Below, one piece after another: positions 1-64,000 of a stretch of DNA of 64,000 nucleotides. Source of the stretch: Naegleria gruberi (lineage: Eukaryota); NCBI GenBank assembly GCA_000004985.1, contig GG738870.1. One strand, written 5' to 3'. Below the pieces are notes generated by a model that did no database searches, was not told the origin of the DNA, and worked only from the letters and a program-made list of their open reading frames with translations. Positions within the stretch are counted from its first letter, which is position 1; the number at the start of each line of letters is the position of its first letter. Made by a program: the position numbers and the translations under genes.

Positions 1-738
1 TTTGGATTGGCACGTGCTTATAAACATGAGGACGGCAATTTGAAACCACCAAGAAGTAGTTGTGGTTTTAGAGGAACACCACGTTATGCGTCGATCAATG
101 CTCATAACGGTTTGGAATTGAGTAGAAGAGATGATTTGTGGTCGATATTCTATGTGATGGTTGAAATGGCTTCTGGTAATCTTCCATGGAGAAGAATGAG
201 AGATAAGGCAGTTATTGGAAAGCTGAAAGAACAACACACCATTCAAAATTCAGCTGAACTTTTGAAGGGGCTGCCACAACAATTTGTTACCATGTTAAAT
301 TATTTGAAAACTCTTAAATTTGAAAGCGAGCCAGACTATGCACACTTGAAGACTATTTGCAAATCATATTTTGCTCCTAACAAGGAAGCTTTAGAAACAA
401 AAACCTATGAAGAATGTCAATTCGAATGGATTGTCAAAAATTCTGACGAAAACACCAATACTTCTTTAGAGAATGCCAACACAACAAGCACCACAAATCC
501 TGATAGAACTGATTCCAAATCGAGAACTGGAAAATTGTCAACATCTGTCTTTTTTGGATCGACTAGGTTGAGTACTGTAAGCAATGCAAACCTTGGAAGT
601 AATGCGTTGGTTGGAAGTCAACAAGAGTTTTCCAAATCTCTTCCTGACATGTCAAAAAAGAGAGGAAACAAGGGAGATGATAATGAAAGAGATGATCGAG
701 AGGGAAAACAACCACATTGTAAATGTAGTATCATGTAA
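1..738 (+). CDS. Protein kinase of the CK1/tau-tubulin-kinase (TTBK) family. Only the C-terminal half of the kinase domain and the tail are present; the 5' end is cut by the window edge.
   Basis: The frame is open from nt 1 and reads FGLARAYK... (the DFG-region), then GTPRYASINAHNGLELSRRDDLWSIFYVMVEMASGNLPWRRMRDK. This closely matches TTBK/CK1 subdomains VIII-XI. TAA stop at 736-738. The track's 'M' at nt 7 is a TTG, not a real start. Confidence 0.8.
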   Translation, partial: FGLARAYKHEDGNLKPPRSSCGFRGTPRYASINAHNGLELSRRDDLWSIFYVMVEMASGNLPWRRMRDKAVIGKLKEQHTIQNSAELLKGLPQQFVTMLNYLKTLKFESEPDYAHLKTICKSYFAPNKEALETKTYEECQFEWIVKNSDENTNTSLENANTTSTTNPDRTDSKSRTGKLSTSVFFGSTRLSTVSNANLGSNALVGSQQEFSKSLPDMSKKRGNKGDDNERDDREGKQPHCKCSIM

Positions 739-1125
739 ATAATATTATTTTAGAGCGAAATAAATTGACATATTCGAGATTGAAGATTTGTGGATGTTTT
801 GGTTTTTGGTTAAATATGTGAATTCACATATTTGGTTGTGAATAATGAAATGGTAATTTTAAACCGATCATTTCAAATACCTGTGAAGCCACAAACTAAA
901 CTTCTATCATTTACTTATCTGTAGAAACAACATAATTCAAGAATTTCACAAGTTCATTCTTACCCATTCCAAAAATACTTCATCCAATGAGAAAGAAAAT
1001 CACGTTTGTGCTAATCTAAGCAAGATTAGGTTGAATGCAATCACGAAACTGCATTTTGAGAATTAAAATTGAAATTCTATAAATCTAGTGCCATTGTTGA
1101 CTAACGTTTAATTAAACTGAAAAAA

Positions 1126-2019
1126 ATGAAAATTTTGAATAGATATGAGGCTTGGTGGCCTGTTAGAATAGTTTTGGATGAAAACTATTCGACGCCACAG
1201 TTGTTTAAGAAGCAGATAGGAAATTCTGATAAGGATGAAATACGAGTGGTGAAGGAATGTATTGTAAGAATGCAAAATGAGCAAATTCATGAGAAGGATG
1301 AGAATGGATGGTTATTAGATATCAAGCGAAACATGACGAAATCAAGAATTCACATATATGAACAAATATTGAATGGATTTACCAATATTAATCAAAAGCA
1401 AAGGACAACCGAACTAATTAAGAAATTGAATTTGTGGGAAAATAGAGATTTTGCCTCATTATTTGTTGTTAAAAGGGATTTTACTGATCTGCCTTTTAAA
1501 TGGCAGCAAGAAAAGGAAATTGCACTGATAGCTATTCGAAGGGAGCCTAGTACATTCCAATTATTATCAAGAGAATTAAGAATGGACAAGGAAGTTATCA
1601 TGACAGCTGTCAAATTAAATGGAGATTTGCTGAGATATGTATGTGCAACGATTGAAAGAGAAATGGTTTTTACAGCCTTCTCTGCACTAATACCAATCAA
1701 ATATTGTGGTTTATATTGGATTATTGGTAAAATGGCTGATGATAGGGATATTGTAATGGCAGCTGTCAAATCTGATGGTCAAGCTCTTAAGAATGCTTAT
1801 GAATATCAAAATGACAGAGAAATTGTAACAACAGCTGTGCAACATAATGGCTGTGCTATTCAATATGCTTCATTTGAATTGCAATTAGATACTGAGATAG
1901 TGCTGACAGCTGTCAAGCAAAATCCTGATGCTTATTTCCTTGCAACATTTGAATGTCAGACAGATCCTGAAATAATGGAAGCTGCTGGTATAACAGAAGA
2001 TATGGGAATTCTATTTTAA
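1126..2019 (+). CDS. DUF4116-like repeat protein.
   Basis: ATG at 1126 in an A-rich context. Tandem ~35-aa repeats of the form (E/D)(I/V)V(L/M)TAVK(Q/L)NG.AL(K/Q)YAS.EL..D.EIV, typical of the DUF4116 family. TAA stop. Confidence 0.6.
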   Translation: MKILNRYEAWWPVRIVLDENYSTPQLFKKQIGNSDKDEIRVVKECIVRMQNEQIHEKDENGWLLDIKRNMTKSRIHIYEQILNGFTNINQKQRTTELIKKLNLWENRDFASLFVVKRDFTDLPFKWQQEKEIALIAIRREPSTFQLLSRELRMDKEVIMTAVKLNGDLLRYVCATIEREMVFTAFSALIPIKYCGLYWIIGKMADDRDIVMAAVKSDGQALKNAYEYQNDREIVTTAVQHNGCAIQYASFELQLDTEIVLTAVKQNPDAYFLATFECQTDPEIMEAAGITEDMGILF

Positions 2020-2286
2020 CAAATTTCAAAATAAAATCTTTGAAATTCATAGAAAATTAAGATTTTATTCAAAATAATAGTAATCAAATTTAATGGTTGC
2101 GTGAAACAAATGGATTCACCTTGCAATTGAAAATATTCATGTTTGGAATTGCGAGAAGCATGTCGTCCTAAGTTCTAATAAATATTCGATTTTAAATTCG
2201 AATCCGAAAAAGGAATTTCTTGTCGTATAACTAGTTTGCATGATATGAGTTTGTTAGCAATTCACCAATTTAAAAAACCGAACCAC

Positions 2287-3710
2287 ATGAAACTCTATAT
2301 CTTCTTATTATTGACATTCCTGTCAGCTGTTCTTGTCAATAATCTTCCAATTAAAAGAAGAAACAAAGACTTAGAAAAATCATTCAATATTTTTCAATTT
2401 GGCAATCCAATCCAACCCTCTACCAAACATCCAATCCACAATATCAAAATTAACAAAGTTTCAAACCTTCAAATGTCACCAATAATTCTTGTTGGTGGAT
2501 TGGGTGGCTCCTCACTCATGTCCCAACGAAATCACAGCACCAACGAGCCACACTGGTGGTGTCAAAGAACCACTGATCCATTTCAGATTTGGTTATCCCT
2601 TCAGGAAATGATCCCCTATCTCTCAGAAGATTGTTTTGTGAACGACATGTCAGTGGAATTAAAAAATGGAATTCTTGGACAGAAAGATAGAAATGTTAGG
2701 ATTTTTGGAAAGGATATTGGTGGTATGGAAGGTTTAAATTCGATTATTGCAGAGTTTCCAAGTAAATGGTATTATATGAAGCCACTGGCTGACTATTTAG
2801 TTTCGAATGGAAGTTACGAAATTGGAAAGAGTTTGAGAGGGTTTACTTATGACTGGAGAGTGGGTGTCAGAGAGAGGGCAAATGATAGTTTGTCACTCGG
2901 AGGGGATTACTTCAAACTACAAAAATTGGTGGAAGAAACTTTTAAATTGAATGGAAGAAAAGTTTCCTTATTAGGGCATTCTATGGGAGGACCTTTCTTA
3001 CAATATTTTCTAGCTAATTTTGTGAGTCAAGATTGGAAAGATAGATATATTTACAAGTATATTCCTGTGGCTGGTCCATTTGATGGAACATCATTTTCTT
3101 TGGTAAGTAATTCAATTAACTTTTATTCGAAACATTTCAGATTCTTTATGTGACTGGAACTAATTGGCAATTTCCAGGATTCAAACCAGAAAATGCAAAG
3201 AAATTACTTAGACAATATCCTTCCATTCTATTCATGACTCCAACCCAATTTCCATACAAGTATCCATTCTTTTCTTATAAAGGAAATGTGAGCTATCATG
3301 TTGACCTTTCGGATATTGAGAAATTCTTGACAGATGCACAAGTTTCCAATGGAGTTGCACTCTACCATCACGAATACTCTCAATATAAGCACAATAGATT
3401 AAATGCACCTAACGTGACCACTCATTGCATGTATGGTTATGGAACTCCAACAGCCACACGTGTCAGATATACTGGAAACAAGGAATTGAAAGATTTAAAT
3501 TACATGGACGTGTTACATAACACCACTGTTGTGAATAGTGAAGATGGAGATGGAACTGTTCCAATATATTCTTTGGAATTATGTGATCAATTTGCCAAAA
3601 GTCAAAAAAAACCAGTTCATGTTCATCGATTTGCAAATGAAACTCACTCAGATATTATTAATTCAGAACAGTTCCAAAAAATATTACTGGAAATTCTCTC
3701 ATATGATTAA
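2287..3710 (+). CDS. LCAT/LPLA2-family phospholipase (lecithin:cholesterol acyltransferase-like) with signal peptide. Two exons: 2287..3102 and 3141..3710.
   Basis: Signal-peptide-like N-terminus MKLYIFLLLTFLSAVLV. An alternative in-frame ATG lies at 2245. Lipase pentapeptide GHSMGG. Intron 3103..3140 (gtaagtaatt...catttcag) joins ...GTSFSL to ILYVTGTNWQFPGFKP. This junction aligns with the intronless paralogue at 17841..19229 (SPILHMTGDTYG). Confidence 0.8.
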
Positions 3711-4392
3711 AAAATCATTCCATTTTAATAATTATTATTCCATTTATAGAAAAATGTGTGAACTTTAAATTTAAACTTTCTTGAAAATGCAAAAGAGGAA
3801 ATTTTGAGTACATACTACACCTAATTTTTCTCAGCCTGTTGTTGTTGCCAATATTTTCACTAAAATCATTATCACTGTCAGATTCGCATGATAATTCGGA
3901 AAACTTTCAATCTAATATTGTTCAACAACATGATCGATTCCATCAGGTACTTCCGAACATTTTCCTATTGGTTATCATGATGATATAGGTATTATTGTTT
4001 GCATTCCAATGATTTTGTAAAACTGTCTTTAAATTTGATATTTGGTTCTCTTGTCGATCGACAATATCTTCTGTATCTTTGTTTTCTTGTTTTTCTTGAG
4101 GGGATTTCCTGTTAGTGTTCCCTTCTCACTGGCTGTTGCTGTTGTTGTTTCATAGCATCCTTAATTTGTTGTTGGACGTCAACAACCAATTCATTACTTG
4201 TTGACATTTTTCAAAGTAATTATCAAATTAATAAATATTCAATATTGAAGTATATAAAATTTCATTCAAAACAAATATTTTGAGGAATTGAATTTAAGAA
4301 TGGATCGGGATCCCTCAATCATGTAATATTTAAATATCAAATTTAATATTTAAATTATTTTGATATTACAATTTCGGAAGTTTACAAATCAA

Positions 4393-4675
4393 AAAAAAAA
4401 AATGAAAATTCAAAATTTACCTTGTGATTTGTGTGCCGAACACTTGCTATGTTTTTTCAATGAATACCACTTGCTGCAGATGAGATTTATTTCAAAGGCT
4501 TTTGATGAGTGGATCTGGTACTATTTCCTGAATAACAAGACTCGCTACTTGATTCACATCGCATTGGGTAATCATAGGATCGGAGGAGTTGTCGATAATT
4601 TACTGATCAAGATGAAACGATTGAAGGTTATTGATTTGTTTACATTCAATTCTTTGGATTTCTTGTCATTAACAG
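4393..4675 (+). CDS. F-box-like ORF (MKIQNLPCDLCAEHLLCFFNEYHLLQMRFISKAFDEW...). Possibly a 5' exon of the downstream LRR gene, but the join is unresolved.
   Basis: F-box-like LP.DL...L..F......L......SK.F..W pattern. A GTAATT donor follows at 4676. The strong acceptor tttttag at 4737 leads to an in-frame stop. Only a weak acceptor at 4788-4789 (ttgag|) gives an in-frame join to the 4834 ORF. Confidence 0.3.
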
Positions 4676-4833
4676 GTAATTGTTTATTAATTTATTATTA
4701 TTTATTGATGGTCGATTAATATTTGCTGCTTTTTTAGATGTGGGTTTGTGTGAGCTTGGACGATTGTCAGTGGAAGAGTTGAGGTTGAGAGCTGCAACTT
4801 TGTGTTTCTGGAAGTTTCATTGTTGAGTGGATA

Positions 4834-7800
4834 ATGAATGCAAGTCCATTGTTGGAATCTTTGACAGTATTGACACTTACTAATCTTAAAACTGAATATT
4901 TTCACTTGTTGAAAGAGTTTAAGAATTTAAAAACTCTCGAGTTGATACGTCTTGTATCTGAACGAAATCTCCATGAAGAAGAAATGGATCAAACCATGAT
5001 TGGGTTTCCTCAATCTTTGACAGAGTTTCGTTCTAACTATCCACTAACACGCAAGAATATTGAGGACATCACACAACAATGTCCAAATTTAACAGTTTTG
5101 GTTATCAACCCTATTTATTTTGATGATTCTATCATGTCATTAGTACTTTCCAATGTTTCACAAAAGATTGAACAATTTTCTCTCTTTTCTCGAGACACAC
5201 TATCAAATATAACTGGTTCATACTTTTCAGTATTTTCATCCAATTCATTCTCCCATTTGAAAAAGATCAAGGTGGTATGGAAATCAACTTCTGATGAAAC
5301 AATATTGAATCTTCAAAAGAATTTGAGTCTCCTTTCAAGAACATTAGAAAGATTGAAAGTTGTTTTCACTAATGAATATGATTCCTCATATGAATTAGAT
5401 ACATTGTTAGGTTGTCTCTGTAATCTCTCCAACTTGTCTAAATTAACATTAGACTTTCCAAGAAATTTTCAATTTACCATTGTAAAAGAAGATATTTTGG
5501 AACAATTGAAAAGTTGTTTACAACTCAGAATTCTGAAAATTTATGGAGGTACTAACGAAATAGTTTGTTTTAATGTTGTTAAGGCTTTGGCAGGACAACA
5601 TTTGGAAAAACTGTTGTATCATACTGATACTTATTTTGATATTGAGGAGGAACCATTCTTTTTCCATGAATGTGAAGATTTAAAAATTTTGGATCTGCAA
5701 GGTGAACAGCTCCAAGATAAAATTATTCATCAAAATATCCAAGCAATAGTAAATTGCAAACTGGAAGAAGTTTTAGGTGAGGCCATTGAAGCTTCAGTTA
5801 TTCCTCATTTACCTAGGAGTTCTCTAAAGGTTCTTAATGTAAGGGTAACCAACGAGAATGTTGAATATCTAAAATATCTTGGAGAATTCAAGAATTTGAC
5901 AACATTGAAAGTATGCTTTGGTGAGCAGGTTACTAACTTACAAGAGTGCACTTTTCCAAGTAACATTACTAATCTTTCTTTTGTTGGAGAGATTACTGGA
6001 GCAGAAATTGGATTCAAAGACTGGCTGCTCTCTACAAAAATTTTAAAAGAATTAGTGTTTTCAAGATGTAAGATTCAAGATGAATTTATTAAGGATATTA
6101 TTCCCCTATCTGATGAATTGGATATCCTAAAAATAGAGTACAACAACGGCCTTACACAAGAATCAACACAATATTTCAGACAATTCACCAATTGTAGAGT
6201 TTTACTGTTGGAATGCTTTGACTCTAGAGTATTGAGCGCAGATTATTCTCTTTTTGAACAAGAAGTTAACAGGGTTACCGTTATAATGAAAGAAGAATCA
6301 CCAAGCACAAAATGGATTTGCCCAACAATTGATTATAATGATATTGATCAAGGTCTTTCCTATGTAAGAGAAAGAATGCATGTAAGAGAAATGAAAGATG
6401 CATGTTTAGCTATTGAACAACTATCCAGACATGTTTTTTTAGACATTTCGAAAGCCGAAATTTGTAAACTTTTTCTGAGTGCTTTTCAATATGAAACTAA
6501 TGTGGACTTTTATGGAATAATTGATCTTTTGGATGTACTATGGAAAGAAGGAAAAATTGTATTTGAGGAAAATAATATTCACGATCTGGAAAAGTTAATA
6601 CCTCTAATATTATCTCAAACTGAATTTTGTGTTGTTGCTAATATTTTAATGGATTTAGGGAGGTTCACCAGTTTTTTCAATTGTTTTGAGTATATCATAC
6701 AATGTTTGAATGATATTGAGTATAATATTCATAATTGCACACAAAAGATGATCAGTAGAGTTTTACATCAGTTTATTGATGGGAAACAAGATATTTGTAA
6801 TTTTTCTGGACATGTTGTTATTAATACTGTTATTGCAGTAGTGGATTATTTCCCACAAAATGATAGCATTTTGGACTTTATCAACCTAGTCATGTCCAAT
6901 GAATTTTTCAAATCTTCGAAGAAAACCTTAGAACTTATTGCAGAAAAGAAAGCAAAAATAGATGCAGAGTTCACAGAAACAGAAATTGAGCCAATATTGA
7001 AACCTATAGGAGAGGACCTTTTCCAATTTGTGCAGGAGAATATTCCACCACAGAAAAAAGATTATACCATTCATATTGCAGATGTTAAGGTACCAAAAAC
7101 TGGCCCTTTTAATACTAGCTATTATTCTGAACCTTTCATACGGTTTGGACACGAGTGGGTTGTGGAGCTTCTGCCAGGTATGTTACGTTTTATTAATTTT
7201 CTAATTATCTAATCGGAAACAGATGATGAAGATGAATGTTTGGGCAATTCTACAGTATTTTTAACACTAAATTCCACAATTCCAGTAGAGAATAAGCAAC
7301 AGGTATTTGATAGAATAAGACTCGACTTTTTTATTTGTAATTTTGATCTAGAACCTCAATCCTATCTTGTTCACAGTAGAAAATTCATTATGCCTGAAGC
7401 ATCTTATGGAGTATTTCTTGATAAAACTCATATTGCCGCTTACTCAACAGATGAGGATGATTTTCTCAAGTTTAAATTTGTGGTTGGGATGAAGAAAGTT
7501 GAGGAAGAACCATTCAAACCTTTCAATAATATTGAAATGTTCCATGTTGGAAGTAAGGAATTATCCTCAACTAATTATCCTCCTATTGTTCATAGATGGG
7601 CAGCAGAGTTTCCATTATCCATCCATACTTTGACATTTCGTGTTAGTCCTGATAATATTGATAGGTGTTGTTATTCAGATAAGTTCACAGCATTTGGAGC
7701 CAAGTTTTCAGCTTGTTTCAATCACTTGGGTGTTGCCAAAAGTAAGTAGTTTTATGAAATTAGTTACAAACACGTGTATTTCACTACGCGATAATTAACA

Positions 7801-8133
7801 GAGGTTAAGGATTTTAGAGAAAACTCATCAATATATCTATATCTATCTTCCTTTGATTACAATGACAAAGAAAATGAATTGGAATCAATCAAAGTTAAGG
7901 CAATATTTGCAAATTCTGATTTCCACACAGAATCATTCTATGTTTTCAAAAATACATTTCAATCACTTACAAGTTCAGGAAGCACAATACAAAGAGCCTA
8001 CTATCAACCCAAACTAATCCATGTAGATGGAAAGCCTTACTATGAATATGTTGTAAATTGTTGTCTTGCCTTAATGAGTAGAAAAACTTGTCATCCATTT
8101 GGATACAATAAAGAGGAAGAAGAGGATGTTTGA
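4834..8133 (+). CDS. Leucine-rich-repeat protein, about 1064 aa. Three exons: 4834..7177, 7223..7741 and 7802..8133.
   Basis: Long ORF with an LRR-like periodicity (LxxLxLxxN...). GTATGT donor at 7178 and acceptor ...aaacag| at 7222 keep the frame into the 7240 ORF. GTAAGT donor at 7742 and acceptor ttaacag| at 7801 keep the frame into the 7879 ORF. Phases are consistent at both junctions. Confidence 0.6.
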
Positions 8134-8161
8134 ATGAATAGATTAAATAAAGAATTCCATT

Positions 8162-8537
8162 AGAAATGTTAGGATTTTTGGAAAGGATATTGGTGTGGTA
8201 TGGAAGGTTTAAATTCGATTATTGCAGAGTTTCCTATTAAATGGTGACTATTTAGTTTCGAATGGAAGTTACGAAATTAGAAAGAGTTTGAGAGGGGAAG
8301 AAACTTTTAAATCACATATTTGCCAAAAGTCAAAGAAAACCAGTTCATGTTCATCGATGTGCAAATGAAACTCATTCAGATATTATTAATTCAGAACAGT
8401 TCCAAAAAATGTTACTGGAAATTCTCTCATATGATTAAAAAAACTTTCCAATTTAATAATTATTATTCCATTTATAGAAAAATGTGTGAAATATAAATTT
8501 AAACTTTCTTGAAAATACAAAAGAGGAAATTTTGAGT
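8162..8537 (+). pseudogene. Decayed partial duplicate of the LCAT-like gene at 2287..3710: a mosaic of four colinear fragments plus the 3' UTR.
   Basis: 8162-8235 matches 2687-2756. 8236-8297 matches 2762-2840 with a ~20-nt deletion. 8297-8313 matches 2931-2946. 8319-8537 matches 3593-3800 (last codons, stop and 3' UTR). Fragments are about 93-95% identical, in the same orientation, with no intact ORF. Confidence 0.75.
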
Positions 8538-9227
8538 AGTATTGAAAGGTGTAGTATGCACTTGTTCGAAACTTTCAACAAGTTCAAACTTGCACTCAAC
8601 ATTCTCAAACATTTTCATCCATTTTCCAGTGTCGTATTGAGTAATAGGAAGACCGCTGCATTTAGTTGGTCCACCATTTGATGAAAATGTGGAAATGAGA
8701 AAGTAACCGCCCTTCTTTAACAATTTGCACATAATTTTTAAGTACTGAACTTGATCTTCCATAGAATTCAAAAAGTGAAAAGTGGCTCGGTCATGCCAAA
8801 TGTCAATTATTTGCTCTTCTTTCAAAACCGAGTCCAATTTCAAAATATTACTTTCAATGAATGAAACTCTTTCCAATCCATTCAAAGCTTTCATTAATTC
8901 TCGACTTCTTTCAAGAGCTGCCTTTGAAATGTCAATCAAGAAATATTCGCCAAATGTCACTTTTTCTCTCTTGATTATTTCATAGCTCAGATGGGAATTT
9001 CCGCAACCAACATCGATAAATGTCTTGTTGGCATCAGAAACATCGAGAGCGGAACCAAACTTTTCTATTAATTCCAATGAAGTTTCCGGAATTTCCTGAA
9101 ACCAACTTGTTTGTGAATCTGCTTTGGTTTCGTAAACATTTTCCCAGTGCGATTTCAAATCAGTGCTTGCTTCTTGAAGAGCTGAGCTTGCCACAAGTGT
9201 TGGTGTTGTTGAGGATTCTTGTTGCAT
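8499..9227 (-). CDS. Class I SAM-dependent methyltransferase.
   Basis: ATG at 9227 in an aaaaaaaATG context; the ORF-track start at 9275 is GTG. Motif I reads IDVGCGNSHLSYEII. Motif post-I/II (FLIDISKAAL) and the Rossmann pattern are present. TAA stop. Confidence 0.75.
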   Translation of the reverse strand: MQQESSTTPTLVASSALQEASTDLKSHWENVYETKADSQTSWFQEIPETSLELIEKFGSALDVSDANKTFIDVGCGNSHLSYEIIKREKVTFGEYFLIDISKAALERSRELMKALNGLERVSFIESNILKLDSVLKEEQIIDIWHDRATFHFLNSMEDQVQYLKIMCKLLKKGGYFLISTFSSNGGPTKCSGLPITQYDTGKWMKMFENVECKFELVESFEQVHTTPFNTTQNFLFCIFKKV

Positions 9228-9611
9228 TTTTTTTCTTACTGTCGGCTGAACACCAGTATTATTGCGCCATTTCACAAAACATACTATTATGGTGTGAAGG
9301 TTGGGCCGATTATCCTCATGACTTGTAAGGTGTGGAGCATTAACGTGAGAATCAGGATATCAAAATTGATGAAAATTGCAGAGATATCTATAGATATTTA
9401 CAAAATTATACTATGCCTTGATTCTGATAAATTGTTATTTATTTACAATAAAGAAATGTTGTTAATATATTATAAGGTACATTAACAGAGATTGGATTAC
9501 ATGACTAGGTGGTGTGTGTTATGGGGTTGGAGATTAGGTGGTTATATTACATTGATTCACTCGCTGGGACTATATAGAGTTTCATTCTCAAGAGAAAGTT
9601 GACCAAATACT

Positions 9612-9905
9612 TTACAACATTGAAAATGAAGCAGTAGGGCCAACTACATCCTTCGTACAAGCTGCATACGGACTATCACATGAAGAAAGTGCAGGTAAAA
9701 GAAAGACTGAAATGAAAGTTTTCAATGTAGCGACACTCAATCTCTTCTTCTTTTCAACCTTCTTCTTCTTATTGTATGTAGTTGATGATGAGGAGGAACA
9801 AGTCAATACATCATCTTCATCGGCATCATCACTAACTCTTTCATACTTGTTTGATTGTTCTTCCAATTGAATGCTTGAGGTTTTTGTTTGTTGTTGCGGA
9901 GCCAT
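9612..9905 (-). CDS. Hypothetical small Ser/Lys-rich protein with a hydrophobic C-terminus.
   Basis: Real ATG at 9905. No recognisable domain. Status uncertain. Confidence 0.3.
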   Translation of the reverse strand: MAPQQQTKTSSIQLEEQSNKYERVSDDADEDDVLTCSSSSSTTYNKKKKVEKKKRLSVATLKTFISVFLLPALSSCDSPYAACTKDVVGPTASFSML

Positions 9906-10698
9906 CTTATTATATTATATCAATTAATTGTTTTGTATTTTGTTTTAATTTGTTATTGTTGTGTGGCCAATAAACTGAATGTTGTTTAAATTACATCACA
10001 CAACAAGCATTTGTAACTTACTTGCCATTGAAAAGTCTCACCCGTGAAATTATTGTGATGAGAGATGCAATGTTGATGAGAGATAAAAATTATCTAAAAG
10101 GCTAAAAATTGCTTATTGGATGAAAGAGTAACATGTTCACCTCAAAAGAACCTTGCATTGGATAGGTTAGGTTGTCATCTATGATTGTTTTTTTTGGCGC
10201 CAAATTTTTAGATGAACTCTTTCGAGGAGAAGTTCCTTATTCATTTTAATTTGAGTATTCATTGCAAACTAGAGTAAAATCATGTGTGATATGAAAATAA
10301 ACGCAAAGTTCACATATCAATAATACATGTTTAATTTTTGTGTTTCCACTATGTACTGGATTCGATTTTGAAGTTGATTCACTGAAGAAAATATTGAGGC
10401 AAGAGCTCACATTGCTGGTTGACAATGCCATGTGTTTATACCATGTTTGATAATGGCAATAAATGCATTTTGTTAAGGGAGTTGTAAATTAAACTGATGA
10501 CTATTCTTTTGAATATTGTGGAAAATGATAAAAATGTAATTCTTAATATGGAATTTATTTTAATTGCTTATTTTGGTATGTACAGATAAATCCATGGCAA
10601 AATTACCGCAATATTCTTGGTGTGGAAGAGTTTGATTTCTTCAGTCTTGCTTGCTTGATCTTATTTTGTCGAATTTTCTTCAATCTGTAAATATCTTC

Positions 10699-11319
10699 CT
10701 ACTCAGTTTGTTCTAATTCTTCATTAATATACGAAATGGTATTGGAAAGCTTTGGTTGAATGATCTTTTCCAAGGCATTAACACGACGATTGGTTGACTT
10801 GATGGCTTGATCCAATGAAATGAAACTTGTTTGCAAATTTGCTAAACGAATCATTTTGTGAAGAGTTTCAGAAAATGTCAATTTGCAATTTTGAATTTCT
10901 TCACCTCCTCTTGAGAGGAATGAAAGTTGCTTTCTTGAAGGTGATTTCTTAAATTGCAATTTCTCTTCTTGATTATCAACTTGAGTAAATACAGCAAATT
11001 TGACACCTGACACATTTTCCATATGACTTGTTACTCTTACAGCTGCAGATTTAACACTTTCAGTAACTGCAAATGATAAATCTCCAGCACTATATCTTGC
11101 CTCAGTCAATGAAAAGAATGATTTACGAAACAAGCTTGTCATTCCTTCCTTTTCTTCCTTGATTTCGTTCACAATCGAATAAAACTTATTTCTCAAAGCA
11201 TCTGATTTCTTTCTAAGCATCGATTGACCACGTTTAGCACTATTCAAACGATTCTCCATTAATTGTAAGGTCATTCTATTCGGAACAACAGCCAATCTAT
11301 TATTAATAGTTGCAGACAT
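10699..11319 (-). CDS. vatD: V-type ATPase subunit D. The ORF as written ends at an in-frame TAG. The conserved C-terminal tail continues in frame to a TAA at 10603-10605.
   Basis: MSATINNRLAVVPNRMTLQLMENRLNSAKRGQSMLRKKSDAL ... ITNRRVNALEKIIQPKL closely matches Vma8/ATP6V1D. ATG at 11319. After the TAG (10699-10701) the same frame reads EDIYRLKKIRQNKIKQARLKK..., aligning with the conserved EEFYRLKKxQ tail. Confidence 0.85.
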   Translation of the reverse strand: MSATINNRLAVVPNRMTLQLMENRLNSAKRGQSMLRKKSDALRNKFYSIVNEIKEEKEGMTSLFRKSFFSLTEARYSAGDLSFAVTESVKSAAVRVTSHMENVSGVKFAVFTQVDNQEEKLQFKKSPSRKQLSFLSRGGEEIQNCKLTFSETLHKMIRLANLQTSFISLDQAIKSTNRRVNALEKIIQPKLSNTISYINEELEQTE

Positions 11320-11550
11320 TTTTTTATGTTTTGAAAATTTCATCTCCTGAAAATGTTTGTGAATTTAAAGTTTTTGCGATTTTGCTTTATTTTTAGTTTT
11401 TGAAATTTTCATGTTGTTTCAATTTGGTTGCTGTAACACGGAAAGTCGTTGGAAAAGGATAGTATGGAGTTTAGTTTTGGATATTTGCATTAGAATGGAA
11501 TTTCAATGAACATTTTTTGAACTTTATTGTAAATTTTCTTGTTAAAAAAA

Positions 11551-12687
11551 ATGTCATCAAACTGTATACACTCCCTCTCACTCGATGAAATTTTCAACGT
11601 GATGGAATTTCTCCCACTGAAAGATATTGGAAATGCTTTATGTGTTTGTCGAGAGTGGAATTCCCTAGATCAATATGAACCGTTTTGGAAGGCAAAGCTC
11701 AACCATTTTCTCTCCTCTAATATTATTCATTATTTCAGAAAATGCCAAGAGTTGTGTGGTTCTGACTTGAAAGTTTCGAATAACTTGAATGCTCAACAAA
11801 TTATTTCCATTCTAAACTCGGACGATTCCAAGAAGAAATCAATGGTCATTATTGCACTCAAATCCATGAAATGTGTTAACAAGACAATAATGGAACGTAT
11901 TGATTATCAAATTAACAAATCTATTTTAACAATGTTGGTCAACTCGTTTGATATGAATGTTTTGAAAGATAAAGTTGCGAATAGAATTTCACTCAGAATG
12001 ATTAAACAACAAGAATCTCAAAAAGAAGAACAAGTGATTGATCAGGAAAATGATTTCTTTGCATATGTCAGTGATGAGGAACAAGAGAAGAAGAATGATG
12101 AGGAATTAATTGGAGGACGATTCAAATACCTATTGGAAAGGCAAATCTTGTCAATTATTTCAACAACTATTTCCACATTCCTTTCCAAAAAGGTTAATAG
12201 AATAGGATTGTTTCCATTATTTATCAGAATTTTAACAAATAAGGAGTATAGATTCAAAGAAACTGAAATAAGTGATGATATTGACCTAGTGGAATATAAT
12301 GTCTTGCTTCAACTTGTGAAATTTCACAAAAAGTCAGAAATTCTCCTCAGGTATTGGACAGAATTGATTGACATGTCTATTAACAGATTGACATTAGAGG
12401 TAAGAGAGGAGGATTTTGGAGAAATATTGGAAACATTAATTGAGAAATATGACAACATATACTCTCTCACCATCCTTGGAGATATTTTCGATGAATTGGA
12501 ATATTTTGAACGTTTCTTACCACATTTAAAGAAATCAATTCAGAAGAATGGAATTGAGAGTGAATTTCTCATTTCCTACCTCGGTCGTTTGTCAAGATTG
12601 GAAATTCCAATTTCAAAAAAGTGGGAACGGGCTCAAATTTATTTGGAATACATTTTAGATTTTGCTCCCCCAGCCATCACAAACTTN
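11551..12687 (+). CDS. F-box protein, truncated at its 3' end by the assembly gap.
   Basis: ATG at 11551 (MSSNCIHSLSLDEIFNVMEFLPLKDIGNALCVCREWNSL is an F-box). The ORF runs uninterrupted into the N-run that starts at 12688. Confidence 0.55.
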
Positions 12688-13052
12688 NNNNNNNNNNNNN
12701 NNNNNNNNNNNNNNNNNNNNNNNNNNNNNNNNNNNNNNNNNNNNNNNNNNNNNNNNNNNNNNNNNNNNNNNNNNNNNNNNNNNNNNNNNNNNNNNNNNNN
12801 NNNNNNNNNNNNNNNNNNNNNNNNNNNNNNNNNNNNNNNNNNNNNNNNNNNNNNNNNNNNNNNNNNNNNNNNNNNNNNNNNNNNNNNNNNNNNNNNNNNN
12901 NNNNNNNNNNNNNNNNNNNNNNNNNNNNNNNNNNNNNNNNNNNNNNNNNNNNNNNNNNNNNNNNNNNNNNNNNNNNNNNNNNNNNNNNNNNNNNNNNNNN
13001 NNNNNNNNNNNNNNNNNNNNNNNNNNNNNNNNNNNNNNNNNNNNNNNNNNNN
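12688..13052. other. Assembly gap, 365 N.
   Basis: Contiguous n characters. All ORF-track entries containing X span this gap and are artefacts. Confidence 1.
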
Positions 13053-13249
13053 GATCCAAAATTTTATATTTGTCTTTACAATGCTTGCCAATTAAGATTC
13101 AACCACAATGTTTAATATTTAGCATCATTGCCAAATCTACAGTGCATCTTCCTGAAACTTTACAATTTCTTCAAGAATCTGGCAAGTGCAACCACCAAAT
13201 GGAAAATTCTAAAAATAAAACAAAACATTTCAAAAAAAAAAGCCACAAA

Positions 13250-13777
13250 ATGAAAATTGGTATTTTCGGCGGATGTAACACCACTCGTCTGACTCCAGTT
13301 CTAGAGGAAGAATTGAAGGTTCTCGCCTCACTGATCAATACGGAACAACACCTCGTTGTATACGGAGGTGGAAAGAAGGGAGTGATGAGTATTGTTCCAA
13401 AGTATTTTCATGAGAGAGGAGGAAGGGTGATTTCGATCAATACAAAGGAGGCTAATAATGGATTGGATGAGTGTTATGGTGAGAATTTTCTGTATGATAC
13501 ACTGCAGGAGAGACAGAGGAGATTGATTGAGAATAGTGAGTTGGTGATTTGTTTGCCAGGAGGAATTGGAACGATTAGTGAATTGTTTGATGTGATGGCA
13601 ATGAATAATAACAAGATTAGGAGTGTCAAGATTTTATTGTATAATTTTGAAGGATTTTTCAATCACATGATTGAACAAATTAAATTATTGGGAAAGAATA
13701 CGGATGAATATTTGATAGTGACAAATGAAGTGAATGACTTGATGGAACGTTTGAAGGAATTAATTAAAATTGAATAG
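13250..13777 (+). CDS. LOG-family (lonely guy) cytokinin riboside 5'-monophosphate phosphoribohydrolase / TIGR00730 protein.
   Basis: ATG at 13250 after an A-run. MKIGIFGG...VVYGGGKKGVM...LPGGIGTISELFD matches LOG motifs. The same frame stays open upstream to the gap, so an N-terminal extension cannot be excluded. Confidence 0.8.
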   Translation: MKIGIFGGCNTTRLTPVLEEELKVLASLINTEQHLVVYGGGKKGVMSIVPKYFHERGGRVISINTKEANNGLDECYGENFLYDTLQERQRRLIENSELVICLPGGIGTISELFDVMAMNNNKIRSVKILLYNFEGFFNHMIEQIKLLGKNTDEYLIVTNEVNDLMERLKELIKIE

Positions 13778-13925
13778 ATAAATTATTAAATTATTAAATT
13801 ATTATATTTGTGAATTATTTAGTTCACTCTAAACTGATTATTTCAATTTCAACAAATTTCAATAATTATTTTGAAAAAGGAAATTTCAGTTATTAATTAC
13901 ATGGTTGAAATACTAGTGACAGGCT

Positions 13926-14830
13926 TCAATCCTTCACATGTCCAATGGCATGTTTATTTTGTGAAATGGCAATATGAACAGTCTTGTTGATAAATCTGTC
14001 AGCAAGTCTTCTCAAGACAAGTCCATTTATAGAGACAGCAACCTTTACCATATCTTCACTGATACGGTTGGCATGTTCGATGAGGAATGGATTCTTCTTG
14101 ATAATAGGGGTCATAAGTTCAATGTCAGATCTGTGGAATATTGAAGCATAACGAATGGAATTCCCACATTGATTAGTGGCAACGGTAACGAGTTCCTTAT
14201 CATAGGTATATTCTGTTGGAAGATATTCCAACAATCTACATATCTCTTGACAGACTTTCTAATAAATTCATCATCGTTTCTCAAATATTCGTCCCAAAAT
14301 TCGAATGATTTACCATTACTTGTCTTGAGTGATATCTTGACAATTTCCAAATCCTTCTTCAATTCTGATGAAGCAAACCTGACAGCCAATCCACAATTCT
14401 TGACACCATCCAAAACAATTTGCTTGCTGTTTTGCAAATCAGCAGAGGCAAACTTTAAGGCACGATCATTTACTGAAACTGCCTTTTGAACAATTTCATA
14501 ATCACTTCTGAATGGAATCGCCAAATATCCCAAGGCGAGATCATTAGTGGTAATTAGAGTGAAAATTCTCTGTCTTGTTTGAGGGTTTCACTGGCATGCT
14601 TTAGGGAATTTCAATTCTTCTTGAAACAATCGATTACAAACCTGGAATCACTCTTCAAATCATCAGAGGCGAGTTTGAGGATAGTAGCTGATTCTTACGA
14701 GCAAGTGAGAGTTTGACATCTGAATCTTGTTGTAATTCCTTTGAAAGATAAACGAATGATTTTCCACTTTGATTTAGAGTTACCAAAGCAACTTAGCAAT
14801 GAGAAATGATCCAAAACTTGTCAAGATTGC
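13926..14830 (-). pseudogene. Second DUF4116-repeat gene. The frame is disrupted, so it is a candidate pseudogene or an unresolved multi-exon gene.
   Basis: Two overlapping ORFs in different frames (13926..14234 and 14111..14533) and further DUF4116-like fragments with stops up to about 14830 (e.g. ALKFASADLQNSKQIVLDGVKNCGLAVRFASSELKKDLEIV; LKLASDDLKSD). No clean splice sites restore one frame. Confidence 0.4.
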
Positions 14831-15151
14831 CTTGCCTTCATGTGGTTTAGAATATTTTATCAGTCACGATTATATTATGAATGCTGTTGAATGTACAAGT
14901 CTCTACTGCTATCAGATATGCCTGTATTAATAAAATTGATAAGCAAATTGATCACTTGTTGGACTGAATGGCAGTCATGTAGACGTCTCTTTGTAAGGCA
15001 AGATGAGTTTGCACCACTCTTTCCAATGGCAGTCATGAGAATTTCCCTATTCCACTGGAAAATATTCATAAATATTTGGTTCCTTTTCAATAATTACCTA
15101 AAATATTTGTGAATGATTTAAAATTTCTAAAAAGAACAACCAAAAACATTT

Positions 15152-15224
15152 ACCGACAATGGGGCTCGAACCCACGACCCCAGGATTAGAAGTCCTGTGC
15201 TCTATCCAACTGAGCTATGACGGC
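15152..15224 (-). tRNA. tRNA-Arg (anticodon TCT).
   Basis: GCCGTCATAGCTCAGTTGGATAGAGCACAGGACTTCTAATCCTGGGGTCGTGGGTTCGAGCCCCATTGTCGGTA. Cloverleaf with D-arm GCTC/GAGC, anticodon loop CTTCTAA and T-loop TTCGAGC. The acceptor stem has one U-U mismatch and a terminal G-U. A T5 tract lies 5 nt downstream (15142-15146 on the minus strand). Confidence 0.6.
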
Positions 15225-15326
15225 TTCACATTGAATTAAGCCAAAAGTAGGAATGACTGCTAAGTAATTCCACTGAAACTTTACATTTTGTGTAAATTGA
15301 TTTCTTAAAAATGTTGGAAAAACAAA

Positions 15327-16778
15327 ATGAAAAGAAAAGAAACAACTTCTCCCTCACAACACGATGACGTACAAGAATGCAAAAAGGCAAAACATGAATC
15401 AACCACGACAAGTAGTACTTCCCATTTCTTCTCTACAATTTCCAATGATGAATTCCTATGTATTTTATACTCTTTAGAATCGGAGAGTATTCTCTCACTC
15501 TCCCGAACATGTAAATCGATGCAACATTTGATCAAGAATAATGTACTTGAATATTTGTGTAAATATTCCATCATCAATCAAGATGGTACGAACCACATTG
15601 ATAATGATACAACAATAGCTATTGATCATGTTAGGGAGGATGAGAAAATTCTGAAAGCATTGAAGAATAGAGAATTATTTAGAGTTGATGATAAGAATTA
15701 TGAATCTGTTTTGGATATTATTGAGGATATTTGTGATAGGAATGGGACTTTGAGTGATTTTACTCATCATTTGAAATTTGATAGAAAGGTTACTTTTGAA
15801 GAAGTATTTGACTTGATGGATTGTCGTCTAATGAAGCATTCCTATAGAAAGGAATATTCAAATAATCAAGAGGATATTCTTGGAGATTTCTATCATGAGG
15901 AAATGATTGTCAATTGCGTTTTAATTGAAGAATTACTCTATGAATTCGATCCCTACTCATTTGATGAGGAAGAATGGATGAGAGAACCAATTGAAGATAA
16001 TTCTAAAAGTTTTCAATTGGTGAAAATTATTGGAATACCTATTGGGTATACGCTTAAAGAGTTAACACTTGCTAATGTTTCATTTAATGAATTGTTTTTA
16101 ATTCTTTCTAAATGTAATCAATTAGAAAGTTTGATAATCTCTGATTTTTATTTATCAATGAGACGTTACAAGGAAGAAGATGAAGAAGAATCAACCAAAA
16201 TTACAGAGGAATATGAAGAACATTGTTTTTTCATTCCTACTTTGAAATCAATGAAGAAATTTGAATTGAGATACTCTCGCTTACTTCCACGTGAATCAAC
16301 ATTATTGAACATCTTGAAATGTTGCCCAAATTTAGAGACTGTTTACTTTTGCTTCCTTACCCGATTAGATAAGTATTTATTACAAAAGATTCCACAATAT
16401 TGTACCAATCTTACAAATGTAACTTTCCTGTCAGATAGTGGAAGCACTCCTTTAGAAAGCATTATAACAGATTCTCAAGTATATGAATTCATGAAATCTC
16501 AACCAAAATTGAAATATTTGAAAATCAGTCCTTGCATCAACATTAATGGGTCAATTTTTGCAAATATTGGAGAATTTCAAAAGTTGGAATATTTAGAACT
16601 TGATGTACATGCCTATAATTCGTATAGAATTCCTCAAATTGAAGAGATTGTATTTGGTGGAGGTGAAGGAATCTTACCTAATCTCAAACATCTCAATGTA
16701 GGGAAGTTAGAAATTGATGAAGATGCCTTGTACAAATTTGCACCAAATTTAATTTCTTTCGAGTGTGATGAGTGGTAA
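15327..16778 (+). CDS. F-box/LRR-like protein.
   Basis: ATG at 15327. N-terminal FLCILYSLESESILSLSRTCKSMQHLI (F-box-like). Downstream leucine-rich segments (LKELTLANVSFNELFLILSKCNQLESLII). Confidence 0.5.
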   Translation: MKRKETTSPSQHDDVQECKKAKHESTTTSSTSHFFSTISNDEFLCILYSLESESILSLSRTCKSMQHLIKNNVLEYLCKYSIINQDGTNHIDNDTTIAIDHVREDEKILKALKNRELFRVDDKNYESVLDIIEDICDRNGTLSDFTHHLKFDRKVTFEEVFDLMDCRLMKHSYRKEYSNNQEDILGDFYHEEMIVNCVLIEELLYEFDPYSFDEEEWMREPIEDNSKSFQLVKIIGIPIGYTLKELTLANVSFNELFLILSKCNQLESLIISDFYLSMRRYKEEDEEESTKITEEYEEHCFFIPTLKSMKKFELRYSRLLPRESTLLNILKCCPNLETVYFCFLTRLDKYLLQKIPQYCTNLTNVTFLSDSGSTPLESIITDSQVYEFMKSQPKLKYLKISPCININGSIFANIGEFQKLEYLELDVHAYNSYRIPQIEEIVFGGGEGILPNLKHLNVGKLEIDEDALYKFAPNLISFECDEW

Positions 16779-17202
16779 TTGTCTATCTTGCCTTATAATA
16801 TTTTGTAAAGTATTTTCCTCTTCCGAAAAAACAACTTAATAATATTTAATTTCTCTTCCTTGTCCACCAATTGGTGGTTATTATTAATATATTCAATTTT
16901 AATTTTCTACATCATAATGTTCACATATTAAAATGCAAACTCCAACTTGTTCACTTCATATCCATCAATGCACTTTTATCAATGAACATTGCCTTGTTCA
17001 TTCTTCTTTCTCAATTTTCAATATCGTGAAAAGCTAGCTGCAACTTTGAAAAGTCTCGTTTTTGACTGAATGATGATAAACAAGCTCGGAAAAGTGTTGT
17101 CGAGGTCACCACAGAGAGATAAAATTTACAACGAAAATTTTTTAAATAAATATTAAAATTTATTTCCTTGCTGAAAAAAAAATTCAACAACAAATCATCA
17201 CA

Positions 17203-17682
17203 ATGGATATTAACGAATTCAAGAGAAAGTACTCCAACGAAAGCGACACCAAGGCTGTTATGGAATGGGCTTTTGAAAAGATTGCTGCTGCTCCAGAAAC
17301 TTATTCTTTCTGGTTGGCTGAATACAATCAACCTGATCTTTTGACTGGTCCTGCTTGGATGCAAAACAACTTGGTTGAAGGTTACTTCAGAAACATTGAA
17401 GGTTTGAAGAAGAATTGTTTCGCTTCTGCTTTGGTCCTCACTAACGACGAAGGTGCTCAAAGAATCTCCATGGTCTGGTTGGTCCCAACCCAAACTGTTC
17501 CAAAGGAATTCACTTCTGATGATATTGCTGGATCCAAGATTGGTGATGGTTTCAACTTGACTCAATTGAAGCCTGCTGAATCTGAAGAAGATAAGACCAC
17601 GATTATCAACTACATGATCTGGAATGAAGATAAGGGTGCTTTCGGCGGTTACACTTATGCTTCTGGTAAGATCTTCAAGTAA
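17203..17682 (+). CDS. Stand-alone EF1-gamma C-terminal-domain protein (159 aa) with no GST domain.
   Basis: INEFKRKYSNESDT...NCFASALVL...MIWNEDKGAFGGYTYASGKIFK aligns along the whole EF1G C-terminal domain, including the terminal GKIFK. Codon usage is strongly biased (ggt/gct/ttc/aag), as in highly expressed genes. The 420 nt upstream are non-coding. Confidence 0.8.
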   Translation: MDINEFKRKYSNESDTKAVMEWAFEKIAAAPETYSFWLAEYNQPDLLTGPAWMQNNLVEGYFRNIEGLKKNCFASALVLTNDEGAQRISMVWLVPTQTVPKEFTSDDIAGSKIGDGFNLTQLKPAESEEDKTTIINYMIWNEDKGAFGGYTYASGKIFK

Positions 17683-17840
17683 ACTATTTGAATTTTTCTT
17701 CCAACATGATTGTATTATTATCAAATTGTTCTTTCTTATTATTAATATTTAAAAAACAATACAATTACCCTCTGGCTTACTTATCGGAATGAACAATTTA
17801 AAATTAATTATTCACAATTTTAATATCATCATATTAATAC

Positions 17841-19229
17841 TTATAATATTTCCAACAATTTGATAAAGAAACGTTCCTCCATCATGATACCAATGTGATG
17901 AGCACCCGGTAACACTGTAGTTTCAATCTTCTCCTCCTGCTTAAATTGTGAACACATCTCCAAGCAATAATCAGGCAAAGTATCATCACCACGTTCCCAT
18001 CTCGAAGCTTGAATATCTGCAGAGGTCAACTCTTCCATTCTCTTTGGACCAGTATAGGAATATTGAGTTGGAGTCCAATTATTGGAACCATAGATACATT
18101 GTGTTGGAACACCTGGAGCTGCAAATTTAATATCGAGAATGGATTGAGATTCTTGCATGAATAATTCCCAACCATTGGTCATTGAAGCATCTTTCATGAA
18201 TTGACCATAACTTTCAACTGTTGCAAAATAGTTGGCTTTCTGATTGGTTTGATTATTGGTATATTGGAACATTGGATAATTGGTGAATGGGGTTTTGAGT
18301 GGATACATGTATGAAGGACTGCCAAATGTACGAACCATCTTTTTGAATTGTTCTCTACTAAGGAAGAATAATCCATAAGTATCGCCTGTCATGTGAAGAA
18401 TTGGACTTTGAATTTCACCATCGTATGATCCTGAAACACTAATGAATTGTTTGATGAATTTTTGTTTCCATTCCTTAGAAACATGAGTGGCAAGAAAGAG
18501 TTGAGTGAATGGAGCTCCCAAGCTATGTCCAAGTAAGCTCACTTGAGTTCCATTGTTGAGATAGTAGGTATCTTCAACGAGTTTTTGAAGAATATCATAA
18601 TCTCCTCCAGTATTATTCATTCTTTTTGATTTCCACTCAATTGGACCAGTTCTCCAATCATAGGTCATTGCTCTCAATGTTTTTCCTCCAATATATCCAC
18701 CATGTTTAATTAAATAGGAAGTTAACAATTCCATATAGACTGCCTGATTAATAAATTCATAATTAGTAATGTAATTCACTCCACTCAGACCACCAACATC
18801 CTTTCCAGTGATGGAAACACCTGCATCTAATGGATGTAATTTTCTCGGTTGTCCCCTCAAATCCAATGTCAAATCATGCACTGTACATTCCTCTGTTACA
18901 TGTGGAATTAATTCATTCAAATTGGCCCACACTTGAAATGGCTCACTCGTTGTACTTTCACACCAAAAGTGTGGTTCCTTTGCATTGGTTCTTTGTGCAT
19001 TGAGAGCTGATCCACCAAATCCTCCCAATAGAATCAATGGACTCAATGTTGTGGAATTGTTTGTTGAGATGGCTCTTCTTGGATTTGGTGGTCCCTTGAA
19101 GGTCTTCCAGATTTCACTTGCTCGTTGACGAGTAATGACTGGTATTGGCAAAGAGTGAACTGTTAAAGATAAACAAATAATGACAACAAAGAGTGCCGTA
19201 AACAATTGTGCAATCAGATTGCTAGACAT
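17841..19229 (-). CDS. LCAT/LPLA2-family phospholipase, a paralogue of the 2287..3710 gene. Single exon, signal peptide.
   Basis: ATG at 19229. Hydrophobic N-terminus. GHSLGAP lipase motif. Colinear similarity to the other LCAT-like gene. Confidence 0.8.
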   Translation of the reverse strand: MSSNLIAQLFTALFVVIICLSLTVHSLPIPVITRQRASEIWKTFKGPPNPRRAISTNNSTTLSPLILLGGFGGSALNAQRTNAKEPHFWCESTTSEPFQVWANLNELIPHVTEECTVHDLTLDLRGQPRKLHPLDAGVSITGKDVGGLSGVNYITNYEFINQAVYMELLTSYLIKHGGYIGGKTLRAMTYDWRTGPIEWKSKRMNNTGGDYDILQKLVEDTYYLNNGTQVSLLGHSLGAPFTQLFLATHVSKEWKQKFIKQFISVSGSYDGEIQSPILHMTGDTYGLFFLSREQFKKMVRTFGSPSYMYPLKTPFTNYPMFQYTNNQTNQKANYFATVESYGQFMKDASMTNGWELFMQESQSILDIKFAAPGVPTQCIYGSNNWTPTQYSYTGPKRMEELTSADIQASRWERGDDTLPDYCLEMCSQFKQEEKIETTVLPGAHHIGIMMEERFFIKLLEIL

Positions 19230-19512
19230 TTTTTTTGATTTTTCTCAATCTTTCATTGTAATTTGGTAGGAGATAACAATCGAATTCATAAACGAGTGGA
19301 GTAACACGGTAAAATAGGAGCTGTACACTACAAGTAATAGTACAGTGAGTTGAAATTAGAAATTTTCTTGTTTTTAATGTTGAAAGTAGTTAAAAAAAGA
19401 GGAAGGATTTAGTTGGAGGTAAGAAAAGGATAGGGAATGGAATGTTACTATTGTTTGAGAATTTGAAATATTGGAGCGTGTGAAAAACATCATTGTAAAA
19501 TCATTTCTAATA

Positions 19513-20046
19513 TTACATTGACTGAGTACGTTCATGTCTTGGAATAAAATCAAATTCAGTATCCACTTCCTTGACATTGTATTTTGGAAAACCGAATTGA
19601 GGTGGGTCCAAAACTTCACCTGGTTCAACAGCTCCTTGTTGTTGAGCCATCATTGTCTTTGAAACCAAAATGTTAACACCTTCAATCATACCCAAGAAAA
19701 TACCACCAAATAGAGAACTTCTCATGACAGCTTTCCAGCCACCTCTCAAAGCCAAAGCACCACCTGTTAAAGCTCCCGAAGCTACTGAATTAATAAAATC
19801 TTCCTTTCCTCTATAATATAAGAAACAACATTCAAATGATGAAAACAATCCAGACCACATGGCAAAGTTACCACCAAGCACTGGTCCTTTAGCTTTTAAA
19901 GTTTGAATGGCTCCTGCAAAACGTTCTCCACGTGGAGCATTTCTGGCACCTTTACCGAAATGCCATATCGATCCCATAACACCACCGAGGGCATAACCAG
20001 TTCCCAAGTCATCATAAATACGGTGTGGACAAGGTTGCTTTTCCAT
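19513..20046 (-). CDS. tim17: Mitochondrial import inner membrane translocase subunit Tim17.
   Basis: MEKQPCPHRIYDDLGTGYALGGVMGSIWHFGKGARNAPRGERFAGAIQTLKAKGPVLGGNFAMWSGLFSSFEC matches the Tim17 family along the whole N-terminal membrane domain. Confidence 0.85.
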   Translation of the reverse strand: MEKQPCPHRIYDDLGTGYALGGVMGSIWHFGKGARNAPRGERFAGAIQTLKAKGPVLGGNFAMWSGLFSSFECCFLYYRGKEDFINSVASGALTGGALALRGGWKAVMRSSLFGGIFLGMIEGVNILVSKTMMAQQQGAVEPGEVLDPPQFGFPKYNVKEVDTEFDFIPRHERTQSM

Positions 20047-20356
20047 TCTTATTAATCTTGTTGATGATTATTTATATTATTGTTGTTAAAGATGAAGAAA
20101 AATATATCCTAAGAAAGTGTTGTTATTGTTGTTGTTATTCTCTTGGCAAGTGGTAGTAGAGAATTATTCAATCCGAGAGAGAAAAAGCAGCAACAGGCGG
20201 GTTGTGTATGATGATGGATATTTTTTTTTCTTTTAAAAAATGAATTGGTTTTTTGATTGAATTCGCAAAATCGGAGATGATGTTTTTGATATTGGTATTG
20301 ATGTTGGCTGTGGAAACTATTTGATATATTGAAAATTGTTAATTTATTTACAATTT

Positions 20357-23300
20357 TTACAAAAGTAAGTTGACATTCTTGGACATTTTGACCAATCTCT
20401 TTACAGAAGGAATGACATCCTCAATTCGTTTAACATTCAAGCCAATGCAAAGCTCGTTGATGAGACTTTGGAACTTTGGGAAGATTCGTACATATTTCTC
20501 CAATTGAGAAACAATGGTTTCACATTCTTCCACAATTTGGTGGGTAAATTGAACATTAAGTGTCCTTTTCAGTTTTGAAATTACTTCACGTTCTTCGTTG
20601 GCTTCATGATTGTTACCAAATACCTTAGTTTGTTTTTTCAATTCAACAATGGCAGCCTTCATCTTAAAGTAGAGAGGGCTTTGTTCAGTCTCTTCTGCCG
20701 TGACCAATTCCTTCTTTAACTTTTCATATAATCTTCTGTACCATATGATATCCAAATAGAGTCCATCCAAATCAATTACCTTTTCTCCATCGAGCAAGAA
20801 ATAGCCAAACTTCTTATCGCCACTATAATTTGTAACATTGATGAGTGAAAAGATGAAAGAGTACATTTGAGCATTGTGTTCGAGAATGCTTCTAACCTTA
20901 GGTATTACATCACTAATGCTCTTGACTCTCAAAATGTCATCTCTGAGAGCTGTCAAAATTGCCTTGTATCTAGTTTCGAGTTTCTTGGCTAGAGGAGAGC
21001 TGATAAACCGTTCTTCCTTATCATCGATATCGAGAGAAATTCTTTCATCATTATTGGAAACAAAGTAAAAGTTTGGATCATCAAAGCCAACAGTCTTGTG
21101 GCGAAGTGGATGAGGTGTCCAATTATCATCACTATTCTTCGAAGGCTTGATTGGACTGGCAACATCTACACCTCTTGATCCTCTCTTTCTTGGAGTAAGA
21201 TCTCCATCACTCTCTGAATCATCATCTCCATTCATCCATCTTTGAATTGACATTGGAAGTTGATCATTAACTTGTCTGGAGGCATGAATCTTCTTGGATT
21301 TGAGTTCTCCCTCCAGAGATTTAATTCTAGATTCTGTTGTATCAACCAATTCTTTCAATTTCTTCATCAAGTCGTTTTCTGATTTTGGTATTTCATCAGA
21401 TTGACCAACAACTTTGCAGAAATCTTTCAATCTAGCTTGTAACTTTTCAAGAATCTTTTCTTCTCTTGAATTCATCAAGTTGGAGAGGGATGTTGAGAGC
21501 AGTGAAGATTGAATATCCAAAAACTTGGACAATTGCTCTTCTCTCATAAAAACCAATTCAGCCAATTTGGAAACATCACCGGAGCTATTATTTGACTCAT
21601 TAATAGCCTTGAACATCTTTGATCTAATGGTATTCTTATCTTCCTTGTAGAGAGATTCGATTTGGAGGAGGCATTGCTTGAGTAAGTTCTTTTCATTTTG
21701 CTTATCGCTCTGTAAATCAATACGCCTAACGGCATCTGAGAGGGAGGAAAGTTGTCTTTCTTGTTCTTGTACATATTCCTTGGTTGATTCGATGGCAAAT
21801 TCTTGTTGAGTGAGGAGACGATCGTTCGAATCGCTTGTAATTGTAGACACAAATGAGCGAGCACGTGAAACTTCTCCTTCGTACATCTTTTCGAGATCCT
21901 TAACATTGAAATCTCTAGTATCTTCAGACATAGTCAAAGTTGAGACTTGAGACATGAAATGAACATCCATTCTATCAATGGCATTTGAGAATGCCTTCTT
22001 TGCTTTTGGAACCTTTGAGACAGAACTATTTGGTTTAAGTCTCAGTTTTCTTACATTGGTCCAGTATTCCATTTGAAGAATCTTTTTCATTTGGGTATGC
22101 TTCTTCTTTAAACTTTCAATCATGTCTTCATGTTTATCGGAAGGAACAAAAACATTTTGAAGGAATTGTACAATCTTTTCGTCACTATCTTGAAGTGTTT
22201 CAGAGTTGACCTTGTTGAGAAGTTCCATTTGTTCATCGAATGTATTTTGGTTAATAATGGATTGATCGAGACCAGCTCTATCATCTTCACTGTTGTTAGT
22301 TGAAATACTGTCATTGAATTCTCTTCTGAGACTCTTTGAAGGTTCTTCAGTGACCAAGGATTTGGTAATATTTCTCACCTTACCACAGAGTTGTCTATTT
22401 TGCTCTACCAGAGTGGTGATTTCTCCTTCCAAGTGGACACAATATTCCTTTAGACCCTTCATATCTTCAGCAGTATGGATATAGTTTGATTCCTCTGAAT
22501 GCTCAACAACCTTCTTTAAACGATCAAGTTCTTTGAAGAAGATATCTCTAATGTATCTCACATCTGATTCGTCTCCACTTGAAAATCTTAAAGAACTCTT
22601 CAAGCTTTCCAATGAATTGAGGTGATCCTTGTGAATCTTCATCATTTGCTTCTTTGTGTTACTTTCATTCTTTTCAAAGAACTTGCTTTGAGTATTGTCA
22701 GAGACGAGCTTTTTGGTCAATTGTTGATTCTCAGATAATAATTTTTCATATTGAGCTTCCAAAATTGACTTTTGTCTCCTCTCACCAGACACTTGATCCT
22801 TCAATTCTCTGGATTGTCTTTCCATTTCCGAGTTGAGATCATTCATTTGCTCTTGGAAGTCCTCTGTTGCTCTCTTGAGGTCATCCTCAAACTTGAGTTG
22901 TTGTACTCTCTTAGAGTATTCATGTTGCTCCTTCATGTTTTGAATATCACCTTCATATTTGACACTTTCAATCTTCAAAGCAGCCTTCTCCTTTTCGAAT
23001 GATTCCTTGAGCTTCATGACTGTAATATCATTTTCATGCTTGATACCATCAATAATTTTAGAATACTTGACTTCTATGGCATCAATTTCTCTTTGGTGTG
23101 CTTGTTTGAGAATTTCATTGCTATCTCTGTGCTTTTCAACATCATTTGCAACTTTTGACTTTTCCAATTCCTTGTGCATGATTTCTTCATCTCTTTCCTT
23201 GATTGCTTGTTCTAATTTTTGAATGGTGGAGGTCTTTTCCTTAATGGACTTTTCCTTTTCTTCAAGTAAAAGTTCCATGTGTTTCTTTTGAGTATTCAAC

Positions 23301-25006
23301 TCCTTCTCAAAGTTAGACATGAGTTGTTTTCTTTCATGTTCAAAGGATTGCTTTTCAGTTTCCCTCTTTTCGACTTCTAGTTCTATTAACTTGTTGAAAT
23401 CATTAACAATTTTGGTCTTTTCATCTTCCTTCTCTGATGAAGACTTGAGTTGCAGAATTTCTGTTTGTTTTTCGTAACGAGACTTGAGGGTATTGATTTC
23501 TTCTTGGTGAAGAGTTTTGATTTCCTTCTTTTCAGCTTCAAATTCTTGGAGGAGAAGTTGCTTTGTTTTTTCAAAGGATGATTTCAAGAGGTCAATTTCT
23601 CCCTTGAAGGTATCACTATTATTGTTCAGCTCATTGTTATACTTGTAAACGAGACGTTCCTTTTCCTTGATAAGATCTTCCTTTTCCTTCATGGAGGCAG
23701 TAATCTTTTCTATGAGGGTTTCTTTCTCCTTTGCATGTTTATCGAGGAGGGTGTCCTTCTCTTCATTGAACTTTTCTCTGTCAATCCTCATCCTTTCAAC
23801 GTACTGTTCAATTTCTTTTCTATGCTTTTCAACGAGGGTTTCCATATCAGCCTTATGTCTTTCAATCATTCCATTCTTATCACTGATGGCATCTTGCATA
23901 ATCTTGATCTTTTCTGCATTGAGTTGCTCCAAAACAGAATGCTTATCAACAGAGGATTTTTCAAACAATTGCTTTCTTTCTTCATTTTGTTTTTCTAGCA
24001 ATTGCTTCTTTTCTTCATTGAATTTCTGAGACAGTTCCATCTTTTCAGAGTTAAAGCTTTGAATCATTTGCTTCTTTTCTTCTTGGAGTCCATCAATTTC
24101 ATCCTGTAACATTTTGATAACATTACTATTCTCTACTTTGATGTTGGAGAGTCTTTTATCATAGTCAGACTTTAGTTCCACTTTTTCAATATCAAATGAT
24201 TTTTTAGCAGTATTGAACTTGAGTTCAAAATCAGATTGTTGTGAAGTTAATTTGTTTTCCAAATCAAGTTTTAGCACATTGAGTTTGTCTATTTCCTTTT
24301 TCAATTGATTTACTTGTCCTAGTTTGCTACTTAGTTCGCTTCTTTCCTTTTCTTCCAATTCATCAATTCTTTCAGAAAGGGAGTTATTTTCATTGGAGAG
24401 ATCATTCACTGTCTTTTGATAGCCAGCGACTTGATCTTGAAGCCTTCTGATATTATCCTTGAGAATTTGATTTTCAGAATCGGTGGTTCCCATCATGGTT
24501 TTGAGCTGTCTGTATTCCAATTCAAGTCTCTCATAATCTTGATTTTTAATTTGGAATTCTTCCTGGAGCTCGCTTAGTTGTTTCTCAATTAGAGTATTTC
24601 TTTCCTTTAACTTGATGAATTGAGTATTTTGTTTTGGAGGTAAATTCTGCATTTGTGATGTAATAAAATTCAATTGGTTTTGTATTGCGCTCATACTACT
24701 ATCCCCACTCACAGAAGAGTCGGCAAAGGAGCTTGTCAAGGAGCTAGCCTCTAACCCTCTTCTTGCTGATCTTATTGGTGATGTTCCGACACTGATTAAA
24801 TAATAGTCCAATAACAATCGTGATGAAAAAACCTACCCATTTTGTAATGATTTGATGGTTTCCTTTGCTCTCTCCAATAAGAGATTGGTTTGTTGAAGTC
24901 TTTCCTCTCCACTTTGTAAAGCCTTTTTAAGTTGTTCCTTATCCAACGACTCGTCCATAGAACGTTCCGAGTCGGTTGAATCAAATTCTGAGAAATTCAT
25001 AGACAT
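20357..25006 (-). CDS. Very large coiled-coil protein, about 1541 aa. Two exons: 24837..25006 and 20357..24791.
   Basis: ATG at 25006 (MSMNFSEFDSTDSERSMDESLDKEQLKKALQSGEERLQQTNLLLERAKETIKSLQNG). GTAGGT donor at 24836 and acceptor ...ttaatcag at 24792, phase 2. The junction reads ...QNG|VGTSPIRSARRG and continues into the 1486-aa ORF. Heptad-rich throughout. Confidence 0.7.
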
Positions 25007-25251
25007 TTACTAAGGACACCTCAGAGGGATACAGTGACGAAGAAGGGTAGTGGAGTTTGTTAGGGGATTTTTTTGTTGTTGGATTGAATTTTTTGAGGCG
25101 CCAAATAAACACTTCACCTTCCTTCAACATCAGGCAGACTTGATTTGCCAATTGTTTGGTGTTTTGATATTGAAGCAGAACTCTATAACTTACATGTTGT
25201 TTGATGTGATGTAAATTTAAACTTGTAATAATTGTAATAATTTAAATAGAT

Positions 25252-26283
25252 TTATCTGTGTTGATTAGATGCGTATGGATCATTGGCATGAGTGAGAACA
25301 TCCTTATTAGCAAAGTATGGATCAGCAAAGTCAACATTGAAATTACTATCATAGTATTCGGTTTGCCAACTTTGATCATTCACTTCATCACCATAACCAT
25401 CTCTTCCTTCTCTATTGACCTTTCTCTTTCCTTGAGAGAGTTCATCAACAAGATTGTCGAAATATTGTAAATGTTCCTCTTTTCTCAAAGTTGGAAGCCA
25501 AAACTTGATTAAAGAGTCACGAGCATTTTGCAAATTATTGTACTTGAACATTTCAACAACCATATGATTCAAAAAGTGTGGTTTGTAATGTTCGAAACCA
25601 GTAACACCCAAACACTTCATAATACGAGTAATTCTCAAATAATTGTGGAAGGAACTATTCAAATGACTATATCTCTTCTTGTATGTGACTGGATTTCTAC
25701 TGATCTTTCCACTGACTTCATCTTCCAAAACTAAACCATAAAAATCGAGCATTAATCTATAGGATTGAATGATACGAGCCTTGACAGCAGCATCGGATCT
25801 CAACAAGGAGGCTTCATGTTTAGTGAGTGGTTGAGAGGAAGCATTCATTCCTTGTAATCTAATTGGGAACAAGTATTGAATATAGGCGTGATGTTCTTCC
25901 AACAAATCCCAATCACCAAACCAATTCTTGTGAATATTTTCAATTAAATCTCCTTGTGGACGAGAACGAAGTTTGTTAATGTAAAAATTGTAATTATCGA
26001 GGCTTGTTGTATCATCTTCTGGCAAAGCAGAGGAACCAAAGAAACGGAACATTCTTTTTTGTGTGTTGTTTTGTATTGTGTGTTGTTGATGAGTTGTAGA
26101 TTTTAACAAATTCCTGATGAAAAGAATTTGTGATGGAAAGTTTTGTTTTAGCACGTTAAATATTTGGGTAAAATATTGATTTTCAATGTTGATGTTCCTA
26201 TTATGATGATTGTTATCTTGTTCAATAATAATGACTAATAACAAAAATGTGGATAACAGGATCAGCAAGAAGAAACCAATCAA
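25252..26283 (-). CDS. OGFr (opioid growth factor receptor) N-domain-like protein. The 5' end is uncertain.
   Basis: HHAYIQYLFPIRLQGMNASSQPLTKHEASLL...RLMLDFYGLVLED...NYLRITRIMKCLGVTGFEHYKPHFLNHMV matches the OGFr_N conserved region. The first in-frame ATG is at 26052 (MFRFFGSS). The open frame upstream to 26283 encodes a hydrophobic segment but has no ATG. A possible ATGTTCCAT|gtaagt mini-exon at about 26368 does not splice in phase. Confidence 0.55.
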   Translation of the reverse strand: MIGFFLLILLSTFLLLVIIIEQDNNHHNRNINIENQYFTQIFNVLKQNFPSQILFIRNLLKSTTHQQHTIQNNTQKRMFRFFGSSALPEDDTTSLDNYNFYINKLRSRPQGDLIENIHKNWFGDWDLLEEHHAYIQYLFPIRLQGMNASSQPLTKHEASLLRSDAAVKARIIQSYRLMLDFYGLVLEDEVSGKISRNPVTYKKRYSHLNSSFHNYLRITRIMKCLGVTGFEHYKPHFLNHMVVEMFKYNNLQNARDSLIKFWLPTLRKEEHLQYFDNLVDELSQGKRKVNREGRDGYGDEVNDQSWQTEYYDSNFNVDFADPYFANKDVLTHANDPYASNQHR

Positions 26284-26615
26284 ACTTTTGGGTGTTAGGT
26301 TGCAAAAATTGCGTAGTGACGTCTTCGTCTTTTTTTAAAGGTTATTTTTAGGCTAGTTTTCTTTTGTTCCAAACTTACATGGAACATTCAAAAGAATTTC
26401 GTTTTCAATTTTGCTTGGTATATTTCCTTACAGGAGGTGGAGAAATAACTCCACAGCATGTTAGCTATTCCACGAACAGAAGGACTTGTATTGTGTTTCG
26501 ACCACTCAATTTGAATAAATGATTAGGGGAATTTTTCTATCTTCTACGTCTTTTAATTGGATTAATACAGGATTTAACTTCTTACATGACGAGGAAGAAA
26601 AGAAAATACAATAGT

Positions 26616-28994
26616 TTAATCAAACTCAAAGTCGCTCCTTTCTACAATTGGTGTTCGTGTACTATAAATTGGACTAAGGGAATCATCACTATCATAATCT
26701 TCATCGTCGCTATCAGAATCTCTCTTGCTAGGAGTGTAGAACTTGAAAGGCTCTTCATCTCTCAACAGCAGAGTTTCATCCACAAGCGATTGTTGTGAAG
26801 AGTTTGTTGCTAAACAACTTTGTCTCACAGAATCTTCCTGAACCTTGCCCACACCACATCCAAAACCACCCTGACTTGGACTATATGCTCTCGATGAAGA
26901 AACAATCAAATCTTTTTGAAGGGATTCAGCTTCCAATGGGATTGTTTGAACCTGATTCAAAATATCTTGTATTTGCCTTGGTGTTGGTCTCTCTGATGGA
27001 TCCTTATTCACCATCATACGAATTACTTGTTTGAATTGCGTGTTTTTCCATTCTAGACGGTCAACCATCTTTTGCAAATCTTCCTTCTTTGAACAAACAA
27101 ATCTCTTTCTATCAAGACAACACAATATTGATGCTCCCAGCGAAAACACATCAATTTTCTCATCATAACAATCTCCTGTTAAAACCTCTGGTGCCTTATA
27201 AGAGTTGGTTCCATAATTTTCATTAGCAAGAACTCGAGTGAAGGTGTCTATGTATCCACTGTCTGTTTTTTCAAAATGGAAACTCATACTAAAGTCAATC
27301 AGTACAAATCTTTGTAATGTTGGATTATTGTCTGGATTTCTTATCATGATATTTTGCATCTTTACATCTCTATGAATAATATTTAAGGAATGCAAACATT
27401 CAAGAGCATGGCAAATATCCAAACACAGACTATACAGCTCACATTCCATCAATCTATTAGAGAGTGGTAATAACTCTTCATACTCAATAAAGGAATTATA
27501 AATATTCATCACTTGTGGAAGACATCGGGAAATATTTCTAGATTCCAATAATTTTGAAACAATATACTTTTCCTCCTTCTCAATCCTCTTTACAAATGTT
27601 GTGTTTTGAATTTTACAACTGTATCCAATCTCATTCTTTGCCTCTGAAATGATTCTCTTATTAATTGCCATATTCGGAACAAGACACAATTTCTTGATCT
27701 GATTCTGAATCTTGAATAGAACATCATCTTCATCACTTCTTGAATCTATAAAGGGTTTCAAATTCCAATAACTTAAATTCTGATGCTGTGGTATTTCCTT
27801 CATTATCGACACTGCACTCTGAACATTATAGGAGGAAAGGAATATCTTTGAAAAGTTCAGAATATCCACCCACAATATCAACAAATCCACTTCTGACTTG
27901 ACTCTATACTTTTTATAATACAGTTTCATTGAAATATTAATGCTATTGTCCACTTCTTCCTCCGAGTTGCGTTCTTTGAGAAAACCTCTCAAAATAAACA
28001 TGTGAATCAATTGCTTTGAGTAACTCACTCCAATAACAGTTGAACTTCTATGGAATTCCTCTTCATTATTCATTGCTGTTGAAATATTTCTTCGTAGTAA
28101 ACTCTTTAGTGATAAAATCATTTTCAGTGTTGATGTATTCTCCCATGAAGATGATGAAGTTAGATAGGAATGTTTGATTTCTTCCAAGAGAAGGAAGGTT
28201 GTCCCATTTTGTGTCCTTAATTCTCCTTCGATTTTAAGCATGATCGGATCAACATTCTTTTCCAATTTAATTTCAAACTTTGATTTACTGTATTAATTAA
28301 ACATTAAATATTAAAAAATTAAAGTATTAAATAAGGCTTACCTCAACTGAAAATGATTTAAAACATCACATAGTACATTAAAATAGGACCACATATAACT
28401 TCTTAAAGCTCCATGTCTTTCCTCTGTTCCGATAGCATACTTTTTCAATTGATCCACAACACCGAATATTAAAACAAGATGATGATATGAAATTTGAAAT
28501 CCTAAGGCACTGCTTAGTAAATGAATACAATCCAAAAGAGGTTCCAAAGACTTTCTCAAACTCTTATAGAATTTGAAGGTGAGAATGAGTACTTCTATAA
28601 TTTCCGAATCGATGACTATGCAATTCAATGGATTTTCCTCATCATTTGCATTATCTATTGCATCGAGTCCCTCTATTAAGAATAGCTTTTTAGCCAATGA
28701 TCCGATAACCCACTTGGAATCACAACTCCATCCCTCTGCTATATCCAGACACATGATCACATCCAACAAGTGTTGAATTTTCATCTCAGATGTGTTATTT
28801 ACATTGGAGCAATTCTGAACAATTCTCGAAAGGACATCATTAAGCGAAAGTGGTCCTTGTTCAACCACAACAGCCTGTGAACCTATTCTACTCATTGCAA
28901 AACAAGCACTACCACTACTCGATATCATCAGCACTGGATTGGTTGCAGAATTCTCCATAGTGATATTCTCAGAGTTTGTTGTAGTGAACAACAT
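26616..28994 (-). CDS. Atypical Ser/Thr protein kinase with a novel N-terminal domain, about 774 aa. Two exons: 28342..28994 and 26616..28287.
   Basis: ATG at 28994 (aaaaaaaATG). GTAAGC donor at 28341 and acceptor ...aatacag at 28288 (54-nt intron, phase 2). The junction reads ...NHFQL|SKSKFEIKLEKNVDP. Kinase core has HRDVKMQNIMI, DFS in place of DFG, and YKAPEVL. No canonical GxGxxG loop is visible. Confidence 0.7.
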
Positions 28995-29199
28995 TTTTTT
29001 CAGTCTTTTTCTATTTCATGAGGGCGAAGATCCACTTTCTTATTAAACAACTTAAGGGGCGCTTCTTATTTTCCAACCAAAATTTTTGTAATGATGAGCC
29101 GTACTGTCGTTTAGTGGGATGAAATATTGTGGTGCCTTAATAATTCCAAAATGAGAACAGTTTTAGAAATACATAGTTTTCAATAAGGTTTTTGTATTG

Positions 29200-32100
29200 T
29201 TATTGGTCTGCAGTGGTGAGTTTGTTGGATTGTTGAATAATTTTCCAAAAGTAAAGTCCACATGAGAGAAGAGCCATGCATGGTGTTGATGAATGTAATA
29301 TGCCAGTTTTTGGAAGAGCAATTTTGAGTTCGTAATGTTCGCTGGTGAGATCTAGGGTTTGACTCAAAGAGGAGAGCTTCTTGGTGAAGAGAGATACTTT
29401 AAGTATGGTTATTTCGAGCATTTGATTGTGATGTTCATAAGTGTAAATTTGCTTTTCTAATTTTCTGACAACATTAACAAGTGATAGCTCGGAATGATGG
29501 GTCAATTGTTGAGGTGAATCTATTCTGATTATCCACTGATCTCTATTGAGGGAGTTCACCAACCTGCTGATACTGTGATCTTCTGGAAGAAATCTAGAAT
29601 GATTAATGTAGAATCTCATATCACTTGTTTTTCCAATAAATGTTGTAGCCATTACTCTGGTACGACGGCTCAATATTCCATCTGGTTTCAATTTCAAATT
29701 TTCATCCAATTTCACCTTGTATTCAACTGAGTTTTTCCTTTCAACATTTTCAATCTCACATACGTTATATTCTGTAAATTCTTGCTTGGTACATCCTGCA
29801 AGCTCTTTCAATATTAAAGCAATGGCTTCTGAATCTACAAGGGTTAGGAAAGAATCTGAGGGTGCCTTCTTTTCTTGTTTCTTCTTTATAATTTCTGGAG
29901 TTTCATTCTGGCAACCTACTTTACTTTTTGATTTGCTAGAGCCACGTTTGTTAGGTTGTAAATAATCAATTAAAGGCCATTCTTTCTCAAAATCATTCGA
30001 AGTCTCAACTGGTTTCTTTTCTTCTTTGTATTTTTTGACCTCCTCGATACTGTGGAAATGATTCTTTTTCATTAGAGAGTTGTAGTGTTTCGAATCTTGT
30101 GGAATAATCTCAGAAAATATTGACTTTTCAATATTAATCAAATAATAGGTTCCAAATTTGATAGAGTATGTAAAATGATTTGGGTCCAAATCAATTGCTA
30201 ACGTTTTTTCTAATTGTGTTAACAAATTTTGATAAAAATCATACATTGGAAGAACTTCTTCCTTGTAAACCTTCAATTTTGGTTGGTGTTTGGTTATTGG
30301 TTCAAGCACATGTTTTGGATTACATTTTCCTAAATATGGCTTGAACTCAATTGGACTGTCTAAAGAATCTCCCTCATAAATTGCCAAAGTAGAGCCCTCT
30401 AAAAACAATCTATGATTGTTGGCTCTGAAATATTTACAATTTGCATTCCAAAGAGCTAGCTTTCGCTTCAGTCTTGAGCTGATTCCATGTTCTCCAGTGG
30501 CATTAATTATATAATTACCATTTTTCATTTCAAAAAGATTGGTAATTTTACAATTGCAACTCTTTTCCAGCTCAGACTTCAGGACCGTCTCTATCATTGA
30601 GTTTCCAAGTACTTTTCGTAGAAGGCTCGGTACATAAACTTGTGATTCCTCCATCTCTTCAATGCTTAATTTGGTAAAGTCGTGAAGAAGGAAAAGATTA
30701 AGTATACAAGAATCAAGTAAATCCCTGGCATGGCTTACTTGCTCAATAGTCAAAATGACAGCGGTGATTTTCCCATCCAGATTATCCACGAACTCCATAT
30801 TTTCTTTGAATATTAAACGCTTCAAAAACAATACAATCAGCTCGGTTTCATGTTGGAATTCGCTATTCAAACATTTACCTAGAATTTGCTTCATAAACAC
30901 AGAGTCTTTCTCCATTTCACCATCAAATGCTTGCTGCTCAGTTGGTGGACTTTCTTGTACAAGGTAGTTCTTTTCTAGGCAAAATGTCACAATTCTCCAT
31001 GTCAATTGATAAGTTTTGATGTGAGGGCATATTTTCTTGAGAAGATCAATCAATACTTTAAGGAGGACAATTAATTTAGGTTTTTGTTTCAAATAGAGTC
31101 TCAAGTGGTGCTTTTTTCTCAATCCTCTACTGGAATTGGTAAAATCAATCGATTCTATAAACGGAAGATCGGTGACCTTTGCAAATATCCTGAACATTGG
31201 TACTGATTTTTGCCAATCAGTAGCACTGGATCCAAACTCAGATGACAGTACTGAACAAACAGGTGGACAATTTTCATCTCCTTTTTCTGCTTTGAAATCG
31301 AAAAAGGTGTCACAATCCGAACTAAATGAGTTATGAAGGAGGACTGGTAAAGAACCAAACATGTGAATTCTATATTCTTGATTAGTTTTGTACTTAAGTT
31401 GCTCCAATCTTTTTTCCATGATTTCAAGCTGTTCCAAATTCATATGCTCTACAAAGCTATTGAGAGATTTGGCCAGATTCTTATAAATATCCAACTTGTT
31501 GAATTCTGTAATTCTTCTTGAAGGAATAGTCAATGAGAAAATATTGGCAATTGGTAAGTTTTGAATGGCTAGTTTACAATTTTCCTCTCTTGCAATTTCT
31601 CTGAATTGTTCTATTAAATGTGTGAATTCTTTTCGTTCAATCCCATTCCCAACAAACAGATCAAACAATGTACAATAATGAACTTGTTTCAAATATTCAA
31701 TAATTTGCCAAAATCTTCTATTCCATTCATTAACCTTTTCATCTTGGATAATAAATTCTGGTTCTTTAAATTCTGATGGAATGCCAGATTTAATGCTTGT
31801 GCACTTCTCATAGATTCGTCCAATAATGGAGTTTGATTTGATAGAAATTGATCCACGTTCCATAAAATCTGGATAAATAATATCTTTAAACCAGTTTGGT
31901 AGTGAAATTTGCTTTCCATTTTTTGGGAAATCAACAGCTTTTACAAACAAGTCGGCCAATTCTAGTGCTCTGTCAGAGTCAGCACCTTCAGAATCAACTA
32001 TAGCAACCCAAGCATCACTTATTTTCCCTAATAATTTTCCGTTCTCTAATATTTTGCTCAAAACTTCTGAGTGCTCAGTTGTAGACTCCATTGGCTCATT

Positions 32101-35100
32101 ATCATGTGTCAAGGGAGACAAATTAGAGACCTGATCAGGTATCAATCTAGAATCCCAACAAACAAAAACTCGATCACCATCAAAATCACAAATCTTGATC
32201 GATGTGTATCCTTGTGTTGGGAAGATAATTGCTGCATTGCTTGGTCTGTACTTGCTTCTCAGTAAGCTGTTATCTCTACAAGTGAAGGTTTGAATATCTG
32301 AAGGGTGCAAACAGGGATTTCTACAAATAAATACCTGCGTACCATCCTCTATATAATTTCCATCGCCAAGTTGCACCATAACTTCATTCTCCTTCAGTTG
32401 TTTATACTCATCAACAATACTCATAGCAATTACAGCTTTTTCAATTGGGATCATTGCCTTTGTTTGTACTTTCTTGATTTCGTCATAAATCAAGTATCTT
32501 GCCAGATATTGCAGGAACTCATCGTCAGGCATTTCATTCAGAGATTGAATGGCTGGTAAAGTATCCATACAATTTTCTTTGAGAACTTTTAAAAAGTATT
32601 TAGGAGACGTAATTTTTTCTGAGAGATCTTTGAAATAATCTAAGAATATAGAAAGGAAGGTTTCTTTGGTAATACCCAAAGTAGTAAGCAATAAAATAAT
32701 TTGCTTATTTAGGTATGCTGGTTTTCGAGCAGTTGTGCAACTAACCAGTTCAATCTTGTTAAGCTCCTCTTTTCCATTAAATTTACACATTGATTCTCTA
32801 AGAATGACATCCATTCCATCTCCCAAGTCTTCATCAGGTAGTACTGACAGTACTCCTTTGAATCCTAAGAATCTGATTTGCAAGGCTGTTGGCACTGAAA
32901 CAAGCCCTAACTGGTTGGAAATTTGTTGCGCTATACTTTGTGAAATTTTTCCTATTCCATCAGTCATTTCAGAACCATCAATTGCCAATTCATCCTTAAC
33001 ACATTTCCACTTATTGATGGTACAAGTTTCTTTTGTAGTTGTAAAATTAAGAGCATGTCTGGAAACAAGTTTGAAGGGGTTGAGATTCGAGTCATATGTA
33101 CCAAATATTTGCATTAATTCATCGACTTCGCTACACGCTGGCATGGCAGTTGTGTCAAAGAAATAGACATAGTCACTACGGAGCATACTTAAAGAGCCAC
33201 CAACAGGACGATATTCTTTTCCACAACATTCAATACTGGCGGGAACTACATCAATAATTTTCACTTTTACAAAGTTGTCTGGGTGTAACTTTCTGAAAAA
33301 TCTCTTATCATCCATAAGTTGTGGAAGTCCATAGGTTATTTTTTGTTTGTAAGTAACAGATCTAATGAATCTACTCTCCTTTGTATCATTTGATTGCTGA
33401 GATATTTTCAATTTCTCAATGTACTCTAACATTTTTGATTCAGGTGCAAAGGTGCATTTCTTGAATAAACTACATATTTCAGCAGTAAATAACGACATGG
33501 AAAGAGCATTGGATGAAAAGCTGTCATTATTGATAAGAGCTTTCAATCTTTCACTGATAGATGATATTATTTGAGGGGAAATGTAAAGCATTGGATGTCT
33601 ATCTTGAATATACGACAGGTAATAGGAAATCGTGCTGTTTTCATGGAAGATTGATTCGTATGGAATAAGTTCTTTAACATTTAACTTGACAAAATAAACC
33701 TTGAAACCGTCAAACGTATTTGGAATGGAAGTGGTTCCTGGCTCAATATTTCCAATGCAAGAGTACTTGTTCAATTCTTCACTGTTAACCACATTAAAGA
33801 CATATTTACCACTCCTCTCATCAATTAATATGTATCTACCAACTGCCCTCAGGATTTCATTATGGAAATCCATTTCTGGAGATAACTGAATAGGTCCACC
33901 TTCTTCCATGTAGATTTCGAATCCTTTTTCAGCAGAAAAAGTCATTGCACCTGGGCAGATTTCGATATTGTTGGAATGGTAGGAATGTAAACTCTCTGTT
34001 GGCTCAATAAACAATGCTGCATGCTTATCGAGAAGTGTGTTGAAAATCATTTTGCGAACACTCTCGAATTGGGTCTCTTCCAATGTAATTTCAATGTAGG
34101 CACTCTGTTTATCCCATTCAATCATTCTAAAAGAGCGTTTAAACACTTGCATAGTATTCCTAATATCATCTAAAGTGATACTATCAAAGTGGTGAATGGT
34201 GAATGATAAAATTTTGGTCTTGATAGGCTCAATTGTTTTTCTGAACTCAAAGTAATCTTCAAGCAAGGGCTGGATTTTGTTTGAGCTTTCCTCAGATCTA
34301 TACAATTAGATTTCCTCCAAATCACAAAGAATACTTACTTTAGTGAAATTTTTGTAATCATTTCCTTCTCTTCCTTTTCAATTTGTTCATAGTAATTTTG
34401 TTCTTCTTCTTCAATCAATAAATGGAAGGTACTCTTTTTCTGACGTGCTCTTCCTCTAGCTTGAATAATTCTTCTCAAAGAAAGATTACCATCAAAGAGA
34501 ACAACAATATTACAATCAGAAATATCAATACCTTCTTCTAAAACACTAGTAGAAACTAAGAGCTTGCATTCATGATTTTTAAATTCTTCTATCAAGACTC
34601 TTTGTTCATTTTCATAATTCATTCCACCTGCTCCATATTGGCCGACTATTCTTTGAGGATAAAATTGCTTGAATTTTCTTTCCAACATTCTTGTCAACCT
34701 GAAAGACATTTCTTTGGTTTTTACAAAAACTAGAATACGTGAATCATCTTTAGTCTTGTTTAAGATGGACTCCAACACTCCAAATCTTTCTGAAAATGAA
34801 CGGGTGATATTTGAAAACTTTTCTTTTGAATATTCCAAATCTTTTGATGATTCTAGATATTCTAAAGCTTCTTTGGTTCCAAGAATATTAGTCATTTCCA
34901 TTAATCCTATAAATTTGAGCATTTTCTGTGAAATACTTTCGTATTGTGGTGGTATGTGAAGTCTTAAATAACCAATAATTGATATAAAACTCCCAAAGTG
35001 CCATAAATTATTAATCTTGTACTCTAGTAATTGTTCATTCAGTAAGCATACTTCTTCCTTAAATTTAGAGATCAGTTGTATTTGTTCTTGCTTCATTGAT

Positions 35101-36284
35101 GTTTTCCTAATTTTAGTTGATGCAGTATTTTCCATTTCTCGCATCTTTTCTCTTGTTAGAAAAGGATAGGAAACAGAATCAATTTTGAAGGAAACTTCTA
35201 ACTGTTGAAAATCTAGTGGTGATGCTGTGAGACCAGTAATTTTAACACGTGATTGTGAATTGCGAAAAGCAGCACCCAATAAATTATATCTACTATTTGG
35301 ACTAATTCCATGGTGTATCTCATCAAATACCACCATTGAAAAATCTTCAGGTCTTAACATTCTATTTTCGAACAAGTTCAATAACAAGCCATCAGTGAAG
35401 AAGCAAACTTGAACCTCTCTTTTACGTAACCTTTCAATCGACTCTGCAGTTCTCGTTTGACTACACAATACCAAGGATTTATCTTCGGTCTCTGTTATAT
35501 AATAATCAGATTGTTGAAAAGCAAGTGGAATTTTGTTCACTACAAATGCCACCAACTTTTCTGGATTGAGTACACTCATCTTTTTCATCAATAGAACAGA
35601 CACTAGAGTTTTACCTAATCCTGTTGGAAGACAAATCAGAGAGTTTGTAAACAAGCTCTGAAAGTACATCTCCACTTGATAATCTCTAGGAGTGGAATGA
35701 AGCAATGAAGGAGGATAGTACTGTTCTTGATTCTTCTCATCAAGAAAGTTTGGCAACACTGTCTGCACAATAGGCTCAACAACTTGATTTGTCAAATCAT
35801 TATTATCATTATGTGAAGGAAGGTAACTCTTGATATCCTCATAAATCATATGAAAAGGAAGTTTCCTATCGGGCCACTTTTTCTTTGCTATTGTAGTTGT
35901 TGGATCTTCCAAGCCTTTCACAAAAGTTGCTTCTGGTCTAAAGCAAACAAAGCCTTCACTCAATTGTACAACTTTGGTACCAATGGTGAATTCATCTTTA
36001 ATTTTAATAACAGTTGCGACCTTTTCATTGCACTTTCTACAATGTAATGTATGGAGAACAATCTTCTTCTTTGGTGATTCTTGAACATCCATATTAATCA
36101 TCAATTTTTGATTGTTGGAATGATTAGTATCAATTTGATCATCGGAAGTGTATTTAATTTGATGATCATAGGTTAGTGTACAGTGATTGGCATTGTTATA
36201 CTTGCATAGACACATCCAATCGAAGGAAATTAATGCATGGCCACACTTTAAACAAGAGAGAAGATGTGATGGTTGTGGAAGCAT
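29200..36284 (-). CDS. Fusion of a Dicer-like DExH helicase and a cellular RNA-dependent RNA polymerase (RrpA/DosA type), about 2347 aa. Two exons: 34339..36284 and 29200..34297.
   Basis: ATG at 36284 (aaaATG). N-terminal Cys pairs CLKCGH...CRKCNE. Helicase motifs LPTGLGKT (Walker A), DEIHHG (DExH) and a helicase-C region. GTAAGT donor at 34338 and acceptor ...tgtatag at 34298 (41-nt intron, phase 2). The junction reads ...KISL|K|SEESSNKIQPLLEDY. RdRP catalytic motif CDFDGDRVFVCWD (DxDGD). Confidence 0.8.
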
Positions 36285-36548
36285 TTTGTTGATCGGATTG
36301 GTTGATCGGAAACTATTGTGATAAGCCTGTGAAATTAATACTAAATGATATTATTAGGTTGGGAATTCATAAGTGATTTTTTTAAATTTATTAAATAATT
36401 TTTCAAAAATAAAATATAATTGTTTTTTCCAAATTTATTGAATTTAATCCTTAAACAAAATGTAGTATCTGAATTTTATATATGTCCAGAGCTTTGGAAC
36501 AGTAATGTATCAAATAGCTGGAACAATACTTTTCAAGCAAATACATGA

Positions 36549-36619
36549 AGGGAGATAGTTCAGTGGTAGAACATGGGATTGTGGTTCCTAAGATCAGGGT
36601 TCGATTCCCTGTCTTCCTA
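36549..36619 (+). tRNA. tRNA-His (anticodon GTG), copy 1.
   Basis: AGGGAGATAGTTCAGTGGTAGAACATGGGATTGTGGTTCCTAAGATCAGGGTTCGATTCCCTGTCTTCCTA. Anticodon loop TTGTGGT, T-loop TTCGATT, discriminator A. No G-1 is encoded, which is the eukaryotic situation. T5 terminator at 36624-36628. Confidence 0.85.
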
Positions 36620-36623
36620 CACC

Positions 36624-36628
36624 TTTTT
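36624..36628 (+). terminator. Pol III T5 terminator of tRNA-His copy 1.
   Basis: TTTTT lies 4 nt after the discriminator base. Confidence 0.6.
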
Positions 36629-36910
36629 GACTTTTACTTATTCTAGAATTAAGCCTGTTTATGTAGGAGTTTACAGTATTTAAGAGACAAGAAATAATTT
36701 CAAACTCTGGTTACCAGCTTTTATTTATTTAATTATACGAAATAACAATGAATTTCCTCTCCTTCCCATTCCTCTCCAAAAACTTCCTTTGTTCTGAATC
36801 AACAATAATCCACTTCAAAATCAAATACAGCATTATTCCACTTTCGATCATAGTCCAAAAGTTCAAATACACCAAAATAGTAATGGCGTTTGACAAGAAT
36901 TCAAAAAAAA

Positions 36911-39832
36911 ATGATAGATTCATTAAACAATGAATTCGTTTGCAACAATGACTTGAACAAGCACCTTCGAAAATGCATACCAGTCACCGAATACAATCGT
37001 CAACTCAGAGAATTGAGACTAAACGCCTCCATTGGAAGTATTTCAGTTCTCGGTATTATGAGAATTGTCATTTTCGTCTTGTTGTTCATTGGATTAATTC
37101 TCTTTCTTCTATTCAAGAGATCGAAATATTTGAAATTCAATAGAATTGGATTTGCTTTTGGAGTTTTGATTTTTTCCTTGTTAGTTGTCTTGAATGGAAT
37201 TTTGCTAATTGACTTGATCCCTTCGAGAGTAATTGATTTTAATCCGACAGCAGCAGTGGTGGCAGCAATTAATTCTACAAAGAATTCGACTCGGCAAATT
37301 TCATTTGATTATCAACAGGTTTTGGTTGACCAAATCATTTCTCCATTAATTTTAATTCCCATTCAAACTTTTGAACAATTTGCTCAATTGGCCACAAATG
37401 CAACCACAAATCAAACTCTAGTTGACTATTCAAAAGTCAATCTTAGAACCATTCCTCTCATCCAGAGAACAAGAGCCATGTGGGTATCTCAACCTCAAGA
37501 ATTACTATCCGAAACCATATGTTTCATCCACCTTTCGACCACATCCTTGCTTCACTGGCTCATGATCTTGTGCATCCCAAACTTTATCTTTTTCAATTAT
37601 GTGATCAGATCTTACATGGAGAGAAAGAAATTGCGATTGGTAAAATTCTTGGAAAAGGAACAAGAAAAATTACATCGAGAATTTTTGAAACGTTTGCCAG
37701 AGGAAGATTCTTCTGAGAATTTAACACCTCAATCGAATGAAATTCATGTTGGAAATAGAGTTTTGAGAGGATATGCCAGTCAAAGATTGACAGATGAAAG
37801 GTCATTTATTTCTGAGAGTGATTCCTCAATTGTTTTGATGGATCAACCTAGAAAAGCTTCAATTCCACAGAGAGAAAGTTTCTTATTTGGTGATTCTCAA
37901 AGGGAACATCGATTCATGTCTAGTGTGTCAACTGAGCCATCTTTCTTTGCAAGTGTTTCACAACATGCTGGTCAACCAGGAAATAATTCTGGAAGAGTTA
38001 GAAGAGATTCAGCTGCTTCAGATACTTCTGAAAATGTGCAAACAGATGGAAGTGATCCAACTAATTTGTCAAGTTTCGGTACAAGTTTCCTTAAACCACC
38101 TCAATCGAATTATGATTCGAATGATGGTCCTCCTCAATTGCCAAATCCAAATGCGAGAAATGGAAAGGACCCGTTCAATCCTAATTATAATCCGAGAGGA
38201 ACTGAAGTTTCGTATATTTCCACCACTACTGGAATGATGACTCCAAGAGCAACAGTTGAAGACAACTTGGAAAGTGGAAGTGTTATTAAACATTCCTATT
38301 TAAGGCAAACTCATGGTGAGAGTGATACTCTTTCACAGACAGATTCCAAGTTTTTGAATAATTTTTCAATGACTCCATCGAGAACCACTCCAATGAATGA
38401 TGTCACTAATCAGTCAACTCAATTGTCAACAACTGCTTTTTCATCCACTGAAAATAGACAATTAAGATCTCAATTTGAGAATGAAAAGATGATTCTCATT
38501 CTCAATTTCTTCATTAATCATCCAAAAACCTTTCAAGCTTTGACATTTTGTTTCACAACCATCAGTTGGGCTATCGTTCAAGGAGTTTTCATAGCAATCA
38601 TGTTAGTTCCACAATCTGTCACCAGTTGTGATGCCATCTGGTATGTAGTTCAGAGAGTTTGGTACAGTTGCGTGTTAATCCTAAGTACCTGCTTTATGAT
38701 TGGACTATTTCTCTTTGATATGTTGGTCAATGAGAAAAATTCCTTATTGAAAAAGAATGTCAATTCTCCAAATTCACAAAAGAAATCCAAGTTTGCCTTC
38801 TTCAGATTCTTATCAAATTATTGGATTCATCATGATTTGATGTGGTTCAGGAGGGAGGCACTCTTATTTGTGTTGATTTTCATTGTCACTTGTTTGGGAT
38901 TGACATTAACTGACATTCTTGTTCATGTGACTAGATCTGAAGAGTTGGTGATTAGAGTTTACATGATTAAGATTGTAGCTTCATTCCTGTTTGAATTACC
39001 TTTCGTATTGGTGACTCCATTTCTTGTGGGAATGTTTGCATTGAAGAGACAATATCATGTAAGCAAGTTACAAAATGATTTTGTAAAGAATCAAGATGAT
39101 TATATTAGAAAGAGTATTAGACGAAATGAAAATAATCAAACCTTGACTCAATCAACTTTCCATCAACAATCCACCAATAATCAAGATACTCTCATTGAGC
39201 AACATTACAATTTATCAATTTATCATCCAACTGAGAATATTATGAGACAAATTCTCAAACATTCGAAACTCAATCGATTGTTCCAAGAATTTCTCCAAAG
39301 AGAATTATCAATCAGCAACTTGCTACTCTACAAGGCAGTCAATGAATACTTTATCTTGAAAGAGAAGGAAAAGATTCTCGAGCAGAGACAAAAGCTCTTC
39401 CACATTTACTACAATTTCATCAATTCCAATGATATTAATCAATCTCGTTTCAGTAACTTGTTGAATCGTTCCATTCTCTTGGTGAGTAAGAGTGAGAATA
39501 GATGGATTTCCAAATCCACAATCAAGAGATTTGATGAATTAATGAAAGCTTTCCATTCCAATCCAGTCAATGCCAAGGAATTCCACATCACCGTTGGAAG
39601 ACATCAACAATCCACTGAAGTTGAATTGGGAGACTTGATGATTCAACTCAAGGAAGAAATCCTATTCAATTTGTTGGATTCCTACACTCGATTCTTTATA
39701 GAATGCAAGGAATTCCACATGTTCCTCTCCTCCAACTCCAATTCGACTCAATTTGGTGTTGCCAATTCTTCTACTACAACTTCCAATAATCATAACAATA
39801 ACAATACTTCAAGTACCATTACTTATCAATAA
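36911..39832 (+). CDS. Multi-pass membrane protein with a C-terminal RGS (regulator of G-protein signalling) domain.
   Basis: ATG at 36911; the track start at 36890 is TTG. Several hydrophobic helices (IMRIVIFVLLFIGLILFLLF; FGVLIFSLLVVLNGILLI; and others). Ser/Asn/Thr-rich middle region. RGS box LFQEFLQRELSISNLLLYKAVNEYF ... FHITVG...LLDSYTRF. Confidence 0.7.
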   Translation: MIDSLNNEFVCNNDLNKHLRKCIPVTEYNRQLRELRLNASIGSISVLGIMRIVIFVLLFIGLILFLLFKRSKYLKFNRIGFAFGVLIFSLLVVLNGILLIDLIPSRVIDFNPTAAVVAAINSTKNSTRQISFDYQQVLVDQIISPLILIPIQTFEQFAQLATNATTNQTLVDYSKVNLRTIPLIQRTRAMWVSQPQELLSETICFIHLSTTSLLHWLMILCIPNFIFFNYVIRSYMERKKLRLVKFLEKEQEKLHREFLKRLPEEDSSENLTPQSNEIHVGNRVLRGYASQRLTDERSFISESDSSIVLMDQPRKASIPQRESFLFGDSQREHRFMSSVSTEPSFFASVSQHAGQPGNNSGRVRRDSAASDTSENVQTDGSDPTNLSSFGTSFLKPPQSNYDSNDGPPQLPNPNARNGKDPFNPNYNPRGTEVSYISTTTGMMTPRATVEDNLESGSVIKHSYLRQTHGESDTLSQTDSKFLNNFSMTPSRTTPMNDVTNQSTQLSTTAFSSTENRQLRSQFENEKMILILNFFINHPKTFQALTFCFTTISWAIVQGVFIAIMLVPQSVTSCDAIWYVVQRVWYSCVLILSTCFMIGLFLFDMLVNEKNSLLKKNVNSPNSQKKSKFAFFRFLSNYWIHHDLMWFRREALLFVLIFIVTCLGLTLTDILVHVTRSEELVIRVYMIKIVASFLFELPFVLVTPFLVGMFALKRQYHVSKLQNDFVKNQDDYIRKSIRRNENNQTLTQSTFHQQSTNNQDTLIEQHYNLSIYHPTENIMRQILKHSKLNRLFQEFLQRELSISNLLLYKAVNEYFILKEKEKILEQRQKLFHIYYNFINSNDINQSRFSNLLNRSILLVSKSENRWISKSTIKRFDELMKAFHSNPVNAKEFHITVGRHQQSTEVELGDLMIQLKEEILFNLLDSYTRFFIECKEFHMFLSSNSNSTQFGVANSSTTTSNNHNNNNTSSTITYQ

Positions 39833-39960
39833 AAATTCCGATCCAATATAATTACTTATTGCAATCATCAAATTCATCGAATTGAACCTTCCTCCGATAT
39901 ATATTATATTATTAATCATATCATCATCATTAATAACTATTTATATACAATTTAATTTAT

Positions 39961-40188
39961 TTAATGGAGAGGTTCAATCGGATGTTCCTTCAACTTGTTG
40001 ATTGCTTTTGATCTAATTGTCAGAATGGCACTCACAATTTCAAATTGATATGGATTAGGAACAGTATTATCACAATTAACTCTTGGGTCGACACTCAATT
40101 TTTCTAACAAGTGTTCTAATTGTTCTAATTCTTGCAAGCTGATTCTTTGGGTGTTGTGTTGGAGGTGATGTTGTTGAGTGTGTGGCAT
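39961..40188 (-). CDS. Hypothetical small protein of 75 aa.
   Basis: ATG in an aaaaaaaagATG context. Codon usage is C-ending-rich. No recognisable domain. Status uncertain. Confidence 0.25.
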   Translation of the reverse strand: MPHTQQHHLQHNTQRISLQELEQLEHLLEKLSVDPRVNCDNTVPNPYQFEIVSAILTIRSKAINKLKEHPIEPLH

Positions 40189-40313
40189 CTTTTTTTTGTA
40201 TTTTGTTTTAATTTAAAATTGGACAGAAATTGGGTTTTAATTTGGTAATTAACATTTTTCAAGGTACTTTTATGGAAATTTTTGATAATTGATAAAATTG
40301 GAAACAAGAAACT

Positions 40314-42050
40314 TTATTCAGGTTGTGGATTAGTTGCATTGTAAAATTGTATAGATGTACTGCTAGTAGTGGTAGTATTGGATCGTTGTAATTCTTGAGG
40401 TGAAATCATTAACTTTGGATATTGCACTAATATGTGACAGTATTCTTTCGAATATCGTTCATAGAATTGGACATACTCTTCAAAAGGCATAATTTTAGCA
40501 ATATTTTCAAAGATTGGTTGTAGAGCTGCATCTACTATTTCCTGTTCCAGATGAACATCTTGTGTGAAGAGGAAGAGATGTTTGATTAATTCCTGTCTCT
40601 GAATGATATGTTCATAGCTTTTTGGGTCTTTTGTTGATAACATGTTAGATAGGACCCATGTTGCTTCCTTCTTTAGAGAATATCCATTCCTATTATGAAA
40701 ATCAGCACTGTAAACTAGTAAAAGTATTGAGGCAATGTCAATATCGACTAATCTGGCTGATTGAGCTGGTGTTCCTGCTGCAATATTGCTCATGACGTAG
40801 AGAGCTTCCTTTTTCATGGAAAACTTGTCTGATTGCATGCTCCTACTGAGACATTTGAAAAACTCGGGTTGGTCTATCACTTGTTGTGTAACTGCATCAT
40901 ATTCCATTCTTGTGAAATTTCCCAAGATTCTCAGAGATGGCAATTCTATATTTCGTACATCCTTTTCGTTAATTACATTATCAATGAGTTTGCATATTAA
41001 TTTATCATCCAAAAAGCTTTCAAATATTTTTGGAATGTTTGACTCGGTTCCATATGTTATTCCCCACAAGGTGTCTGATAAAACATCGACATCTTCAGAG
41101 GTGAGAGCCAATTCCTTCATTACATCAGTAATCATTTCTAGAGAATCCTCATCCATATTAATTGGTTTAGCTCTGAAAAAGTTAGAAAAAGTCCAAGAAA
41201 TAATTCTAATCATTGAAATGATACCATTATTCTTGACTGATTGATAGACATTATAAATTAGCTTGAGAGAGGAAATCTTTTCACTTTCTCCAACTTTGTC
41301 CAAATTATCACAATCCTCTTTTAAACAAGGAAAATAATTCTTGGCTCCTTGCATTGTAATTGGCACCAAGGTATGCAATACTAAATCTCTCGATTCTGTA
41401 TTATCTCCTGTAATATTGGCCAAATTCCACAATGCTTGTTGCTTAATTTCTGGAGGTTCACAATGCAGTAACATTAAAAGAGTCTGAACTGCATTGAGTG
41501 AGGTAATTTCTTCATCCTTATACGATATCACAGAAATCGTGTGTTCATATGATCCAGATGCTATATTTGTTAAAATCCAAGATGATTCAAATACCAAATT
41601 ACGCCACAATGCCACAATCTTTAAAGGATCTTGTCTATTCTTATATTCTCTCAAATACTCTCTCACTATTCCAAAATAGAGTATTTGAAATGAGAATGGA
41701 ACCAATCCACCCTTTACAACTTCATCAAGAGGTGGATTATTTTCGAATGAAACTAATTTACGAATAATGACCATCAGTTCCAGAACATGTTCAAAAACAG
41801 AGGAAGAATCCGTCAGATCAGCCATCAAATCTCTAAATATTGGTCGAAATCTATTAATCTTTTCAGCAATGCTCATGATTTTAGGACGGTATTCAGTGAT
41901 CGGAATTGCTCTTCTCCTAGTTGATGAAGTTTTATGACGAGTCTTGTTGATACGGAGAGAGGCAATTAATTGACGAGTTAATTGATCCTTCTTGAATGAT
42001 TTATCATCATCATTGTCATCTTCATTATTATTGTTTGGTAATGATTTCAT
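40314..42050 (-). CDS. Divergent importin-alpha-like armadillo-repeat protein.
   Basis: ATG at 42050. Repeated ARM signatures match importin-alpha repeat cores: SWILTNIASGSYEHT, QALWNLANITGDNTESRDLVL, NISWTFSNFFRAKP, DTLWGITYGTESNIPKI, EALYVMSNIAAGTPAQSARLV, EATWVLSNMLSTKDP. The N-terminus is basic (RRRAIP) but not a canonical IBB. Confidence 0.65.
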   Translation of the reverse strand: MKSLPNNNNEDDNDDDKSFKKDQLTRQLIASLRINKTRHKTSSTRRRAIPITEYRPKIMSIAEKINRFRPIFRDLMADLTDSSSVFEHVLELMVIIRKLVSFENNPPLDEVVKGGLVPFSFQILYFGIVREYLREYKNRQDPLKIVALWRNLVFESSWILTNIASGSYEHTISVISYKDEEITSLNAVQTLLMLLHCEPPEIKQQALWNLANITGDNTESRDLVLHTLVPITMQGAKNYFPCLKEDCDNLDKVGESEKISSLKLIYNVYQSVKNNGIISMIRIISWTFSNFFRAKPINMDEDSLEMITDVMKELALTSEDVDVLSDTLWGITYGTESNIPKIFESFLDDKLICKLIDNVINEKDVRNIELPSLRILGNFTRMEYDAVTQQVIDQPEFFKCLSRSMQSDKFSMKKEALYVMSNIAAGTPAQSARLVDIDIASILLLVYSADFHNRNGYSLKKEATWVLSNMLSTKDPKSYEHIIQRQELIKHLFLFTQDVHLEQEIVDAALQPIFENIAKIMPFEEYVQFYERYSKEYCHILVQYPKLMISPQELQRSNTTTTSSTSIQFYNATNPQPE

Positions 42051-42389
42051 ACTTGATGATAATTATTTGATGATGACGATGACTAAGAAAATATACACTA
42101 AATAATAATAATACAATGGACTAATTTACAACAGCAAAGAGATGTTTTGTTCTATTGGTGGTTGTCTCTTGAGGGAGAGATGCAGAAAAGTGTAACAAAC
42201 AGAACTTCCAACACTTTGAAAAATTTGGTCGAGGTTGTGCTGATGGATGATGATTGGTTGTTTTTTTTGAAAATAGTTTAAAGTTGACGATGGGTGTGAT
42301 TGAAAATTACGCTGAGACCTGTCTTATTCCTTAAATAATTTATCAACTTCAAGTTAAGGTCAATTAAAGAATGAAAATTTTAAGGTTTT

Positions 42390-44012
42390 TTAATAGGACT
42401 TGATATGGTGCTGCTGCTGCGAAGAAGAAGAAGAGGAATGGTATTGGTGTGAAATGATTGGTCTTGGGTGTCTTGGTGTTGAACTGAAAACATTGGAAAA
42501 ATCCCAACTACTTAAAGTTGTCTTGAAACAGAATGGGGCTAACAGTGACAATAAAACAAAAACTGTACCAGGGAAGTAAATGTAAATGACAAATTGAACA
42601 AAATCAATGTCAGGGAAGAAGACGTACATTAAGAAGAAGGCTAACCAAATGACAACGAGCTGGACAACACAGGCATATCTAAATACCAAATCCCAATCAT
42701 CTTCAGAGGCATTCCATAACTCTAATATAAAATCTTTGAGAGATAAATTCTTCAAATGATTCCATAAATTGATAAAAGTATTGTGTGGTTCTTCAATTTC
42801 CTTTGGTTGTTTTGAATTTTGATCTATTGGCTTGGCTTCCTTAATTTCTTTTTGGGCCTTCATTTGTTTTTCCATATTTCTCTTTGTACAACTTCTGTAG
42901 AAAATAATGGCCAAGTAGAATAACACTTCAGAGGAGTGATCAATAGTCATGATGAGTTTTTGTACCATTGGTGGATACTTGAAATTGTCCAAGAGATATA
43001 ACCAAGGTACTTCTACGAAAATTTCTTCAGTATAAATTGGCCAGAACATTTTCACACCCTTCATATAGATTACATCCAATAGAGTGTGGAAAATAAAACC
43101 AACCAATAATCCAATTGCAAATGGAATGTTAAGCCATTCGTGGTCCTGTTGAAGTTTTTCCCAGAATGACAACGATGTTTTTTCTTCCGATAATTGTTGT
43201 GAAATATTCTTTTGTGGTGCTGCTGCTGAAAATTCAGAATCTGTTGGGAGGGATTCATCCTCTTCCTCTTGAACTTTCACTTGTTCGGTTTGCATCTTCA
43301 TTTTAGCTACTAATTTTCTATCCTTCTCATTGTACAAATAGACAAAGTAAAGTAAAAGTGGTAAAAAGAATACTAGAGAGTGAGTGGCACCTCTGTGTAA
43401 TGTTTCAGCAACTTCCTTATGTTGATCAGGACCCCAACCCAAGAATAAGAAAGAAAGTATAATTGTAAGAATAACAACACACAAGTCAATGTCTGGTAAT
43501 ATGGAACCAACAAGAAGACCATATTGGAACCATTCTCGGTCGCTCTTTCTATAGTAAATTCTATGAAGAATTGGTGTGAGTCCATCTTCTCCTCCAATAG
43601 AGAAGGCAGGTTTAGAGGCGTACGTACTCGTACTTGCTGCTGTTTTTTCATAGCAACACTCGGAATGATGAGGAAGAGAGGTAGACGAAGACTTGATACT
43701 AGTCTCACAACAAGGGTCTACTTCTAATGATGAGGACAAGGTTTTGCAAACTTTGGAAGGATTCTCAACAGTTGAGGTTATGGAAGAATCGGCAATTTTG
43801 GAGAGGGATGATGAAGATGAGCTATTAGAGTTGGACTTGGCAAGTTGTTGTTGTTGTTGTTGGACAGTGGAGGTAGTGGTGGCGTTATTGTTAATAGCTA
43901 TCGATGATGAAAGGGATCGTTTCCTTCTTCTCGTAGCATCCACCAGGAAGGCTATCCATTGAAATATATAGAATAATAAGAGACCAAACAGAAAATGTAT
44001 TCCTCCAGGCAT
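42390..44012 (-). CDS. Multi-pass membrane protein with a poly-Q/Ser-rich luminal or cytosolic insert.
   Basis: ATG at 44012. At least six hydrophobic segments. QQQQQQ and S-runs. No confident family assignment (weak YdjM/DUF457-like N-terminus MPGGIHFLFGLLL). Confidence 0.5.
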   Translation of the reverse strand: MPGGIHFLFGLLLFYIFQWIAFLVDATRRRKRSLSSSIAINNNATTTSTVQQQQQQLAKSNSNSSSSSSLSKIADSSITSTVENPSKVCKTLSSSLEVDPCCETSIKSSSTSLPHHSECCYEKTAASTSTYASKPAFSIGGEDGLTPILHRIYYRKSDREWFQYGLLVGSILPDIDLCVVILTIILSFLFLGWGPDQHKEVAETLHRGATHSLVFFLPLLLYFVYLYNEKDRKLVAKMKMQTEQVKVQEEEDESLPTDSEFSAAAPQKNISQQLSEEKTSLSFWEKLQQDHEWLNIPFAIGLLVGFIFHTLLDVIYMKGVKMFWPIYTEEIFVEVPWLYLLDNFKYPPMVQKLIMTIDHSSEVLFYLAIIFYRSCTKRNMEKQMKAQKEIKEAKPIDQNSKQPKEIEEPHNTFINLWNHLKNLSLKDFILELWNASEDDWDLVFRYACVVQLVVIWLAFFLMYVFFPDIDFVQFVIYIYFPGTVFVLLSLLAPFCFKTTLSSWDFSNVFSSTPRHPRPIISHQYHSSSSSSQQQHHIKSY

Positions 44013-45173
44013 AGTGTTACAATGTTGTTGTTATATAGGTTTGTTGTTGTTGTTTTAAAGAGAGTGAAAATATCTTTTGATATTAATTCAATATAATAAA
44101 TTGATGAATAAATAACAAGAATGATGATGTGTAAGTCCACAAAGAAGCTTATTACCTAGTTGTTTTTTGTAGTAATATAATTGTAGTAAAAACTTGAGTG
44201 AATATTCTTATTATACACTCCTCGATAGTAGAGAGAGAGAATTTTGTATTCTTGATGATGATTGAAATGACTCAACAAGACAATACAGTGGAATGGAAAC
44301 TCTTGCAAAATCTTTCCACTCTATTTCCACTCCAGAAATACACAAAGTGAAATAACAACACTTGATGAAGGACAATAAGTTCACACACACTACTAGTAGT
44401 ATATCGTATTGTCTTTCCTGCAACTAAACAAAAGTACTGCTTGTGCTGATACCAGGGAATGGATCGTTTTTTTCAATAAAATTCAAAAAGATTCGGGCTG
44501 CGAGAGCATGATTTTACGTTGGGTACCCTTCAGCGTCATCACAGCAAAGATGAAATTTTTTCAAATGCTTATTCTCAACGTTAGTGGACGTGAGAATTTA
44601 TTACTCGATTAAGAAGCACAACTTTTATGATTTGCAAATTGCCGAAGGGAAATCGAGCTTGTGATGGTAAGCTGTTCGATATTTATTTTGCTTATGAGGG
44701 TATCTTTATCAATTTATTATCAAGTAATGTAATTAAATAATATATTCAATATAGAATAATATTTCATATGAAAATTGTTGTTGCATGGGTAAAAATGTTG
44801 TTATCGGACATGGAAATAAGTTTCTAATTTGAAGCAAAAGTACAGTCCTGATAACTCAGATTCTATTTTAACAAGTAAGATGATGTGCATGTTTCTAATT
44901 AAAAAGCAAAGCTAGTAACACAACTATTAGCACTAACAATTCAAAATTTTCCTCAATGTCGTTCAAGAAGGAATTACGGCAACAGCTGTCGTATGAGCAA
45001 TGTGAAAATTGTTAAGCTTGTAATCATTGCTTTACAAATTGGAAACACAACTCATATGACAAGTCATGAATTTGAGCAAATGGCTCCAATTAATAGAAAG
45101 ATTGACGTGACAGATGAAAAACTTTACACAAAGTTCTAGTATCTTTGTTTTTGATCAAGCTTAAATCGTAACA

Positions 45174-46601
45174 ATGCTTCCAAATGATACAACGTGTTCA
45201 TCAACACTGTCAACATGTCACATCCACCTTCAAAAAAAATACAACACCATGAAAAAGGAACGTAAATCTTTACTTTCAGGTTTGAGACCACAAATCCTCA
45301 AAATTCTAGAGGTAGACGAATGTTTGCAACATTTTAAAGAATTCTGTGTAAAAGCTCACACCATAGAAAGTTTAGATTGCATATTAGAGATCAAGAATTT
45401 TATGGAATCAGATGAAATTCTCTCTGTGAAGCAGAATAGATTGAATACCATATGTAAAACCTATGTACTGGGCAATTCGGATGTCAATATAAACGCAGAG
45501 ATGAGGAATAATTTACTTCGATACAACAATGAGACCATTGAAATCTTTACTGAACAATACGAAACAATTAGGAAAGCTCTAGAAAGTATTAGAGATGAAT
45601 TGATTGGCATTCTAGGTTGGAGAGTACCCCATTTTGTTGAAAGTAAGCATTGGCACGAATTTACATTGGAATATCCCCAATTGTTGTCGTTGTGTCTTTC
45701 TGAGATGGATCAGAAAAAATACGAAAGCATCAGATATAGAAAGGAAGACTTCCTCAGAGATAGATTTTCAGAGAAGGAAGTACTGCTGTGTGAATTTATG
45801 AAAGACGATCAATCAATGTTCAAACTTGAGAAGTCAGATCTGGATGGATGTTTGTCAGTTTTTTCATGTGATGGTTCTGTTTTATTAGATGAAAAAGATA
45901 TTGGAATGGGCAAATTTCAGGGTTTTAAGGTTGCTGGATCACTACCTTATCCTTCATGGTTGATTATATTGGCCTTATCTAGCAGTAAATTCCATGCAGG
46001 TACTTGGGAAGGATATCGATTTGATAGAGAGTATGATTTCAGATTTATTCCTTCCTCTGAAGAGAATGGTCAACTATTTTATGACACCCACATTTCAAAG
46101 CTTGTTGTGAAGTATACTAAATTAGCAGAGCACCGTTCTTGTTATTGTATGACTGAAAATTTGTACAAGTCTAACAGAACGTATATGGTTAATAAGTCAA
46201 TTACACCACAAGCTGGTAGATATGTGCCTAATTATTATGAAGAGGATATTAATCAAGATATATTTGGAGAATATGAAACACTGCATTCACCACTTGGTGA
46301 TAATCAATCCTTATTCTCCTATGGCAATCTTACTAATCCAGGTGGTATGTTACTATCCAAACTAGGCACTCCTCAAAAGAGATTATTAGATATTGCCACC
46401 ACTTACAGAGAAAATATAATAGGTAATATTAAGAAAATATTGGAAAATGATGGACGTATCTTGAAAACTATGGAATCTGTGTATAGTACAGTTAAAACCA
46501 GATTGGACAGATACAAAATTGCTTCTAAATCTACTGATCCTCATATATTTGAATTATCATTCGAAGAACAATTAAAAAATTTAGTGATTCCAAAAGAATA
46601 A
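45174..46601 (+). CDS. RGS-domain protein.
   Basis: ATG at 45174. N-terminal RGS-like box: LQHFKEFCVKAHTIESLDCILEIKNFMES ... ICKTYVLGNSDVNINAEMRNNL. Confidence 0.55.
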   Translation: MLPNDTTCSSTLSTCHIHLQKKYNTMKKERKSLLSGLRPQILKILEVDECLQHFKEFCVKAHTIESLDCILEIKNFMESDEILSVKQNRLNTICKTYVLGNSDVNINAEMRNNLLRYNNETIEIFTEQYETIRKALESIRDELIGILGWRVPHFVESKHWHEFTLEYPQLLSLCLSEMDQKKYESIRYRKEDFLRDRFSEKEVLLCEFMKDDQSMFKLEKSDLDGCLSVFSCDGSVLLDEKDIGMGKFQGFKVAGSLPYPSWLIILALSSSKFHAGTWEGYRFDREYDFRFIPSSEENGQLFYDTHISKLVVKYTKLAEHRSCYCMTENLYKSNRTYMVNKSITPQAGRYVPNYYEEDINQDIFGEYETLHSPLGDNQSLFSYGNLTNPGGMLLSKLGTPQKRLLDIATTYRENIIGNIKKILENDGRILKTMESVYSTVKTRLDRYKIASKSTDPHIFELSFEEQLKNLVIPKE

Positions 46602-46794
46602 AATTTCCAGTTTCTCTAAAAGGAATTGTAATATCGTATGTACTGTTAGTACTGTTATCAAGAGAAGTCAATTGAGATTGCATCGAGTCGAGCATTGAAT
46701 CCTTACTGGATATGCAACTAGATGGATTTTAGAGTCCTGGATATTTTGTGGAGAATTGTGGAAAATGAAGGTTGTTATTATGTACATTGGAAAT

Positions 46795-47874
46795 TTACAA
46801 TTTGCTTGGTTTTTGACCATCCTCAACAAGATTGGCAGGAACCATAACCTTGGCTTGTCCTTGCATAATGAGAATATCTCCTTGTTTTTCATCATTTCTG
46901 TAGCAATTGGTCTTGAGTGTGATAATTTTTCTTTGTAGGTCAATATCCTCAATTTCAACACGAGCTTTGACTTTCTCTCCAACTGGAAGTGGTTGTTTGT
47001 ATTTGTAAGTTTGTTCTAGGTAAACTGTGCCGTCTCCAGGAAGATGAGCTCCCAAAATTCCTGAGATTAGGGAAGTCAGCAATTGTCCATGAACAATTGG
47101 TTTCTTAAATCTTGTCTTACTAGCAAATTCAGCATTCAAGTGAATTGGATTGAAATCTTCACTCAACTCGGCAAATTTCTTAACATGTTCATGAGTGTAC
47201 TTTTTGGAAATCTCTGCAAACATTCCAACCTTCAATGGAAGAGTCTTATTAGTTGTAACATTACTAGTCACTGGATGAAATTGATAACTTTCATATTTAG
47301 TAATGGCTTCTCTCCAAAAATCTGGAATTGGTTCCTTAGTTTTCTTTGCAAAATCATAATATACAATTACTGTTAATTTGAATTTTCAAAATGAGTGGAT
47401 TATGAAACAGAGTTCAGTTAGAGGAAGGACATTTGAATGTACATACCTGCTTCTGCTTCACACCAAACTTGTCCCTCATAGGAAACTCTATAGTGTTGAG
47501 TGAATGAAGAGCTGCCAACTTGTGAGGTACGAATGAATACATCACATTGTTTAAATCCCTTTCCTGGTGCAATACATCTCATATCACACTGTTAAACACA
47601 TTAATTGTTTCAAATAATATTAGAAGAATTAGCTTACCTTCAATAATACGAAAGGATAGGTCAATGATTCTGGATCCAACAAATTCAATGTATTTGGTCC
47701 AAAATAATCAGTTCTAGCCTCTTCAAACAATGTCAAATAAATAGCATTATTCAAAACCTTCTGATTGTCTTCATCACTCCATCTAGTTGCCAATGTAACT
47801 CGATGTCTAAAGACTGTTCCTGCAGGAATAACTCCCTTCTCTCTTGGTGCTTGTGATGATGATGATGCAGACAT
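46795..47874 (-). CDS. Double hot-dog MaoC-like (R)-specific enoyl-CoA hydratase / hydroxyacyl-thioester dehydratase (HTD2-like). Three exons: 47638..47874, 47447..47588 and 46795..47369.
   Basis: ATG at 47874 (MSASSSSQAPREK...). GTAAGC donor at 47637, acceptor at 47589. GTATGT donor at 47446, acceptor ...attaacag at 47370. Phases are consistent and there are no stops. The C-terminal exon carries the MaoC signature FAELSEDFNPIHLN ... HGQLLTSLISG. Confidence 0.7.
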
Positions 47875-48213
47875 TTTAAATCTCGATTCTGATGATGGTT
47901 TGAATTGAAAAAAACAATTTCCGAACTTGAGTAAAAATACAACGATCAGCAAGAGTTTTGTTGTTGATCTTTTTTTTGTGTGCTTTAATTTTCCTGATTA
48001 CATTTAATTTTTTAATTTGGATTCTTTGATGGATTCTTGTAGCATTGAAAGTTGTTAATTTTCCGGTAAATCTTGTAGTTGGATTTTGTAAACTTTGTAT
48101 CATTGTTAATAAGGGAGTGAAAGAGAATGTGCATTGTGAATGGCAAATCCTCTCTAATGGATGAATTTTCTGAAAGAAATGAATATGTAAATAAAAGAAT
48201 CAATTAGAATATA

Positions 48214-48286
48214 GCCCGTCTAGCTCAGTCGGTAGAGCGCAAGGCTCTTAACCTTGTGGTCGTGGGTTCGACCCCCACGGTGGGCG
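48214..48286 (+). tRNA. tRNA-Lys (anticodon CTT).
   Basis: GCCCGTCTAGCTCAGTCGGTAGAGCGCAAGGCTCTTAACCTTGTGGTCGTGGGTTCGACCCCCACGGTGGGCG, a canonical Lys-CTT sequence. T-rich terminator at 48294-48304. Confidence 0.9.
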
Positions 48287-48418
48287 TTTCATATTTTATT
48301 TTTTACCTATTCGAAAGGAAGTGAATCTTTTTGATTTTCTATTTTGTTTAAAACAAGTTCAATACTTTCCGATCGTTTACAATTTTTAAATATTAAAAAA
48401 AAGAAAATTACAAAAAAA

Positions 48419-49348
48419 ATGTCATTGCTGAATCAAGATGAGGAGTGCTGTACAGTGGAATTGATTGATTTCTCCAGTTGTTGCAATAGTGACTCATATC
48501 AAGATCCAATGATCGGAATGTTGAAACAAAAACTTAGATCACCAAAGCGAATCGCCTTCTCCAACAAATTTGAAGAATTCAAAAGTATTGAATTTGATGA
48601 TGATGTGTATGATGTTAGGATTTCTAGATCCTGCTCATTGATAGTTGTTGTTAAGAGTAACTGTTTTGTTTTTATTGATTATGAAACATTGGAAATCAAG
48701 CAACAAGTAGAAACTGCATGCATATATTTCGAACTTGAGGAAGATTATGATAATTGTGGAAATGATGCCTTGTTGATGAATCATAATAGGATTATTTCGA
48801 AATATGATTTGAAACAATTTATAATTACAGAAGGGAGTTGTCAACCCATTTGGACCTATCGTACTGAGACAGATATAACTATTACTAGCAAACCAATTAA
48901 TGCTATGATTTTGGATGGAAAAAAAGTTGTGATCTTTAATGAGGATAATTGTATGACTTTTCTTGATGCCAAGACAGGAACAAAGCTAATGGAGTACACA
49001 ATCAAATTGGAGAGCTCTGTTTCTGGATGCTTTGAACCTGATCGTAGGAAACCAAATACTCTGTATCTCTTCATGAAGGAAATGATGAAATTTGAATATG
49101 AGAATGGGAATTGGAAATGTACCTCATTTGCTACCGGTCATAGTAATATTGATGGATTAGGCATGGATAGAGTATCTGGTATTCTTTATTTTAGTGGATA
49201 TTGTGAGAGCAAATGGAGCATTTCTGCATATACAACTTGTGGAACTTTTATTGGAACACATTCTGTCACTTGCTCTGGTTTTTACATTGACGAGAGAACA
49301 GGGTTAATGTACATGGCAGAAACGGGCAAGATTTCAATTGTGAAATAA
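48419..49348 (+). CDS. Hypothetical Cys-containing protein.
   Basis: ATG at 48419 in an A-rich context (MSLLNQDEECC...). 310-aa ORF with no recognised domain. Confidence 0.45.
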   Translation: MSLLNQDEECCTVELIDFSSCCNSDSYQDPMIGMLKQKLRSPKRIAFSNKFEEFKSIEFDDDVYDVRISRSCSLIVVVKSNCFVFIDYETLEIKQQVETACIYFELEEDYDNCGNDALLMNHNRIISKYDLKQFIITEGSCQPIWTYRTETDITITSKPINAMILDGKKVVIFNEDNCMTFLDAKTGTKLMEYTIKLESSVSGCFEPDRRKPNTLYLFMKEMMKFEYENGNWKCTSFATGHSNIDGLGMDRVSGILYFSGYCESKWSISAYTTCGTFIGTHSVTCSGFYIDERTGLMYMAETGKISIVK

Positions 49349-49989
49349 TGAATTAACATTTGGTTTTTTCGATTTGGTAATCTTCTTATTAGTGTTGATT
49401 TACACGACCATAGTTTTCATGGAGGATTTATGCAGTATCCATCAACTTGCTGTTTGTTCAGGATTCAAATTCCAATTTGTTTTGGAGTATCTAATTAATG
49501 GCAATAATCAAAAAAGAAAAGACTACAGCACCACAGGTTCCCAAGTTGTCTCCAACCTCAGTACTGATGTGGCTCGACGATGCTTAACTTCTCAAATCGG
49601 ACGGGATGAGGTGCATTCATCGTGATATGGCCGTAGCCATTCAATTCTTTAAATTGTTCAATATTAATGTGTCTACTCATGGGAAATTCAAATATCAATA
49701 TATAACAGCTCACAAAGTTCATTCTTAATTTTAATCAACACTAAAATCTACAAATAGAGAGAAAGATACTAAGCAATAATGAGTTAAAACAAAATTAAAG
49801 AATCAATGGTTGAATTATCCAAGACTATTTTCGGAGTCAGTTAACAAGCAAAATAAATGAAGTTCCTCTAACTTCCTCAAAATGTTACCACCATAACCAT
49901 GTCCTCCCATTTAAAGCAAGTCTACACGGAGTTAACAAGCAAAATAAATTTTCGCTTGGATTTTCCACATAGTTTCTCCCACAAAAAAA

Positions 49990-50592
49990 ATGATCCTCCA
50001 ACGAATCCTTTTCGTCTGCATTCTTTTAACTTGGATTGGACTTTCTCTTGCATTGTCCATCCACAAGCCAAAACTTGTCTCCACCCTTTCCAAAACCTCA
50101 CAAAAAGAACAATTCCTCATCACAACATACTTTGATTACTTTAATTGCAAAAGTATGGACTATTTGAAATCAATAACCATTGAGCCAGTCACCTCAAGCA
50201 ATAAATTTTACTGTCAAAACACCCAATGTTACACCACCAGTCATTGGGATATAACCATGAATTATAGATGTGTCTATTCTGAATTGAGTGATCTCTTCAA
50301 GAACTATTCCATGCCACTTGCAATCGAATATCAATACGATACTGAAAATGGAGGCAACACATGCAAAGATGATTTATTGCAAGAAATTACAGCCTATCCA
50401 GCAGCAGATTGTATTGAGAGAAATCACATTCCAATCACTTATGAATGTAAGAATGGTTATTATATTGAAACTCTTTACAATGCATCAACCCCAACTACTG
50501 AACCATGTCAATCTAATAATATTATTAAGCAAACAAAGATTCCAATCAATACTTGCACCACTGATGGTTACATGTATAATTGTAATCAATAA
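49990..50592 (+). CDS. Hypothetical secreted Cys-rich protein.
   Basis: ATG at 49990 after A8. Signal-peptide-like MILQRILFVCILLTWIGLSLALS. About 12 Cys in the mature part. Confidence 0.5.
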   Translation: MILQRILFVCILLTWIGLSLALSIHKPKLVSTLSKTSQKEQFLITTYFDYFNCKSMDYLKSITIEPVTSSNKFYCQNTQCYTTSHWDITMNYRCVYSELSDLFKNYSMPLAIEYQYDTENGGNTCKDDLLQEITAYPAADCIERNHIPITYECKNGYYIETLYNASTPTTEPCQSNNIIKQTKIPINTCTTDGYMYNCNQ

Positions 50593-50624
50593 AGTAAATA
50601 ATCAAAATTAAAAGTTAAAAGGTG

Positions 50625-50695
50625 TAGGAAGACAGGGAATCGAACCCTGATCTTAGGAACCACAATCCCATGTTCTACCACTGAACTATCTCCCT
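50625..50695 (-). tRNA. tRNA-His (anticodon GTG), copy 2. Identical in sequence to copy 1.
   Basis: The reverse complement is the same 71 nt as 36549-36619. The 5' flank AAGGGAGAT and 3' flank ACACCTTTT are shared with copy 1. Confidence 0.85.
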
Positions 50696-50820
50696 TCTTC
50701 TTGCCTTAAGATTAATTTTATAATTATTGTACAATTCTTCTCCCATTGCTAATAATTTACATTTATTGCTACAATCAATTTTATCCACATTCATTTCCTT
50801 CAATGTTATATTGTGCACAA

Positions 50821-51642
50821 TCAGTGGTGAGTGTGCTCTTCTTCCTTTCCTTCATGTTTCTTTGCTAATTTATCCAATACACCTTGAGCATTGGTCAAGG
50901 TTTCGTTCACGAGAGCATGAGCTCCACCAATCTTTACTCCCACATGGGCACAACAAGCATTATCAAAGTCCCAATCATGTAACAAATTCTCAAGCCATTC
51001 CTTAAATAATTGAGGAGCAGTTTCAGTCTTATTCAAACCACCATTAGTCATTGAAGGATGGAAATCCATTTGACCTGACTTTTTTCCCAAAACCTTGAAC
51101 AACAATGAAGGATTATCAAAGTAATTAATAGTATCATCTACGTGAATGGTCTTGGCAACAGGTGAGAAGACCCAAACAGAATTGAAATGGTTAGTAGATT
51201 CAGGAACTGGTGCAACAAATTCAGCACCAGCTGGAATTCTCATTTCTACATCTGGAGACCATTTGTTGAGATGATCCATAATATTACCAGCCCATGGAAT
51301 ATCCTTCTGATTACGAATATGTCTTGGAGTTCCATAATAAGATGCACTGGAATAGTTTTTATAAAAATCAGGGAAAGCAAGTGTATGGAACGGATGAGTT
51401 GCAACAACAGCTTCAATATCAACTCCATTATTTGTCAATTCATCAATTTCCTTTTTCAATTCTTCATCCAATGGTACTGTATCAATGACCAAATATTTTC
51501 CATTCGATAATCTAATCAATGACATGTGTGTACCAATATTAATCAAGCCTTTAATCTTGAATGATGCTCTAATATTGAAAAAGTTTTTTCCGATCTCCTT
51601 GATTCTCTTCTCGACCACAACTGCTGATGATTGATTGCCCAT
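50821..51642 (-). CDS. Conserved hypothetical protein with an N-myristoylation motif (MGNQSS).
   Basis: ATG at 51642 (aaaaaaATG). Gly2 with Ser6. 273-aa globular protein with a His-rich C-terminus (HTHH). Family not recognised with confidence. Confidence 0.5.
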   Translation of the reverse strand: MGNQSSAVVVEKRIKEIGKNFFNIRASFKIKGLINIGTHMSLIRLSNGKYLVIDTVPLDEELKKEIDELTNNGVDIEAVVATHPFHTLAFPDFYKNYSSASYYGTPRHIRNQKDIPWAGNIMDHLNKWSPDVEMRIPAGAEFVAPVPESTNHFNSVWVFSPVAKTIHVDDTINYFDNPSLLFKVLGKKSGQMDFHPSMTNGGLNKTETAPQLFKEWLENLLHDWDFDNACCAHVGVKIGGAHALVNETLTNAQGVLDKLAKKHEGKEEEHTHH

Positions 51643-52164
51643 TTTTTTGTGTTTTTGTTGTATTTTTAAAATCTTGAATTGTCGTTGTATTTAAAGTATT
51701 CATTGGAACCATTCGAGTACGTCCTTCCACACCATCATGTACTTCCACTAGCTGATCAGTAAGCTAATATAACAAAAACAATTGGAGTTGAATTTCTTAT
51801 TCAGAAAGTAGAGATGATTAAGAAATTGGACATACTAGGAAAATAACAATTTGGCAAGAGATGATTATGGAGTACTTTTCGTTTGGTTGATTCTGGAGTT
51901 TGCTAAGTTATTGGAACGGATGCAAAGCATAAGAAGTTTCAGATGAACAGTGTAAATGGTTGAATGTTGTTATATTGCAAAATCAATCCTTTTTTTCTAA
52001 TAGAAATCAATAATTGAAACAGGACATTAGTAAAGTATGCGTTGCACATTAAAATATTATCCTGTAGTTCAAGAAAATATGTTGCGTTTCCAATTCGATT
52101 AGACCCTTCTAATTGATCATGTCCTTGGAGTAGATTCTCCGCCAAACTATTTAAACAAATTCCA

Positions 52165-53133
52165 ATGAAATATTGTCAATTAAAAACAGTTCAAAAAAAG
52201 TACTTTCAATTAATTACAATGCTCTCCACCAACAGTACCATTACAAACAATATAATGAAAAGAATTGTCATTTTGACAGGAGCCAGTGATGGAATCGGAA
52301 AAGCAGCTGTTCACCATTTAGTCAAGGCAAATTGTCATGTAATTTTGGCATGTAGATCCAAGGAAAAAGCTGAGCTTGTCATACAACAAGTAAGAGAGAA
52401 TTATAAGGATGCATCTATGGAATTCGCAAAACTTGATTTGGCAGACTTGGAAAGTGTTTCTCAATTCTCAAAGAATTTTCTCCAAAGAAATATTCCACTC
52501 CATTCTCTAATTTGTAATGCTGGTGTTTGGACTGATAATCAGAGGAAAACAACAGTACAAGGTTGGGAATTAACGTATGGAACTAACCACTTGGGCCACT
52601 TTGTATTGGTCAACTTGTTGTTGAACAAGTTGAGGGAGACCTTGTCTTCTAGAGTTTTGATTGTCAGCTCTGGACTTCATCCAAAAGGAAATGTCAAACA
52701 ATTATTGAAAGATCCAAATTATGAAAGTGGCAAGTTCTCTGGAAAGACTGCTTATTGTAATAGTAAATTGGCAAACGTATTGTTCGGTTATGGTTTGGCC
52801 AATAGATTGGCAGAAATGAATGGACAATCATCCAATTCGAATGGTAAGGTGAGTGTCATGGTATGGGAACCTGGTGTTGTGAGAACTAGCTTATTTGATG
52901 AGGCATTTGGATTTTTGGCATATCCAATTGGTGCCTTGTTTTTCCAAAAACCTGAAAAGGCCAGTGAACCAGAAGTGCATTATGCTATTGATTTTGAACA
53001 TCCTGTTGAGGGCATGAAGTATTTTGCCCAGTGGAAGGAAACGGAGAGTTGTACTGATAGTTATAACAAAACCTATCAGGATGAATTGTGGAATATGAGT
53101 TTGGAACAAACAAGAAAGTACCTTGACATGTAA
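52165..53133 (+). CDS. Short-chain dehydrogenase/reductase (retinol-dehydrogenase / WWOX-like SDR).
   Basis: TGASDGIGKA (TGxxxGIG), NAG motif (CNAGVW) and catalytic YCNSKLANVLF (YxxxK). Confidence 0.8.
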   Translation: MKYCQLKTVQKKYFQLITMLSTNSTITNNIMKRIVILTGASDGIGKAAVHHLVKANCHVILACRSKEKAELVIQQVRENYKDASMEFAKLDLADLESVSQFSKNFLQRNIPLHSLICNAGVWTDNQRKTTVQGWELTYGTNHLGHFVLVNLLLNKLRETLSSRVLIVSSGLHPKGNVKQLLKDPNYESGKFSGKTAYCNSKLANVLFGYGLANRLAEMNGQSSNSNGKVSVMVWEPGVVRTSLFDEAFGFLAYPIGALFFQKPEKASEPEVHYAIDFEHPVEGMKYFAQWKETESCTDSYNKTYQDELWNMSLEQTRKYLDM

Positions 53134-53387
53134 ATTCACATCTTTTCCAATCAATAAATTGTAAATATTTTGAATGAAATTTTTCAATCACATTTTGTAA
53201 CATTTCCATAGTATTATTATTTCCATTCATGGAAATTTACATACATGTTCACAGCATGCATGATTGAAATATGTAAATAGTACAATAATAAAGCTGAACA
53301 TAATCATGAAATATTCCAAATTAGAGCATTAGCAACGATAACTATAAAACCAGTTATCTTGTCTTGCTAATTAACATATTTTTGAAA

Positions 53388-54529
53388 ATGAATCCACGTA
53401 CTACATTTCTTTGCATTACATTCCTCATTGTTTCCTTTTTGCTACACTACTCCCATCAGCAGCTTCCACTCTCTCGTCAATATCAATACAATACTACCCT
53501 AGCTAAGGATGGTAGCTTTGATTTGTTTTGGTCAATTCAGGATGGTGAATTGTACATGGCCATGTCTGCACAAACTAATGGGTGGTTGGCTGTGGGATTC
53601 AACTCATTTGTTGAAAATAATGCTGAAGATAAGGATGTAGATATGAGACTCACTGACATGATTCTTGGATGGAGAGATTCGAGTGGTAATACCTATTTGT
53701 ATGATAGTTATGCCATGAGCAATTCAATTCCAAGTATGGATACTCAATTGTAAGTATGCTTTTGAACATTATAAGTATGAAATATTCTTTCTTTGAATAT
53801 TAACATAATAGAGGAGGAACTGATAATTCAATTCTCATTCAATCTTGGGAAACAACAGGTAGAACCATTATTGAATTCAAAAGAGCACTCGATACCAAAG
53901 ATTCCTATGATGTGGCCATTCTCCCAAATAGAAAACTCATTCTCCTCTATGCCCTATCAGCACAAGATCCAAGCAATAATCAGTACAATTCCTTATCAAT
54001 CCATACCAAGAGAGGTTCAGTAGCAATTCCAAACTTTTGGCCATTACAACAGAATGAAACTCTCTCCGAAAAACAATCCAATATTACCATTTCCAATCAA
54101 ACTAGCACTTCTTCATCTGGTAGTACTTTCAATAGTACTGCTAGCAGTGGAAGTAGTAGTATTACTAATCAAACATCTATTATCTTTCCTCCAATTACTT
54201 TTCCTCCTCAAAACAACAACAATAATAATACTGCTGCTACTACTGGTGGCACAACAACAACACCTCCTCCTCCACCACAACATAATCAAACAATCATTGT
54301 CATTCCACCCTTCTTCCCATCAAGTTCTTCTCCAGTTATTGGAAATAATAATAATAATGGAAATCATAACAACAATGGATCTACACCATCATCATCGGGA
54401 AAGCCTGGCAAAGAAAAACCAATAATTTCCATTCAAATTGCAAGAGCCAACCAATTAGGTGCATCGGGTCCATTATTCATTGTTGTGGCCAATCTTTTCA
54501 TTATGCAAATGTTACTCGCCTACTTGTGA
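53388..54529 (+). CDS. Secreted DOMON-domain protein with a Ser/Thr/Asn-rich stalk and a predicted GPI-anchor signal. Two exons: 53388..53749 and 53812..54529.
   Basis: ATG at 53388 with a signal peptide. GTAAGT donor at 53750 and acceptor ...aataatag at 53811, phase 2. The DOMON-like core (FDLFWSIQDGELYMAMSAQTNGWLAVGFN ... TIIEFKRALDTKDSYDVAIL) spans the junction. The C-terminus has STSSSGST/NNNNN/PPPP tracts and ends in a hydrophobic GASGPLFIVVANLFIMQMLLAYL. Confidence 0.7.
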
Positions 54530-54846
54530 TAATTTTTTTTTAAATTTTAAAAATTTTAAATACATAACAATAAAAAGTGGCGCGAACAATTTTTCACCAC
54601 ATTTTGATATTCAACGGAAATTAATCTTTGTGCAATTCAAAGTTGCATTTTCACTGCAATTCAAAGATCAAGAGGTGGACCTCGTTGTACAGGATGCCCA
54701 TTCGGAAGCGAAATCGTGTCTATTCCGTAGGTAACCTCCAATTTTTCTGTAACACTCAAAAGCTCATATTTAAAAATCACTCAATTTCTCAAATATAAAA
54801 AAAACAATTCAACAGTTTCGAACAAAACCTGCCGCAAAATTTTAAA

Positions 54847-56040
54847 ATGACAGAAATTATTTACTTTGGTGATTATCAAATGTTTAGAAAATTGAAAGAA
54901 CTTTACAATGTTTCTTCCAATTCTTCCAATAATTCAGAAAAGAAATTGATGATGAAAAGAAAGAAGAAAACATGTTTGGAGAATATTTCATTCATGTTCA
55001 AGGAAAATCACTTTCAATTTCCTCCAAGATTGAACAATAACAATACAAATTATCATGGTTCAAAAAGTCAGAGAATTGTTGATTTTCAATTGGGAGATGA
55101 TTTTGTAATTTGTCAAACTGAATCTACTCAATTATATTTCATTGGATTGTATTCCAATAAGGGAGGAATCAATTATCTTTGTGAACAAATGCCATGTGAA
55201 AAAATTGGAAAGACTGAACTAATCAAATGTTGTTCCAATAAGATTCTTATCAAATCATTGGCTGGAAAGTTTTACATTGCTGAAGTTAAGAAATTAGATC
55301 AGGTACCAATTTTCAAACCAGTTGAAGCTTTTGTAAATACAGTAGTCAATGAAACCGTTAAGGGAGTTCATTTTGGAGAGAATTTCAATTCAGTCTTGAC
55401 TGAGAAGAGTCAAGTTTTCTCTGAGGGAAGATTCATCATTACCAATGACAGATATGGATACGATTGGATTTATCCAGCACCTGCAGATTTGCTCTTACCA
55501 ACAAGTGTCACTACTATTGAAAAGATCTTTGGAGATAATCACTCATTCATGGTTAAGGATGCAAATCCAAATGCTTTGAAAAAGTACTACTTGTATCAGC
55601 AACATTGGAAAAATCAAAATCCCTCACTCGAAGATTGGATTCTCAAATATTTCCCAGAGGAGCATTCGATTACAATTGAGGATGTTATTCCAAATGGATG
55701 TGGAGTTGGATATTTAGTGTTGGTTTCGTTTGGAGATTCTGACTTGAAACGTATTGTCATGATTGGACATAAGGGTGAATTTTGTCAATTCAGCCAATAT
55801 TTGGAAGTATTGGATGAAAGAAATGATTTTTATCACACATTCGATTTTCCTTCCTATTTCTATTCAGTAACAGGTTTTAATGAGGAATTTTCATTTGAAA
55901 ATTGTCATTTCACCACAAATTTCGCCTTATTTGAAATGAAACAAACTGAAAAGTTAAATTTCCATTCTAAACTCTACAAGAATAGTCAATATTCAGATAT
56001 TGAGTTTGTCACACAATCTGAAGGAGAACCATTATTGTAA
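54847..56040 (+). CDS. Unknown protein, family member A (397 aa). Paralogue of 60419..61717.
   Basis: ATG at 54847. The first ~75 aa are nearly identical to paralogue B. The rest is about 35-40% identical (e.g. QLGDDFVICQTESTQLYFIGLYSN, FPSYFYSVTGF). Confidence 0.55.
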   Translation: MTEIIYFGDYQMFRKLKELYNVSSNSSNNSEKKLMMKRKKKTCLENISFMFKENHFQFPPRLNNNNTNYHGSKSQRIVDFQLGDDFVICQTESTQLYFIGLYSNKGGINYLCEQMPCEKIGKTELIKCCSNKILIKSLAGKFYIAEVKKLDQVPIFKPVEAFVNTVVNETVKGVHFGENFNSVLTEKSQVFSEGRFIITNDRYGYDWIYPAPADLLLPTSVTTIEKIFGDNHSFMVKDANPNALKKYYLYQQHWKNQNPSLEDWILKYFPEEHSITIEDVIPNGCGVGYLVLVSFGDSDLKRIVMIGHKGEFCQFSQYLEVLDERNDFYHTFDFPSYFYSVTGFNEEFSFENCHFTTNFALFEMKQTEKLNFHSKLYKNSQYSDIEFVTQSEGEPLL

Positions 56041-56078
56041 ATATTGTAATGAATGTATTAAATGTATTAACATTTCAA

Positions 56079-58151
56079 TTAATCTTTCTTCTTTTTGGAT
56101 AGTGAACTGGAGGACTGTGTTGAACTCTTTCTCTTGGATTTCGTTTTTGGTGTGGAAGGCGGCAAATCAACATCCATGTACGCATTGGAAGAGGATGGAT
56201 TATTCGAAAGTAAATTCTCTAATTCAATTTGACTATTTTTTGTTCTTTCAATGATATCGAATATGGAAGAATCGAATATTAAGGAAGTTGAACAACTGTC
56301 AAATGAAGAATTGAGAGAAATTTGATCGAATGAAGTATTATGATGTGCTTGATCGTCTGCAGAACAACCTTCTCCAATACTATTAACATTCTCGGTGGTG
56401 TCATCTAACAAGGAGACAATACAGAGATTTCCAAATTGATCACTCGATGCCAATAAAGTATCCGAAATGGCCAAGGATCGAATAGAACTGGGATGAATCT
56501 TTTCAAATTTGTGAGAATAGTTAGTTTTCTTGTTAGAATTCTCAATGGAGTGAATGGAATTCCACATGTACAAATGTCCATCTCTACAACCAGTGAGCAT
56601 CATGTCATTTCCATAAAATGCTGGAACTATTTGAGTATCCATACATGGATTTGATGAATATTTGTGAATTAGTGATGAAATACCTGTTGGCTTACAATTA
56701 TTTCCTAAATTCCACAATTTACTTCCAAGTTGGGAAGTTGAAATGAGAATTGGTTCGTTTCTAGAATTTTGTAAACAATGTAAATCGAAAATCTTTTCCT
56801 GTGATTTACAATGTGAAATGAAAGGTTCAATATAACGTTGGGACTTGCTATCGAAATATGAATTTTCACTTGTAATGCATGCTTCGCTTCCAAAAGTAAA
56901 TTCTGGTTCTTGTTTTGGAAATTTTCTTTTCTGAGAATTATTTGTCCAATTTCCAAATAAAGTATTTGAAGAATATTGACTATTAGAGTTGGTATCACAT
57001 TCATCATCATCTTCTAATGAATATGCCAAATCAGCTTGAAATTCTACCAAATTATCGTTTTGAATAATCTCAGTAACATAATTCGACATTTTTCTAATGT
57101 CCCACCACTTGATAGAACACGGAAGATCAGTAATAATCGAATCCTTAGATGAAGATGTGAATAATGAAAATTCAGAGTTTGGCATCCAACAGCACGAATG
57201 AACAAACTCTTTCAAATTCACGCTATATATTGGTCGACTCAATTGATTAGACCAAATTTTCAAAGTCTTATCAAGGGAAGTTGAGGCAATTAAATTCTCC
57301 CTCCAATTAGTTTTAACATCTGTAATGTAATTGACATGTTCATTGAAAGTCAATTGTGGTCCAATAATTTGTTTCGAATTGTGTTGTGAAAGGTCATAAC
57401 AGAATAGTGTGGAATCGTCTGAGGCAACATAACAATGTCCATCACTGGTTGTACAAATTCTATTGATAAAAGGTCGTGAAGGAAGTGGAATGAGAGTTGG
57501 TGAAGTGAGTGTGAAATTTGTTGAGCTAGAGTTTACAATGGAATAATCATCTGGAATTTTGTAAAGTTGAATACAACCATCTACATCTCCTCCTAGCAAT
57601 ATTTGATTGGAGAATTGATAATTTCCATTCAAAGACTTGGGAATAAATTTCATGGTAGTCATTGTTCCACAGCTCTTATATTGAAACACTTTGGATTGGA
57701 CATTTGACAGTTTTTCCTTCTTTTTCTTCTTTGTGGTAGCACTTTTAGGTGTCCTAGGCGAAATATCCTCAAGATTCATCAATAAAGAGTCGTGACTTTG
57801 TCTCATTTGTGAAATTCTTTCCAATTGATTCACCATTCTTCCTCTCAAATGATTCCAACAAATTTTCGTATAACTCTCTTCCAAACATTGTGAAGATATC
57901 TGCTTCCCCTTTGATCCGTTCAATATAAACCTATTAAACATGCACACATTTAACAGGGAATGATTCCTTCCACAATTTTCACTAAACTTGTTAAGAAAAT
58001 TCGTTCGGAGTTGATGAGAAGAAGAGATGAAGTCTTCATCCGTTGGTGGAAAGAGCTTTTTGAGTGAGGGATGCTGCTGTTCAATTTTCTTCCTCCTATG
58101 TTGCTCCAATCGTTTGGGAATCACGACTGGCTTGAGAGGTGAATTGAACAT
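56079..58151 (-). CDS. WD40-repeat protein.
   Basis: ATG at 58151 (aaaaaaATG; the track start at 58178 is TTG). WD-like segments (CIQLYKIP, TLKIWSN, HLYMWNS, LASSDQFGNLCIVSL). Lys/Ser-rich C-terminus. Confidence 0.6.
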   Translation of the reverse strand: MFNSPLKPVVIPKRLEQHRRKKIEQQHPSLKKLFPPTDEDFISSSHQLRTNFLNKFSENCGRNHSLLNVCMFNRFILNGSKGKQISSQCLEESYTKICWNHLRGRMVNQLERISQMRQSHDSLLMNLEDISPRTPKSATTKKKKKEKLSNVQSKVFQYKSCGTMTTMKFIPKSLNGNYQFSNQILLGGDVDGCIQLYKIPDDYSIVNSSSTNFTLTSPTLIPLPSRPFINRICTTSDGHCYVASDDSTLFCYDLSQHNSKQIIGPQLTFNEHVNYITDVKTNWRENLIASTSLDKTLKIWSNQLSRPIYSVNLKEFVHSCCWMPNSEFSLFTSSSKDSIITDLPCSIKWWDIRKMSNYVTEIIQNDNLVEFQADLAYSLEDDDECDTNSNSQYSSNTLFGNWTNNSQKRKFPKQEPEFTFGSEACITSENSYFDSKSQRYIEPFISHCKSQEKIFDLHCLQNSRNEPILISTSQLGSKLWNLGNNCKPTGISSLIHKYSSNPCMDTQIVPAFYGNDMMLTGCRDGHLYMWNSIHSIENSNKKTNYSHKFEKIHPSSIRSLAISDTLLASSDQFGNLCIVSLLDDTTENVNSIGEGCSADDQAHHNTSFDQISLNSSFDSCSTSLIFDSSIFDIIERTKNSQIELENLLSNNPSSSNAYMDVDLPPSTPKTKSKRKSSTQSSSSLSKKKKD

Positions 58152-58393
58152 TTTTTTAAATAAATTAAAAAAATTCAAATTAGAAATCGTAACGGTAAAA
58201 TTTTTTAAAATGGAACTCTAATAGAAAAAATTGATAGAAATTTGAAATATGAAGTAACACAACAAGTAAGCAATACAACAAGCTGCTTCCAAAACATAAA
58301 AGTACTTTCAAGATAATTTTTCATTAAGATTTTTAATCCATTCAACCACCATCGGAGTGCAGAAGGAATTAAAATAAAAAAAAAATTCTCATC

Positions 58394-58846
58394 ATGAAAT
58401 CCTTCTTAGCCACCTTGTTGGTTTGTCTCTTGATTGCCTACACTGTTAGTGCTCAAAATATGCAATGGAACGTTTGCAAGCGTTTCTCCTCTCAAACTTT
58501 GCAAATTTCTTCCCTCTCAATTTCTCCAGATCCACCACAAGCTGGCAATAATTTGCAAGTCAATCTCCAAGGTACTTTAACCTCACCAATGGGCACAGGA
58601 GCCACTGGTACTGTTGAAGTTCAATATGCTGGTACTCCAATGTATTCCGGTCCTTTTGATCCATGTCAATTCTTGCAAGGATCTAATACTCCATGTCCAC
58701 TTGCTAAGGGTCCAACTACTCTTTCTGTTTCTCAACAAATTACTCCAATGGCTCCTGCTGGAGGTCCATATCAAGGAACTATTATCATCAATGATGAAAA
58801 TAAGAATGTTGTTACTTGTATTGATTTTAATTTCATGATGAATTAA
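58394..58846 (+). CDS. Secreted ML-domain (MD-2-related lipid-recognition, Npc2/Der p 2-like) protein.
   Basis: Signal peptide MKSFLATLLVCLLIAYTVSA. Six Cys in an ML-like arrangement (C..C...PC.F...PCP...C.DF). Highly biased codon usage. Confidence 0.6.
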   Translation: MKSFLATLLVCLLIAYTVSAQNMQWNVCKRFSSQTLQISSLSISPDPPQAGNNLQVNLQGTLTSPMGTGATGTVEVQYAGTPMYSGPFDPCQFLQGSNTPCPLAKGPTTLSVSQQITPMAPAGGPYQGTIIINDENKNVVTCIDFNFMMN

Positions 58847-58995
58847 ATTGTTATTATTAATTGATGAATATGATCAAATATGATATACGGAAGAAATGAA
58901 TATAAATATTATTAATTTATTATTATTATAATTTATAATTGGTATTATGACTGGTTGAGCAATGCAATAATATAACAGTGAGAGTAGCAAAGTAT

Positions 58996-60334
58996 TTATG
59001 GAGATTCATCCACGTCCATTTCTTCTAAATTCTTATTCTTTCTCCTCTCTTGTGAGAATTTAATTTGTCTCTCGAACAAGGCTTTTTCTGGATCATAGGC
59101 ATGTTTGCAAGCATGTTGCATGGTACAGAATTTACATTTAATCATGTCTGGTTTTGCTACAAATTCCTTATCTTCCACAACTAGAGATATTCCACATTTC
59201 AAAAAGTATTGTAAAGTCAAGTTCAGTTAAAGAAAATTAAAATATCGACAACATACTCTTAGTTGCATACTCGAGAATCATATTCTCAGTGGCAGAATGA
59301 TCAAATTTATCATCTGTGAATGAATAGACTTCTCCTGTTGTGAGACAGGTGAGGTTACTCTTTGAAATTGTTTCTCCAAATAATTGTTGGAAAGCATAGT
59401 GATAGATTGATAATTGTTTTTCAAATCCACTCAAATATTTTGGTTTGATAGAGCTCTTATATTCCACTACGACGTATTTAGATTGATCATTTTCATCCTT
59501 CTCAATATCAACTCTATCAAAGATTACAACCAAATCAACGTCTGACGAACCTCCAACACCAGTCAGTACAAAACTTTCTTCGATCAAGACAGGTCTTCTA
59601 TTACCATTCATGCCAAAATGCTGAGCTGCACTATGGCTTTGGAATAGAGATGATGGTGGCAGTAGTATATTGGTCAATTCTCTCTTAATTTGATTCCTAA
59701 GCATTTCTTTGGATTCCTGAACGACATCTTTTGGTACATAGATAGATTCAGCCTTTGCAGATCCAACAACATGTCTATTAAATGTCTTGACAGCTCTCTC
59801 GGTTATGAAATCCAAAAATTCTGGATTTTCAGTCCTATTTGTTCCATCAATCAATTCATTACTCTGTTGTAAAATTCTATTCAATTCCACATCATTTTTG
59901 ATTTTCTTAACAATCTCAGAGGCTATAATCTTGTTATATCCAATGTTTTTAGCAAAATCCACTTCCAAATCCACTCCTTTTGCTGGTCTATAATGAGAAT
60001 AGGCCAGTTTTGCTTTATGATTTGCCTCAGTCAAGAATAATCCAGACTCTTCTTCTACCTTCTCAATTTCCTGATAGACCAAATTATATAATTTAGAAAA
60101 GTGAGCCAAAGATTCATGAAGTGATGATCCCCTAATAATTGGAACTGTTGGTTTCCCCTTTACCTCTTTATCAAGATAACTCAAATAATACCGATGAGGA
60201 CAAGTCATATAAGTGTCCAATTTACTATTATTTCCGATATAATAATTCAGCACAACATTCCGTATCAAATATACTATCAATATATAAATTTACCTATAAC
60301 TCATCATTAACTTCTTTCCTAGTTTTCGCGACAT
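58996..60334 (-). CDS. PD-(D/E)xK nuclease of the Exo5/Cas4/AddB type with a four-Cys [4Fe-4S] motif, 397 aa. Three exons: 60294..60334, 59257..60224 and 58996..59180.
   Basis: ATG at 60334 (aaaaaaaATG). GTAAAT donor at 60293 and acceptor ...aaataatag at 60225 (69-nt intron). GTATGT donor at 59256 and acceptor ...tctctag at 59181 (76-nt intron). Phases are consistent. N-terminal SYSKLDTYMTCPHRYYLSYL. Central DVDLVVIFDRVD...VVVEYKS (D...D-x-EYK). C-terminal exon has KCKFCTMQHACKH (C-x2-C-x5-C). Confidence 0.65.
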
Positions 60335-60418
60335 TTTTTTTAAATCAAGTTTTTCTTTTTTCGAATTGGCGCCAAAATTATCCAACCTAATTTCATTCGT
60401 GGATTGAAATGTTATTGT

Positions 60419-61717
60419 TTATTCACTAACACCACTTTGTGTAACAATGTTAATATCCAAATATTGAGTATTCTTTGTCAATGTAGTGAAAAATCTGTTT
60501 TTTTGAATGGATTCCTTTTCGAATAGAATAAAATCATTGGTCAAGTGACACTTTTCCAATGTGAAATCTTCATCAAATCCAGTAACTGAGTAAAAGTATG
60601 AAGGAAAATGATAAATGTGGGCTTTCCAATAGAAACCTCCCTCTGAGGCAACCAAATTCAAGTGTTCACCCAAAGAGTTGTTTTCATTGGTACTAAGCAT
60701 GATGAGAGCATTCTTTCCACTTTCAAAAGAAAGCAAAAACAAATATCCATCACCTGATGGGTTTCCAATAATATTCTTAATGGTGACGGTTTCCTCTGGA
60801 AAAGATCTGTAAATTGCATTATCAATGGCGTCACTGACACAACCCCAACCATTACTGAGATAGTGCTTATTGTTTTCCTTAAATAATAATGTATGATTAT
60901 CAGCAAGTAGCTTTTCCTTATTGAGAAACAAATGGACACAATTATTATCTATAGAATGAGATCCAGTTGGTGCTACTCCTATGAATCCAACAAAATCTTC
61001 TCCAATAACTCCATCAAATATGTCTGGATATTTGAATAAATGATCTACAGGTTTTGGATTTGGGGTTGAATTCAATTTCTCCACATCAGCCACGTAGAAA
61101 TTTTGGGAAAGAGTTTTGATAAGGATTGTTTTCAAACCACATTTCACCCATTCTATTTGTCCCATTTTTTGACATGGTAGTGGTCTACAGTAGTATTTGA
61201 TATCAGCACGACGATTGTTGCTGTTAGATGACTGATTTGAATACAATCCAATGAAATATAATTGAGTAGATTCAGTTTGACAAATTACAAAATCATCTCC
61301 CAATTGAAAATCAATAATTCTCTCATTAATCATTTCATCTTCACTCAATTCCAAAACATGAACAATTGAATCACTTCTATTCAAATCAAATAATGTCAAG
61401 GTTTGACTTGGAAAGAATTCATCTCCATTCCATGTCAATACTCCAATTACATTCTTGAAAACTTTCAATTTTTCAAACAAGACATTGGTTCCGAATTGAC
61501 TTTTTGATCCATGATAATTTGCATTGTTATTGTTCAATCTTGGAGGAAATTGAAAGTGATTTTCCTTGAACATGAATGAAATATTTTCCAAACATGTTTT
61601 CTTCTTTCTTTTCATCAATTTCTTTTCTGAATTATTGGAAGAATTGGAAGAAACATTGTAAAGTTCTTTCAATTTTCTAAACATTTGATAATCACCAAAG
61701 TAAATAATTTCTGTCAT
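60419..61717 (-). CDS. Unknown protein, family member B (432 aa). Paralogue of 54847..56040.
   Basis: ATG at 61717. The 5' ~230 nt are about 97% identical at DNA level to 54847-55075. It carries a ~57-aa insert that is absent from paralogue A. Confidence 0.6.
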   Translation of the reverse strand: MTEIIYFGDYQMFRKLKELYNVSSNSSNNSEKKLMKRKKKTCLENISFMFKENHFQFPPRLNNNNANYHGSKSQFGTNVLFEKLKVFKNVIGVLTWNGDEFFPSQTLTLFDLNRSDSIVHVLELSEDEMINERIIDFQLGDDFVICQTESTQLYFIGLYSNQSSNSNNRRADIKYYCRPLPCQKMGQIEWVKCGLKTILIKTLSQNFYVADVEKLNSTPNPKPVDHLFKYPDIFDGVIGEDFVGFIGVAPTGSHSIDNNCVHLFLNKEKLLADNHTLLFKENNKHYLSNGWGCVSDAIDNAIYRSFPEETVTIKNIIGNPSGDGYLFLLSFESGKNALIMLSTNENNSLGEHLNLVASEGGFYWKAHIYHFPSYFYSVTGFDEDFTLEKCHLTNDFILFEKESIQKNRFFTTLTKNTQYLDINIVTQSGVSE

Positions 61718-61939
61718 TTCAAGTTTGATTTGATGATGATTGCAATTTCCAAGTGAATTGTTTTTCTTTTAAATTTAAACTATTAAAGGTGTTACACTTT
61801 TTCTTAAATATGTAAATAAGTGAGGTTACACACGGAATAGACACGAGTGTCGATTTGCTTCCGATAACTGCAACTTTGAATTACCTGTAAAACGTTGATC
61901 TGCATTGTGTCTGTCTACTCTAAGTAACCGAACAACATT

Positions 61940-63070
61940 TCAATAGAATTTTCTATGAACAATGCTTGGACCCTCTTCTTGATATTCAAAATCAGTAAGC
62001 CACAAATTCTGAGATGATGAAAAACTAGCCATCAGACTGCCACCAAGCCAAACTGATTCATCACCCAAAGGAGGCGCAACTTTGATCTTGTATTTGTATT
62101 CAGGAAATAGTGAAATCAATTCTTTGGAAATTCTCTTATCCATTCCAGAAAACATCGTTCCACCTCCTGAAAGAATAATATTTGCTCTGAAATCAGCTCT
62201 AATATCAAGATCACTTTTGGTAATTGTGTTACATATTGTTTCAATGATGTTCTCTGATTCAATGTTGAACAGTTTTGGTTGGAAGAATATTTCAGGACAC
62301 TGATATCTTTCACAGTCCAAATTGATGTGATTTCCATCTGGTAATTCAAATATCTTTTCAACAGACTCTTGAGATTCAGAGACTTTTCGATATTCTTCTT
62401 CATAATTGAGAGCTACATAACAAACATTTTCCTTAATATCCCTTGCAATTTCCTTATCTACAAGTCCCTTTTTCGTTACCATCTCCATCATGTAATTAGT
62501 CAACTCTCTACCACCAAAATCCATTCTCAAAGTAGCATGAGGTAATGCACTTCCCTCATACACAGGAACTGAATGAGTTACATCATCACCAGAGTCCAAA
62601 ACTAATCCAGTAGTTCTGCCAGATGCAAATACAGACAAGGCAGCTTGACTAGTCGAATACAAACCCTGTACTCTAAACTTTTCAAACATTATTTCAGTCA
62701 TTTGTTCTCTATCCTTCTTCCGATAGTTTTCTGGAACTCAATAGAACGCCTCTCTGTAAAGAAGGATCCACCTTCATCTCTTCAAATACAAAATTCCAAA
62801 TCATTTCCATATCATCCCAACTTGATATTTTCCTCCCTTCTATTGGCTTTCTCAATATTAAATCTTCTCTCTTTAATTTGGCTACCTCTCCAACAAAATA
62901 ATCAATTCCCAAACAATGTTCTTCTCGTTGATGATTTATTATGTTGTATTCCTAACTTGGCCAATAATTGAAGGAAAAACAAGTCTCGGACCATCCTCAC
63001 CAGAAAATCCAGCTCTTGTCCTATAACCTCCATTGTCTATTACTATTGCTTCGTTATCTCCTGCTATCAT
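61940..63070 (-). pseudogene. Actin-related (divergent actin/Arp) gene whose reading frame is broken twice. Candidate pseudogene.
   Basis: Three consecutive ORF segments in three frames each align to successive parts of actin. 63070..62939 reads [38 protein letters not shown]. 62912..62709 reads IDYFVGEVAKLKR...SWDDMEMIWNFVFEEMKV...VLLS. 62701..61940 reads (DREQ)MTEIMFEKF...IVHRKFY. The frame changes occur within about 26 nt and about 12 nt without usable GT..AG introns. Confidence 0.5.
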
Positions 63071-63212
63071 TGTTGATTTTAATTTTTGAAATAAAATTCC
63101 GTTCTGTTTATTGGAACTTTTCATGAGCATGATGAACTTTAGGTATAATTGATTTGGAACAGCTTTGGATTGTTAATAGTTACAAACCATAGCAAATTTT
63201 GCATTTCCAATG

Positions 63213-64000
63213 TTAAAAATCATCTTCGTCCTCATCTTCTTCCTCCTCGTCCTCATCCTCATTATCCTCATCATCCTCATCTTCATATCCATGAATATAA
63301 GTGTCAAAATCAACAAAGTCTCTTCGTCTTGATACTCCTGGCTGATAATCAGACAAATTCACATATCCTTCATTCATTCTTACAGTTGCCTTATTTTGCA
63401 CCATTCCAAGTTGTGGAGCTCTGCAAACAGGACAAGGGAATTTAGAATTATGCGATTTCCACATGTTCAAACATTCGTTGTGAATGTTATTTCCACAAAC
63501 TCTACAGAATTTTGCTGATTTCTGTTCAGCTCCATTAAAACATTCATAACAAATTGGACAATGTGTTTCATCATCAAATGGTCGTCTCTTTTTTTCATCA
63601 GATTTGTCTTCATCATCGTCATTTTCTCCCTTCTCAAAAACTTTGTAAGTTTTTACAACACGTTCATCAGCAGTAGACATGATAGCAGGAGCATGTTCAA
63701 ATATTTGTCTCAATTCAGAAGAAAGAAGAGCATTTTGATAAATCAAATTAGATTTTGGATCAACACGAAGAACTTTCAAGTAAACAAATAGCTATGTCGT
63801 GGACACTTAGTTGACCAAAACTCAAAAATCATTTAAAAACTTACAATATGTTTACACAAATAGCCACCTGCAAAATCAGGGCATGAACAATTTGGTTCCT
63901 TACAAATATTTACAGTGTAAACATTACCAGTAGATCCAAGAACCAAGAATTTTTCCGATAATTCTGTTTTATCCTTTCTCTCAATCAGAAACAATCTAAT
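63213..64000 (-). CDS. SWIM zinc-finger plus RING-finger protein (ZSWIM2-like E3 ligase architecture). The 5' end lies beyond the window.
   Basis: The upstream exon (63845..64000, partial) reads ...NICKEPNCSCPDFAGGYLCKHI (SWIM CxCxnCxH). GTAAGT donor at 63844 and acceptor ...gacatag at 63792, phase 0. The downstream exon has RING HCPICYECF...CRVCGNNIHNEC...CPVCR and an acidic tail. Confidence 0.55.

What the first reader, a model, noticed from the sequence alone, without database searches (positions are those of the whole stretch)
8162..8537. Decayed mosaic pseudogene copy of the upstream LCAT-like lipase gene
About 375 bp here are made of four colinear pieces of the LCAT-like gene at 2287-3710 (coding fragments from 2687-2756, 2762-2840 and 2931-2946, then the last codons plus the full 3' UTR from 3593-3800). 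The pieces are joined with internal deletions of roughly 20, 90 and 650 bp and are about 93-95% identical to the parent. The copy lies about 4.5 kb downstream of the parent in the same orientation, overlaps the 3' end of the convergently oriented methyltransferase gene, and has no open frame. A second intact LCAT paralogue sits at 17841-19229. This looks like a young tandem segmental duplicate in the process of being deleted.
Basis: seen in the sequence. Interest (0 to 1): 0.5.

Follow-up and report, generated by a model that had tools for sequence, protein, structure and literature searches.

The report
Decaying LCAT gene remnant beside methyltransferase
A 380-base stretch between two converging genes of the amoeba Naegleria gruberi is the dead, repeatedly deleted remnant of a duplicated lipase (LCAT-like) gene; this is an ordinary kind of genomic fossil, although the remnant probably marks the older site of the gene and not a copy of the intact gene upstream.

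Summary
Window 8161-8538 is made of five colinear blocks of the LCAT-like gene at 2287-3710. They cover 371 aligned nt at 96.5% identity (BLASTN E 7e-100 and 3e-47). Between the blocks are a 2-nt insertion and deletions of 20, 90 and 642 nt. The organism is Naegleria gruberi, not a dictyostelid.

The interpretation needs correcting in three ways.
- The last 40 nt of the repeat (8499-8538) are the true, bacteria-conserved last 13 codons plus stop of the convergent methyltransferase. The intact LCAT gene carries a dead copy of that tail at 3771-3812. The duplicated unit therefore came from the methyltransferase-adjacent site, so the "pseudogene" probably sits at the older site and the intact gene is the daughter, or each site lost one gene of a duplicated pair.
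- It is not a strict tandem copy: an unrelated 1014-aa gene lies between the two copies.
- Contigs of a second strain (about 98% identical) keep LCAT sequence where the reference has the 642-nt deletion. They also lack the reference's left junction. Decay is therefore stepwise and partly strain-specific.

Three of the junctions carry short inverted fillers copied from sequence just beyond the breakpoint, which is a template-switch repair signature. Overall this is an ordinary duplicated pseudogene with a well-preserved history.

The parts
8127..8160 (+). Left junction scar between the end of gene D2VGE5 and the remnant. It consists of 23 nt of filler followed by an inverted snippet: 8150-8161 is the reverse complement of LCAT 2665-2676 (12/12).
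   Evidence: Homology between the reference and strain S2 stops at 8126. Inverted 12-mer. Null test: 2/3000 random targets do as well.
8161..8192 (+). Remnant block 1, equal to LCAT1 2688-2719 (32/32). It is followed by a 2-nt GT insertion at 8193-8194.
8195..8244 (+). Remnant block 2, equal to LCAT1 2720-2769 (48/50). The junction to block 3 deletes 20 nt (2770-2789) with 1 nt of microhomology.
8245..8295 (+). Remnant block 3, equal to LCAT1 2790-2840 (50/51). The junction to block 4 deletes 90 nt with 1 nt of microhomology.
8296..8312 (+). Remnant block 4, equal to LCAT1 2931-2947 (17/17).
8313..8317 (+). Filler CACAT at the 642-nt deletion. ATCACATA is the reverse complement of LCAT sequence lying just left of the right breakpoint (around 3579-3586). 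This deletion is absent in strain S2.
   Evidence: 8-mer, 33/3000; S2 contig L008 continues into LCAT 3562-3589
8318..8438 (+). Remnant block 5a, equal to LCAT1 3590-3710: the last 40 LCAT codons plus the stop. The frame is locally intact but is out of frame with the upstream blocks.
8439..8498 (.). Shared 60-nt spacer between the LCAT stop and the methyltransferase stop, equal to 3711-3770 (5 mismatches).
8499..8538 (-). Part of the repeat that is functional methyltransferase coding sequence: the stop codon and most of the last 13 codons (TQNFLFCIFKKV*). It equals 3771-3810.
   Evidence: C-terminus conserved in Naegleria, Willaertia and bacteria
8499..9275 (-). Intact class I SAM-dependent methyltransferase gene (NCBI XP_002676792 / D2VGE6; the annotated start is at 9227).
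2287..3710 (+). Intact LCAT-like gene LCAT1. Exons are 2287-3102 and 3141-3710, with a 38-nt intron, giving 461 aa. The GHSMGG, DGDGT and ETHSD motifs are present.
3771..3812 (-). Dead fragment of the methyltransferase tail (12/13 aa plus stop) immediately downstream of LCAT1.
   Evidence: tblastn; alignment
3807..3822 (+). Right junction of the repeat at the LCAT1 locus. This 16-mer is the reverse complement of 8547-8562 (15/16), which is methyltransferase coding sequence lying 9-24 nt beyond the end of the homology.
   Evidence: I12; 4/3000
4987..8133 (+). Unrelated intervening gene (D2VGE5, 1014 aa, LRR-like) that separates the two LCAT copies.
17841..19229 (-). Old, intact LCAT paralogue (462 aa). 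It is not involved in this duplication.

Best explanation
The segment is the non-functional remnant of a DNA-level (non-processed) duplicate of an LCAT-like lipase/acyltransferase gene in Naegleria gruberi. It fills the 365-nt spacer between two converging genes.

The duplicated unit ran from inside or upstream of the LCAT gene, through its stop codon and a 60-nt spacer, into the last 13 codons of the convergent methyltransferase. That methyltransferase tail is ancestral only at the 8.5-kb site, so an LCAT gene once stood intact next to the methyltransferase. There are then two possibilities. Either the LCAT gene plus a stub of methyltransferase was copied to the upstream site, or the whole LCAT-methyltransferase pair was duplicated and each site lost one gene.

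The upstream copy (2287-3710) stayed functional. The copy next to the methyltransferase became redundant and is being removed piece by piece. In the reference lineage it has lost its 5' part (at least the first 401 nt of coding sequence), then 20, 90 and 642 nt internally, and it has gained 2 nt. The catalytic Ser and Asp motifs are gone.

At least the 642-nt deletion and the 5' truncation arose after the split from a second sequenced strain. Three junctions carry short inverted fillers copied from sequence a few bases beyond the breakpoint. This is the mark of polymerase template switching during replication or microhomology-mediated end joining.

Shown: the homology, the breakpoints, the methyltransferase tail at both loci, the strain differences and the inverted fillers. 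Inferred: the direction of copying, the order of events and the repair pathway.
For: Homology and breakpoints:
- define the blocks and junctions.

Direction of copying:
- The methyltransferase C-terminus HTTPFNTTQNFLFCIFKKV is conserved in N. fowleri, N. lovaniensis, Willaertia and Bacteroidota homologues.
- The same 40 nt (39/40 identical) plus the stop lie as an orphan fragment after LCAT1. No other methyltransferase sequence is found there.

Loss of function:
- The LCAT frames are broken.
- The Ser motif at 2974 and the Asp motif at 3546 fall in the deleted part.

Second strain S2 (ENA ERZ929261):
- L008 is 97.5% identical over 11155-8318 and then continues into LCAT 3562-3589 instead of the reference's deletion junction.
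- Its LCAT tail has a private 4-nt frameshift and 4 non-synonymous against 1 synonymous private change in 40 codons. In contrast, S2's LCAT1 (L005) differs from the reference at codon positions 1/2/3 = 4/0/12. S2 therefore also has a live copy and a dead copy.
- L009 follows the intervening gene to 8126 and then diverges into a PARP-domain gene that is absent from the window. The divergence point is exactly where the reference's junction scar starts.

Inverted fillers against random targets:
- 16-mer with 1 mismatch: 4/3000
- 12-mer: 2/3000
- 8-mer: 33/3000
Against: - The direction of copying rests on one feature, the 40-nt methyltransferase tail. A later ectopic repair event at the LCAT1 3' flank, using the remnant locus as template, could have put the tail there even if LCAT1 were the original.
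- The three-way site pattern (B1-private 5, B2-private 4, S2-private 6) is star-like and does not order the duplication relative to the strain split.
- The S2 locus is known only from three short metagenome contigs. It is not shown that the PARP-domain gene lies between the intervening gene and the remnant in S2, so the event in the reference could be a translocation and not a simple deletion.
- There is no synteny in other Heterolobosea that would identify the ancestral LCAT position.
- The repair pathway is inferred from junction anatomy only.
Confidence: 0.7

Rival explanations
1. LCAT1 at 2287-3710 is the parent. A copy was placed about 4.5 kb downstream next to the methyltransferase and is decaying. 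The methyltransferase tail behind LCAT1 arrived later, through break repair that invaded the remnant by LCAT homology, copied on into the methyltransferase and was then end-joined.
For: LCAT1 is the intact copy. The right junction at 3807-3822 carries a templated inverted filler of the kind produced when synthesis-dependent repair ends in end joining.
Against: It needs two transfers in opposite directions. A conversion at the 3' end should make the 3' block the least diverged, but that block is the most diverged: 10/221 against 3/150 mismatches, although the difference is not significant.
Confidence: 0.15
2. A single complex event. The ancestor had one LCAT gene directly converging on the methyltransferase. 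The 4.3-kb segment carrying gene D2VGE5 was inserted, with duplication of about 1.1 kb of target (2688-3810). This left an intact LCAT on the left and an intact methyltransferase on the right. Only the internal deletions came later.
For: It explains in one step why both genes are intact and why both fragments are partial. Both flanks of the 4.3-kb segment carry mirror-image inverted snippets taken from just outside the duplicated block. In S2 the intervening gene has a different right-hand neighbour.
Against: S2 already has a degenerate LCAT tail next to its methyltransferase, evolving without coding constraint, together with a constrained LCAT1. The duplication therefore predates the split, yet S2 lacks the junction between the intervening gene and the remnant. 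Only one N. gruberi protein falls in the 90% cluster of the intervening gene, so no donor copy is evident. The same inverted-filler signature occurs at the internal 642-nt deletion, which cannot be part of such an event.
Confidence: 0.08
3. A processed (retrotransposed) pseudogene, or a gene fragment captured by a transposon of the Pack-MULE or Helitron type.
For: The copy is a mosaic of gene pieces, and the only intron lies inside a missing part.
Against: Homology runs 100 nt past the LCAT stop codon, with no A-tract, into the coding sequence of the opposite-strand gene. No terminal inverted repeats or target-site duplications flank it. The second strain shows that the missing parts are later deletions.
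Confidence: 0.02
4. The remnant is retained because it functions. It could supply 3'-end signals for both convergent genes, or it could be read as an antisense RNA against LCAT1 when methyltransferase transcription runs through it.
For: It makes up nearly the whole 365-nt convergent spacer. About 340 nt would be antisense to LCAT1 mRNA at 96% identity if transcribed from the methyltransferase strand.
Against: It evolves faster between strains (about 6%) than other intergenic DNA (about 2.4%), and it suffers strain-specific deletions and frameshifts. There is no Rfam match. No expression data are available.
Confidence: 0.04
5. An assembly artefact, from collapsed or chimeric reads.
For: The window comes from a draft assembly with an N gap at 12687-13052.
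Against: The two copies differ at 13 positions and by five indels. An independent assembly from another strain reproduces the adjacency of LCAT tail and methyltransferase, with its own private variants inside the final k-mer.
Confidence: 0.01

Closest known systems
Duplicated (non-processed) pseudogenes formed by segmental duplication, including reciprocal loss of the two genes of a duplicated pair
   Same: It is a DNA-level copy that keeps non-coding flank and part of the neighbouring gene. It has lost promoter, start codon and catalytic motifs. It carries frameshifts and deletions and evolves without codon-position bias. The paralogue stays under purifying selection.
   Different: It is very small (371 nt left of at least 1.1 kb). 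It sits in a compact protist genome, squeezed between two converging genes. The intact gene, not the remnant, carries the tell-tale fragment of the neighbouring gene, so the remnant probably marks the original site.
Templated-insertion junctions of polymerase-theta-mediated end joining, and replicative template switching (FoSTeS/MMBIR, short template-switch mutations)
   Same: The junctions have 1 nt of microhomology. Three have 5-16 nt fillers that are reverse complements of sequence lying 5-24 nt beyond the breakpoint.
   Different: The template of each filler is not retained in the product; it lies in the deleted or uncopied side. This fits a forward jump onto the opposite strand better than a classical snap-back on a retained tail. 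The enzyme responsible in Naegleria has not been identified here.
Processed pseudogenes (retrocopies)
   Same: It is a fragmentary, promoter-less copy of a gene near other genes.
   Different: There is no poly(A) and no target-site duplication. The copy continues past the transcript's coding end into the opposite-strand gene. The gaps are later deletions and not removed introns.

Membership tests
Duplicated (non-processed) pseudogene | Significant nucleotide homology to a functional paralogue in the same genome | tested here: met
   371 nt at 96.5% identity, E 7e-100 and 3e-47. The paralogue has an intact 461-aa frame with Pfam LCAT hits.
Duplicated (non-processed) pseudogene | Disabling lesions (truncation, frameshifts, loss of catalytic residues) | tested here: met
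   The first 401 nt of coding sequence are missing. There are indels of +2, -20 and -637 nt net. The GHSMGG and DGDGT motifs are deleted. Stops occur in all frames.
Duplicated (non-processed) pseudogene | Copy includes non-transcribed or flanking DNA of the source locus | tested here: met
   The 60-nt spacer and 40 nt of the convergent methyltransferase coding sequence are shared.
Duplicated (non-processed) pseudogene | Relaxed selection compared with the functional copy | tested here: met
   Between strains, the remnant differs at codon positions 2/4/1 with about 6% divergence. LCAT1 differs at 4/0/12 with 1.1-2.3% divergence.
Processed pseudogene | Poly(A) tract at the 3' end and flanking target-site duplications | tested here: not met
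   Homology continues without an A-tract to 8538, inside the methyltransferase coding sequence. No flanking direct repeats were found.
Processed pseudogene | Precise absence of introns | not testable with these tools
   The only intron (3103-3140) lies inside the 642-nt deletion. The S2 contig ends before reaching it.
Transposon-captured gene fragment (Pack-MULE or Helitron) | Terminal inverted repeats or Helitron termini, and target-site duplication, around the fragment | tested here: not met
   The repeat finder on 2000-9400 shows no flanking inverted or direct repeats.
Tandem segmental duplication | Two copies head-to-tail with nothing unrelated between them | tested here: not met
   4.3 kb with an unrelated 1014-aa gene lies between the copies. 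There is no second copy of that gene on either side.
Template-switch or theta-mediated end-joining junction | Short microhomology plus filler templated from nearby sequence | tested here: met
   The two simple deletions have 1 nt of microhomology. Three junctions have inverted fillers, with null frequencies of 4/3000, 2/3000 and 33/3000.
Template-switch or theta-mediated end-joining junction | Dependence on a specific polymerase (Pol theta) or on replication | not testable with these tools
   No genetic or biochemical data are available. A literature search for Naegleria plus polymerase theta returned nothing.

The most novel reading that the evidence does not exclude
The remnant is not merely junk. 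Read-through transcription of the methyltransferase would produce about 340 nt of RNA antisense to LCAT1 mRNA at 96% identity. The fossil would then act as a pseudogene-derived antisense or siRNA regulator of the surviving LCAT gene, and it would serve as a shared 3'-end region for both convergent genes.
Probability: 0.04. Interest if true: 0.5.

Novelty: new member of a known kind. Interest (0 to 1): 0.22.

Why it matters
On its own this is an ordinary unannotated pseudogene fragment in Naegleria gruberi. It has three modest uses.

- It is a clean example of why the intact copy need not be the parent. A 40-nt stub of the neighbouring gene shows which locus supplied the duplicated DNA.
- With the second strain, it gives a time-resolved view of how a compact protist genome removes redundant DNA: several small to medium deletions, some strain-specific.
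- Its junctions suggest that template-switch or microhomology-type repair operates in Heterolobosea, where DNA repair is little studied.

For annotation, three points follow. The 8161-8498 spacer should be marked as a pseudogene remnant. The LCAT1 gene model should probably be extended to 461 aa. The sequence downstream of LCAT1 should not be read as a simple 3' UTR.

Tried and rejected
- Synteny test for the ancestral LCAT position. The methyltransferase loci of Willaertia magna, N. fowleri and N. lovaniensis and the LCAT loci of N. fowleri and N. lovaniensis share no neighbours with the window. The test is uninformative.
- Look-up of the N. gruberi methyltransferase in the contig index. It is not on record, so the rest of the reference genome could not be searched for a second copy of the intervening gene or for the PARP-domain gene.
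- Scan of JGI metagenomes with a 21-mer shared by both copies. It gave three chance matches and no Naegleria sequence.
- Rfam scan of 7800-8900. No match.
- Literature searches for the ENA project, for Naegleria plus polymerase theta, and for Naegleria pseudogenes. Nothing relevant.
- Direct 12-mer in the left filler (8137-8148 = LCAT 3393-3404). It is not significant (25/400) and was not used.
- Site-pattern phylogeny of the three tails. It is star-like and cannot order the events.
- Retrocopy, transposon capture and misassembly. All were rejected; the reasons are given under the rival explanations.

Full report
**Organism and setting**

The window is 33.6% G+C. The methyltransferase ORF at 8499-9275 (minus strand) is 100% identical to NCBI XP_002676792 / D2VGE6 of Naegleria gruberi. 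The LCAT-like gene matches XP_002676697 / D2VGE4. The window is therefore N. gruberi (Heterolobosea), not a dictyostelid.

The gene order in this region is:
- A DUF4116-like ORF at 1126-2019.
- LCAT1 at 2287-3710 on the plus strand, with exons 2287-3102 and 3141-3710 and a 38-nt GT..AG intron. This gives 461 aa, and both halves hit Pfam LCAT.
- D2VGE5, a 1014-aa LRR-like gene ending at 8133.
- The segment in question, at 8161-8538.
- The methyltransferase at 9275-8499 on the minus strand.

**Check of the observation**

BLASTN of 8000-8700 against the whole window gives only three meaningful non-self matches, all colinear and all to LCAT1:
- 8318-8538 to 3590-3810: 95.5% over 221 nt, no gaps, E 7e-100.
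- 8161-8296 to 2688-2841: E 3e-47.
- 8296-8312 to 2931-2947: 17/17.

A global alignment and direct inspection resolve five blocks totalling 371 nt with 13 mismatches (96.5% identity). They are separated by:
- a GT insertion at 8193-8194;
- a 20-nt deletion with 1 nt of microhomology;
- a 90-nt deletion with 1 nt of microhomology;
- a 642-nt deletion bridged by the filler CACAT.

The LCAT frame is spread over three frames with stops. The GHSMGG nucleophile motif (2974) and the DGDGT motif (3546) lie in the deleted part.

**The '3' UTR' contains the methyltransferase's own C-terminus**

The methyltransferase stop codon is at 8499-8501 and its last 13 codons reach 8540. The final 40 nt of the repeat are therefore methyltransferase coding sequence on the opposite strand.

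The C-terminus (H-T-T-P-F-N-T-T-Q-N-F-L-F-C-I-F-K-K) is conserved in N. fowleri, N. lovaniensis, Willaertia magna and many bacterial class I SAM methyltransferases. H240, T242, P243, Q248, N249, F250 and F255 are invariant in a 14-sequence alignment. It is therefore ancestral where it sits.

tblastn finds a second copy of exactly these 13 codons plus the stop (12/13 aa) at 3812-3774, directly behind LCAT1. No further methyltransferase sequence is found there. The fragment behind LCAT1 must derive from the methyltransferase locus and not the reverse.

The duplicated unit thus spanned the LCAT 3' part, a 60-nt convergent spacer and a stub of the methyltransferase. This means an LCAT gene once stood next to the methyltransferase. 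There are two simple readings:
- The LCAT gene plus the stub was copied to the upstream site.
- An LCAT-methyltransferase pair was duplicated, and each site lost one member.

In both readings the remnant marks the older, or at least an equally old, LCAT site. The intact gene is not simply 'the parent'.

**A second strain**

Protein searches and cluster look-ups led to three contigs of one ENA metagenome assembly, ERZ929261. They are 97-98% identical to the window. I call this strain S2.

- L005 covers 2013-3441 (LCAT1) at 98.25% identity. Its coding differences fall at codon positions 1/2/3 = 4/0/12, which indicates purifying selection.
- L008 covers 11155-8318 at 97.5% identity. It then continues with 28 nt that match LCAT 3562-3589 instead of the reference's deletion junction. 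The 642-nt deletion is therefore absent in S2.
- Within the 40 terminal LCAT codons, the S2 copy has a private 4-nt deletion upstream of the catalytic His and 4 non-synonymous against 1 synonymous private substitution. This contrasts sharply with the constraint seen in L005. S2 therefore also carries a live LCAT1 and a dead copy next to its methyltransferase, and the duplication predates the split of the strains.
- L009 covers 6617-8126 (the 3' part of D2VGE5) at 96.7% identity. It then diverges into 780 nt unrelated to anything in the window, carrying a PARP-domain gene on the opposite strand (Pfam E 1e-12).
- The point of divergence, 8126/8127, is exactly where the reference's junction scar begins.
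- Only one N. gruberi protein is in the 90% cluster of this gene, so L009 is most simply the orthologue.

The junction between D2VGE5 and the remnant, and with it the 5' truncation of the remnant, therefore arose in the reference lineage after the split. The most economical cause is a deletion that removed the PARP-domain gene region and the 5' part of the LCAT copy. Linkage in S2 is not shown.

Divergence between strains is about 6% in the remnant, against about 2.4% in other intergenic DNA and 0.3-2.5% in coding DNA. This fits unconstrained evolution.

The three-way site pattern among the LCAT1 tail, the reference remnant and the S2 remnant is star-like, with 5, 4 and 6 private changes. The duplication is therefore about as old as, or older than, the strain split. 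It is not particularly young.

**Junction anatomy**

Three junctions carry short fillers that are reverse complements of sequence lying just beyond the breakpoint. Each was compared with a null of random window segments as targets, some of which overlap the true source.

| Junction | Filler | Source | Distance of source from breakpoint | Null |
|---|---|---|---|---|
| Right end of the repeat at the LCAT1 locus | 3807-3822 | Reverse complement of 8547-8562 (15/16), methyltransferase coding sequence | 9-24 nt past the end of homology | 4/3000 |
| Left end of the remnant | 8150-8161 | Reverse complement of LCAT 2665-2676 (12/12) | 12-23 nt before the start of homology | 2/3000 |
| The 642-nt deletion | ATCACATA | Reverse complement of LCAT sequence | 5-11 nt left of the right breakpoint | 33/3000 |

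In every case the template lies on the side that is absent from the product. This fits a nascent strand that leaves its template, copies a few bases of the opposite strand slightly ahead, and then lands far away. That is replicative template switching or iterative microhomology-mediated end joining. It fits a snap-back on a retained tail less well.

The other two deletions are simple events with 1 nt of microhomology. The pathway is inferred from anatomy only.

**Alternatives**

- A later repair event could have copied the methyltransferase tail from the remnant locus to the LCAT1 flank. It needs an extra transfer, and the higher divergence of the 3' block does not favour it.
- A single insertion of the D2VGE5 segment into an ancestral adjacent LCAT-methyltransferase pair, with a 1.1-kb duplication, is elegant. 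It conflicts with S2 having a long-dead copy but lacking the junction.
- Retroposition and transposon capture are excluded. There is no poly(A), no terminal repeats and no target-site duplications. The copy extends into the opposite-strand gene.
- Misassembly is excluded by the independent S2 contig.
- There is no Rfam match. A regulatory antisense role cannot be excluded without expression data, but the fast, indel-rich evolution argues against one.

**Verdict**

This is a real but ordinary feature: a decaying, non-processed pseudogene remnant.

Its interest lies in the unusually readable history, namely the neighbour-gene stub that reveals the source locus, the strain-specific stepwise deletions and the template-switch junctions. 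It does not represent a new kind of element.

Noticed in passing
window 2287-3710: The NCBI model of LCAT1 (XP_002676697, 341 aa) starts at an internal Met (MSVELKNG, about 2650). The ORF plus the 38-nt intron supports a 461-aa protein with a hydrophobic N-terminus from the ATG at 2287. The second strain shows third-position-biased divergence across the whole first exon, so the annotated model is probably 5'-truncated.
   Followed up: partly
window 8499-9275 (minus strand): After Naegleria and Willaertia, the best homologues of this methyltransferase are bacterial (Bacteroidota and other) class I SAM methyltransferases at 40-48% identity over the full length. This suggests an old bacterial origin of the gene in Heterolobosea.
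   Followed up: no
window 8443-8451: A cluster of three substitutions is private to the reference remnant, compared with both LCAT1 and strain S2. It creates CTTTCCAATTT, the reverse complement of LCAT 2819-2829. This may be a short template-switch mutation.
   Followed up: partly
L009 1507-2285 (ENA ERZ929261 contig): In the second strain the D2VGE5 orthologue converges on a PARP-domain gene (Pfam PARP E 1e-12). That gene is absent from the whole 64-kb window, which is a structural difference between strains at window position 8126/8127.
   Followed up: partly
window 1126-2019 (+) and 13926-14533 (-): These ORFs are built of repeats of the type 'IV..AVKQNG.AL.YAS.EL..D.EIV', which resemble DUF4116 repeats. 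This identification is from memory and was not tested against Pfam here.
   Followed up: no
window 12687-13052: A run of 366 N (an assembly gap) lies inside an F-box/LRR-like ORF (11539-13095).
   Followed up: no
window 3823-4360: About 540 nt between the LCAT1 locus junction and the F-box-like start of the next gene have no ORF of 70 aa or more. A short minus-strand ORF (4207-4112, MSTSNELVV...) may be the first exon of a small unannotated gene.
   Followed up: no

What the first reader, a model, noticed from the sequence alone, without database searches (positions are those of the whole stretch)
10603..10701. In-frame TAG interrupts the conserved C-terminus of V-ATPase subunit D
The vatD reading frame ends ...YINEELEQTE-TAG. 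The same frame then continues for 31 codons, EDIYRLKKIRQNKIKQARLKKSNSSTPRILR, ending at a TAA. This stretch aligns with the universally conserved subunit-D tail (yeast Vma8 ...ELDELDREEFYRLKKVQEKK). The TAG sits where a Glu of the EEF motif is expected, so a GAG-to-TAG change would explain it. The possibilities are a base-call error, a strain nonsense allele in an essential gene (unlikely to be tolerated), or programmed stop-codon readthrough. Codon reassignment is unlikely: every other gene in the window stops with TAA and long ORFs are clean of TAG.
Basis: partly seen in the sequence, partly recalled or inferred. Interest (0 to 1): 0.6.

Follow-up and report, generated by a model that had tools for sequence, protein, structure and literature searches.

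The report
Nonsense codon in spare V-ATPase gene
One of three V-ATPase subunit D genes in the amoeba Naegleria gruberi has a single-base change (AAG lysine to TAG stop) that cuts off its last 32 codons; it is an ordinary nonsense allele or a sequencing error in a redundant, fast-evolving gene copy, not a recoding signal.

Summary
On the minus strand a V-ATPase subunit D gene ends at TAG (10699-10701). The frame then stays open for 31 codons encoding the family's conserved tail, and ends at TAA (10603-10605).

The window comes from Naegleria gruberi, and this is not its essential, canonical subunit D gene. N. gruberi has three D genes:
- A canonical one (P0004), 93% identical to the N. fowleri protein.
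- Two 97%-identical copies of a divergent paralogue, about 59% identical to the canonical one and lacking the usual acidic C-terminal motif.

The window holds one of the divergent copies. Its twin (P0121, 238 aa, on another scaffold) has Lys at the TAG position and an identical 31-residue tail. An independent, syntenic environmental contig (L001, 97.5% identical over 2.8 kb) reads AAG there.

Checks that came back negative:
- No other long ORF in the window has an internal TAG.
- There is no read-through context or downstream RNA structure.
- No plausible intron spans the TAG.

Best reading: a tolerated nonsense allele in a redundant copy (about 0.65), or a consensus error in the Sanger draft (about 0.25). 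Only the reads can separate these two. Programmed read-through is unlikely.

The parts
10603..11319 (-). Ancestral full-length reading frame (238 codons plus TAA) of a divergent V-ATPase subunit D paralogue. This is N. gruberi JGI 49328 / XP_002676793, whose annotated model stops at the TAG after 206 aa.
   Evidence: Translation. Pfam PF01813 at 180 bits. 100% match to P0001. 97% identity to the 238-aa twin P0121.
10699..10701 (-). Premature TAG at codon 207. The derived base is the T at window 10701 on the minus strand (A on the plus strand). The ancestral codon is AAG (Lys).
   Evidence: Syntenic ENA contig L001 reads GAG-AAG-GAA where the window reads GAG-TAG-GAA. P0121 has K. The family column is R in at least 90% of sequences.
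10606..10698 (-). 31 codons downstream of the TAG (EDIYRLKKIRQNKIKQARLKKSNSSTPRILR). They form the distal part of the C-terminal coiled-coil helix plus a short tail. They are intact, with no frameshift and no further stop.
   Evidence: 31/31 identical to P0121. 30/31 identical to L001, with one synonymous and one non-synonymous change. 12/21 identical to canonical P0004 residues 199-219. The AlphaFold2 model places residues 139-230 in one helix, with pLDDT about 95 at 201-220.
10603..10605 (-). TAA, the original stop codon of the gene.
   Evidence: The same TAA ends the reading frame in L001. P0121 ends at the same residue.
11320..11343 (-). Eight in-frame codons (MKFSKHKK) upstream of the annotated start. 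This is an alternative ATG of uncertain use.
   Evidence: The annotated proteins P0001 and P0121 start at MSAT.

Best explanation
The window carries one of two near-identical copies of a divergent, lineage-restricted paralogue of V-ATPase subunit D in Naegleria gruberi strain NEG-M. In this copy a single A-to-T transversion turned codon 207 from AAG (Lys) into TAG. If translated, the product ends 32 residues early and lacks the last ~24 residues of the C-terminal helix of the rotor-shaft coiled coil.

The change is tolerated because the cell also has an intact twin (JGI 75597) and the canonical subunit D (JGI 74068). This makes the window copy a young nonsense allele: a pseudogene in the making, or a crippled but possibly still usable variant. 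Termination at the TAG is ordinary and no recoding is involved.

Shown: the ancestral state AAG/Lys, the paralogy and redundancy, the intact tail, and the absence of read-through signals. Inferred: that the T is really present in the strain's DNA, that the truncated protein is made, and that losing it has little cost.
For: Organism and gene:
- The gene is 100% identical to N. gruberi XP_002676793.
- There are three D genes in N. gruberi: P0001, P0121 and P0004. All three are also listed in PMC10002747 Table 1.

Ancestral codon:
- P0121 has K at the TAG site and a tail that is 31/31 identical.
- L001, from an independent ENA metagenome assembly, is collinear with the window over 2,843 bp at 97.5% identity, including the neighbouring methyltransferase gene and the intergenic DNA. 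It has AAG at the site.
- With P0121 as outgroup, the window lineage has one further derived amino-acid change (M to F at LQ-F-KK, two bases). Real substitutions therefore do occur on this lineage.

P0121 is not a haplotig allele:
- Six neighbouring genes have no twin at 90% identity or more on the 174,974-bp scaffold that carries P0121.

Divergent and relaxed paralogue:
- It is 59% identical to canonical N. gruberi D, which is itself 93% identical to N. fowleri D.
- It sits on a long branch inside the heterolobosean clade, bootstrap 0.965.
- It deviates at 21 of 80 family-conserved columns, against 8 for the canonical copy.
- It lacks the near-universal D-x-D-[VIL]-[VIL]-F C-terminus.
- It has an 8-residue loop insertion.

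The lesion is young:
- It is the only lesion. dN/dS between the window and L001 is about 0.3 both before and after the TAG, on very small counts.

Tolerance by analogy:
- Removing 36 C-terminal residues from the F1 gamma axle only halves torque (PMC6367419).
Against: - No sequencing reads could be inspected, so the T could be a consensus error in the 2010 Sanger draft.
- L001 comes from a different strain (1-2.5% diverged). It shows the ancestral state, not what NEG-M carries.
- The dN/dS of about 0.3 and the perfectly intact tail are also what an error or an actively translated tail would give. With 6 non-synonymous and 5 synonymous changes, neutrality cannot be rejected either way.
- Expression of this copy was not tested.
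Confidence: 0.65

Rival explanations
1. Base-call or consensus error in the draft assembly. Under this reading the strain really has AAG, the gene is intact at 238 aa like its twin, and the annotated 206-aa model is an artefact.
For: - The sequence is otherwise a perfect, full-length gene with one lesion, and the tail is 31/31 identical to P0121.
- The closest syntenic sequence has AAG.
- The scaffold has an assembly gap 2 kb away at 12687-13052, so local assembly is not flawless.
- No independent assembly reproducing the TAG was found. An exact look-up of the 214-aa product found nothing.
Against: - Consensus error rates of finished-quality Sanger assemblies are orders of magnitude below the roughly 1% per-site real divergence seen on this lineage. 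This comparison is an inference from general knowledge.
- The gap lies more than one Sanger read length away from the site.
- The gene is redundant and fast-evolving, so a true nonsense allele is not implausible.
Confidence: 0.25
2. Programmed (functional) stop-codon read-through. Under this reading ribosomes decode the UAG at a useful frequency, producing both a truncated and a full-length subunit D isoform.
For: - The 31 downstream codons are open, conserved and end at the family's normal stop.
- Post-TAG dN/dS is not elevated, though this rests on one synonymous and one non-synonymous change.
- Near-cognate decoding of UAG can insert Lys, Gln or Tyr (general knowledge from yeast and mammalian studies). 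Basal leak would therefore partly restore the ancestral protein.
Against: - The stop is not conserved. The twin paralogue and the syntenic environmental allele both have a Lys codon.
- The context is UAG-G-AAGAU, which matches neither the UAG-CARYYA nor the UGA-CUAG type of leaky context (the motif definitions are from general knowledge).
- The 112 nt downstream fold no better than shuffles: -11.4 against -12.6 kcal/mol, z = +0.40.
- No other gene in the window shows a TAG followed by conserved coding sequence.
- No paper in the searched library (open-access PMC plus bioRxiv) describes stop-codon read-through in Naegleria: the only five papers that mention both terms are on other topics.
Confidence: 0.04
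3. TAG is a sense codon in this organism (codon reassignment or a dedicated suppressor tRNA).
For: TAG is rare as a stop in the window, ending 3 of 38 long ORFs.
Against: - None of about 35 long ORFs has an internal TAG in its coding body.
- The four tRNAs in the window are Arg-TCT, His-GTG (two copies) and Lys-CTT. None has a CTA anticodon.
- Homologues use AAG at this site.
Confidence: 0.01
4. The TAG lies in a short in-frame intron that is spliced out, like the 45-nt intron with an in-frame TAA seen at 7178-7222.
For: - N. gruberi does have very short in-frame introns containing stops.
- A GTATAT...TTTACAG candidate of 48 nt (10685-10732) spans the TAG and preserves the frame.
Against: - Every in-frame GT..AG candidate deletes at least 16 residues, including family-invariant positions such as E201, E208 and R212.
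- The region aligns without a gap to all homologues.
- The region is plainly coding in P0121 and L001.
Confidence: 0.01

Closest known systems
N. gruberi XP_002669461 (JGI 75597; P0121), the twin copy of the divergent subunit D paralogue
   Same: 97% identical over 206 residues, the same 8-residue loop insertion, the same non-canonical C-terminus ...SSTPRILR, and an identical 31-residue tail.
   Different: It has Lys at codon 207 and so is full length (238 aa). It lies on another scaffold (174,974 bp), and the window's neighbouring genes are not duplicated there.
Canonical eukaryotic V-ATPase subunit D (yeast Vma8, human ATP6V1D, N. gruberi JGI 74068 / P0004)
   Same: The same Pfam family (PF01813) and the same predicted fold: two long helices forming a coiled coil, plus a beta-hairpin. 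All 27 family-invariant residues are kept in the full-length form.
   Different: Only 59% identical to the canonical N. gruberi protein. It deviates at 21 of 80 conserved columns, lacks the acidic D-x-D-[VIL]-[VIL]-F C-terminus, has an 8-residue insertion, and in this copy is truncated at codon 207.
Nonsense alleles or young pseudogenes in recently duplicated genes (a general, well-known class)
   Same: A single disabling substitution relative to intact close relatives, an intact duplicate that provides redundancy, and no secondary decay yet.
   Different: The presence of the mutation in the organism, as opposed to the assembly, has not been verified. Selection on the locus is not demonstrably relaxed to neutrality (omega about 0.3 on 11 substitutions).
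Programmed stop-codon read-through genes (TMV replicase UAG-CAAUUA, MuLV gag-pol UAG plus pseudoknot, mammalian LDHB/MDH1 UGA-CUAG); descriptions from general knowledge
   Same: An in-frame stop followed by an open, conserved extension.
   Different: The stop is not conserved in relatives. There is no leaky context and no downstream structure.

Membership tests
V-type ATPase subunit D (Pfam PF01813, ATP-synt_D) | Significant match to the family profile over its full length | tested here: met
   180.3 bits against a cut-off of 25.7, covering profile positions 2-195 of 196 and spanning the TAG. E about 1e-50 to solved V-ATPase D chains.
V-type ATPase subunit D (Pfam PF01813, ATP-synt_D) | Long N- and C-terminal helices forming the rotor coiled coil, with a central beta-hairpin | tested here: met
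   AlphaFold2 model of the full-length twin: helix 15-78, strands 96-103 and 106-113, helix 139-230, mean pLDDT 85. The product as encoded in the window would lack residues 207-238.
Canonical (orthologous) eukaryotic subunit D / Vma8 | Orthology: clusters tightly with the single D of related species | tested here: not met
   59-60% identity to the canonical Naegleria D proteins, which are 87-99% identical to each other. The window protein sits on a long separate branch.
Canonical (orthologous) eukaryotic subunit D / Vma8 | Acidic-hydrophobic C-terminal end motif (D-x-D-[VIL]-[VIL]-F/V) | tested here: not met
   Most of the 41 aligned homologues end this way. The divergent pair ends ...SSTPRILR.
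Programmed stop-codon read-through | The stop codon is conserved at the site in orthologues or close paralogues | tested here: not met
   AAG in the syntenic contig L001. Lys in P0121.
Programmed stop-codon read-through | A read-through-promoting 3' context or downstream RNA structure | tested here: not met
   The context is UAG-GAAGAU. The downstream 112 nt fold at -11.4 kcal/mol against a shuffle mean of -12.6, z = +0.40.
Programmed stop-codon read-through | The extended protein is detected (ribosome profiling, mass spectrometry or a reporter) | not testable with these tools
   No expression data are available. In addition, the tryptic peptide across the site differs from that of the twin only by Leu/Ile (PKLSN against PKISN). 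These are isobaric, so mass spectrometry would be ambiguous.
Stop-codon reassignment (TAG as sense) | Recurrent in-frame TAG at conserved positions in many genes | tested here: not met
   No internal TAG in the coding body of about 35 long ORFs in the 64-kb window.
Nonsense allele / young pseudogene of a duplicated gene | A disabling change relative to intact close relatives, with redundancy available | tested here: met
   TAG against AAG/Lys in L001 and P0121. The intact twin and the canonical copy are both in the same genome.
Nonsense allele / young pseudogene of a duplicated gene | The mutation is truly present in the organism's DNA | not testable with these tools
   No reads or second NEG-M assembly are accessible. 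Exact-product look-ups found no independent contig carrying the TAG version.
Nonsense allele / young pseudogene of a duplicated gene | Relaxed selection (omega near 1) or further lesions | tested here: inconclusive
   Omega is about 0.32 on 6 non-synonymous and 5 synonymous changes, and there is no second lesion. This fits a very recent event but gives little statistical power.

The most novel reading that the evidence does not exclude
The TAG is real in strain NEG-M, and low-level near-cognate decoding of it (inserting Lys, Gln or Tyr) yields two forms of a specialised, non-canonical rotor subunit D. That would give N. gruberi a tunable V-ATPase isoform, for example for the contractile vacuole or one life-cycle stage.
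Probability: 0.03. Interest if true: 0.5.

Novelty: new member of a known kind. Interest (0 to 1): 0.12.

Why it matters
As a recoding candidate it does not hold up, so its main value is practical. The public model XP_002676793 (206 aa) is either a truncated allele or an assembly error, and should be flagged as such when N. gruberi V-ATPase subunits are catalogued.

A secondary point of modest interest is that N. gruberi carries a duplicated, fast-evolving subunit D paralogue. No counterpart appeared among the N. fowleri or N. lovaniensis proteins in the database searched. It lacks the conserved acidic C-terminus, so it could mark a specialised V-ATPase or a gene family in decay. The nonsense copy suggests that at least one member is dispensable.

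Tried and rejected
- Codon reassignment. I rescanned all six frames with TAG, TGA or TAA allowed in turn. Only this gene gains conserved coding sequence past a TAG. Rejected.
- Intron spanning the TAG. I enumerated 85 GT..AG candidates. All in-frame ones delete invariant residues. Rejected.
- Read-through structure. The downstream RNA folds no better than shuffles. Rejected.
- Suppressor tRNA. None in the window.
- P0121 as a haplotig allele. Six neighbouring genes have no twin on that scaffold. Rejected in favour of a dispersed duplicate.
- Getting DNA for P0001, P0004 and P0121. N. gruberi is not in the gene-position index. The dS between the twins and the codon used in P0121 could therefore not be determined.
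- Exact-product look-up of the 214-aa TAG version in independent assemblies found nothing.
- More environmental alleles. A protein-pattern scan and an exact DNA-pattern scan of JGI metagenomes both found nothing.
- Literature. The N. gruberi genome paper is not held. The ENA project PRJEB11402 is not mentioned in any held paper. No paper in the searched library describes stop-codon read-through in Naegleria.

Full report
**What is in the sequence.** The feature lies on the minus strand. The ORF 11343..10699 translates to a V-ATPase subunit D-like protein that ends ...SYINEELEQTE followed by TAG (10701..10699). The annotated start, MSAT, is at 11319. The same frame then continues for 31 codons, EDIYRLKKIRQNKIKQARLKKSNSSTPRILR, to TAA at 10605..10603. 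Pfam ATP-synt_D (PF01813) matches at 180 bits, straight across the TAG, to profile position 195 of 196. Solved V-ATPase D chains align collinearly across the TAG with E about 1e-50.

An open stretch of 31 codons after a stop is not in itself unusual in this window. Eight of 41 long ORFs have one, and about 13-16% is expected. The tail is nevertheless clearly homologous coding sequence. It has 12/21 identities to residues 199-219 of the canonical N. gruberi D (E = 2e-5).

Two details of the finding need correcting:
- The TAG aligns with the nearly invariant Arg/Lys of ELE-R-E-[ED]-F-[FY]-RLKK, not with a Glu.
- TAA is the dominant stop but not the only one. ORFs of at least 150 codons end in TAA 29 times, TGA 6 times and TAG 3 times, and an actin-like gene genuinely ends in TGA.

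**Organism and gene family.** The protein before the TAG is 100% identical to Naegleria gruberi XP_002676793 (JGI 49328, 206 aa), so the public gene model stops at this TAG. N. gruberi has two more subunit D genes:
- P0004 (JGI 74068, 254 aa) is the canonical one. It is 93% identical to the D subunits of N. fowleri and N. lovaniensis.
- P0121 (JGI 75597, 238 aa) is 97% identical to the window's gene.

All three are listed as N. gruberi V1 subunit D genes in Table 1 of Velle et al. 2023 (PMC10002747). That table does not comment on the truncation.

The window gene and P0121 form a divergent pair:
- They are only 59-60% identical to the canonical Naegleria proteins.
- They sit on a long branch inside the heterolobosean clade. 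Bootstrap support is 0.965 for Naegleria plus P0006 plus the pair, and their exact position is unresolved.
- They carry an 8-residue loop insertion.
- They deviate at 21 of 80 columns that are at least 90% conserved in other eukaryotes, against 8 for the canonical copy.
- They lack the near-universal acidic-hydrophobic C-terminus D-x-D-[VIL]-[VIL]-F.

No counterpart of the pair appeared among the N. fowleri or N. lovaniensis proteins in the database searched. The premise that this is an essential, single-copy vatD is therefore wrong.

**What the TAG was.** Two independent comparisons give the ancestral state.
- P0121 has Lys at the position, and its following 31 residues are identical to those encoded after the window's TAG.
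- L001 is a 2,859-bp contig from an unrelated ENA metagenome assembly (ERZ929261 / ERR1078381). It is collinear with window 11155..8318 at 97.5% identity. It spans the 3' 550 bp of vatD, the intergenic DNA, a small ORF and the neighbouring methyltransferase gene. At the site it reads ACT GAG AAG GAA GAT where the window reads ACT GAG TAG GAA GAT, and its gene call runs on to the same TAA.

A second contig from the same sample, L002, matches another part of the window at 99.1%. The sample therefore holds a sister strain of N. gruberi, and L001 is the same locus rather than the P0121 locus. The TAG is a derived single A-to-T transversion of AAG (Lys).

P0121 is not simply the other haplotype of this region. 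Six neighbouring genes that I could look up by exact sequence have no cluster-mate at 90% identity or more on the 174,974-bp scaffold that carries P0121.

**Is anything other than ordinary termination needed?**
- Reassignment of TAG is excluded within the window. When TAG is allowed as sense, no other long ORF gains an internal TAG in its coding body. The window's four tRNAs are Arg-TCT, His-GTG (two copies) and Lys-CTT.
- An intron is excluded. Of 85 GT..AG candidates spanning the TAG, every in-frame one removes at least 16 residues, including invariant positions. The region is also plainly coding in P0121 and L001. I checked this because the window does contain a 45-nt in-frame intron with an internal TAA, at 7178-7222.
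- Programmed read-through lacks its usual hallmarks. The stop is not conserved in the closest relatives. The 3' context (UAG-GAAGAU) matches no known leaky motif; the motif definitions are from general knowledge. The downstream 112 nt fold no better than shuffled sequence (z = +0.40). No paper in the searched library describes stop-codon read-through in Naegleria.

**Consequence for the protein.** This part is inference from a model. An AlphaFold2 model of the full-length twin has mean pLDDT 85. It predicts an N-terminal helix at 15-78, a beta-hairpin at 96-113, and one continuous C-terminal helix at 139-230, with pLDDT about 95 at residues 201-220. A stop at codon 207 would remove the last ~24 helical residues of the coiled-coil axle.

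In rotary ATPases the termini of this coiled coil penetrate the catalytic hexamer. Removing 36 C-terminal residues from the F1 gamma axle only halves torque (PMC6367419). A truncated D need not be completely dead. With two other D genes present, it need not function at all.

**Real allele or error?** These tools cannot settle this, because no NEG-M reads or second NEG-M assembly were reachable.

Points favouring a real allele:
- The window lineage differs from the sister strain at 1-2.5% of sites.
- It has at least one other derived amino-acid change in this gene, M to F, involving two bases.
- Real substitutions are therefore far more frequent per site than consensus errors in a Sanger assembly of about 8x coverage. 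The error rate and the coverage figure are from general knowledge, not tested here.
- The gene is redundant and fast-evolving.

Points favouring an error:
- This is the only lesion.
- The tail is pristine.
- dN/dS against L001 is about 0.3 both before and after the TAG, although only 6 non-synonymous and 5 synonymous changes are available.

My probabilities are: real nonsense allele about 0.65, consensus error about 0.25, functional read-through about 0.04, and intron or reassignment about 0.01 each.

**Comparison with known things and verdict.** The gene is a member of the subunit D family by sequence and predicted fold. It is not the orthologue of Vma8/ATP6V1D, and it fails the tests for programmed read-through and for codon reassignment. 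The finding belongs to a very familiar class: a single nonsense difference in one copy of a duplicated gene, or a draft-assembly error. It is of low interest as a recoding candidate. The only mildly notable biology is the existence of the divergent, duplicated subunit D paralogue itself.

Noticed in passing
window 7178-7222 (+), within gene 4789..7749: A 45-nt GT...AG intron (GTATGTTACG...GGAAACAG) whose length is a multiple of three and which contains an in-frame TAA (7210-7212). This explains why an 807-codon ORF is followed in the same frame by another 178 open codons. The gene's last ORF ends in TAG at 7747-7749.
   Followed up: partly
window 10603-11319 (-) and P0121: Even in intact form, the divergent subunit D pair lacks the acidic D-x-D-[VIL]-[VIL]-F C-terminus found in nearly all eukaryotic D subunits. 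It also has an 8-residue insertion (LQ[FM]KKSPS) after the beta-hairpin. It could be a specialised V-ATPase rotor isoform or a decaying gene family. No counterpart appeared among the N. fowleri or N. lovaniensis proteins in the database searched.
   Followed up: partly
window 8161-8538 versus 2688-3810: Two same-strand repeat pieces: 8318-8538 is 95.5% identical to 3590-3810, and 8161-8296 is 85% identical to 2688-2841, which lies inside the LCAT-family gene at 2182-3153. This looks like a degenerate fragment of a local segmental duplication lying just downstream of the methyltransferase gene.
   Followed up: partly
window 2182-3153 (+) and 17841-19244 (-): Two LCAT-family (PF02450) paralogues, 43% identical over 273 residues. 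The first ORF matches only profile positions 5-165 of 392 and ends in TGA, so it probably continues past an intron.
   Followed up: partly
window 12687-13052: An assembly gap (366 N) inside a long F-box/LRR-like ORF (11539-13095, +), about 2 kb from the TAG site.
   Followed up: no
window 36549-36620 (+) and 50624-50695 (-); 15151-15224 (-); 48214-48286 (+): Four tRNA genes: two copies of tRNA-His(GTG) on opposite strands, tRNA-Arg(TCT) and tRNA-Lys(CTT).
   Followed up: no
window 61940-62737 (-): An actin-family ORF that matches only profile positions 229-409 of 410 and ends in TGA. The N-terminal half must lie in another exon or frame upstream, or the gene is a fragment.
   Followed up: no
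L001 and L002 (ENA ERZ929261, run ERR1078381, project PRJEB11402): A metagenome assembly contains contigs 97.5-99.1% identical to this N. gruberi scaffold, which indicates a closely related N. gruberi strain in that sample. It could supply natural alleles for other NEG-M gene models. The sample's origin was not found in the held literature.
   Followed up: partly

What the first reader, a model, noticed from the sequence alone, without database searches (positions are those of the whole stretch)
17203..17682. Stand-alone, apparently highly expressed EF1-gamma C-terminal domain without a GST domain
The 159-aa protein is a complete EF1G C-terminal domain (from EFKRKYSNE to the terminal GKIFK) but lacks the N-terminal GST-like domain that canonical eEF1B-gamma carries. 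There is no upstream coding sequence or intron within 420 nt. Its codon usage is strikingly optimised relative to neighbours (almost exclusively ggt, gct, ttc, aag, gaa, atc), which implies high expression. A truncated EF1-gamma module like this could act as a separate eEF1B-binding or regulatory factor.
Basis: partly seen in the sequence, partly recalled or inferred. Interest (0 to 1): 0.5.

Follow-up and report, generated by a model that had tools for sequence, protein, structure and literature searches.

The report
Free-standing EF-1-gamma C-terminal domain gene
This Naegleria gruberi gene encodes only the C-terminal domain of translation elongation factor 1-gamma, without the usual GST-like half. 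It is a real, conserved gene with codon usage typical of high expression. Relatives occur in other heterolobosean amoebae, and similar free-standing copies occur in giant viruses, so it could help show what this poorly understood domain does on its own.

Summary
Window 17203-17682 (+) is N. gruberi NAEGRDRAFT_67954 (159 aa). It is a complete EF1G C-terminal fold with no GST domain, and no GST-like coding sequence lies within 64 kb. The gene has its own TATA-like upstream element and the strongest codon bias in the window.

Orthologues with the same start codon exist in N. fowleri and Willaertia magna. In both, the upstream neighbour is on the opposite strand, which excludes an upstream GST exon.

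The protein belongs to a small family of free-standing EF1G domains of 143-188 aa. Members come from Naegleria, Willaertia, Acrasis, environmental eukaryotes and two giant-virus-like contigs. They share derived characters that 55 canonical eEF1Bgamma domains lack. Skoliomonas (Metamonada) and named giant viruses (Edafosvirus, Tupanvirus, Terrestrivirus) also carry stand-alone copies.

The most likely role is an abundant, untethered accessory of the eEF1A/eEF1B cycle, but this is inferred.

I could not determine whether Naegleria also has a canonical GST+EF1G gene. That is the decisive open point.

Verdict: a new variant of a known kind, of moderate interest.

The parts
17203..17682 (+). Single-exon CDS of the 159-aa free-standing EF1G C-terminal-domain protein (N. 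gruberi NAEGRDRAFT_67954 / XP_002676701.1 / UniProt D2VGF1). The end coordinate includes the TAA stop.
   Evidence: ORF list. Pfam EF1G only, E = 4.7e-18. 100% identical to the N. gruberi database protein. Aligns to 1PBU residues 15-162. Fold match TM 0.82-0.84.
17143..17167 (+). TATA-like A/T element (TAAATAAATATTAAAATTTATTTCC). It is conserved in position and partly in sequence upstream of the N. fowleri and W. magna orthologues, and is a putative core promoter.
   Evidence: Three-species alignment of the 120 nt upstream of the ATG shows the conserved block AATAAA..TAAAA.TT.TT. A promoter function is inferred, not shown.
17170..17202 (+). A-rich 5' leader (gctgaaaaaaaaattcaacaacaaatcatcaca), probably transcribed and colinear with the genome. 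An in-frame TAA lies further upstream, at 17143-17145.
   Evidence: Database protein P0265 (source 'merc', ERR1712137_128214, 172 aa) equals the 159-aa protein preceded by AEKKIQQQIIT. That peptide is the conceptual translation of these 33 nt. An A-run of this kind recurs in all three species.
16779..17202 (+). Upstream intergenic spacer of 424 nt between the stop of an F-box/LRR-like gene (15327-16778, +) and the EF1G start. It holds no GST-like coding sequence.
   Evidence: ORF list. Pfam on the upstream ORF. tblastn with GST halves: nothing better than E = 0.12.
17011..17724 (-). Antisense ORF of 237 aa (TTG start) that fully overlaps the gene. It is most likely not a gene. The sense strand uses no TTA, CTA or TCA codons, which removes stop codons from the opposite strand.
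   Evidence: ORF list. Codon table showing TTA 0, CTA 0, TCA 0 in the sense gene.

Best explanation
The locus is a genuine, independently transcribed gene for a free-standing eEF1Bgamma C-terminal ('contact-lens') domain. It belongs to an old, vertically inherited heterolobosean family found in Naegleria, Willaertia and Acrasis. This family lost the GST-like scaffold half, kept the core residues of the domain, and then acquired its own derived characters. Copies of the same family sit in giant-virus-like genomes.

Proposed mechanism (inferred): the protein is an abundant soluble accessory of the translation-elongation machinery. It uses the conserved face of the EF1G fold on the same partner or partners as the C-terminal domain of canonical eEF1Bgamma, in the neighbourhood of the eEF1Balpha GEF domain and eEF1A. 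It would act in trans, by concentration, rather than being tethered through a GST domain.

Shown here: the gene's identity, completeness, autonomy, conservation and codon bias.

Inferred: high expression, the partner or partners, and any effect on nucleotide exchange.
For: **A complete domain on its own.** Pfam finds EF1G only. The protein aligns over the full length of 1PBU. The fold match has TM 0.82-0.84 and rmsd 2.4-2.6 A over 159 columns.

**An autonomous gene.**
- There is an in-frame upstream stop, and a database peptide is colinear with the genomic leader.
- A TATA-like element is conserved upstream.
- In N. fowleri and W. magna the upstream neighbour is a Tctex-1 gene on the opposite strand, 505 and 274 nt away. 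Tim17 is nearby in all three species.
- No GST-like sequence was found in any of the loci.

**Under selection.**
- All three orthologues begin MDINEFKRKYSNESDTKAV, and amino-acid identity is 60-71%.
- dN/dS is 0.10-0.40.
- Codon bias is the strongest in the window (Nc 28.8 against 34-47). It is repeated in N. fowleri (33.4 against 42-50). In W. magna the gene has the highest GC3 of its locus.
- Synonymous divergence between N. gruberi and N. fowleri is 0.40, against 0.57 for the neighbouring Tim17.

**A distinct family.**
- A profile of the stand-alone proteins retrieves only short, EF1G-only proteins: 12 hits of 143-188 aa, including Acrasis kona.
- These proteins cluster apart from 55 canonical domains. 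NJ bootstrap is 73% for all stand-alone copies and 96% for Acrasis plus the virus-like and environmental copies.
- Shared derived characters are FQR to FRx, G74A, G90M, loss of D113 and Y117, and a loop insertion.
- Canonical core residues are kept: K7, Y10, N12, N56, L57, G60, F73, W140 and the C-terminal GKxFK.

**Link to translation.**
- The family is encoded in two syntenic contigs of 208 and 428 kb, 22% GC, without introns. Both also carry GIY-YIG, UvrD helicase and valyl-tRNA synthetase genes.
- Named Mimiviridae-type giant viruses have stand-alone EF1G-fold proteins.
- AlphaFold3 plus cross-linking models of the human complex place the gamma C-terminal domains against the GEF domains, with cross-links to eEF1A in the eEF1A-bound state (PMC12701074).
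Against: - No expression, interaction or activity data exist for this protein.
- In human, the isolated gamma linker plus C-terminal domain does not bind eEF1Balpha or beta/delta stably (PMC9458455). Any contact made in trans would therefore have to be weak, or different.
- The family has lost residues that are nearly invariant in canonical domains: the Arg of the FQR motif (100%) and D113 (98%). This could mean a changed partner.
- The function of the canonical C-terminal domain is itself unknown.
- The viral nature of the two contigs rests on gene content and composition only. No hallmark gene was seen, the Mimivirus AAAATTGA motif is not enriched, and nothing related was found in IMG/VR.
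Confidence: 0.45

Rival explanations
1. Sole eEF1Bgamma. Heterolobosea have no canonical GST+EF1G gene, so this 159-aa protein is the only eEF1Bgamma orthologue. The GST scaffold was lost in the heterolobosean stem and the remaining domain then evolved faster. This is a sub-case of the best explanation, but it makes a specific genomic prediction.
For: - The same architecture, with shared derived characters, is found in Vahlkampfiidae and Acrasidae.
- The codon bias is of the kind expected for a core translation factor.
- The Acrasis copy is the protein that its annotators named elongation factor 1-gamma.
- No heterolobosean canonical protein appeared among the 30 named hits of the exhaustive search, or among the 87 hits of the canonical-profile search.
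Against: - The searches were not exhaustive for Naegleria. One search scored only the 8000 candidates sharing most words, and these were dominated by kinetoplastids. 114 of the 144 hits remain unnamed.
- Canonical eEF1Bgamma exists in kinetoplastids, which are also Discoba, and in Giardia and Ergobibamus. The ancestor therefore had it, and N. gruberi generally keeps ancestral genes (own knowledge).
Confidence: 0.45
2. Extra paralogue. Naegleria keeps a canonical eEF1Bgamma elsewhere in the genome. This gene is an additional, specialised copy of the C-terminal domain, with a regulatory function or one outside the eEF1B complex.
For: - The family is more divergent from canonical domains (mean 32% identity) than canonical domains are from each other (mean 43%), and it has lost canonical invariant residues.
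- Stand-alone copies can coexist with a full-length gene. Fonticula alba has a 166-aa copy two genes away from its 416-aa gene.
- Faunusvirus has a full-length copy, while other giant viruses have short ones.
Against: - No canonical Naegleria gene was seen, although the test was weak.
- Very strong codon bias is unusual for an accessory regulator.
Confidence: 0.5
3. Gene fission. The GST-like half is encoded by a separate gene elsewhere, and the two products reassemble non-covalently into a split eEF1Bgamma.
For: No direct evidence. It is compatible with a complete domain that starts exactly at the first helix, and with the flexible, disordered linker between the two domains in the human protein (PMC9458455).
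Against: - No GST-like gene lies in the 64-kb window or next to any orthologue.
- In canonical eEF1Bgamma the two domains are joined only by the disordered linker (residues 215-280 in human, PMC9458455), so it is unclear what would hold separate halves together.
- The only GST-only hits to the canonical profile look like bacterial GSTs.
Confidence: 0.1
4. Artefact or relic. The ORF is a truncated gene model, a pseudogene fragment of a canonical gene, or an exon whose GST exons lie far upstream.
For: The Pfam match begins at profile position 14, so the first 13 profile positions (PLDxLPxSxF) are missing.
Against: - The start codon and length are the same in three genera, and dN/dS is below 0.4.
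- Codon bias is extreme.
- There is an upstream in-frame stop and a colinear leader peptide.
- A divergently oriented neighbour lies 274-505 nt upstream in two species.
- The model folds completely from residue 3.
- The 'MD[IL]N' start corresponds to an internal Met present in some canonical proteins, which makes it a natural new start site.
Confidence: 0.02
5. Viral origin. The Naegleria gene was acquired from a giant virus rather than the reverse.
For: Stand-alone EF1G domains are widespread in giant viruses and in the two virus-like contigs. Giant viruses that infect Naegleria are known (own knowledge).
Against: - The virus-like copies group with the Acrasis-type proteins (56-61% identity, bootstrap 81%), not with Naegleria (33%).
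- The Naegleria, Willaertia and Acrasis copies share derived characters and have host-like introns and codon usage. Old vertical inheritance, with transfer from host to virus, is the simpler reading.
Confidence: 0.1

Closest known systems
Canonical eEF1Bgamma (EF-1-gamma; human EEF1G, yeast Tef3/Tef4): GST_N + GST_C + linker + EF1G C-terminal domain, about 400-440 aa
   Same: The C-terminal domain is homologous over its whole length: Pfam EF1G, alignment to 1PBU, TM 0.82-0.84. It keeps core residues K7, Y10, N12, M53, N56, L57, G60, K70, F73, I88, G96, W140 and the terminal GKxFK.
   Different: - It has no GST-like domain and no linker, so the only mapped binding site for eEF1Balpha/delta is missing.
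- Identity to canonical domains is only about 30%.
- It has lost the canonical FQR Arg, Y43, G90, R95, D113 and Y117.
- It has a 2-4 residue loop insertion at positions 108-111.
Free-standing EF1G-domain proteins of other Heterolobosea and environmental relatives: N. fowleri FDP41_012664, Willaertia magna ABK040_001614, Acrasis kona 'elongation factor 1-gamma' (167 aa), P0177, P0178, P0008, P0040
   Same: They share the architecture, the length class and the derived characters. The Naegleria and Willaertia copies are syntenic orthologues, with Tim17 nearby.
   Different: The Acrasis-type copies are only 33-39% identical to the Naegleria type. They carry a 15-20 residue polar N-terminal tail and have a one-residue deletion after YSN.
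Stand-alone 'EF-1-gamma C-terminal domain-containing proteins' of giant viruses: Edafosvirus A0A3G4ZVE4 (174 aa), Tupanvirus soda lake A0A6N1NJ50 (161 aa), Terrestrivirus A0A3G4ZNV3 (188 aa). Also the virus-like metagenome copies P0004 and P0175.
   Same: The fold and the size are the same (TMq 0.74-0.77 for Edafosvirus and Tupanvirus, 0.41 for Terrestrivirus; Foldseek E 1e-9 to 1e-3). P0004 and P0175 share the heterolobosean derived characters.
   Different: The named viral proteins are only 14-20% identical in the structural alignment and were not retrieved by the sequence profile, so their relationship to this family is unresolved. The Tupanvirus genome paper does not list this protein among its translation factors (PMC5829246).
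Skoliomonas (Metamonada) 145-aa EF1G-only proteins (GEM-RC1 GEMRC1_011624, TZLM3-RCL RCL1_006017)
   Same: They are stand-alone and begin with the same MD[IL]NxFKRxYSNE start.
   Different: They keep the canonical QR, G90 and DFESY motifs and lack the loop insertion. Their introns are at other positions. They are probably an independent truncation at a conserved internal Met.

Membership tests
Pfam PF00647 / EF1G C-terminal domain fold | A significant match to the EF1G profile above the gathering score. | tested here: met
   65.5 bits against a cut-off of 23.3, E = 4.7e-18.
Pfam PF00647 / EF1G C-terminal domain fold | The complete 'contact-lens' alpha/beta fold of the roughly 160-residue domain (1PBU). 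| tested here: met
   phmmer alignment, query 3-159 to 1PBU 15-162. AF2 model against 1pbu, TM 0.82/0.81; against 9a9s_A, TMq 0.84.
Canonical eEF1Bgamma subunit | An N-terminal GST-like domain (GST_N + GST_C), which binds eEF1Balpha/delta. | tested here: not met
   No GST Pfam hit in the protein. The ORF is bounded by an upstream in-frame stop. No GST-like coding sequence in the window or in the orthologous loci.
Canonical eEF1Bgamma subunit | A charged, disordered linker between the two domains. | tested here: not met
   The protein starts 2 residues before the first helix of the domain.
Canonical eEF1Bgamma subunit | Near-invariant residues of the C-terminal domain (FKRxYSN, NLxxG, FQR, FGS, IxGxW, DxExY, GKxFK). 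| tested here: inconclusive
   FKRxYSN, NLxxG, F73, W140 and GKxFK are kept. The FQR Arg, G74, G90, D113 and Y117 are lost.
Canonical eEF1Bgamma subunit | Physical membership of the eEF1B/eEF1H complex. | not testable with these tools
   This needs AP-MS or co-fractionation in Naegleria. The human C-terminal half alone does not bind the GEF subunits (PMC9458455).
Heterolobosean-type free-standing EF1G family (defined here) | EF1G-only architecture of 143-188 aa. | tested here: met
   All 12 proteins retrieved by the family profile carry PF00647 only.
Heterolobosean-type free-standing EF1G family (defined here) | Shared derived characters relative to 55 canonical domains: R at position 63 and no R at 64, A74, M90, a loop insertion at 108-111, and loss of D113/Y117. 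| tested here: met
   Column statistics and alignment. Clade support is 73-96% in NJ bootstraps. No maximum-likelihood tree was made.
Giant-virus EF-1-gamma C-terminal domain-containing proteins | Encoded in a genome of the Nucleocytoviricota. | tested here: not met
   The window is a N. gruberi nuclear scaffold. It is 100% identical to XP_002676701.1 on a 418-kb scaffold, its orthologues contain introns, and its neighbours are eukaryotic genes.

The most novel reading that the evidence does not exclude
Heterolobosea have dispensed with the GST scaffold altogether. In this reading the free C-terminal domain is their only eEF1Bgamma, it is made at the level of a core translation factor, and it carries the domain's ancestral and still unknown function without being tethered to eEF1Balpha. 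The same free module has been picked up repeatedly by giant viruses that build their own translation toolkits. Together this would mean that the C-terminal domain, not the GST domain, is the functionally indispensable part of eEF1Bgamma, and it would give a natural minimal system in which to find out what the domain does.
Probability: 0.35. Interest if true: 0.65.

Novelty: new variant of a known kind. Interest (0 to 1): 0.45.

Why it matters
eEF1Bgamma is found in nearly all eukaryotes. Its GST half is understood as the assembly scaffold of the eEF1B complex, and recently also as a glutathione sensor. The role of its conserved C-terminal domain has remained unknown since its structure was solved in 2003.

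A naturally free-standing copy that is conserved, has strongly biased codon usage, and recurs in giant viruses argues that the domain has a function of its own. It also offers a simple object for pull-downs, nucleotide-exchange assays and structure prediction with eEF1A or eEF1Balpha.

If Heterolobosea turn out to lack the canonical gene, this would be a clear case of re-wiring of a core translation factor complex.

I found no paper that discusses this gene or the architecture. The databases carry it only as 'predicted protein' or as an automatic domain label.

Tried and rejected
**1. Looking for a canonical Naegleria eEF1Bgamma. Not resolved.**
- The exhaustive HMMER search gave 144 hits. I could name only 30 of them, and none was heterolobosean.
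- A profile of 38 canonical proteins was limited to the 8000 candidates sharing most words and returned mostly kinetoplastids.
- I ranked hits by AT-rich amino-acid composition to pick candidates. This found only metazoan or unknown sequences. One such contig, L012, is a canonical gene from an unknown AT-rich organism without Naegleria-like codon usage.

**2. GST-only hits to the canonical profile.** P0260-P0262 were considered as possible 'split' N-terminal halves and rejected, because they look like Ala-rich bacterial GSTs.

**3. Literature.** No paper combines Naegleria with EF-1-gamma in a relevant way. The paper behind PDB 9a9s was not found. The sequence copy of the PDB does not hold that entry, so I could not read its subunit composition.

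**4. Proving that contigs L003 and L006 are viral. Not achieved.**
- Nothing related was found in IMG/VR for the EF1G, an ORFan or the ValRS.
- The Mimivirus early-promoter motif AAAATTGA is not enriched: 5 found against 6.7 expected.

**5. The AlphaFold-database fold library was not available.**

**6. Shared N-terminus of Naegleria and Skoliomonas.** I first read the shared start as a sign of common origin or gene transfer. The alignment shows that the Met is an internal residue of some canonical proteins, and that Skoliomonas keeps canonical motifs. Convergent truncation is therefore more likely.

**7. Tctex-1.** This gene flanks the orthologues but is absent from the N. gruberi window.
Full report
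**1. What is at the coordinates**

The window is from Naegleria gruberi. The 159-aa product of the ORF 17203..17682 (+) is 100% identical to 'predicted protein [Naegleria gruberi]' (XP_002676701.1, EFC43957.1, UniProt D2VGF1, NAEGRDRAFT_67954), which lies on a 418-kb scaffold.

Pfam finds one domain only, EF1G (PF00647): E = 4.7e-18, 65.5 bits against a gathering score of 23.3. It covers residues 1-95 and profile positions 14-104 of 107. The Pfam model covers only the first two thirds of the structural domain. [quoted passage not shown]

An AlphaFold2 model built on six family members has mean pLDDT 85.7. It matches the C-terminal domain of full-length human eEF1G in 'Human elongation factor 1 complex' (9a9s_A; TMq 0.84, rmsd 2.4 A) and 1PBU (TM 0.82/0.81). 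Nothing else matches below E = 0.001. The domain is therefore complete and starts two residues before its first helix. Only the extended PLDxLPxSxF segment that follows the linker in canonical proteins is missing.

**2. No GST part, and a transcription unit of its own**

- The reading frame is closed by a TAA 20 codons upstream of the ATG.
- The 424-nt spacer back to the preceding gene holds no meaningful ORF. That gene is an F-box/LRR-like protein at 15327-16778 on the same strand.
- tblastn with the N-terminal GST halves of ten canonical eEF1Bgamma proteins finds nothing better than E = 0.12 in the 64-kb window or in the orthologous loci of five other genomes.
- Pfam scans of 24 neighbouring ORFs show no GST domain.
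- One member of the protein's 90% cluster (P0265, source 'merc', ERR1712137_128214) is the same 159 residues preceded by AEKKIQQQIIT. That peptide is exactly the conceptual translation of the 33 nt upstream of the ATG. From my own knowledge, MERC is a protein-level assembly of marine metatranscriptome reads. If so, this is RNA evidence for an unspliced leader.
- The 120 nt upstream of the ATG in N. gruberi, N. fowleri and Willaertia magna share a TATA-like block (AATAAA..TAAAA.TT.TT) about 35-60 nt before the ATG (17143-17167 in this window), followed by an A-run.

**3. Orthologues**

N. fowleri (FDP41_012664, 157 aa, 71% identity) and W. magna (ABK040_001614, 156 aa, 61%) have the same architecture and the same first 19 residues.

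Their genes have two introns and one intron respectively. The first intron sits after codon 7 in both, while N. gruberi has none. In both species the upstream neighbour is a Tctex-1 gene on the opposite strand, 505 and 274 nt away. That leaves no room for an upstream exon. A Tim17 gene is close by in all three species.

dN/dS is 0.40 (N. gruberi against N. fowleri), 0.16 and 0.10.

**4. Codon usage**

The effective number of codons is 28.8, against 34.4-46.8 for the other 33 ORFs of at least 150 aa in the window. GC3 is the highest, at 0.447. Counts are GCT 14/14, AAG 13/13, GAA 14/14, GGT 9/11, TTC 8/9, TTG 8/10, AAC 8/11 and TAC 5/7.

The N. fowleri orthologue is likewise the most biased gene of its locus (Nc 33.4 against 42-50; GC3 0.48 against 0.30-0.38). 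In the very AT-rich W. magna, the gene has the highest GC3 of its locus.

Synonymous divergence between the two Naegleria species is 0.40 for this gene and 0.57 for the neighbouring Tim17. This is one comparator only.

All of this fits selection on synonymous sites, as seen in highly expressed genes. Expression itself was not measured. One side effect is a 237-aa antisense ORF (17011-17724), which I regard as an artefact of the missing TTA, CTA and TCA codons.

**5. A family of free-standing EF1G domains**

An exhaustive HMMER search of 1.84 billion representative proteins gave 144 hits. The best hits outside the vahlkampfiids were short proteins. A profile of six such proteins retrieved 12 proteins, all of 143-188 aa and all with EF1G as their only Pfam domain:

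- Naegleria (two species) and Willaertia.
- Acrasis kona (167 aa, annotated 'elongation factor 1-gamma').
- Two Skoliomonas strains. These are listed by NCBI as Eukaryota sp. GEM-RC1 and TZLM3-RCL, and are identified as skoliomonad metamonads in PMC11316075.
- Four environmental sequences.
- P0004 and P0175.

In a neighbour-joining tree with 55 canonical C-terminal domains, the stand-alone proteins form one group (bootstrap 73%). The subgroups are Naegleria plus Willaertia (100%), Skoliomonas (99%), and Acrasis plus environmental plus P0004/P0175 plus P0008/P0040 (96%).

Column statistics and the alignment show that the family keeps many canonical near-invariant residues: K7, Y10, N12, M53, N56, L57, G60, K70, F73, I88, G96, W140 and GKxFK. 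The heterolobosean, virus-like and P0008/P0040 members also share changes not seen in canonical domains:

- FQR becomes FRx. The Arg is 100% conserved in canonical proteins.
- G74 becomes A.
- G90 becomes M.
- D113 (98% conserved) and Y117 are lost.
- There is a 2-4 residue insertion at positions 108-111.

The Skoliomonas proteins keep QR, G90 and DFESY, and lack the insertion. The shared 'MD[IL]N' start corresponds to an internal Met that some canonical proteins also have (for example Rhodelphis and Galdieria). I therefore read the Skoliomonas copies as an independent truncation, and the heterolobosean ones as a single old family.

**6. Giant viruses**

P0004 and P0175 (87% identical to each other, 56-61% to the Acrasis type) lie on two syntenic metagenome contigs of 208 and 428 kb. 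These contigs are 22% GC, densely packed and intronless, and are mostly ORFans. They also carry a GIY-YIG nuclease, a UvrD-type helicase, a small Ras-like GTPase, a DnaJ-like protein and, about 6 kb from the EF1G gene, a valyl-tRNA synthetase that passes the NCBIfam equivalog cut-offs.

This gene content is typical of Mimiviridae-like giant viruses, but I saw no hallmark gene. The AAAATTGA motif is not enriched, and IMG/VR holds nothing related.

Independently, the model matches predicted structures of viral proteins:

| Virus | Length | TMq or E | Note |
|---|---|---|---|
| Edafosvirus | 174 aa | TMq 0.77 | 'EF-1-gamma C-terminal domain-containing protein' |
| Tupanvirus soda lake | 161 aa | TMq 0.74 | 'EF-1-gamma C-terminal domain-containing protein' |
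| Terrestrivirus | 188 aa | E = 1.4e-3 | 'EF-1-gamma C-terminal domain-containing protein' |
| Harvfovirus | 149 aa | TMq 0.66 | ORFan |
| CroV | 136 aa | TMq 0.54 | Uncharacterized protein |
| Faunusvirus | 415 aa | TMq 0.72 | Full-length 'Elongation factor 1-gamma' |

The Tupanvirus genome paper does not list this protein among its translation factors (PMC5829246). The free domain is thus a module that giant viruses with enlarged translation gene sets carry repeatedly.

**7. How it may work**

In canonical eEF1Bgamma the GST-like domain is the assembly platform. Human gamma(228-437), the linker plus C-terminal domain, binds neither eEF1Balpha nor eEF1Bbeta/delta in gel filtration. Hydrogen-exchange protection of the C-terminal domain does not change on complex formation (PMC9458455).

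[quoted passage not shown] In the eEF1A-bound state they report cross-links between eEF1A and eEF1G (PMC12701074). The C-terminal domain is also part of the deposited human EF1 complex structure, 9a9s.

My best reading is that the free domain works on the same neighbourhood, the eEF1Balpha GEF domain and eEF1A. It would be present at high concentration instead of being tethered. The lost canonical residues may reflect adaptation to that mode, or a partly changed partner. This step is inference.

**8. What remains open**

I could not establish whether Naegleria also has a canonical GST+EF1G gene, because none of the tools searches a Naegleria proteome directly. The indirect attempts were negative but not exhaustive.

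Canonical proteins exist in kinetoplastids, Giardia and Ergobibamus, so the ancestors had them. I put 'sole eEF1Bgamma' at about 0.45 and 'extra paralogue' at about 0.5. A split gene, an artefact and a viral origin are all unlikely.

**9. Verdict**

The gene is an already catalogued but uncharacterised protein. I found no literature on it or on the architecture.

It is best described as a new variant of a known kind: a conserved, probably highly expressed, GST-less form of eEF1Bgamma that defines a small family shared by Heterolobosea and giant-virus-like genomes. Interest is moderate. It rises if the canonical gene proves to be absent.

Noticed in passing
L003 (ENA ERZ4903137 k141_545989, 208 kb) and L006 (JGI Ga0209960_1000059, 428 kb); EF1G genes at L003 8001-8486 and L006 10001-10525: Two syntenic metagenome contigs, 22% GC and intronless, carry a stand-alone EF1G domain 56-61% identical to the Acrasis type. 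They also carry a GIY-YIG nuclease, a UvrD helicase, a Ras-like GTPase and many ORFans. They are probably giant viruses of a heterolobosean-like host, but no hallmark gene was seen and nothing related is in IMG/VR.
   Followed up: partly
L006 16792-19452 (+); L003 14042-16486 (+, cut): A valyl-tRNA synthetase (NCBIfam equivalog, 824 bits against a cut-off of 704) lies about 6 kb from the viral-like EF1G gene. In animals, ValRS is the one synthetase that rides on the eEF1B complex. This may be coincidence.
   Followed up: partly
BFVD entries A0A3G4ZVE4, A0A6N1NJ50, A0A3G4ZNV3, A0A3G5A5A9, E3T4C8, A0A3G4ZYP3: Named giant viruses (Edafosvirus, Tupanvirus soda lake, Terrestrivirus) have stand-alone EF1G-fold proteins. 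By fold alone, so do ORFans of Harvfovirus and CroV. Faunusvirus has a full-length 415-aa EF-1-gamma. The Tupanvirus paper does not list this protein among its translation factors.
   Followed up: partly
L001 6810-7495 (-), L002 7187-7726 (-), L010 8506-8831 (-): A Tctex-1 dynein light-chain gene is the divergent upstream neighbour of the EF1G gene in N. fowleri and W. magna. One also lies 2 kb from the stand-alone EF1G gene of Skoliomonas GEM-RC1, a metamonad. It is absent from the N. gruberi window. The cross-phylum coincidence is unexplained.
   Followed up: partly
window 17011-17724 (-): A 237-aa antisense ORF, longer than the gene it overlaps. It is almost certainly a by-product of the sense strand's avoidance of TTA, CTA and TCA codons.
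   Followed up: yes
window 17841-19229 (-); 2245-3153 and 3234-3710 (+): Two LCAT-family (PF02450) genes lie in the window. The second is split into two adjacent ORFs that match the N- and C-terminal parts of the profile, so it probably has an intron or a frameshift.
   Followed up: no
window 1126-2019 (+) and 14111-14533 (-): Two genes are made of DUF4116 repeats (PF13475; five and three repeats).
   Followed up: no
P0265 (source 'merc', ERR1712137_128214): A sequence 100% identical to the N. gruberi protein, plus its translated 5' leader, sits in what appears to be a marine metatranscriptome catalogue. For a freshwater and soil amoeba strain, this suggests contamination or a very close marine relative.
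   Followed up: no
P0120 / P0264 (Fonticula alba H696_05111 and H696_05113): Fonticula alba has a 166-aa EF1G-only protein that is almost identical to the C-terminal domain of its 416-aa canonical EF-1-gamma, two genes away. This is a recent partial duplication or an assembly or annotation artefact, and it shows another route to stand-alone copies.
   Followed up: no
P0007 (1852 aa) and P0148 (3374 aa), EukProt: These kinetoplastid-like 'proteins' consist of several complete GST+EF1G units in tandem. They probably come from a tandem gene array read through as one gene model.
   Followed up: no

What the first reader, a model, noticed from the sequence alone, without database searches (positions are those of the whole stretch)
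29200..36284. Single 2347-aa gene fusing a Dicer-type DExH helicase (with N-terminal CxxC pairs) to a cellular RdRP
The helicase ORF and the 1701-aa RdRP ORF are joined in phase by a 41-nt GTAAGT..TAG intron. The product carries Walker A GLGKT, DEIHHG and helicase-C motifs upstream of the RdRP DFDGD catalytic loop. This is the architecture reported for Dictyostelium RrpA/RrpB/DosA, where the Dicer helicase module resides on the RdRP. The extreme N-terminus has two Cys pairs (CLKCGH...CRKCNE) that could form a zinc ribbon. This is an RNAi-pathway gene and a strong lineage marker for dictyostelids.
Basis: partly seen in the sequence, partly recalled or inferred. Interest (0 to 1): 0.55.

Follow-up and report, generated by a model that had tools for sequence, protein, structure and literature searches.

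The report
Naegleria helicase–RdRP–nucleotidyltransferase giant RNAi gene
This is one 2347-residue Naegleria gruberi gene, split into two genes in the reference annotation, that puts an RNA-end sensor, a helicase, an RNA-copying polymerase, a tailing enzyme and a triphosphate-binding domain on one chain; it belongs to a family found in many eukaryotic groups, not only slime moulds.

Summary
On the minus strand, exon 1 (36284..34339) and exon 2 (34297..29200) are joined in phase by a 41-nt GTAAGT..TAG intron (34338..34298). The product is 2347 aa with GLGKT, DEIHH, helicase-C and DFDGD.

The fusion is real. Willaertia magna encodes the same protein as one unbroken ORF. Naegleria lovaniensis has a 41-nt intron at the same codon and phase.

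The lineage call is wrong. The window is Naegleria gruberi (Heterolobosea), where the gene is annotated as two genes, NAEGRDRAFT_67962 and 67961. The architecture is no dictyostelid marker: homologues occur in Amoebozoa, oomycetes, a liverwort and a streptophyte alga, and the literature adds cnidarians.

Three further family-wide domains emerged:
- A Cid1/GLD-2/TUTase-type nucleotidyltransferase follows the RdRP, with its catalytic residues intact.
- The last ~200 residues are homologous to the kinetoplastid RESC1/2 CYTH-like domain that binds the guide-RNA 5'-triphosphate (hhalign 97%, E 6e-11).

Best reading: a single-chain RdRP complex for small-RNA amplification. It is a new member of a known kind. 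The domain assignments appear unreported.

The parts
34339..36284 (-). Exon 1 (residues 1-648 plus the first two bases of codon 649). In the reference annotation this is the separate gene NAEGRDRAFT_67962.
34298..34338 (-). 41-nt phase-2 spliceosomal intron, GTAAGT...TATAG. Its donor supplies the TAA that ends the annotated 649-aa model.
   Evidence: N. lovaniensis has a 41-nt intron at the homologous codon and phase. Willaertia has none there and reads through as one ORF.
29200..34297 (-). Exon 2 (last base of codon 649, residues 650-2347, stop at 29200-29202). The annotated NAEGRDRAFT_67961 starts only at Met698 (window 34152).
35862..36263 (-). N-terminal RLR-CTD-like zinc domain (residues ~8-141). 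Probable ligands are C11, C14, C82 and C85. H34 and W137 are conserved.
34365..35702 (-). SF2 DExH helicase of the Dicer/RLR/FANCM-Hef clade (residues ~195-640). GLGKT at 35607-35621, DEIHH at 35310-35324, QARGRAR motif VI. A ~115-aa helical insert lies between the two RecA lobes.
   Evidence: Pfam. PDB phmmer: AncD1D2 Dicer helicase 5.8e-31, DCL1, human Dicer, RIG-I, MDA5, FANCM, Hef. Coordinates checked.
33346..34296 (-). Linker / RdRP N-terminal region (residues 650-966). No domain assigned.
   Evidence: No Pfam hit. Aligns with N. lovaniensis and Willaertia.
31804..33345 (-). Cellular RdRP domain (residues 967-1480). Catalytic DFDGD at 32173-32187.
   Evidence: PF05183 E 6.6e-101. PDB: Arabidopsis RDR2 2.8e-39, QDE-1 1.7e-16. 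Coordinates checked.
30604..31446 (-). Non-canonical ribonucleotidyltransferase of the Cid1/GLD-2/TUTase type, palm plus central domain (residues ~1600-1880). G1630-S1631, D1643-x-D1645 and D1700 are present.
   Evidence: Profile A7 against PDB: TUT7 2.7e-24, TUT4 2e-23, GLD-2 1.3e-22, URT1 5e-19, Trf4 and Cid1 ~1e-13. Homologues reach the Pfam PF22600 gathering score. Naegleria itself gets no Pfam hit.
30184..30531 (-). Conserved middle region of unknown fold (residues ~1905-2020). Carries LFEGS, Y1970, H1978 and Q2010.
   Evidence: Conservation across 17-25 family members. No PDB or Pfam match.
29206..29826 (-). C-terminal RESC1/2-like CYTH (triphosphate-tunnel) domain, robustly aligned core (residues ~2140-2346). 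It may start near residue 2026 (SIKFGTYY). D2208, R2210, R2260 and E2305 are invariant or nearly so.
   Evidence: Profile A5 against PDB: T. brucei RESC2 6e-6. hhalign A5 against RESC2 family A6: 97.1%, E 5.9e-11. Reversed and unrelated controls gave P~0.6. Fold and 5'-ppp binding of RESC2 are from PMC10201420.

Best explanation
This is one Naegleria gruberi gene encoding a five-module RNAi enzyme: a single-chain RNA-dependent RNA polymerase complex.

Shown here:
- The gene structure.
- The identity of each domain: RLR-CTD-like zinc domain, RLR/Dicer-clade DExH helicase, cellular RdRP, Cid1/GLD-2/TUTase-type nucleotidyltransferase, and RESC1/2-like CYTH tunnel domain.
- The helicase, RdRP and nucleotidyltransferase catalytic motifs are intact.
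- The whole architecture is conserved across several eukaryotic supergroups.

Inferred mechanism:
1. The N-terminal CTD-like domain and the ATP-driven helicase select and engage an RNA end or duplex, as RIG-I, LGP2 and C. elegans DRH-1/DRH-3 do.
2. The RdRP copies the template into complementary RNA, giving dsRNA for Dicer or direct small RNAs.
3. The nucleotidyltransferase adds untemplated nucleotides to the 3' end of template or product, as Cid12 does in the S. pombe RDRC and Rdn1/2 do in the Tetrahymena RDRCs.
4. The C-terminal tunnel domain holds, or possibly trims, the 5'-triphosphate that a de novo initiated RdRP product carries, as RESC2 holds the 5'-ppp of guide RNAs.

The output would be secondary siRNAs for transposon or gene silencing, as shown genetically for the Dictyostelium relatives RrpA and RrpC.
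For: Gene model.

Organism.

Helicase.

RdRP with DFDGD.

Nucleotidyltransferase. GS...DxD...D is conserved. PF22600 exceeds its gathering score in the Cavostelium, Acytostelium and Riccia homologues.

N-terminal RLR-CTD fold.

RESC1/2-like tail.

Family spread: 185 clusters at E<=1e-3 carry the C-terminal module, many of them 2000-2900 aa with the match at the C-terminal end. Named members come from Heterolobosea, Amoebozoa, oomycetes, a liverwort and a streptophyte alga.

Function of relatives: RrpC is needed for 5' spreading of siRNAs in Dictyostelium (PMC3661229).

From my own knowledge: RDRCs elsewhere combine an RdRP with a helicase and a nucleotidyltransferase in trans (Hrr1-Rdp1-Cid12; Rdr1-Rdn1/2; RRF-1-DRH-3).
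Against: - There is no transcript, small-RNA or biochemical evidence for Naegleria.
- The intron is supported only by comparison.
- Naegleria's own nucleotidyltransferase and tail get no Pfam hit. The assignments rest on family profiles.
- The structure model of the C-terminal 773 residues was poor (pLDDT 45), so the tunnel fold is inferred from homology, not seen.
- The RESC2 gamma-phosphate ligands K311, R359, R402 and R424 do not map one-to-one onto conserved family residues in the HMMER alignment. Naegleria has ExK where most family members have the ExE of motif c. Phosphate binding is therefore not demonstrated.
- N. lovaniensis is only 34% identical and shows no synteny, so it may be a paralogue.
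Confidence: 0.8

Rival explanations
1. These are two independent genes, as in the reference annotation: a stand-alone 649-aa helicase and a 1650-aa RdRP starting at Met698. The in-phase GT..AG would be coincidental.
For: The N. gruberi annotation has exactly these two models. GTAAGT is not enriched in the window: 9-10 per strand against ~21 expected. No transcript data were available.
Against: - Willaertia encodes both halves in one unbroken ORF.
- N. lovaniensis has a 41-nt intron at the same codon and phase.
- The 48 codons upstream of Met698 are conserved in frame.
- The 649-aa model's stop is the TAA of the splice donor.
- Only 183 nt would separate the helicase stop from Met698.
- Every full-length relative examined (roughly 2200-3400 aa) carries helicase and RdRP on one chain.
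Confidence: 0.04
2. It is a fused gene, but the accessory domains are degenerate scaffolds. The nucleotidyltransferase and tunnel domain would be pseudo-enzymes or protein-interaction modules, and only the helicase and RdRP would act on RNA.
For: RESC1/2 are themselves pseudo-enzymes (PMC10201420). Naegleria's accessory domains are too diverged for Pfam. The TTM motif-a glutamates are not evident, and motif c is ExK in Naegleria.
Against: The nucleotidyltransferase keeps G-S, D-x-D and the third Asp, in Naegleria and across the family. The tail keeps invariant R2210 and R2260, and near-invariant D2208 and E2305, over supergroup-level divergence. That pattern indicates a conserved ligand site rather than a mere scaffold.
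Confidence: 0.12
3. It acts as an RNA sensor or defence effector against viruses rather than in endogenous siRNA amplification. The RLR-like sensor head would trigger polymerase activity on foreign RNA.
For: The CTD-plus-helicase head matches RLRs and DRH-1, which are antiviral sensors. The family evolves fast: 34% identity within the genus Naegleria.
Against: The Dictyostelium relatives act on transposons and transgenes (PMC3661229). DRH-3, an equally good structural match, is a core RdRP cofactor for endogenous small RNAs. The two roles are not mutually exclusive.
Confidence: 0.04

Closest known systems
Dictyostelium RrpA/RrpB/RrpC (DosA) and other helicase-RdRP fusions (oomycete RDR1, Hydra and Nematostella RDRs; RDR-gamma group)
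   Same: An N-terminal DExH helicase plus a cellular RdRP on one >2000-aa chain. The dictyostelid homologues (Acytostelium, Heterostelium, Synstelium) align collinearly with the Naegleria protein. They share the N-terminal CxxC..CxxC module, the nucleotidyltransferase and the C-terminal tail.
   Different: The host is a heterolobosean (Discoba). Identity to dictyostelids is only 25-28%, no higher than to oomycete or liverwort members. The papers I could read describe only the helicase and RdRP domains (PMC3661229, PMC4791657).
S. pombe RDRC (Rdp1-Hrr1-Cid12) and Tetrahymena RDRCs (Rdr1-Rdn1/2)
   Same: The same three activities: RdRP, helicase and Cid1-family nucleotidyltransferase.
   Different: Here they are fused in cis. 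Hrr1 is, from my own knowledge, an SF1 ZNFX1-type helicase, so it is analogous rather than homologous to this RLR-clade helicase. No CTD-like or CYTH-like module is known in those complexes.
RIG-I-like receptors and C. elegans DRH-1/DRH-3
   Same: The helicase belongs to the same clade. The zinc-binding CTD fold matches, with two Cys pairs, a conserved His and a KW motif. DRH-3 works with an RdRP.
   Different: The CTD-like domain sits N-terminal to the helicase rather than C-terminal. There are no CARDs. Profile E-values to the CTDs are marginal (0.007-0.05), so the case rests mainly on the predicted structure.
Kinetoplastid RESC1/RESC2 (GRBC1/2, GAP1/2), Pfam PF25477 RESC1/2 CYTH-like domain
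   Same: Profile-profile homology over ~190 columns, including the DxR strand, the ExE strand and the C-terminal helix.
   Different: RESC1/2 are ~470-aa mitochondrial proteins forming a domain-swapped heterodimer. They were said to have no sequence homology outside kinetoplastids (PMC10201420). Here the domain is the C-terminus of an RdRP. The RESC2 phosphate ligands are not clearly conserved position by position.
Cid1/GLD-2/TUT4/TUT7/URT1 non-canonical poly(A)/poly(U) polymerases
   Same: Palm and central domains and catalytic carboxylates. Family profile E-values range from about 1e-24 to 1e-13.
   Different: The domain is embedded in a 2347-aa protein. Nucleotide specificity is unknown. 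Naegleria's copy falls below Pfam detection.

Membership tests
Cellular (eukaryotic) RdRP, Pfam PF05183 | Significant match to the RdRP family model. | tested here: met
   PF05183 E 6.6e-101, 339 bits against a cutoff of 23.8. RDR2 2.8e-39 and QDE-1 1.7e-16 in PDB.
Cellular (eukaryotic) RdRP, Pfam PF05183 | Catalytic DbDGD loop with the Asp residues intact. | tested here: met
   DFDGD at residues 1353-1357. It aligns with GDLDGD of N. lovaniensis and Willaertia.
Cellular (eukaryotic) RdRP, Pfam PF05183 | RNA-templated RNA synthesis. | not testable with these tools
   Needs biochemistry.
Helicase-RdRP fusion family (Dictyostelium Rrp type) | The helicase and the RdRP are encoded on one polypeptide. 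| tested here: met
   In-phase 41-nt intron. One uninterrupted ORF in Willaertia. Conserved intron in N. lovaniensis. No transcript data.
Helicase-RdRP fusion family (Dictyostelium Rrp type) | Collinear homology to dictyostelid Rrp-type proteins in both domains. | tested here: met
   BLASTP to Acytostelium, Heterostelium and Synstelium: helicase E 1e-30 to 1e-39, RdRP E 1e-24 to 1e-35. D. discoideum RrpA/B/C themselves were not retrieved.
   The host is N. gruberi. Members occur in Willaertia, Cavostelium, Pelomyxa, Pythium, Plasmopara, Riccia and Mesotaenium. Oomycetes and cnidarians are in the literature (PMC4791657).
Dicer/RIG-I-like/FANCM-Hef clade of SF2 helicases | Motifs I, II (DExH), III and VI are intact, and the best matches are to this clade. 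| tested here: met
   GLGKT, DEIHH, TAS, QARGRAR. The top PDB hits are Dicer, RIG-I, MDA5, LGP2, FANCM and Hef.
Dicer/RIG-I-like/FANCM-Hef clade of SF2 helicases | Specifically a Dicer-type helicase, i.e. nested within Dicer helicases. | tested here: inconclusive
   Scores to Dicer (88-111 bits), RLRs (84-87) and FANCM/Hef (82) are close. I built no tree. A published tree separates RDR helicases from Dicer helicases (PMC4791657).
RLR C-terminal (regulatory) domain | Beta-tent fold with a zinc site made by two Cys pairs. | tested here: met
RLR C-terminal (regulatory) domain | Significant sequence match to the RLR CTD family. | tested here: inconclusive
   Profile against PDB: RIG-I CTD 0.007 (full length), DRH-3 0.012, LGP2 0.05. 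Mis18, at 0.004, is equally good. No Pfam hit.
RLR C-terminal (regulatory) domain | Binds RNA 5' ends or duplex ends. | not testable with these tools
   Needs binding assays.
Cid1/GLD-2/TUTase non-canonical nucleotidyltransferases | hG[GS] ... DxD ... D catalytic signature in a Pol-beta palm, followed by the central domain. | tested here: met
   G1630-S1631, D1643/D1645 and D1700. Profile A7 covers positions 5-279 of 323 against GLD-2, and matches TUT7/TUT4 at 1e-23 to 1e-24.
Cid1/GLD-2/TUTase non-canonical nucleotidyltransferases | Naegleria's own sequence reaches a curated family threshold. | tested here: not met
   No Pfam nucleotidyltransferase hit for residues 1560-2347 at E<=10. Membership is transitive, through homologues with PF22600 at 33-50 bits against a cutoff of 27.
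RESC1/2 CYTH-like domain (PF25477) / triphosphate tunnel fold | Homology to the RESC1/2 family. | tested here: met
   HMMER profile against PDB: RESC2 6e-6. hhalign 97.1%, E 5.9e-11, with clean reversed and unrelated controls.
RESC1/2 CYTH-like domain (PF25477) / triphosphate tunnel fold | Match to the Pfam model above its gathering score. | tested here: not met
   Only 1 of 17 tails hits PF25477, at E 0.019. This is a distant relative, not a member as Pfam draws the family.
RESC1/2 CYTH-like domain (PF25477) / triphosphate tunnel fold | Eight- to ten-stranded tunnel barrel with basic residues that bind a 5'-triphosphate. | tested here: inconclusive
   The structure model of this region was unusable (pLDDT 25-45). 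R2210 and R2260 are invariant, but they do not coincide with RESC2 K311, R359, R402 or R424 in the HMMER alignment.

The most novel reading that the evidence does not exclude
The helicase-RdRP proteins of Naegleria, Dictyostelium, oomycetes, bryophytes and others would all be five-domain single-chain RDRCs. Their head would be an inverted RIG-I-like sensor (CTD-like zinc domain followed by an RLR-clade helicase). Their tail would be the only known non-kinetoplastid relative of RESC1/2, the proteins that cap the 5'-triphosphate of guide RNAs.

This would imply two things. First, the RLR CTD-plus-helicase pairing predates animals and arose in an RNAi polymerase. Second, the kinetoplastid guide-RNA-binding proteins derive from the 5'-ppp-handling domain of an ancestral small-RNA amplification enzyme. 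Naegleria and kinetoplastids both belong to Discoba.
Probability: 0.45. Interest if true: 0.7.

Novelty: new member of a known kind. Interest (0 to 1): 0.5.

Why it matters
- It corrects the N. gruberi gene models: 67961 and 67962 are one gene. It also corrects the N. lovaniensis model, which lacks its N-terminal domain.
- It places the helicase-RdRP architecture in Discoba. That widens its spread to at least five major eukaryotic groups and argues for an ancient origin rather than a dictyostelid invention.
- The extra domains turn a 'helicase + RdRP' cartoon into a testable model. In this model, RNA-end sensing, unwinding, copying, 3' tailing and 5'-triphosphate handling sit on one chain.
- The RLR-CTD-like head bears on where the animal RIG-I-like receptors came from.
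- The RESC1/2-like tail gives a first outgroup for proteins thought to be kinetoplastid-specific.
- All of this can be tested in tractable relatives such as Dictyostelium and Phytophthora.

Tried and rejected
1. Dictyostelid origin. Rejected by exact matches to N. gruberi proteins and by a GC content of 33-35%.
2. Zinc-ribbon reading of the Cys pairs. Rejected in favour of the RLR-CTD beta-tent fold.
3. A special affinity of the nucleotidyltransferase for the trypanosome editing TUTase RET1. This was suggested by the 5-sequence profile. It was rejected when the 15-sequence profile ranked TUT7, TUT4, GLD-2 and URT1 far above RET1.
4. Structure of the C-terminal 773 residues from a 5-sequence alignment. 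The model had pLDDT 45 and was unusable, so I did not fold-search it.
5. The search for homologous proteins with the C-terminal alignment A2. It returned nothing, so that search was wasted.
6. The look-up of encoding contigs for the 649-aa ORF. Nothing was on record.
7. Synteny between the N. gruberi locus and the N. lovaniensis and Willaertia loci. None was found beyond generic kinase similarity.
8. GTAAGT enrichment as intron evidence. The motif is not enriched.
9. Residue-by-residue mapping of RESC2 phosphate ligands onto the family. It was inconclusive.
10. Literature searches for prior descriptions of the nucleotidyltransferase, CTD-like or RESC-like domains in these RdRPs. I found none. 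The Burroughs/Aravind 2014 review was not held, so prior description cannot be excluded.


Full report
**1. The observation**

The window has 33-35% G+C. Two minus-strand ORFs lie at 34335..36284 (649 aa) and 29200..34305. Read on the minus strand, the junction is ...ATT TCA CTA AA|GTAAGTATTC...TTGTATAG|A TCT GAG GAA....

Removing the 41 nt at 34338..34298 joins the frames. Codon 649 is split after its second base, so the intron is phase 2. The result is a 2347-codon reading frame with no internal stop. The stop that ends the 649-aa ORF is the TAA inside the GTAAGT donor, which is the usual signature of a missed intron.

- GLGKT at 222
- DEIHH at 321
- Helicase_C at 502-613
- DFDGD at 1353
- CxxC at 11 and 82

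**2. Whose gene is it, and is the fusion real?**

The window is Naegleria gruberi. The 218-aa ORF downstream and the 649-aa helicase ORF are exact matches to EFC44056.1 (NAEGRDRAFT_67960) and EFC44058.1 (NAEGRDRAFT_67962). The RdRP part is annotated separately as EFC44057.1 (NAEGRDRAFT_67961). That model is 1650 aa, starts at Met698 of the fused protein (window 34152) and is identical from there to the end. The reference annotation therefore splits the locus into two genes and leaves codons 650-697 unassigned.

Four lines of comparative evidence favour one gene:
- The best database hits are N. lovaniensis XP_044543951 (2234 aa, 34% identity over 92% of the query) and Willaertia magna KAL9645322 (2397 aa). 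Both carry helicase and RdRP.
- The three proteins align collinearly through the junction and to the last residues. This includes the unassigned 48 codons.
- The Willaertia gene is a single uninterrupted 7194-nt ORF.
- N. lovaniensis has an intron at the homologous K/R codon, in the same phase and also 41 nt long (gtttgt...caacag).

Introns of about 40 nt are normal here. N. lovaniensis has a 43-nt intron nearby, and a 30-nt minimum intron length was used when mapping N. fowleri reads (PMC8296547). I could not consult transcripts. GTAAGT is not enriched in the window, so the case is comparative, but it is strong.

**3. Lineage claim**

The claim of a dictyostelid marker fails. Outside Naegleria and Willaertia, the full-length architecture turned up in these organisms:
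- Amoebozoa: Cavostelium, Pelomyxa, Acytostelium, Heterostelium, Synstelium
- Oomycetes: Pythium, Plasmopara
- A liverwort: Riccia
- A streptophyte alga: Mesotaenium

Bollmann et al. 2016 (PMC4791657) had already reported the fusion in peronosporomycete oomycetes, Hydra and Nematostella besides Dictyostelium. They did not list Naegleria, although N. gruberi Dicers were in their data. The split annotation would explain that omission.

BLASTP identity of the Naegleria protein to dictyostelid members is 25-28%. That is no higher than its identity to oomycete or liverwort members.

**4.

*(a) N-terminal module.* The two Cys pairs belong to a ~135-residue module conserved across the whole family. 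C11, C14 and C82 are invariant. H34, C85 and W137 are at least 90% conserved. The module is also present upstream of the mis-called start of the N. lovaniensis model.

A profile of the module finds only beta-tent zinc domains in the PDB:
- Mis18, E 0.004
- duck RIG-I CTD, E 0.007, aligned over its full length
- DRH-3 CTD, E 0.012
- MsrB1, E 0.014
- LGP2, E 0.05

So this is not a zinc ribbon. It is an RLR-CTD-like domain placed N-terminal to the helicase.

*(b) Helicase.* All the SF2 motifs are intact. The best solved relatives are Dicer helicases (AncD1D2 5.8e-31, DCL1, human Dicer). RIG-I, MDA5, LGP2, FANCM and Hef score almost as well. It belongs to that clade. 'Dicer-type' is only loosely right.

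*(c) RdRP.* PF05183 scores E 6.6e-101. The best solved relative is Arabidopsis RDR2 at 2.8e-39.

*(d) Nucleotidyltransferase.* The ~870 residues after the RdRP get no Pfam hit in Naegleria. They are nevertheless conserved in 185 clusters of a 1.84-billion-protein library, mostly at the C-terminal end of 2000-2900-aa proteins.

The first part contains FGS(1629-1631)...SDCD(1642-1645)...D1700, the Pol-beta nucleotidyltransferase signature. Three results support the assignment:
- An HMM of the three heterolobosean tails hits Cavostelium residues 1711-2118 at E 8e-25. That stretch covers its PF22600 (MTPAP-like palm) match.
- PF22600 exceeds its gathering score in Cavostelium, Acytostelium and Riccia.
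- A 15-sequence profile hits TUT7 (2.7e-24), TUT4, GLD-2, trypanosome TUT4, URT1, RET1, Trf4 and Cid1, across both palm and central domains.

*(e) Tail.* A 17-sequence profile of residues 1905-2347 hits one thing in the PDB: T. brucei RESC2/GRBC2 (8CDP_B at 6e-6, 8FN4 at 6.9e-6). The match runs over profile positions 255-442.

I retrieved six kinetoplastid RESC2 homologues, all carrying PF25477 'RESC1/2 CYTH-like domain'. A profile-profile comparison gives 97.1% probability and E 5.9e-11 over 187 columns. Reversed alignments and an unrelated alignment give P of about 0.6. A 25-sequence alignment of the whole C-terminal region gives 96.3% and 1.9e-9.

Pfam's own model sees only 1 of the 17 tails, at E 0.019. 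The link is therefore not in current annotation.

RESC1/2 are Cet1-like triphosphate-tunnel pseudo-enzymes. [quoted passage not shown] A 2026 review names no outside relative (PMC12936278).

The family tail keeps R2210 invariant and D2208, R2260 and E2305 invariant or nearly so. These do not map cleanly onto RESC2's K311, R359, R402 and R424. My only structure model of this region was unusable. Homology is therefore well supported. The tunnel fold and phosphate binding are inferred.

*(f) Unassigned regions.* Residues 650-966 and ~1905-2020 are conserved but have no assignment. The second region carries LFEGS, H1978 and Q2010.

**5. Mechanism**

In other organisms, RdRPs act in complexes with a helicase and a Cid1-family nucleotidyltransferase:
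- S. pombe: Rdp1-Hrr1-Cid12
- Tetrahymena: Rdr1-Rdn1/2
- C. elegans: RRF-1/EGO-1 with the RLR-type helicase DRH-3

These examples are from my own knowledge. Here all three activities sit on one chain, together with an RNA-end-binding CTD-like domain and a 5'-triphosphate-tunnel-like domain.

The most likely working cycle has four steps:
1. The head (CTD-like domain plus helicase) selects and remodels the template.
2. The RdRP copies it.
3. The nucleotidyltransferase tails a 3' end.
4. The tail domain holds or processes the 5'-ppp of the nascent strand.

The output is dsRNA or secondary siRNAs. Genetic evidence exists only for the Dictyostelium relatives (PMC3661229). For Naegleria everything beyond domain identity is inference.

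**6. Novelty and score**

The finding as given is a helicase-RdRP fusion. That is a known architecture, now placed in a new lineage with a corrected gene model, so it is a new member of a known kind.

The family-wide domain assignments are, as far as I could search, undescribed. This applies to the RLR-CTD-like head and the RESC1/2-like tail. The nucleotidyltransferase is visible in Pfam for some homologues. The key comparative-genomics review was not available. I therefore give about 0.45 to the joint claim that these homologies are both real and new.

Overall interest: 0.5.

Noticed in passing
L001 5572-6000 (N. lovaniensis PYSW02000043.1): The N. lovaniensis gene model XP_044543951 starts too late. 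The ORF extends 143 codons upstream and encodes the conserved CxxC..CxxC RLR-CTD-like domain (CVQCKS...CVKCGEK...FVCFRPEA).
   Followed up: yes
window 36549-36620 (+); also 15151-15224 (-), 48214-48286 (+), 50624-50695 (-): Four tRNA genes are present. One is a tRNA-His(GTG) only ~265 bp upstream of the gene's ATG, on the opposite strand. It bounds the 5' end of the gene. A second tRNA-His(GTG) copy lies at 50.6 kb.
   Followed up: partly
window 12687-13052: A run of 366 N, i.e. an assembly gap. ORFs listed across it (11539..13095 and 12662..13777) are artefacts of the gap.
   Followed up: no
L002 13243-14796 (-) and 4265-5828 (-) (Willaertia magna JBEGDK010000140.1): In Willaertia the gene is flanked by an Rnl2-type RNA ligase (PF09414 plus T4_Rnl2_C), convergent and 50 bp from its stop. 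A Spo11/TopoVIA homologue lies upstream. An RNA ligase next to an RdRP may be coincidence. It is not conserved in the N. gruberi or N. lovaniensis loci.
   Followed up: no
proteins P0055, P0064, P0065, P0070, P0075, P0090 (metagenome/Logan contigs): These are stand-alone ~800-850-aa proteins that match profile positions ~370-690 of the C-terminal profile, upstream of the RESC-like part; only P0055 shows weak nucleotidyltransferase matches (PF22600, DUF7752). They have no helicase or RdRP. None is named and their source organisms are unknown. They could be trans-acting versions of part of the tail module.
   Followed up: partly
window 28338-28994 (-), NAEGRDRAFT_67960: The 218-aa gene directly downstream has a sub-threshold match to EDC4_C, the C-terminal domain of an enhancer of mRNA decapping (E 8e-4, 19.5 bits against a cutoff of 27). 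It has no detectable counterpart next to the N. lovaniensis gene.
   Followed up: partly
window 20357-24817 (-): A 1486-aa ORF with no Pfam match lies in a stretch with strongly negative AT skew (-0.25 to -0.36 at 22-25 kb).
   Followed up: no
Pfam PF24934 (DUF7752) in Acytostelium P0051 1819-1916 and in P0055 213-316: A domain of unknown function gives weak hits (E 1e-3 and 5e-5) directly after the nucleotidyltransferase palm in two family members. It probably corresponds to the central (PAP-associated-like) domain of this nucleotidyltransferase lineage.
   Followed up: no
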